Positions 1 through 17,832 of a stretch of 17,832 nucleotides of DNA are shown here, in pieces. A model generated the notes under the pieces. That model saw only the letters and a program-made list of their open reading frames with translations. It searched no databases and was not told where the DNA came from. The position numbers and the translations under genes were made by a program. Positions within the stretch are counted from its first letter, which is position 1. Every line of letters starts with the position of its first letter. The DNA comes from Octopus sinensis (Eukaryota), in assembly GCF_006345805.1 (NCBI RefSeq), contig NW_021824729.1:1-17832 (forward strand), read 5' to 3'.

Positions 1-577
1 ATGATTGTATCTACACTTCTTTACTTACAAAATACCCAGAAGAGTAATTTTTCTTAACTTTGTGGATTGTCATTCCGAATATAAATATATTTTCCATCCC
101 AACCTGTTCGGCCATTTCTACATTGGGCCCATCAAACGTCCCCAGAGTGACAGCCACGTTCAACTGGCAATAAATCAACTGACCAACCATAAATTTCATG
201 TTTCCAGTTCCAGACGCTTCAGTTCCTGAGAGTGAGAGTTTTTCACTTAAATCAGCTGCAGGGACCATTTTCTCTACAAACGACTTTTTATAATCCGGAA
301 GGACAAACACTCTCAGGTCTTTATTGGTCTCCGGATCACTGTTTACCACAACAGCCACATTGCATATCAGTTTGATGATGAGTTTTGCAATTCTGTACCC
401 GGGAGGGGCCTTTCCCCCAATTATGACAGTCCTGGGGACGACAGTGTAGTCATCCAAACCAGCCTTGACCCGTTTGAGGCGGTTGTAGAGCGTTATTATG
501 TGAAGGCAGCTTAGAAGGTATCGTTTACTTTCTTGAATTGGTTTGATATGCACATCAAACATGGTCGAGGGGTCAAT
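1..577 (-). pseudogene. PYG: Glycogen phosphorylase, internal fragment covering the PLP-binding region; probably non-functional
   Basis: [56 protein letters not shown] (PLP lysine), [17 protein letters not shown]. Removing two 24-nt GT..AG introns (+ coordinates 164-187 and 11-34) restores MKFM|LN and SG|YN. The conserved KRIHEYKRQ reads KPIQESKRY. The 5' part is replaced by the LINE tail at 576. Continues past the left edge of the window. Confidence 0.93.
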
Positions 578-596
578 TATTATTATTATTATTATT
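576..596 (-). repeat. (TAA)7 microsatellite; 3' tail of the LINE
   Basis: (ATT)7 on +, about 45 bp downstream of the last LINE stop codon (641), directly abutting the phosphorylase coding sequence. Confidence 0.85.
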
Positions 597-2790
597 TAAG
601 CCAAAAACAGAATCACCGTCTTAACCATTAACTAACGTGTTCAGGTGATTCCGACACTTCTCAACAGTCTAGCCATCTTTTCACGATGTTCAGACCGTGA
701 CCCCACACACTTTCTGTATGTACGGTGAAATGCTTGTGGTCCATCTCCACGATCCCTCCCATTTGCCTCTACAAGAGACTCCAGTGTTCGATGGACAATT
801 TTCATGTCGGTATGGTCCTTCAGTATGTTTATGGATTTTTTTTGGATTTTCTCGATTTTTAGTTGGTTCGTTGCCGCCAGGTTACAGCCCCAAGCAGCAC
901 ATGCATAGCCTATTGTTGGCTCGATATACTGCTTGTAAAGGGTCTCTACCCTGGCGGACAAGTTCTCCCACAGTTCGAAAGAAAGGCTTTCACAAAATTG
1001 ATTTTCTTTATACAAGTTGACACGATTGATTCAACATGAGGTGAGAAACAGAGGAAAGTGTCAAACGTTACACCCAATATCTTCTGTGTTTTCTTTTGTG
1101 GTATTGGGACTCCATTCAGCGTGACTTCAATAATTTTCGTCCCCATCTTCCTGTTTTTCGTGTCCTTCATTTATGAAATCTGTTAGTGTGGTGAGGAAGG
1201 AGGTCGTTGACAATCCTTCCTTGAATCCATGTTGAAATGTGGATTGTGGGAGGAAAGGGCGAATATGTTTTAGAACCAGTTTTTCCAAGATTCTTGACAG
1301 CACACATATAAGGGATATTGGTCTATAGGAGCCGGGGTCGTTTTTCGGTCTTCCAGGTTTTAATATTGGCCGGATTTTTGATAGTTTCCATAAGTTCGGT
1401 ATAGAGTTCGTGAATAATGATGTGTTATAGATCGTGGTTAAAGCATTTATTGAAACTGGGCCCAAGTGTTTTAGTAGAATAAGCGGAATTCCATCCGGTC
1501 CACATGAGTTTGTTTTCTTCTGATTCGAGATTGTTTCAGACACCTCTTCAGGAAGAAAATAAGTCGTCGGGGGCCTTTTGGATGGCTTTGATTTTAATCT
1601 TGACTGTGAGTTCATTTTTTTATAAGGAATATGACTAATCTTGACACAGTGTTTCATAAAATTGTTTAGATTGAGCTGATATGTTTCTGTTTTACGCTCG
1701 TCAGGATTCTTTAAGCGTCTCAACATCGTCCACATGGCCGAATAGAGGCTTGTTTATTCATGGCTCTAGAGATTCGGCTGAGCTTCTTCTTTGGACTTGG
1801 TTGGTATTATTCGTAATAAGCATGTTTAGAGCCCTGATTCGATCGATGATTACTTTGGGTCGATACTTTCTTTTCTTGAGGCTGGTTCTTTCTCTGATTA
1901 ATTTTTTCGTTCTTGAGTCATATTTTGAGCTCCCACTTCTTATACATGCTCTTCTGATAATCAAATTTCTTGCATCTATGATAGTTTTGTTGAAGCTTTC
2001 CACTGCCCTGTCCAAGGAAGAAAAATTCTTAGGGTGAAAGTTCTGGAGTCTTGAATCGACGTAATTTGCGAAAGCATTCCAATCTGCGTTTTCGTAATCA
2101 TAGAAATAATTTGGTTTCAGTATGAGATGTGGAGAACAGTTCATTCTCATTATCATTGAGTGGTGGTCACTTCGGAGATCATAGCGGACCGACCACTTGA
2201 TGATAGGGGAAAGCCGAGGTGAGCAGATTGATAGATCTGGCGATGTCCTCGTGTCCTTAGAGTTGTAGGGTGTTCGAGTGTTCTTTTTCGGGTTGTTAAG
2301 GATTATTAACTTCTGCAATTGCGATATCAAAAGGTTCCTCTGGCATCGGCAGTCTGATATCTGAACCAAGCGGGATGCTTCGCGTTCAGATCTCCGCATA
2401 AGAGTAAGTTATCCAATTTATCAAGGCTTGATAGGTCAAAACGATAGCCCTTCTTGCATGAACCTGGGGGAGGTACGTAGACATTGGCGATTTCAAGTCT
2501 TCCGTAGGAGGTCATAAGTGAGATTCCAATTATTTCGGTGTTGGAGTCCTTCTTTAGGCTTGTATACGGTAAGGGATTCTCGAAATATTTTATTCCTCTT
2601 TTTATAAGGGTCAGTAGACCCCCTCCATGCTCCGACTCGCGGTCACATCGTAGTGCATCGTATCCAGCAAAAAGAGGAGTAGGGATCCGTTTCGAAAGTT
2701 TCGTCTCTTGGAGAAGACAGATATCTATTCGGTTCTCCTCCAAAAAAACTGGCAAATCGAGAATCCAAACAACTTTTTAACATACAAAGC
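576..2790 (-). mobile_element. Decayed non-LTR retrotransposon (APE endonuclease + RT, (TAA)n tail; Jockey/I-group-like, clade not assigned)
   Basis: APE motifs IDICLLQETK, YVPP, LCGDLNAKH (2327-2755) and SPDLS..SDH (1758-2399). RT N-terminal motifs GPDGI, LKPG.P..PGSYRPISL..VLSRILEK, QHGFK.G.ST (1127-1735). Thumb and C-terminal motifs KILGVTFD..L.F..HV (946-1170) and LYK.YI.P...YAC..W (641-1015). Several frameshifts; RT core missing. Confidence 0.92.
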
Positions 2791-2803
2791 AAATTTATTT
2801 TTA

Positions 2804-3040
2804 TTACTCTAGGACATTTTTTTTGAGTCGGTCTAATATAAAGTTGAGGAACTTGTGTGCGTCGTGTTGTTGTCCCTTTGAGTAGGACACACAGTTCTCG
2901 GCTAAAAAGTCCTGGCACTGAGTCATGGTCATACCCGCACTCCACTCATCTCACTCTCCTCCACCACCAGACTGTGGAATAGTTCGCACAACACTCACTT
3001 CTTACACCATCCAAAGTAGTACGTCAGTCTCCTCACACTC
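2804..3040 (-). pseudogene. Ubiquitin-specific protease (USP/UBP, peptidase C19) fragment
   Basis: Not in the ORF track. Splicing a 27-nt (2972-2998) and a 23-nt (2912-2934) GT..AG intron gives ...YYFGWCKNLVVEESEMSGVR|DFLAENCVSYSKGQQHDAHKFLNFILDRLKKNVLE*, matching the USP motif G.QQ.DA(H/Q)EFL..LLD.L (E reads K here). Confidence 0.7.
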
Positions 3041-3069
3041 AACGATGGAAATTTTAGTGTTGTTTTGTG

Positions 3070-3680
3070 GATGGTCGTATTGTATCAGATTAAGATACTT
3101 CTATACCATTTAAAGTTCAAAGTGGGTCTTACCAAAAGCAAAGTGGAACAATAAAATTATCATTATTTAACACCGATGAGGCCAACCTCTGAATTCTAGC
3201 AATTACGGTCTTGCATTAAGATGGAGTGATTATGCATAAAGAGTTAATCATGGTTTGTTATAACTTTCAGAGTCGATCCTTTATTAAAGGATCCAGATTT
3301 CAATTCATAGCAATCCAAGGGACCTGATACAATCAATGAAATGTACATTGGCACCTCGTGAACTTGTTGCAATGACATTAGCCCTTGTTTCTTTATTGAA
3401 CGACCCTTTTTACGGGATATGTGGATGTTGAGATTTGTTTCATCCAATTAAAAATAATATCGGACTTCCACAGCTGCCTGTGATGGATAAAATTTGGCTC
3501 GATTGCTCATAAGCTTTCTGTTAGAATTAAGCATTCTCTGGAATTGAACTGCATGGTTAGTGCAGTCACACAGTCGTTCACATACAGCTCTCGTCATCAT
3601 GTGGACCTCTCCCAATTTGCATGACCAACCTAACCTCCTTTGAGTATATGTTCTTTGCTCACAGTTGATTGAGTTACGGA
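3070..3680 (-). mobile_element. Tc1/IS630-like (DDE_3) transposase remnant
   Basis: PILFL/LDETNLNIHISRKKGRSIK (first catalytic D) and GPLDCYELKSGSFNK in 3244-3447; degenerate LN.IE..S near 3090-3120. Many stops and frameshifts; no TIRs found; boundaries approximate. Confidence 0.75.
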
Positions 3681-3869
3681 ATCTATACACATAAGCATGG
3701 ACCTAAGCTTGAAAGACAATCCACGACTAATGTATTCCACTCCACACCTGTGTCGTCTACGTAGAACACGCCAATAATGAGTAGAATATGGCATTGAAGG
3801 GCTCTTCTCTCCGCAGTATAGGAGAGTACGATAACTCCACATAACGTAAACACAAATTGATCTTCCTCA

Positions 3870-4620
3870 TTCGCTACATGGACCAACACTGAAATTTGTT
3901 AGAAATTTTTCAGAAACAGGTTTAAGATCATTTTCTGAGACAAAGTTTGTGTCATCTGCATATATAATTTCACTTAAATTAATTCTCCAGAAATAGTTTT
4001 GAGAGCTCTCAGTAAAGCCTCGAATACGACCGGAAAGTCCCCTGAGATGTTCCAACCAACCCGTACAGTCAATTCAGTATCGGACAATAGAAAACAAATT
4101 GGGCTCTATTATCATCATCATCAAGAAAATTCTCAATTATATCCAACAATTTTTCCCGTTAAAAGTATCAAAAGCACTGGACATGTCCACACTCAGTATT
4201 ATGAAATTACTCTTGACATGTGGCACATATCCATTGTGGGATCAGACTGCATCTTCGGTAGAGCGACCCCTTCTGAATCCACTTTTTCCAGGCAACAAGA
4301 AATTTAAACATCAGAGAATATCCGGCTAAGGGTTATCAGAGATAGTATCTTTCTCAATTTTCAGAGTAATATTATGTTCTTGAAGTTTTTAGTGATCTTT
4401 TGCTCTTTCAGATTCATGAAATTCCTTCACCAAGTTTCAGAGTGTCTCAAATACAATATAGAAAATTTTTGAAATTTGGGTTGGCAATTTGCATCGGGCA
4501 AGTTGTCTGATCTGACTGCCCTGTTGTTTAATTTGTTGATTGCCAAGTTAGTTTTTTTAACGGGGGTCGGCAGATTCAGACTTGTTTGCTGTTTGATGAT
4601 CTTGCTTATTACGTAAGACA
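3870..4620 (-). mobile_element. Second, older non-LTR reverse transcriptase remnant
   Basis: LAINKLNN.RA..SDNLP (4427-4621), LRKILSLITL.RI (~4320-4360), SGFRRGRST.DAV (~4250-4285), ILSVDMSSAFDT (~4164-4200), IIYADDTNF (YADD at 3951-3962). Scattered over several frames. Confidence 0.85.
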
Positions 4621-4835
4621 ATTTCCCACAACCTTAATAACAAACAGTAAATAAATCTCCAAACAATGAATGCTGAAGAATGATTTGAAGCCATAAAAAT
4701 TTTCTCTAAATTGTTAAATAATAAATAATTTATTTTAAAGCTAAATACTCGAATTTAACATATTTTTGTAATAAAATTCAAAAGTCCGTTTAATATTTAA
4801 TGTTGCACGAATCGTACTCTGTCAACGTCAGCAAA

Positions 4836-6930
4836 ATGTATTCCAATAAAAAGCAGCAATGCTCAGCAAAGCGATAAAGTTTGAACTCCCTTCCACAGTC
4901 GAGGTGGAGCGATCAGCCTTTGTCACCATCCAAGAATCCCAGCTCTTTGACCAGTCGGGGATACAAGAAAATGGACTGGCAGACATCCGAATGGTAAAAA
5001 CACGGCAAACTAAGAAAGGGCTGTTACAACCCATCCATGCAATGTCGGACGTGTGGTCTGAACATTGACGAGTGTCCCGGCCATTTCGGTGTGCTAAAAC
5101 CATCACTGCCAGTCCTCAATCCACGATTTTCTGGGCACATCCTGAAGACGGTCAAAAGTGTGTGCAAGATGTGTGGACACATTCTCCTGGGGAATAAAAA
5201 GACCTTCAGTCACATCAAAAAGATGGAAAAGAGTCTCAACTACCTGCAGAAGAAGACAGAGACGCACAAATTGGAGGGGAGTGAGGATATTGTCTGCCAC
5301 AACTGTTTCACTGTGTGGTGTGGATTTATTGGCAGGAAAGGTCAAGAAACACACTCCTCTGAACATCCTGGAGGCTCACCTCGAGCGGATCACCTCCTAC
5401 GACACAACCCGACACGTGAATGCCCTTAAAACTGCTCATTCCTCACAAAAAGTGCGCAATGCTTTGAAATGTGGGACTGCCCTCAACTCGGTCGAGCTGT
5501 TCAATATTTTGTCGAGGATATAGTGGGCGATTTGGTTGAGTTGAAGGACTTTGGACTGATTGCGGGGAATGTGAGGAGCAGGACTCGGACGGAGAACATG
5601 TATTTCCGAGCAGTGCCTCCATTCGTCCGGCTGTCACATCCTCTGACGAGTGAGTATTGGATTGACCAGTAGGAAACGGCAAGACGACCTGACAGTGAAA
5701 TTAATGCACGTCATGTCCCTCAACGACTACTTTGCATACCTCAACATGACATTCATAAAGCAAATGGTTGTCCTCTCTGTGGATTGCAGACCATCTACCT
5801 CACATTGCAATACGAGTGTTGCATCATGATTAATATGGCCAGCATCCCCAAGGAATACAAACCACCCAAACTCGTGAGGTCATACTTCACTCGCCTGAAA
5901 GGCAAGCAAGGACGTTTTCGGGGTAACGGGAAGAGGGTGAACGGGGAGGACTGTCATATCGCCCGACCCGGAATAGACCAAGTGTCAGTCCCCCAGATAT
6001 TGACGTATCCCGAGTGTGTGAGGGACACCAACATTGAGGAGAAGACTAATAGTGCGGCGGCAACACCCCTCTGCTGTGATGATTTACAAGGCGAATGGGC
6101 GATCAGTGTAGGGGGACTGTTTGACTGTAGTAATCTGCGGTACGGGGAGGTGGAACAGAGGGCGTGTGATTTGCGAGTGGGGGATAGAGTGTTGAGGCAT
6201 ATTAGGGGACATTGTCAATCGACAGCCCTCTCTCCACAGGGAGAGCATTCATGTGAGGACTGTCTTGACATCGTAGTTCAAGATTGGCAACCAGAGGACA
6301 CTCCGATTCAACGAGTGTTGTTATACTCCCTTCAATGCTGACTTTGATGGAGAGCCTTTGACGGCAGAAATACAGGATTTCATTAGTGGTAGTCCCTCCG
6401 CTCATTACAGGCCTGTATTTGCTCACCAGGAAGGACGTGTTCTTGACGAAACCCCAAGTGGTCTCACTGTTGAATGCAATGAGGGGGTCAAGAAAGTGTC
6501 CTCCAGTCCCCCAACCCGCTATTCCGAGACCGGTGACTTTGTGGACTGGGAAGCAGATGATGAGTTACCTCCTCAGTCACCCCACTGAGTCGAATCAACA
6601 CATCTCCGTCAACATCCAGGCCAAAGGGAAGAGTTATTCGGGCAATGAAGAGTTGTATGACTCGTGTTGGCAAGTAGTTTGATGGGTAGACTGCTACATT
6701 GACGACTCGGAATTGATTCCGGGCATTCTCGACAAGAACTCGCTCGGCTTGGGGAGTAAAACAAACATTTTCTACTACATCCGACGAGAGTACGGGGCTG
6801 AGACGACTGTCCAGTGTATTGCCCGTCGATTGGCTGTGGCTTTTTTGAGTATTTGGTGGTTGACACGCGCAGTGCTGAGACTTGGTTTTACTGTGAGGTT
6901 GGCGGATGTCGTGCTCAGTTCGGCCTCCAA
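4836..6930 (+). pseudogene. POLR3A: RNA polymerase III largest subunit (RPC1/RPC160), N-terminal half, heavily mutated
   Basis: D.RM|G..C.TCG....CPGHFG (clamp Zn), DDLTVKL, RLKGKQGRFRGN (KQGRF is RPC1-type rather than RPB1 or RPA1), RTVISPDP, NRQPSLH, FNECCYTPFNADFDG, IQDFISG|LYLLT, PVTLWTGKQ, LGLGSKTNIFY. Introns at 4994-5018, 5650-5672, 6253-6276 and 6389-6410. Many indels; ends at ~6930. Confidence 0.93.
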
Positions 6931-6940
6931 GTAAATCAAG

Positions 6941-7250
6941 GACGAGTGTTCCGAATCGGGTAGGCGCTTGGGAGTGCTGCCGAGGTGGCCAACCGATGTC
7001 TTTTATACTCAAAAGTATATTTTGAATACTTTTATTATTTGGGATCGAATTTGACCAACTCTGAACTGTTTGACTTGATTACGGAAAGTAGGAACATGTC
7101 ACGGAATTTGAAAAGTTTCGGAAAACAAAAATCCACATCAATTACTACCGCAAAGAGACTGGCCGACGTGCAGACTTTTAGTTTTTCGTAGATTTTGGGA
7201 GATGAGATGACAAGTCTGGCTGGACTGAACTGTCGTTATGTGATATCGCG
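6941..7250 (+). pseudogene. POLE: DNA polymerase epsilon catalytic subunit, short internal fragment (late polymerase-domain region)
   Basis: AEVAN..L(--)LYSK / [42 protein letters not shown]|ILGDEMTSLAGLNCRYVISR matches POLE [56 protein letters not shown]. Clean 24-nt intron at 7168-7191. Confidence 0.9.
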
Positions 7251-7271
7251 GTATTGGTGTCATATTGTCAG

Positions 7272-10200
7272 AGATTACACGTTCGGGTCATTTCACGTGG
7301 TTTTTCCATTTAATTACAACTTTGATGCCTGTTTTGTGGCGGTAGTTATTATTGTGAGTGTTCAGTTGAAGGACGCCTTTAAAATAATGTGGATTGTCCA
7401 CAAAAAGTTGAGAAATGTCCCCGATCAGCCCCGACGTTGATGAGTGACTTGAATATCAGCATAAATGTGCGAGTCCTTATCATTCCCAGCACTTTTCTGT
7501 GGTATTCGAGGACGACCCATTCGAGAACAGGATATTGAGCAACTTCAGAGTAGGGAATAAGTCATATTCAGTTACTGAGTGATGAGTTTTGTGGAAAAGG
7601 TGCAGAGATCAGTCATTCTGGAAAAACAACTGCAGGAAATGGGGGCAAGCATGTCGAGTGAGTGTTGTGTGTCATAAAAGTCGACAAAATGGATGAATTG
7701 TACGCCACAGTGGAGCAAAGGAATTCCTCCGCGTACATTGAGCGGGTGGGGATTCACCGTCGGCAACAAGAAGGGATCAAAACCCTTTGTCAGATCAGTC
7801 TGGAGGGGGTCTCTTTCAAAGCCCTGTCAGACCCCTCCGTTTTTGGGGAGGACAATATTCTGTGGTTTATGAAGCGAGTGGAGCCTGAATGGTGGATTGT
7901 GTGAGTGAGGAGTAGTTTTGACGGTGGGGAGACATCATTCAGCACTCTCTTTTGTCGTTATGTCATTTTTGAGTTTGACGAAATGAGGAGTGCTCTCCGG
8001 GACTATTCCGTGCCCCTTATCGTCTGGAATAATTGTCGATTTTGGGGACTGTTGAGAGGGGCAGAACTGACGGGGACATATTTGAGTAGATTAGTGTGCC
8101 TACTGGTAGAGCAAGTCGTCATTCCATTCGGGGATTTCGAGATTCGAAAGTCACTGTGCCCCCTCAAGTATTTCTACGACCTCAATTTGAGTATTTGTAT
8201 ACGTGGATGGCAGAGTCGGGGCAAGTGAGAGTGGCCTACGGACCCAGCATCGAGCCTTGGCTCTAATTTTTCCACTGCCTTGACTTGATAACGTCGCCCA
8301 GTCGAGATTGCAGTCCCAAGTTGAGTTGGTTCGACATGTTCCGCTACGTTCTTCACGGAAATTGGAGAGCCCGACTAAAGTTATCGTTGATGTACCGCCT
8401 TACGAATGACCCATACAACTCGACTGAGTTCATCGAGTGGTCCTGGGAGTCTCTCGTGTTTGAGAACACATTGGTTACTCTCATCAGTTCATGGCAGGGA
8501 AGTTTGTGTTGAACGGAGACTTGCAAATAAACTGCAAGACTGCCTCGAATTATGACGATTATCGACTGGTGCATATTCCGAATGCCTGCTTTGAGTGGTA
8601 GGGCCAAAGTCTCCTGGATATGTCCTGGTGATGCTTACTCTCATTTCACGGTGATTCCAATCCACCGGAAGTACGTCGTAGATGTTTTGGTGAGAATATT
8701 TGAGTGATGCAGACACACGACACATTTCGGGCTTTCAGGTCGAGTGGGATGGATGTCAAGTTGAGTATTTCGAGTAATGTTTCTCTCTCGTCTCTCAAAT
8801 TCTATTCGGGGTCGATTAATTGGATATTCGACATTATTGCTGTCCTCACTTGACCACCTGTAGACCACAATCCAACAACTCACCCGTCCGATCCGCCTGA
8901 GTCCTCTCTTTGGACGACCATTCTACAAAAGAATACAACTTTCTCGCCATTTCAGGTGATATATTCCACTATGAGTAGAGAGTTTAACATTGCTATGAAT
9001 CTGGACAGTTTTGTGATTGAATACTGGATGACGGGGAAATGGTGGATGGGTACAACTAAAGTGGGTTCCGTGTCCTTGGACAGTTGCCTGACTACTCTGT
9101 CCTCCCCCTCCAAGGGAATGTACTCAGACGACCAGTCACTGTGTGGAAAATCAAATCTTTTCATTTCATACAGGAGAGGGTCAACGTTGACTTGTTCGGT
9201 AATAAAAGTGATGAGGCCAATTTTCTGATTAAGTTTGACTCGTGAGTGTTTTTGGTTACGTTTTAGACTGCGATATTACCACTCCCCACATCGAGACCAG
9301 ATTGTCTCCCCCACCCCGCCTCCACGGAGATCGAGTCAACCTACCAGGCATGTAGTTATATTGACATTCAGCACAACACAATGTAATAGTGAAGGACACT
9401 GTGGTGAGGTGGACTAACGAGAACAGAGCCGTATTTTATGAGTTGATGAATCACTACCAACGAGGGGTCATTCTCCGCCGTAATTTACTTTCGGGATAAT
9501 CTCCTGCATTGAACGACACGAACAGAAGGTGGTCGAATCCAGAGAGGAGTTGGTCGAGCAGGATGAGTGGACTCCGGACTTGTTGGAGCGACTGGTGGCC
9601 GACGTGGAAAACAAGTTTTACGTGACTGGAGACGTGGTGATGGAATGTGTTGATTGGTAGACACAGACATGTCTGGTGGATGATTTGTCAAGGCCAAAGT
9701 CGTGTGGAAGTAATGATGTGACAAGTCGGAATTGTTTAGGTGAGTGGACTGACTGAGTGCAGTCGAATTTAGGAATGTCCAATTGAGTTTGGTGGTCCAA
9801 TCGGGCTTCATTATGGCTGTAGCTAGGAAAGCCCAGTTCTTCCAACGTGAGCACGGATTGGTGTGGAAGAACAACGGTCTGAGGTCGAAAATAAGTTGGA
9901 TTGGGACTATCGACTCAATGGAGGTGAGTGGGCCATATTTATGCAGTATTTTGCCAATGCGAACGAAGGGGGCAATCTGGAGAGAATAGTGTCGAGGTGT
10001 CGTTGTGACATATTCTACTCGTCCTACGCGGCCATCGAGGAATTGTTGGTGAGTGATGGCCAGCCTCCCTCCGAGGACGAGGACAGTCTGGAGACATTCA
10101 CAATGCCCACCACGACCTGTCAATATCGACTAACAATGGCAATATTCGGTGATTATTGACATTGTGAACAACCTCCTTCTCTACTTTGACCCCGAACGTA

Positions 10201-11532
10201 AAAGGTCGTTGGACAGACTGCAGGAAATGAGACTTCAACTCGACTTGTGCACACTTCCGGAACACATTAATCGTATATTCGAACTGAAGAACGTCCTCAG
10301 GTCTGTTTGTATTGACAAGTGCAGAGAGTTGGCAGGGGAGTGGAGGAAATTGGAGAGAGAGCATTACTTTCTGGTTCGTGAGCATGGCGGGCGGAGTGAA
10401 CTACTCACCAGACTGAGGGATCGAATCAAATCTACTCGAAAGGAGTTGTACAGCACAAGTCAAGAATTGTCACATATGTTGTGGTATCAGTCCTCCTGGT
10501 TGTATTCTTAGTTGCTATAATAAGAGGAGACATCACTTGCTAGCACACTCACTGACCCTCCCAGACCTCACTCCCCCACTTCACACCCTCGAGATATGTT
10601 TCAAGCATGCAGAGTGGACTATCACTCATGACGACAGTCAACTCAATGTCATTATCAGCAACTTTCTGTCATTTTCTGTCCTGGCATGATTAGATATAAC
10701 AAAATTGGGTCTGCAGACGACCCCAAGTCACATTTACTTCACTTGGGTTGGTTTAAGGTGTCGGATCTGCATCCCAACTCGTTTTACAGAGTTGTGTCTT
10801 CACTTATTCTGAAGGACGTGATTATTCCTACGGACGAGGAGAACCCATCTGCCCACAGTCCCTCAGTGCGGATATACTGTCGGGAGGGAGTCCCAGTTGG
10901 GGGAATATCCATGAAGGAACATTTGGAGATCAATGTAGCTCCCACATCCGCCTACCTCACCTATGACTTTTACTTGTTGGTGGTTCAATTCTTCTTCAGT
11001 CAGTCATCTGGTGTGTCGATGAGTTCATTTGTAGGGATATCCATAAAGAATAAGCGGAGTAAGGAGAGTGGGTCTACCGAATATCGGGACGACGTGACTA
11101 TCATGAAAGTACCCTCCCCACTCACCCCAGGACAGGGCAGCCTCCAACATGCAGTTTGTGTACGTCAATATCACTCAAGTTCCCTTTCTAATTAGTTTTA
11201 AGGTTGTTTTGTATCGATAATTTTGCAGAGTTTGGGGTAACAAGTTTTGGGAATTTACCAACTTTTCCATCACAATTCCAACATTGGAATACCACGATCG
11301 AATGTTCAGTTGGTTAGATCTGTTTATGTCTGTCAAGAATGACTATCAGAAGATGATTGTGACTCATGTGACTTAATTTTTCCTTAATCTATAGGCTATC
11401 AAACAACGACTCAAAATCAACAGAAAGGGGAGTCCCCGTGTTTCTCATCCCCAAAAGCAAGAAGACAAGGCGAGAAGGCTTCTTGGACTCGATGGAAATA
11501 AAAAAAAGAAAAATTTTTTTAAAAAGAAGTGA
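7272..11532 (+). pseudogene. BLTP2: Bridge-like lipid transfer protein 2 (KIAA0100/Hobbit/Fmp27), C-terminal part through the native stop; 5'-truncated and frameshifted
   Basis: Collinear matches: FPFNYNF; HFSVVFEDDPFE; MDELYATVEQRN; PLKYFYD; SPKLSWFD..R..LHGNW; TNDPYNSTE..EWSW; TASNYDD; HDTFRAFRS; ERIVSRC.C..FY.SY; MIIDIVNNLLL; HLLHLGWF; PVGGISMKEHLEINVAP; DD...MK|DRAA.N..FVY..I.QVPF.ISFK; LEYHD..FSWLDL; EDKAR.LLG; stop TGA at 11530-11532. Many 21-27 nt introns; frameshifts at ~7590 and ~11237, among others. Confidence 0.93.
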
Positions 11533-12688
11533 GTATTAACGAGTGAAATGAAATTATTTATTGTCCTTGCCCATTGGACGACCAGAATATTCATGTATGT
11601 TACATGCATACAGTATGTATGATAACATGTTAAAAAGAGACCTTAGATAAGACTTCTGTTTTAAATCAAGTTGGTTATCATTCCTACCTTGGAATATATC
11701 GTGGATTTGAGAATTTCTTACGATTTGGAATTAAAAGACATTAAATATAATGTGGCACGTTCTACAAATTCTAATAGGGATGTGTCATCATTCAAAACCT
11801 AAAGAAAAATGCGTTTCACGCAGGGTTTAGTAATGCAACGTAGAACATTAAAAATGCCTTTCGATTCCGTCAGTTTTATTCCGCATATTCCCGTGTTTGA
11901 AAGTCTCACAATGAAGATGAGTTTTTTAACAAATATTATTGTCCAACGTGTTTTCTTTACAGAATAATTTGTGAAATCATGGATGATGACACAAATCTTT
12001 CACAATGGCATATGAGTAACTAATTACTTTAATTAGTGAGATTCGAATGAAGAACTTGAAATATCTAAGTTGGCTTTAGGCATTGGCAGGATTCATAATA
12101 ATTTGAGGATCAGTTCATAATAATTTGATAAAAGCAGAGACTTCAATGGATAAGGTTTTTTGCTCTTTGAACAAATCCATCTCCGCGTTGTCTAAATCTC
12201 TTTGTTGTCTTGTAATACAGTCTTGTTCAGGTTTATAAGTCTACCTGCCATTTTTAGAGAAAAAGCGGCTTCATGAAACATTTCCTTTTTAGAGAACATA
12301 CCCGTAGTTAATATCAAATCACAGGATAGGTTTTTAGTATGGTTCAATCACCAGTCCATCTCTTTTTTCTGTCTTGGATTGGCAGCGTGTGGGAGCTAGG
12401 ACAATGATTCGATATTTTTTTAATTGAAAAAGACACTAAATGTATTGATTTGTATTTATTTGAAAGGAGTTGACTGAACATTGTCGCTATCTGCACATCC
12501 CAATAGGAAATTACCCCCGGACGTGTATTCCTTTGGGTGTAATCTCTTATTATGAAAAATGGATGATGGATGATGACCATAGAAATCGAAAACAGTTTTT
12601 GGGAAAATCAGATGGCAAAGGATGAGGAATCAAAACTATCCTCAAGATATAAAATAGTGTTAAAATTCACGTATGTATATAATATGCT

Positions 12689-12830
12689 TCTGACTCCAGT
12701 TTTGCATGCAAAAACGTTCATAAAACATCAAAATTGATATATAACAATATTTTTAATTTATTAATTTATTTATTTTCTTATTTACATTGTAAGTCTGACA
12801 TCTTAAGTTAGATCGTACATAGTTCCTTAG
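12689..12830. repeat. ~140-bp direct repeat, copy 1
   Basis: TCTGACTCCAG...GATCGTACATAGTTCCTTAG, nearly identical to 13183-13320 (a few substitutions and a ~4-nt length difference). Contains the 14-bp palindrome TTTTGCATGCAAAA (12700-12713). Confidence 0.95.
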
Positions 12831-13182
12831 TTTGAGATAGTAAAATGGTTTAGAGGAGGTTGAACAAGTTAATAATAGACGATCAAAGGAGGCAGTTGTC
12901 CTGGAAAAATCAGGTCGATTGGTTGCACACAAGTGGAGATCTCGGGAGGTGTTTTGTCGGAAAATAAAGACTCATTTTTAGTTAGAAATATCTAAAGTTC
13001 AGACAGTTCAGCTTTTCAAATTTGTTAATTGACTGATTTATAACATTTTAGGGAATTTTTTAATGTATTCTAGAGATTTTATCAATAAACTGAATAATTC
13101 CAGGCCTCTTCTAGAAGGGTCCTTATGGATAGCGATTAGCATACATTGTAGTAGCCTATAAAGAAACTAAGGTCTAGGAACG

Positions 13183-13320
13183 TCTGACTCCAGTTCTGCA
13201 TGCAAAAACGTTTATTAAACATCAAAATTGATATATAACAATATTTTTTATTAATTTATTTATTTTCTTATTTACATTGTAAGTCTGACATCTTAAGTTA
13301 GATCGTACATAGTTCCTTAG
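13183..13320. repeat. ~140-bp direct repeat, copy 2
   Basis: See copy 1; the copies are separated by a 352-bp spacer. Confidence 0.95.
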
Positions 13321-13696
13321 GTTCGTTGCAGAAACATTGATATAAATGCTTTACGTTCAGTTAATAATCAATTTGCGCATTGTGTATCTATAATTTCTAG
13401 AACACCGTATTTTGAATCACATTTTTAATATGGATTCAACAGAAATTTTTTTTAATAAGGTTTAACATTTTTTCTAGCAGTTTTAAAATAACTGTCCATG
13501 TTTACTTTAAACATATAAATGATTTTAATATTATATAAAGATTATAATCTTAAAAATGTGGTTTATCAATATTGTTTGATTTAATGTTATTGTAAATGAA
13601 TTTAGTATATCGTATATCAGTTTTAAATTATTAATTTGCTTGCACAATATTTGCTATAAAGTTGATATTATTTTTTATATAAATATTAAGAACTTT

Positions 13697-14747
13697 ATGA
13701 ACTCATGCTCGCTTTGTACCTGCCAGAAATTCGTATGTAAATCTACTTGGAATCGTAAATGTGATTCTTGCCATCATTTCTTGATCTGTCATGGTTTGAC
13801 TTATATGCTAAAGTTGACTTTGTAGTAAAATCTAACGAACGTCAATTATCTCAAATCTATATCGGAATTTTTAAAGCTATTTATATAAAAACTATCAAAT
13901 TCCAACGTCATTACAACAATTTGTTCAATTGGTTGCCATACTTCTTCCAGGAAATCAACTCGGCGAAAAGCTCAATATTTTGGGTTGGAGTTTGGAGAAT
14001 TTTAATAGATATTCTAAAGTTATTCAATGTTATAATCATTTTAGAATATTGAAGGAGTTGAAAACGAGCAAAGCAAAATATCAAAAGAAGAAGAAAACTT
14101 TATTTTATTAAAAATTCAAAAACTTATATAGATCATAGCCAAGCATATACCTCAAAACAGTACAGACTAAATGATTCCAGGAATACCCACATGCAACGTT
14201 CAACGTTGAAAATTTATATCAAAATAATTCTCCAATTTTAGGAATGTTTATGTACTCTGTCTTTCAATACCAATATGAGCTTTATATGCGTCAAGTTTAT
14301 GAAAATTTCACCAAGCAGATGCAAAATTTTGTAATACAGAAAGCATTTTCACAAGAGCAGTTAATCAATAGCTACGCAGAAAATAGTGAGCATAAATACA
14401 CTCGTTCAAATATACATATACATGCCAATCGGTTACTCCGGAAATAAGAAAAAATATAAAACAAAGAAAATTTTTCATTCCAACAAAATTTTTATGGAGG
14501 TATCATAACTGAACGAAACGGAAAGAAACGAGTTCTCTGTAGCAAATGTGGAAAGACATTTTACGACCGAGGAGCCTTAAAAATACATGTGAGTGCAGTC
14601 CATTTGTGTGAATCTCATTACTGTACTGTACCTGGCTGCAAAATGAGCTTTTCTTCCAGAAGAAGTCGGAATAGACACAGTGCTAATAAAAATCCTAAAT
14701 TGCATTGTTCAACGCGTTTTTTAAGGAAAAAGTCAGAACCCCCCTAA
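13697..14747 (+). pseudogene. BNC: Basonuclin/disconnected-family zinc-finger gene (compact); frameshifted as assembled
   Basis: N-terminal Cys domain CSLCTCQKF...RKCDSCHH; LFNWL...LNILGWSLENF (aligns with LLDRL...LHALDWTLQDY, 1-nt frameshift at ~13968); ISKEEE. Intact C2H2 pair at 14520-14705, not in the ORF track: [61 protein letters not shown]. Stop at 14745-14747. Introns at 13794-13825 and 14019-14044. Could be a live gene with assembly indels. Confidence 0.85.
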
Positions 14748-15280
14748 GGGATATCACCAAAATGATTTCAAAATCAGATTTATCATATCAAAAAATGTGA
14801 TTGTCTATATTTCTAACATTTCATTCAAATTAAGTGAATTTGTTTTCTTATTTTTACTATCGAAAAATTATTTGTTTTGATCTAATTACCACTTTAAAAA
14901 GGTTCAAAGGGATTAGATTTCGCTATCTCAAAGACCTCACTTCTCGATTTCTACCAACCGTTGTACAATTTCTAATTTCTAAATTTGGAAATTTAGTTCT
15001 AGGAAAATCTGAAGTTAGAAAATTTCAAATTTTTCACGCTTTGCAAAAATATTTGGTTATCATGCGATCTATAAAGTTTGCGTCTCTCTCAATGTCTGTT
15101 CCACTTAATTAACATAACAATTTCCCATTAGAAATACGAAAGACAGGACAAGTAACATTTCGTGATTCCAACACGTAGGAGAAGACTCCTCGTTTTGACT
15201 CGATTTTCCTCACGAGTACCCACGCAAGCGCGCAGTGGTTGTGCCTCAGATGATGCCTCCTTTAGTGGATTACAAATCAA

Positions 15281-16035
15281 ATGGATAACGGCGCTGAAAT
15301 CACATCCGTGAAAAACAACGAGCCTCCTTGGTTCAACACTTTTGATGACTACTCAAAAACTCAAAGGGATTAATGGGATTTAAGATATCCTTGATAATTA
15401 AACCTTGGAGACTGTCTTGACTTTTATTTTGCTTGTAAATTTTGAATTTTATTTTGAATTATCAAATCACCGAACCAATTGTTTTTTACAACCATGTTAA
15501 ATCTCTTTATCATCGGTTTTTTATTCGCGAGAATATTTCTTGTCTTTCTCCTGAAATGGCTAGTCGGATATATCTAAGTGTCAATATGAAGGACGAATCT
15601 GTTGAATTTAAGAAATTATTCAAAGAAGCTAAATCTGAGACTTACGTTTTTTTGAAGAACAATTATTTCCGGATTTTCCTTTTATCTCCTGAATATCTCG
15701 AATTTTTAAACAATACTGACGTTTTCAAGCCCGAACTGAAAGCTTACAGCCATTAAAGTTGTTTAAACTTCTCTAAATCGAAAAATATGTGGAAACATCC
15801 AAGTCAGCAAATAGTTAATACTTATTTAATCTTATTTTTTAGGTAAATAGACCTCGATATCACCCAAGTTCGGCTCTCAGTGATTCAAGGACTTTTGGGA
15901 ATGAACTTTCTTCCAGAATCGAGAATAAGAGTAGTAATAGAACTCAGATGGTTGTTATTTAATAGTTCGATAATAAAACAGGGCAATGAGAAGTCCTTCG
16001 ATCTCTCTCATATTCAACCTGATGATATTCTAGAG
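15281..16035 (+). pseudogene. RGS-domain protein, Axin-like; frameshifted and interrupted by a hAT insertion
   Basis: PPWFNTFDD/LLKNSKG..GFK..L/LGDCLDFYFAC (Axin-type DF.FAC at 15419-15436), then KSLYHRFF...LFKEAK.E....LKNNYFRIFL.S.EYLEF (15442-15756). Later putative exons continue to ...QPDDILE, which ends exactly at the hAT TIR. No DIX domain or GSK3-binding site seen in the window, so Axin identity is tentative. Confidence 0.7.
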
Positions 16036-16052
16036 CAGTGGTTCTCAACGGT

Positions 16053-16119
16053 GGGCGATTCGCCCCCTAGGGGCGATTTTTTTTGGTAGGGGGGCGATTT
16101 TTTCTGCCAGGGGGGCGAT
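16053..16119 (+). repeat. Subterminal GGGCGAT repeats of the Buster-type hAT (probable transposase-binding sites)
   Basis: Four direct copies at 16053, 16071, 16092 and 16113, plus an inverted TCGCCC at 16060-16065; a GC-rich patch in AT-rich DNA. Confidence 0.8.
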
Positions 16120-16614
16120 GGCTGATTGCTAATATTTGAAAAATTAAAATCTTATGTTAGAAGTCGATAATCTTTGAAAAAATAAAGATATATAATCGAG
16201 TCTAATAATATTTATTAATAATATGATATTTTTATTATATTTTATTTAAATTTCTAAGCGTGATTTCTAGTTATCTTTATGGGTCGTGTTCAAAAAAAAG
16301 TCAGAATGTATAAAGATGAATATATTTCTCTTGGATTTATTAAAGATCCTCAAGATCCTAATAAACCACTTTGTCTTTGGTACAATTTTTTCGAATGAGG
16401 CAATGAAACCGTCTCGTTTGATTGAACATTTAAAGCGAAAACATCATAATTCAATTGGAAAAAAGCCAGACTTTTTTCTGGAATTGAAAAAGAATTTTGA
16501 AAATAAAAACACCTTACCGTCAATCTTTAATAAAAATATATCTCAAAATGTCTCTGGATTATCTTATTCATATAAAGTTGCAGAGATAATCGCAAAAACT
16601 GGTTGCATTATTAT

Positions 16615-17460
16615 TAGGGCAACCAAAAAATTGCACTTTTTAATAAAAAAAATTGCAAAAATGAATTTTAAAAATTGTAAAAAATTGCAAAAATAATTTT
16701 TTTTAATTGTAAACATTACATTATGCAAAAAATTAACGAAATTATTTATTGTAATAGGAAATCAAATATTCCTGAACATTTTCAGGTTTAAAGTTCCTCT
16801 CTTTACTAAGAATTTTCGTCAAAAGAGATATTGCCCTTTCGATAGATGCTGAACTTGCGCTACATTTTCTGAGATGTGAATAAACTTCTGGCGATAGATT
16901 CTTATTTGAGAATTCAAGAATACTTAGTATTCCTGATTTCTCAAGCTTTTTTGATATATAGGATTTTATGTCGCATGGATCTGATGTAAAGTCTAGGGTG
17001 TTTAGATCACCATAAGCTGTTGCAATGGAGTAATCAATAGGGCAACCAAAAAATTGCACTTTTTAATAAAAAAAATTGCAAAAATGAATTTTAAAAATTG
17101 TAAAAAATTGCAAAAATAATTTTTTTTAATTGTAAACATTACATTATGCAAAAAATTAACGAAATTATTTATTGTAATAGGAAATCAAATATTCCTGAAC
17201 ATTTTCAGGTTTAAAGTTCCTCTCTTTACTAAGAATTTTCGTCAAAAGAGATATTGCCCTTTCGATAGATGCTGAACTTGCGCTACATTTTCTGAGATGT
17301 GAATAAACTTCTGGCGATAGATTCTTATTTGAGAATTCAAGAATACTTAGTATTCCTGATTTCTCAAGCTTTTTTGATATATAGGATTTTATGTCGCATG
17401 GATCTGATGTAAAGTCTAGGGTGTTTAGATCACCATAAGCTGTTGCAATGGAGTAATCAA
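16615..17460. repeat. Exact tandem duplication, 2 x 423 bp (16615-17037 and 17038-17460)
   Basis: The two copies are identical by eye, including homopolymer lengths; each starts at a TIR. Confidence 0.97.
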
Positions 17461-17550
17461 GCAATTCAGTATTTGAAATCATTTCAATTAATCCCAAATA
17501 ATTTGAACTGATTTGGGTTAAGCTTGGAAACAACGTAGGATTATTCACTG
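17165..17550 (-). pseudogene. hAT transposase C-terminal (dimerisation) fragment; last ~98 codons repeated at 16742-17037
   Basis: LDF..DPC.I..YI.K....LSP.VY..L....SSASIERAISLL.KIL.KERNFKPENV..YLI.YYN matches the hAT T/SSASVERSFS dimerisation motif. No start codon or catalytic core retained. Confidence 0.85.
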
Positions 17551-17832
17551 ATTTTTTTTGCCTAAAATAAAAATTTTTTTTTAATTTAAAAAAATTGCAA
17601 AAAATTGTAAAATGACTACAAAAAATTGCAAAAAATTGCAAATTTAAATCGAATAAAAATATAATTAAAATTAATGTCTATTCATTACTTTATTATTTAT
17701 CGAATTTTAATTAAATTATATTTAATTGCAAAAAATTGCAATTGGTTGCCCTAATTATTATTTTAATTTATAGGTAATGCCCATTCGATTGCAGAAAATG
17801 TCATCCGTCCTTGTTTAAATTTATTTATAAAC

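Follow-up and report, generated by a model that had tools for sequence, protein, structure and literature searches.

The stretch of DNA analysed here (the window) is an entire unplaced contig of 17,832 nucleotides (17.8 kb) from the long-read assembly of Octopus sinensis, and it carries a dead mosaic pseudogene of the non-processed type, in which parts of three unrelated housekeeping genes, namely an RPC1 N-terminal piece, a POLE thumb piece and a BLTP2/Hobbit C-terminal piece, are arranged head-to-tail, all on the + strand, and decay neutrally. The contig, although filed as octopus, is most likely DNA of a dicyemid (Dicyema-type) parasite living in the octopus kidney, and on balance we lean, at somewhat better than even confidence, towards a mosaic built at the DNA level in the dicyemid genome by ectopic copying and joining of dispersed gene pieces. 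The limits of the pieces were set by spliced protein-to-DNA alignments, and the features of the window are as follows.

1..577, − strand: glycogen phosphorylase piece, human residues 558-727; it resumes at 2755-2817 beyond the LINE
578..2754, − strand: LINE insertion with endonuclease and reverse transcriptase remnants and a (TAA)n tail
4859..6931, + strand: N-terminal piece of RPC1 (RNA polymerase III largest subunit), human residues ~13-712, decayed
4994..6689, + strand: span of the RPC1 mini-introns, five GT-AG calls in the spliced alignment
6932..6969, + strand: junction 1, RPC1 to POLE, from pairwise alignment with the second copy (L004)
6970..7251, + strand: thumb-domain piece of POLE (DNA polymerase epsilon catalytic subunit), human residues 1004-1082
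7252..7266, + strand: junction 2, POLE to BLTP2, 15 bases
7267..11532, + strand: C-terminal piece of BLTP2/Hobbit (KIAA0100), residues 821-2222 of a 2225-residue reference, decayed

The three homologies claimed in the preliminary description are real and lie within a few bases of the positions given there, as established by Pfam, solved structures and spliced alignments. Scanning of the three + frames with Pfam returned RNA_pol_Rpb1_1 (E 1.1e-18), RNA_pol_Rpb1_2 (E 4.5e-11), RNA_pol_Rpb1_3 (E 1.6e-18) and POL2_thumb (E 2.4e-14), together with Hobbit/BLTP2 matches, one per + frame (E 9e-32, 2e-21 and 1e-18). Among solved structures, human RPC1 matched with E 8.4e-49, clearly ahead of Rpb1 and Rpa1; for human POLE the value was E 9e-15. 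Between the pieces 59 nt (RPC1/POLE) and 15 nt (POLE/BLTP2) are left without assignment and show no TE homology, so that the description of same-strand pieces with neither intergenic DNA nor TE sequence at the junctions holds; the unit also opens with the RPC1 start and closes with the BLTP2 stop, and in outline it resembles a single transcription unit, as had been proposed. An Rfam and tRNA scan of the window gave no matches, none of nine window ORFs was present in a protein collection by exact look-up, and no close relative of RPC1, POLE or BLTP2 that could represent an intact parent was obtained from the protein searches.

The RPC1 piece aligns over 4874-6910 with human residues 18-703 (608 codons, 39% identity), and weak homology continues to ~6931. 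Its start had been placed at 4836; the ATG there is out of frame, and the RPC1 frame begins at 4859, where the ATG is likely the RPC1 start. In the spliced alignment the window copy shows 8-9 frameshifts and one stop, and 33 residues spanning the catalytic NADFDGDEMN loop are deleted from it. Five mini-introns were called, at 4994-5018 (25 nt), 6108-6130 (23 nt), 6262-6276 (15 nt, doubtful), 6389-6410 (22 nt) and 6666-6689 (24 nt), with about 2.4 calls expected by chance alone. In a decoy test GT-AG reached 653 against 622 ± 8, exceeding 79 of 79 decoys (best of 80 dinucleotide pairs), and four of the five introns fall at identical codons in L004, another contig of this assembly, 430 kb in length. 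A word-indexed protein search with the RPC1 piece gave no matches among the listed proteins of about query length.

One to three introns were called in the POLE piece, among them a 24-nt phase-0 intron at 7168-7191, and the piece minus its introns matches human POLE 941-1082 in a single stretch (160 bits). The window copy is devoid of POLE residues ~925-1003 and bears the scar of a 243-bp deletion at 6962/6963; L004 retains those 243 bp, which code for POLE residues 943-1003 and are interrupted by a 28-nt intron. Junction 1 contains the string GTAAAT...GGGTAG (6930-6962). At junction 2 the 15 bases 7252-7266 preserve the frame and are identical in L004, and the 21 bases 7251-7271 can also be read as a GT...AG intron-like string.

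Spliced alignment of the BLTP2 piece covers residues 821-2222 over 7267-11526 (1210 codons, 37% identity), its own stop TGA is at 11530-11532, and tblastn with 28 full-length BLTP2 references showed the piece to be colinear. Ten frameshifts and six stops were found in the window copy, along with 18 GT-AG mini-introns. Here the decoy test gave GT-AG 1316 against 1180 ± 20 (maximum 1223), so that all 59 decoy dinucleotide pairs were beaten, and the intron counts were 18 against 6.5 ± 2.8. The word-indexed search with this piece returned one 30%-identical insect fragment among the listed proteins of about query length, and an exhaustive search of a 125-aa BLTP2 ORF against a library of 1.84 billion proteins found best relatives 43-53% identical and supplied the full-length BLTP2 references; the best BLTP2 hits included arthropod and priapulid proteins of 35-43% identity. 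A functional BLTP2 part was considered and ruled out by an in-frame stop at residue 1108 common to the window and L004 and by the neutral change between the copies.

The introns of the unit are GT-AG and measure ~15-38 nt, mostly 21-28 nt, and ~25 of them are kept at positions common to both copies. The claim that the pieces keep their introns is thereby upheld, the introns being mini-introns and not normal-sized ones. Downstream of the BLTP2 stop there is no poly(A) tail, since the A-rich run at 11500-11530 belongs to the coded C-terminus and agrees with the reference, and neither a target-site duplication nor a flanking direct repeat was found around the unit. Because the introns are retained and a poly(A) tail is absent, the pieces were joined at the DNA level and not by retroposition of spliced mRNA, as the preliminary description had argued. 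An intronless processed chimera, suggested by a DNA length close to the coding length, was overturned by the mini-introns.

The three-gene mosaic was seen in two colinear contigs only, the window and L004, which are probably haplotypes. Both junctions are present in L004 at 92-97% identity with private indels: besides the POLE deletion the window has lost 99 bp in RPC1, and L004 has lost 32 bp and ~2,450 bp, the latter deletion having taken the first ~215 RPC1 codons. Substitutions amount to ~1.0% over POLE and BLTP2, and in RPC1 the divergence of the copies is roughly fivefold that seen elsewhere, which the favoured account leaves unexplained. In the BLTP2 piece the copies differ by 10 synonymous and 29 nonsynonymous changes, a neutral pattern. 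Even in L004, the better-assembled copy, RPC1 carries 10 frameshifts and BLTP2 five stops and four frameshifts, and splicing yields no single open reading frame in either copy. Since every piece bears frameshifts, stops or deletions, the unit is a pseudogene, and its retained introns, disabling mutations and neutral change are those of the non-processed type.

The phosphorylase piece of the window, with a 24-nt intron at 164-187, is split by the LINE insertion at 578-2754, which is absent from L004 and from a further locus, L001, both of which show the empty site. L001 and L004 have in common only a 643-bp phosphorylase piece, 97.2% identical and with sharp ends, and no other homology between them was found within ~10 kb either way; in L001 more phosphorylase lies on both sides of the 643-bp piece, which is adjoined by an inverted N-terminal phosphorylase piece. 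Since this piece sits in two otherwise unrelated contexts, sub-kilobase gene pieces have been copied between loci in the genome that holds the mosaic. An intact glycogen phosphorylase gene is located on a 1.03-Mb contig of the same assembly (L002) and consists of 835 codons, 61.6% identical to human PYGL; its frame is free of stops and frameshifts and is interrupted by 14 GT-AG introns of 22-28 nt. Neither RPC1, POLE, BLTP2 nor cyclin was found within its flanks, and the idea that this locus is a segmental duplicate of the mosaic region was rejected, no flanks being shared.

To whom does this DNA belong? Among animals, introns under 30 bp are described for dicyemids and myxobolid myxozoans only (PMC13644364), and the median dicyemid intron is given as 27 bp (PMC6543705). 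Dicyema japonicum, whose host is O. sinensis, has a genome with 36.7% GC, 49% repeats, many LINE ORF2 copies and 1.24% heterozygosity (PMC6736024). Introns mostly below 30 nt are found both in the L002 phosphorylase and in the pseudogene, and it is the 22-28-nt introns, including the 14 of the intact phosphorylase, that led us to propose a dicyemid origin. The contig thus most likely derives from the parasite, a reading drawn from the size of the introns, the intact genes that carry them and the link between host and parasite, and not from a Dicyema sequence match. Likenesses to dicyemid gene structure (Ogino 2010, as quoted in PMC6543705; PMC6736024; PMC13644364) include several GT-AG introns of ~22-28 nt per gene and a LINE- and repeat-rich genome of ~37% GC; the difference is that the records analysed here are filed as Octopus sinensis. 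As a counterpoint to a dicyemid origin, 0.4-1 Mb is a large contig size for contaminating DNA. Searches of the literature turned up no account of octopus assemblies containing dicyemid DNA, nor of transfer between dicyemid and octopus. Ciliate origin was also considered and is unlikely, the exons being without in-frame TAA and TAG and the GC content being 45-50%.

Several other explanations of the mosaic and its setting have to be weighed against these data. It is very unlikely that dicyemid fragments were ligated end to end and integrated in the octopus germline, so that the contig would be octopus DNA with a foreign concatemer; this would be horizontal transfer from an animal parasite to its host, and it agrees with the filing of the contig and its relatives as octopus, some of them within contigs of 0.4-1 Mb, with dead pieces that abut without spacers, as in foreign-DNA concatemers, and with the GC of the pieces (45-51%), which exceeds that of the flanks (27-38%). 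However, coding DNA with GC above its flanks is ordinary, no octopus-type gene structure was seen in ~80 kb of loci, and the related contigs carry intact mini-intron genes, which octopus is not expected to splice, namely the lesion-free phosphorylase and, in L004, an open cyclin gene that lies 0.5 kb away from the phosphorylase piece and the mosaic. An assembly artefact, in which loci without relation to one another were brought together by chimeric long reads or by collapse of the assembly, is highly improbable, although the window is a small unplaced contig of a long-read assembly, contains a perfect 423-bp tandem duplication and has several private 1-2-nt frameshifts that resemble uncorrected read errors. 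Misassembly had been named in advance as the outcome that would undo the fusion, and it fails on the presence of both junctions in the diverged 430-kb contig; the substitution difference of 1-5% and the indels of its own imply that L004 was built from different reads. Finally, a chimeric retrocopy is scarcely credible. A LINE reverse transcriptase that began on BLTP2 mRNA and switched to POLE and then to RPC1 mRNA would, by such 3′-to-5′ template switches, yield the observed arrangement once the product was inserted; LINEs have been active nearby, as shown by the insertion missing at two sister loci, and the piece lengths almost equal the coding lengths. Against this stand the ~25 shared introns and the lack of both a poly(A) tail and a target-site duplication.

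The remaining choice concerns the way in which the pieces were brought together. In the account that we favour, partial intron-containing copies (RPC1 from the start to ~residue 712, POLE ~925-1082 and BLTP2 from 821 to the stop) would derive from parent genes at scattered sites and would have been stitched together, all facing the same way and with hardly any spacer, during non-homologous or template-switching break repair or by an unrecognised carrier element, after which the unit would have drifted neutrally and been whittled by deletions. Within this account we infer both the dicyemid origin and the ectopic copy-and-join of the three pieces, and ectopic copying is favoured because the neighbouring 643-bp phosphorylase piece was copied between two otherwise unrelated loci. 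No transposon ends had been noticed around the unit, and an inverted-repeat search likewise gave no convincing pair that brackets it, the best pairs being 16-27 nt, AT-rich and 74-88% complementary. Nor did this search yield target-site duplications or further traces of a carrier element, which counts against the favoured account. A possible but distinctly weaker candidate is deletion collapse, in which RPC1, POLE and BLTP2 were neighbours on one strand in a duplicated or redundant segment and two large deletions (mid-RPC1 to mid-POLE and mid-POLE to mid-BLTP2) left the fusion. The pieces do lie on one strand in the 5′-to-3′ order of a gene array, RPC1 and BLTP2 of the window have lesion densities per kb of similar magnitude, and sharp-ended deletions with little or no filler (~2,450, 243 and 99 bp) are seen between the copies. 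Yet collapse demands that three particular genes be neighbours and that two multi-kilobase deletions spare a POLE island of ~0.5 kb; furthermore, the phosphorylase piece, the sole one with a visible source, is a short copy in an unrelated context and not the remnant of a larger segment, and the intact phosphorylase locus is flanked by none of the other genes. Large deletions at the locus are the very process that the collapse model requires, which is a counterpoint to ectopic copying. Dicyemids produce extrachromosomal DNA circles of 0.6-0.8 kb, and in a milder variant of the host-transfer reading they might conceivably build such mosaics themselves by re-inserting these circles. The copied phosphorylase piece measures 643 bp and the ancestral POLE piece ~0.5 kb.

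What follows for the use of these records? Dicyemid contigs as long as ~1 Mb appear to be included in the public Octopus sinensis assembly, and at least three predicted octopus "glycogen phosphorylase-like" proteins (that of the window itself, XP_036354618.1 and XP_029657430.1) look like mis-modelled parasite gene pieces, an error that would carry over into work on the gene repertoire of cephalopods, on horizontal transfer or on repeats that relies on this assembly. If dicyemid, the contigs would also offer long-read data from an animal whose genome is poorly known, with intact genes of 14 or more mini-introns that could be useful for studies of minimal intron splicing.

As genomic debris the mosaic is of an ordinary kind; under the copy-and-join account it would show that parts of genes, 0.5-4 kb long, undergo copying, joining and later erosion in its genome. 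It can be compared with several known systems. Maize Helitrons and rice Pack-MULEs carry gene-fragment mosaics, which are usually non-functional, and like these the unit comprises intron-containing pieces of several, probably unlinked genes, head-to-tail and mostly in one orientation, with the outline of a chimeric transcription unit. It differs from them in that neither terminal inverted repeats nor a target-site duplication was found, no transposase or Rep/helicase gene lies nearby, and two near-identical copies were seen in place of a dispersed family. With LINE-mediated chimeric retrocopies such as U6-L1 chimeras it shares a LINE-rich genomic setting and the same-strand, head-to-tail fusion of sequences from several transcripts, whereas here the introns are retained and both the poly(A) tail and the target-site duplication are absent. 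Microhomology at junctions is the defining mark of FoSTeS/MMBIR-type events, and the short POLE piece (~0.5 kb) between two larger segments is reminiscent, in its arrangement, of their templated insertions. As in non-processed pseudogenes and junctions of the FoSTeS/MMBIR type, these are DNA-level copies with introns kept and sharp breakpoints, followed by neutral decay.

The window is eukaryotic DNA in which three protein homologies follow one another on the + strand at ~4859-11532. Pfam searches of the three + frames recovered Rpb1 domains 1, 2 and 3 along with the thumb domain of DNA polymerase epsilon and the Hobbit/BLTP2 family, with E-values of 1e-11 to 1e-31 and matches scattered across all three frames. 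Among solved structures, the first piece matched human RPC1 (the largest subunit of RNA polymerase III; E 8.4e-49) ahead of Rpb1 and Rpa1, and the second matched human POLE (DNA polymerase epsilon catalytic subunit). Limits were set with a purpose-written protein-to-DNA aligner, in which frameshifts were permitted, as were GT..AG introns 15-60 nt long; the RPC1 and POLE references were human, each checked residue by residue against PDB chains, and the BLTP2 references were full-length proteins from an exhaustive protein search.

1-577 and 2755-2817, - strand: glycogen phosphorylase piece at the left end of the window, with a 24-nt in-frame GT-AG intron
578-2754, - strand: LINE remnant with endonuclease and reverse transcriptase, broken frames, a (TAA)n tail and a target duplication of ~3 bp
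4874-6910, + strand: RPC1 piece, aligning to residues 18-703; plausible ATG at 4859
6970-7251, + strand: POLE piece, aligning to residues 1004-1082
7267-11526, + strand: BLTP2 piece, aligning to residues 821-2222 of 2225, then TGA at 11530-11532

Since gaps of only 59 and 15 nt are left without assignment between the pieces, the preliminary description was right in its coordinates and in its claim that no intergenic DNA separates them.

The length of the DNA is close to coding length (613 codons cover 634 residues of RPC1; 4,221 nt cover 1,383 residues of BLTP2), which gave the first impression of a processed copy, overturned by short GT..AG introns. The alignments demand skips mostly of 21-28 nt, commonly starting with GTGAGT or GTAAGT and ending in CAG or TAG: 18 in BLTP2 of the window and 19 in that of L004, the sister copy of the mosaic on another contig; one in POLE of the window and two, possibly three, in L004; and about five in RPC1. 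As a control, the aligner was re-run with other dinucleotide pairs as decoy splice sites. For BLTP2, GT-AG scored 1316 with 18 introns, against 1180 +/- 20 (maximum 1223) and 6.5 +/- 2.8 introns for 59 decoys; for RPC1, GT-AG came top of 80 pairs (653 vs 622 +/- 8), with only 2-3 of the 5 calls above chance. No poly(A) tail was found 3′ of the BLTP2 stop, and the A-rich run upstream of that stop encodes the conserved C-terminus, which is rich in lysine. Because introns are kept and no such tail follows, the three pieces are copies made at the DNA level, as had been proposed from the sequence; this rules out retroposition as well as template switching by a reverse transcriptase.

The sister copy sits in the 430-kb contig VCDQ01000373.1 and is colinear with the window through the phosphorylase piece, RPC1, POLE and BLTP2, as far as window position 12116. 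Substitutions and private indels set the two apart, and they were therefore assembled from different reads. Both junctions recur in L004 and are thus real, which answers the concern about misassembly; the two copies probably represent either a pair of haplotypes or the outcome of a very recent duplication. Missing from the window are 99 bp of RPC1, whose L004 counterpart encodes ...DEMNIHVPQGEQ..., and 243 bp of POLE, which in L004 hold residues 943-1003 and another 28-nt intron; L004 is without ~2,450 bp, among them the first ~215 codons of RPC1, and without 32 bp of POLE. With introns taken out, the joined POLE piece aligns in a single stretch to human POLE 941-1082 (160 bits). As each copy keeps sequence deleted from the other, the ancestral mosaic comprised RPC1 1 to ~712, POLE ~925 to 1082 and BLTP2 821 to the end, and it is undergoing erosion by deletions. 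Substitution divergence is ~4.9% over RPC1 (5751-6750) and ~1.0% over POLE and BLTP2 (7251-11750), although both junctions are common to the two copies; RPC1 may have a different genealogy here, or may have undergone gene conversion from another pseudogene copy of RPC1.

Around the mosaic, window 3044-4835 is missing from L004, where 115 bp of unrelated filler stands in its place and in that of the 5′ part of RPC1. This stretch holds transposon debris, with a DDE-transposase-like ORF (3244-3447, -) and a reverse-transcriptase YADD motif (3867-4055, -), neither of them having Pfam support. Relative to the window, L004 carries an insertion of 1.66 kb (L004 1958-3617) that falls at window ~11783, immediately beyond the 3′ flank of BLTP2. 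Further on the window carries a C2H2 zinc-finger ORF (14500-14750, +) and the C-terminal two-thirds of an RGS domain (15442-15756, +), which may belong to intact mini-intron genes or be more gene fragments. A perfect (100%) 423-bp tandem duplication follows (16615-17037 and 17038-17460), which may be genuine or may stem from the assembly; its ORF has a possible hAT-like C-terminal motif and no Pfam match.

The nearest database relatives of the phosphorylase piece are three short predicted proteins filed under Octopus sinensis, the remaining phosphorylases reaching <=61% identity, and through the loci of these relatives three further contigs of the assembly were obtained. In the window and L004 the piece is a 643-bp segment (residues ~541-728) with one 24-nt intron and sharp ends, the 5′ break falling within a mini-intron. 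The segment lies at 10555-11197 in L004 and again at 10555-11197 in L001, a locus on a 959-kb contig, with 97.2% identity and more phosphorylase sequence on either side; over ~10 kb the two contexts share no other homology. The three copies show 11 amino-acid differences in 169 residues and 3.5% DNA divergence, a neutral-looking pattern. The LINE remnant interrupts the piece in the window; as L001 and L004 have the empty site, the insertion is recent or polymorphic. Beside the phosphorylase piece of L001 (residues 521-752) lies an inverted piece (11264-11665) corresponding to the N-terminal part at 8615-9014 of L002, the intact phosphorylase locus (74% identity), and this arrangement is a second scrambled gene mosaic.

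The preliminary description had offered two mechanisms, deletion collapse and capture. Its DNA-level part stands, and we lean towards ectopic copy-and-join, in which gene pieces would be copied from elsewhere and joined at the DNA level. It is favoured by the phosphorylase piece, the sole one with a visible source: since the 643-bp segment occurs in two contexts, short gene pieces do get copied to unrelated places in the genome. The flanks of the intact phosphorylase locus contain no RPC1, POLE, BLTP2 or cyclin. Large deletions among three neighbouring genes could also have left such a fusion, and the deletions between the window and L004 show that the needed process is at work here; yet this demands RPC1, POLE and BLTP2 as neighbours on one strand and two multi-kilobase deletions that spare a POLE island of ~0.5 kb, and we consider it less likely. 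Lying between larger pieces, the island looks more like a templated insertion made at a repair junction than like a survivor of two deletions. Neither inverted terminal repeats nor target-site duplications were found bracketing the unit; a carrier transposon is possible.

GT..AG strings span both junctions (6930-6962, GTAAAT..GGGTAG; 7251-7271, 21 nt and frame-preserving). Together with the phosphorylase breakpoint inside an intron they hint that breaks favour introns of the parent genes, or, the cases being few, may reflect chance.

By exact look-up the window is the entire unplaced contig VCDQ01013216.1 (17,832 bp) of assembly GCA_006345805.1. L002 (1.03-Mb contig, 8546-11417) holds a complete phosphorylase gene of 835 codons, aligned to a checked human PYGL sequence (61.6% identity), with 0 stops, 0 frameshifts and 14 GT-AG introns of 22-28 nt; an undamaged gene with introns of this size does not fit easily with an octopus origin of the DNA. 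In L004, 0.5 kb from the mosaic, an open cyclin N-domain ORF of 227 codons (12599-13279, -) seems to run on past a short intron into the cyclin C-terminal fold, and is probably a live gene. Among animals, reports of such short introns are limited to dicyemids and myxobolid myxozoans (PMC13644364), and the dicyemid median is 27 bp (PMC6543705). Dicyema japonicum inhabits the kidneys of O. sinensis, and its genome has 36.7% GC, 49% repeats, many LINE ORF2 copies and 1.24% heterozygosity (PMC6736024). Because of the intron sizes in the intact gene, those published for dicyemids and this host, the window and related contigs are likely, as judged from sequence, to be dicyemid DNA assembled together with that of the host. 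XP_036354618.1 and XP_029657430.1, filed under Octopus sinensis, look like mis-modelled pieces of mini-intron genes. The most useful by-product is evidence of megabase-scale parasite contigs in a public octopus assembly.

The unit itself is decayed. In the window, RPC1 carries 8-9 frameshifts, one stop and a 33-residue deletion across the catalytic NADFDGDEMN loop, and BLTP2 carries 10 frameshifts and 6 stops; BLTP2 of L004 has 4 and 5, respectively, the stop at residue 1108 being common to both. Of the changes between the BLTP2 copies, 10 are synonymous and 29 nonsynonymous, a neutral ratio. BLTP2 frameshifts of 1-2 nt found in the window alone (7417, 7439, 7587, 8471, 8599, 8684, 10106, 10135) may in part be uncorrected long-read errors of a small contig; single-base gaps relative to substitutions between the copies are high (~1:3). 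The RPC1-POLE-BLTP2 unit is a mosaic non-processed pseudogene, and as such belongs to an already known kind.
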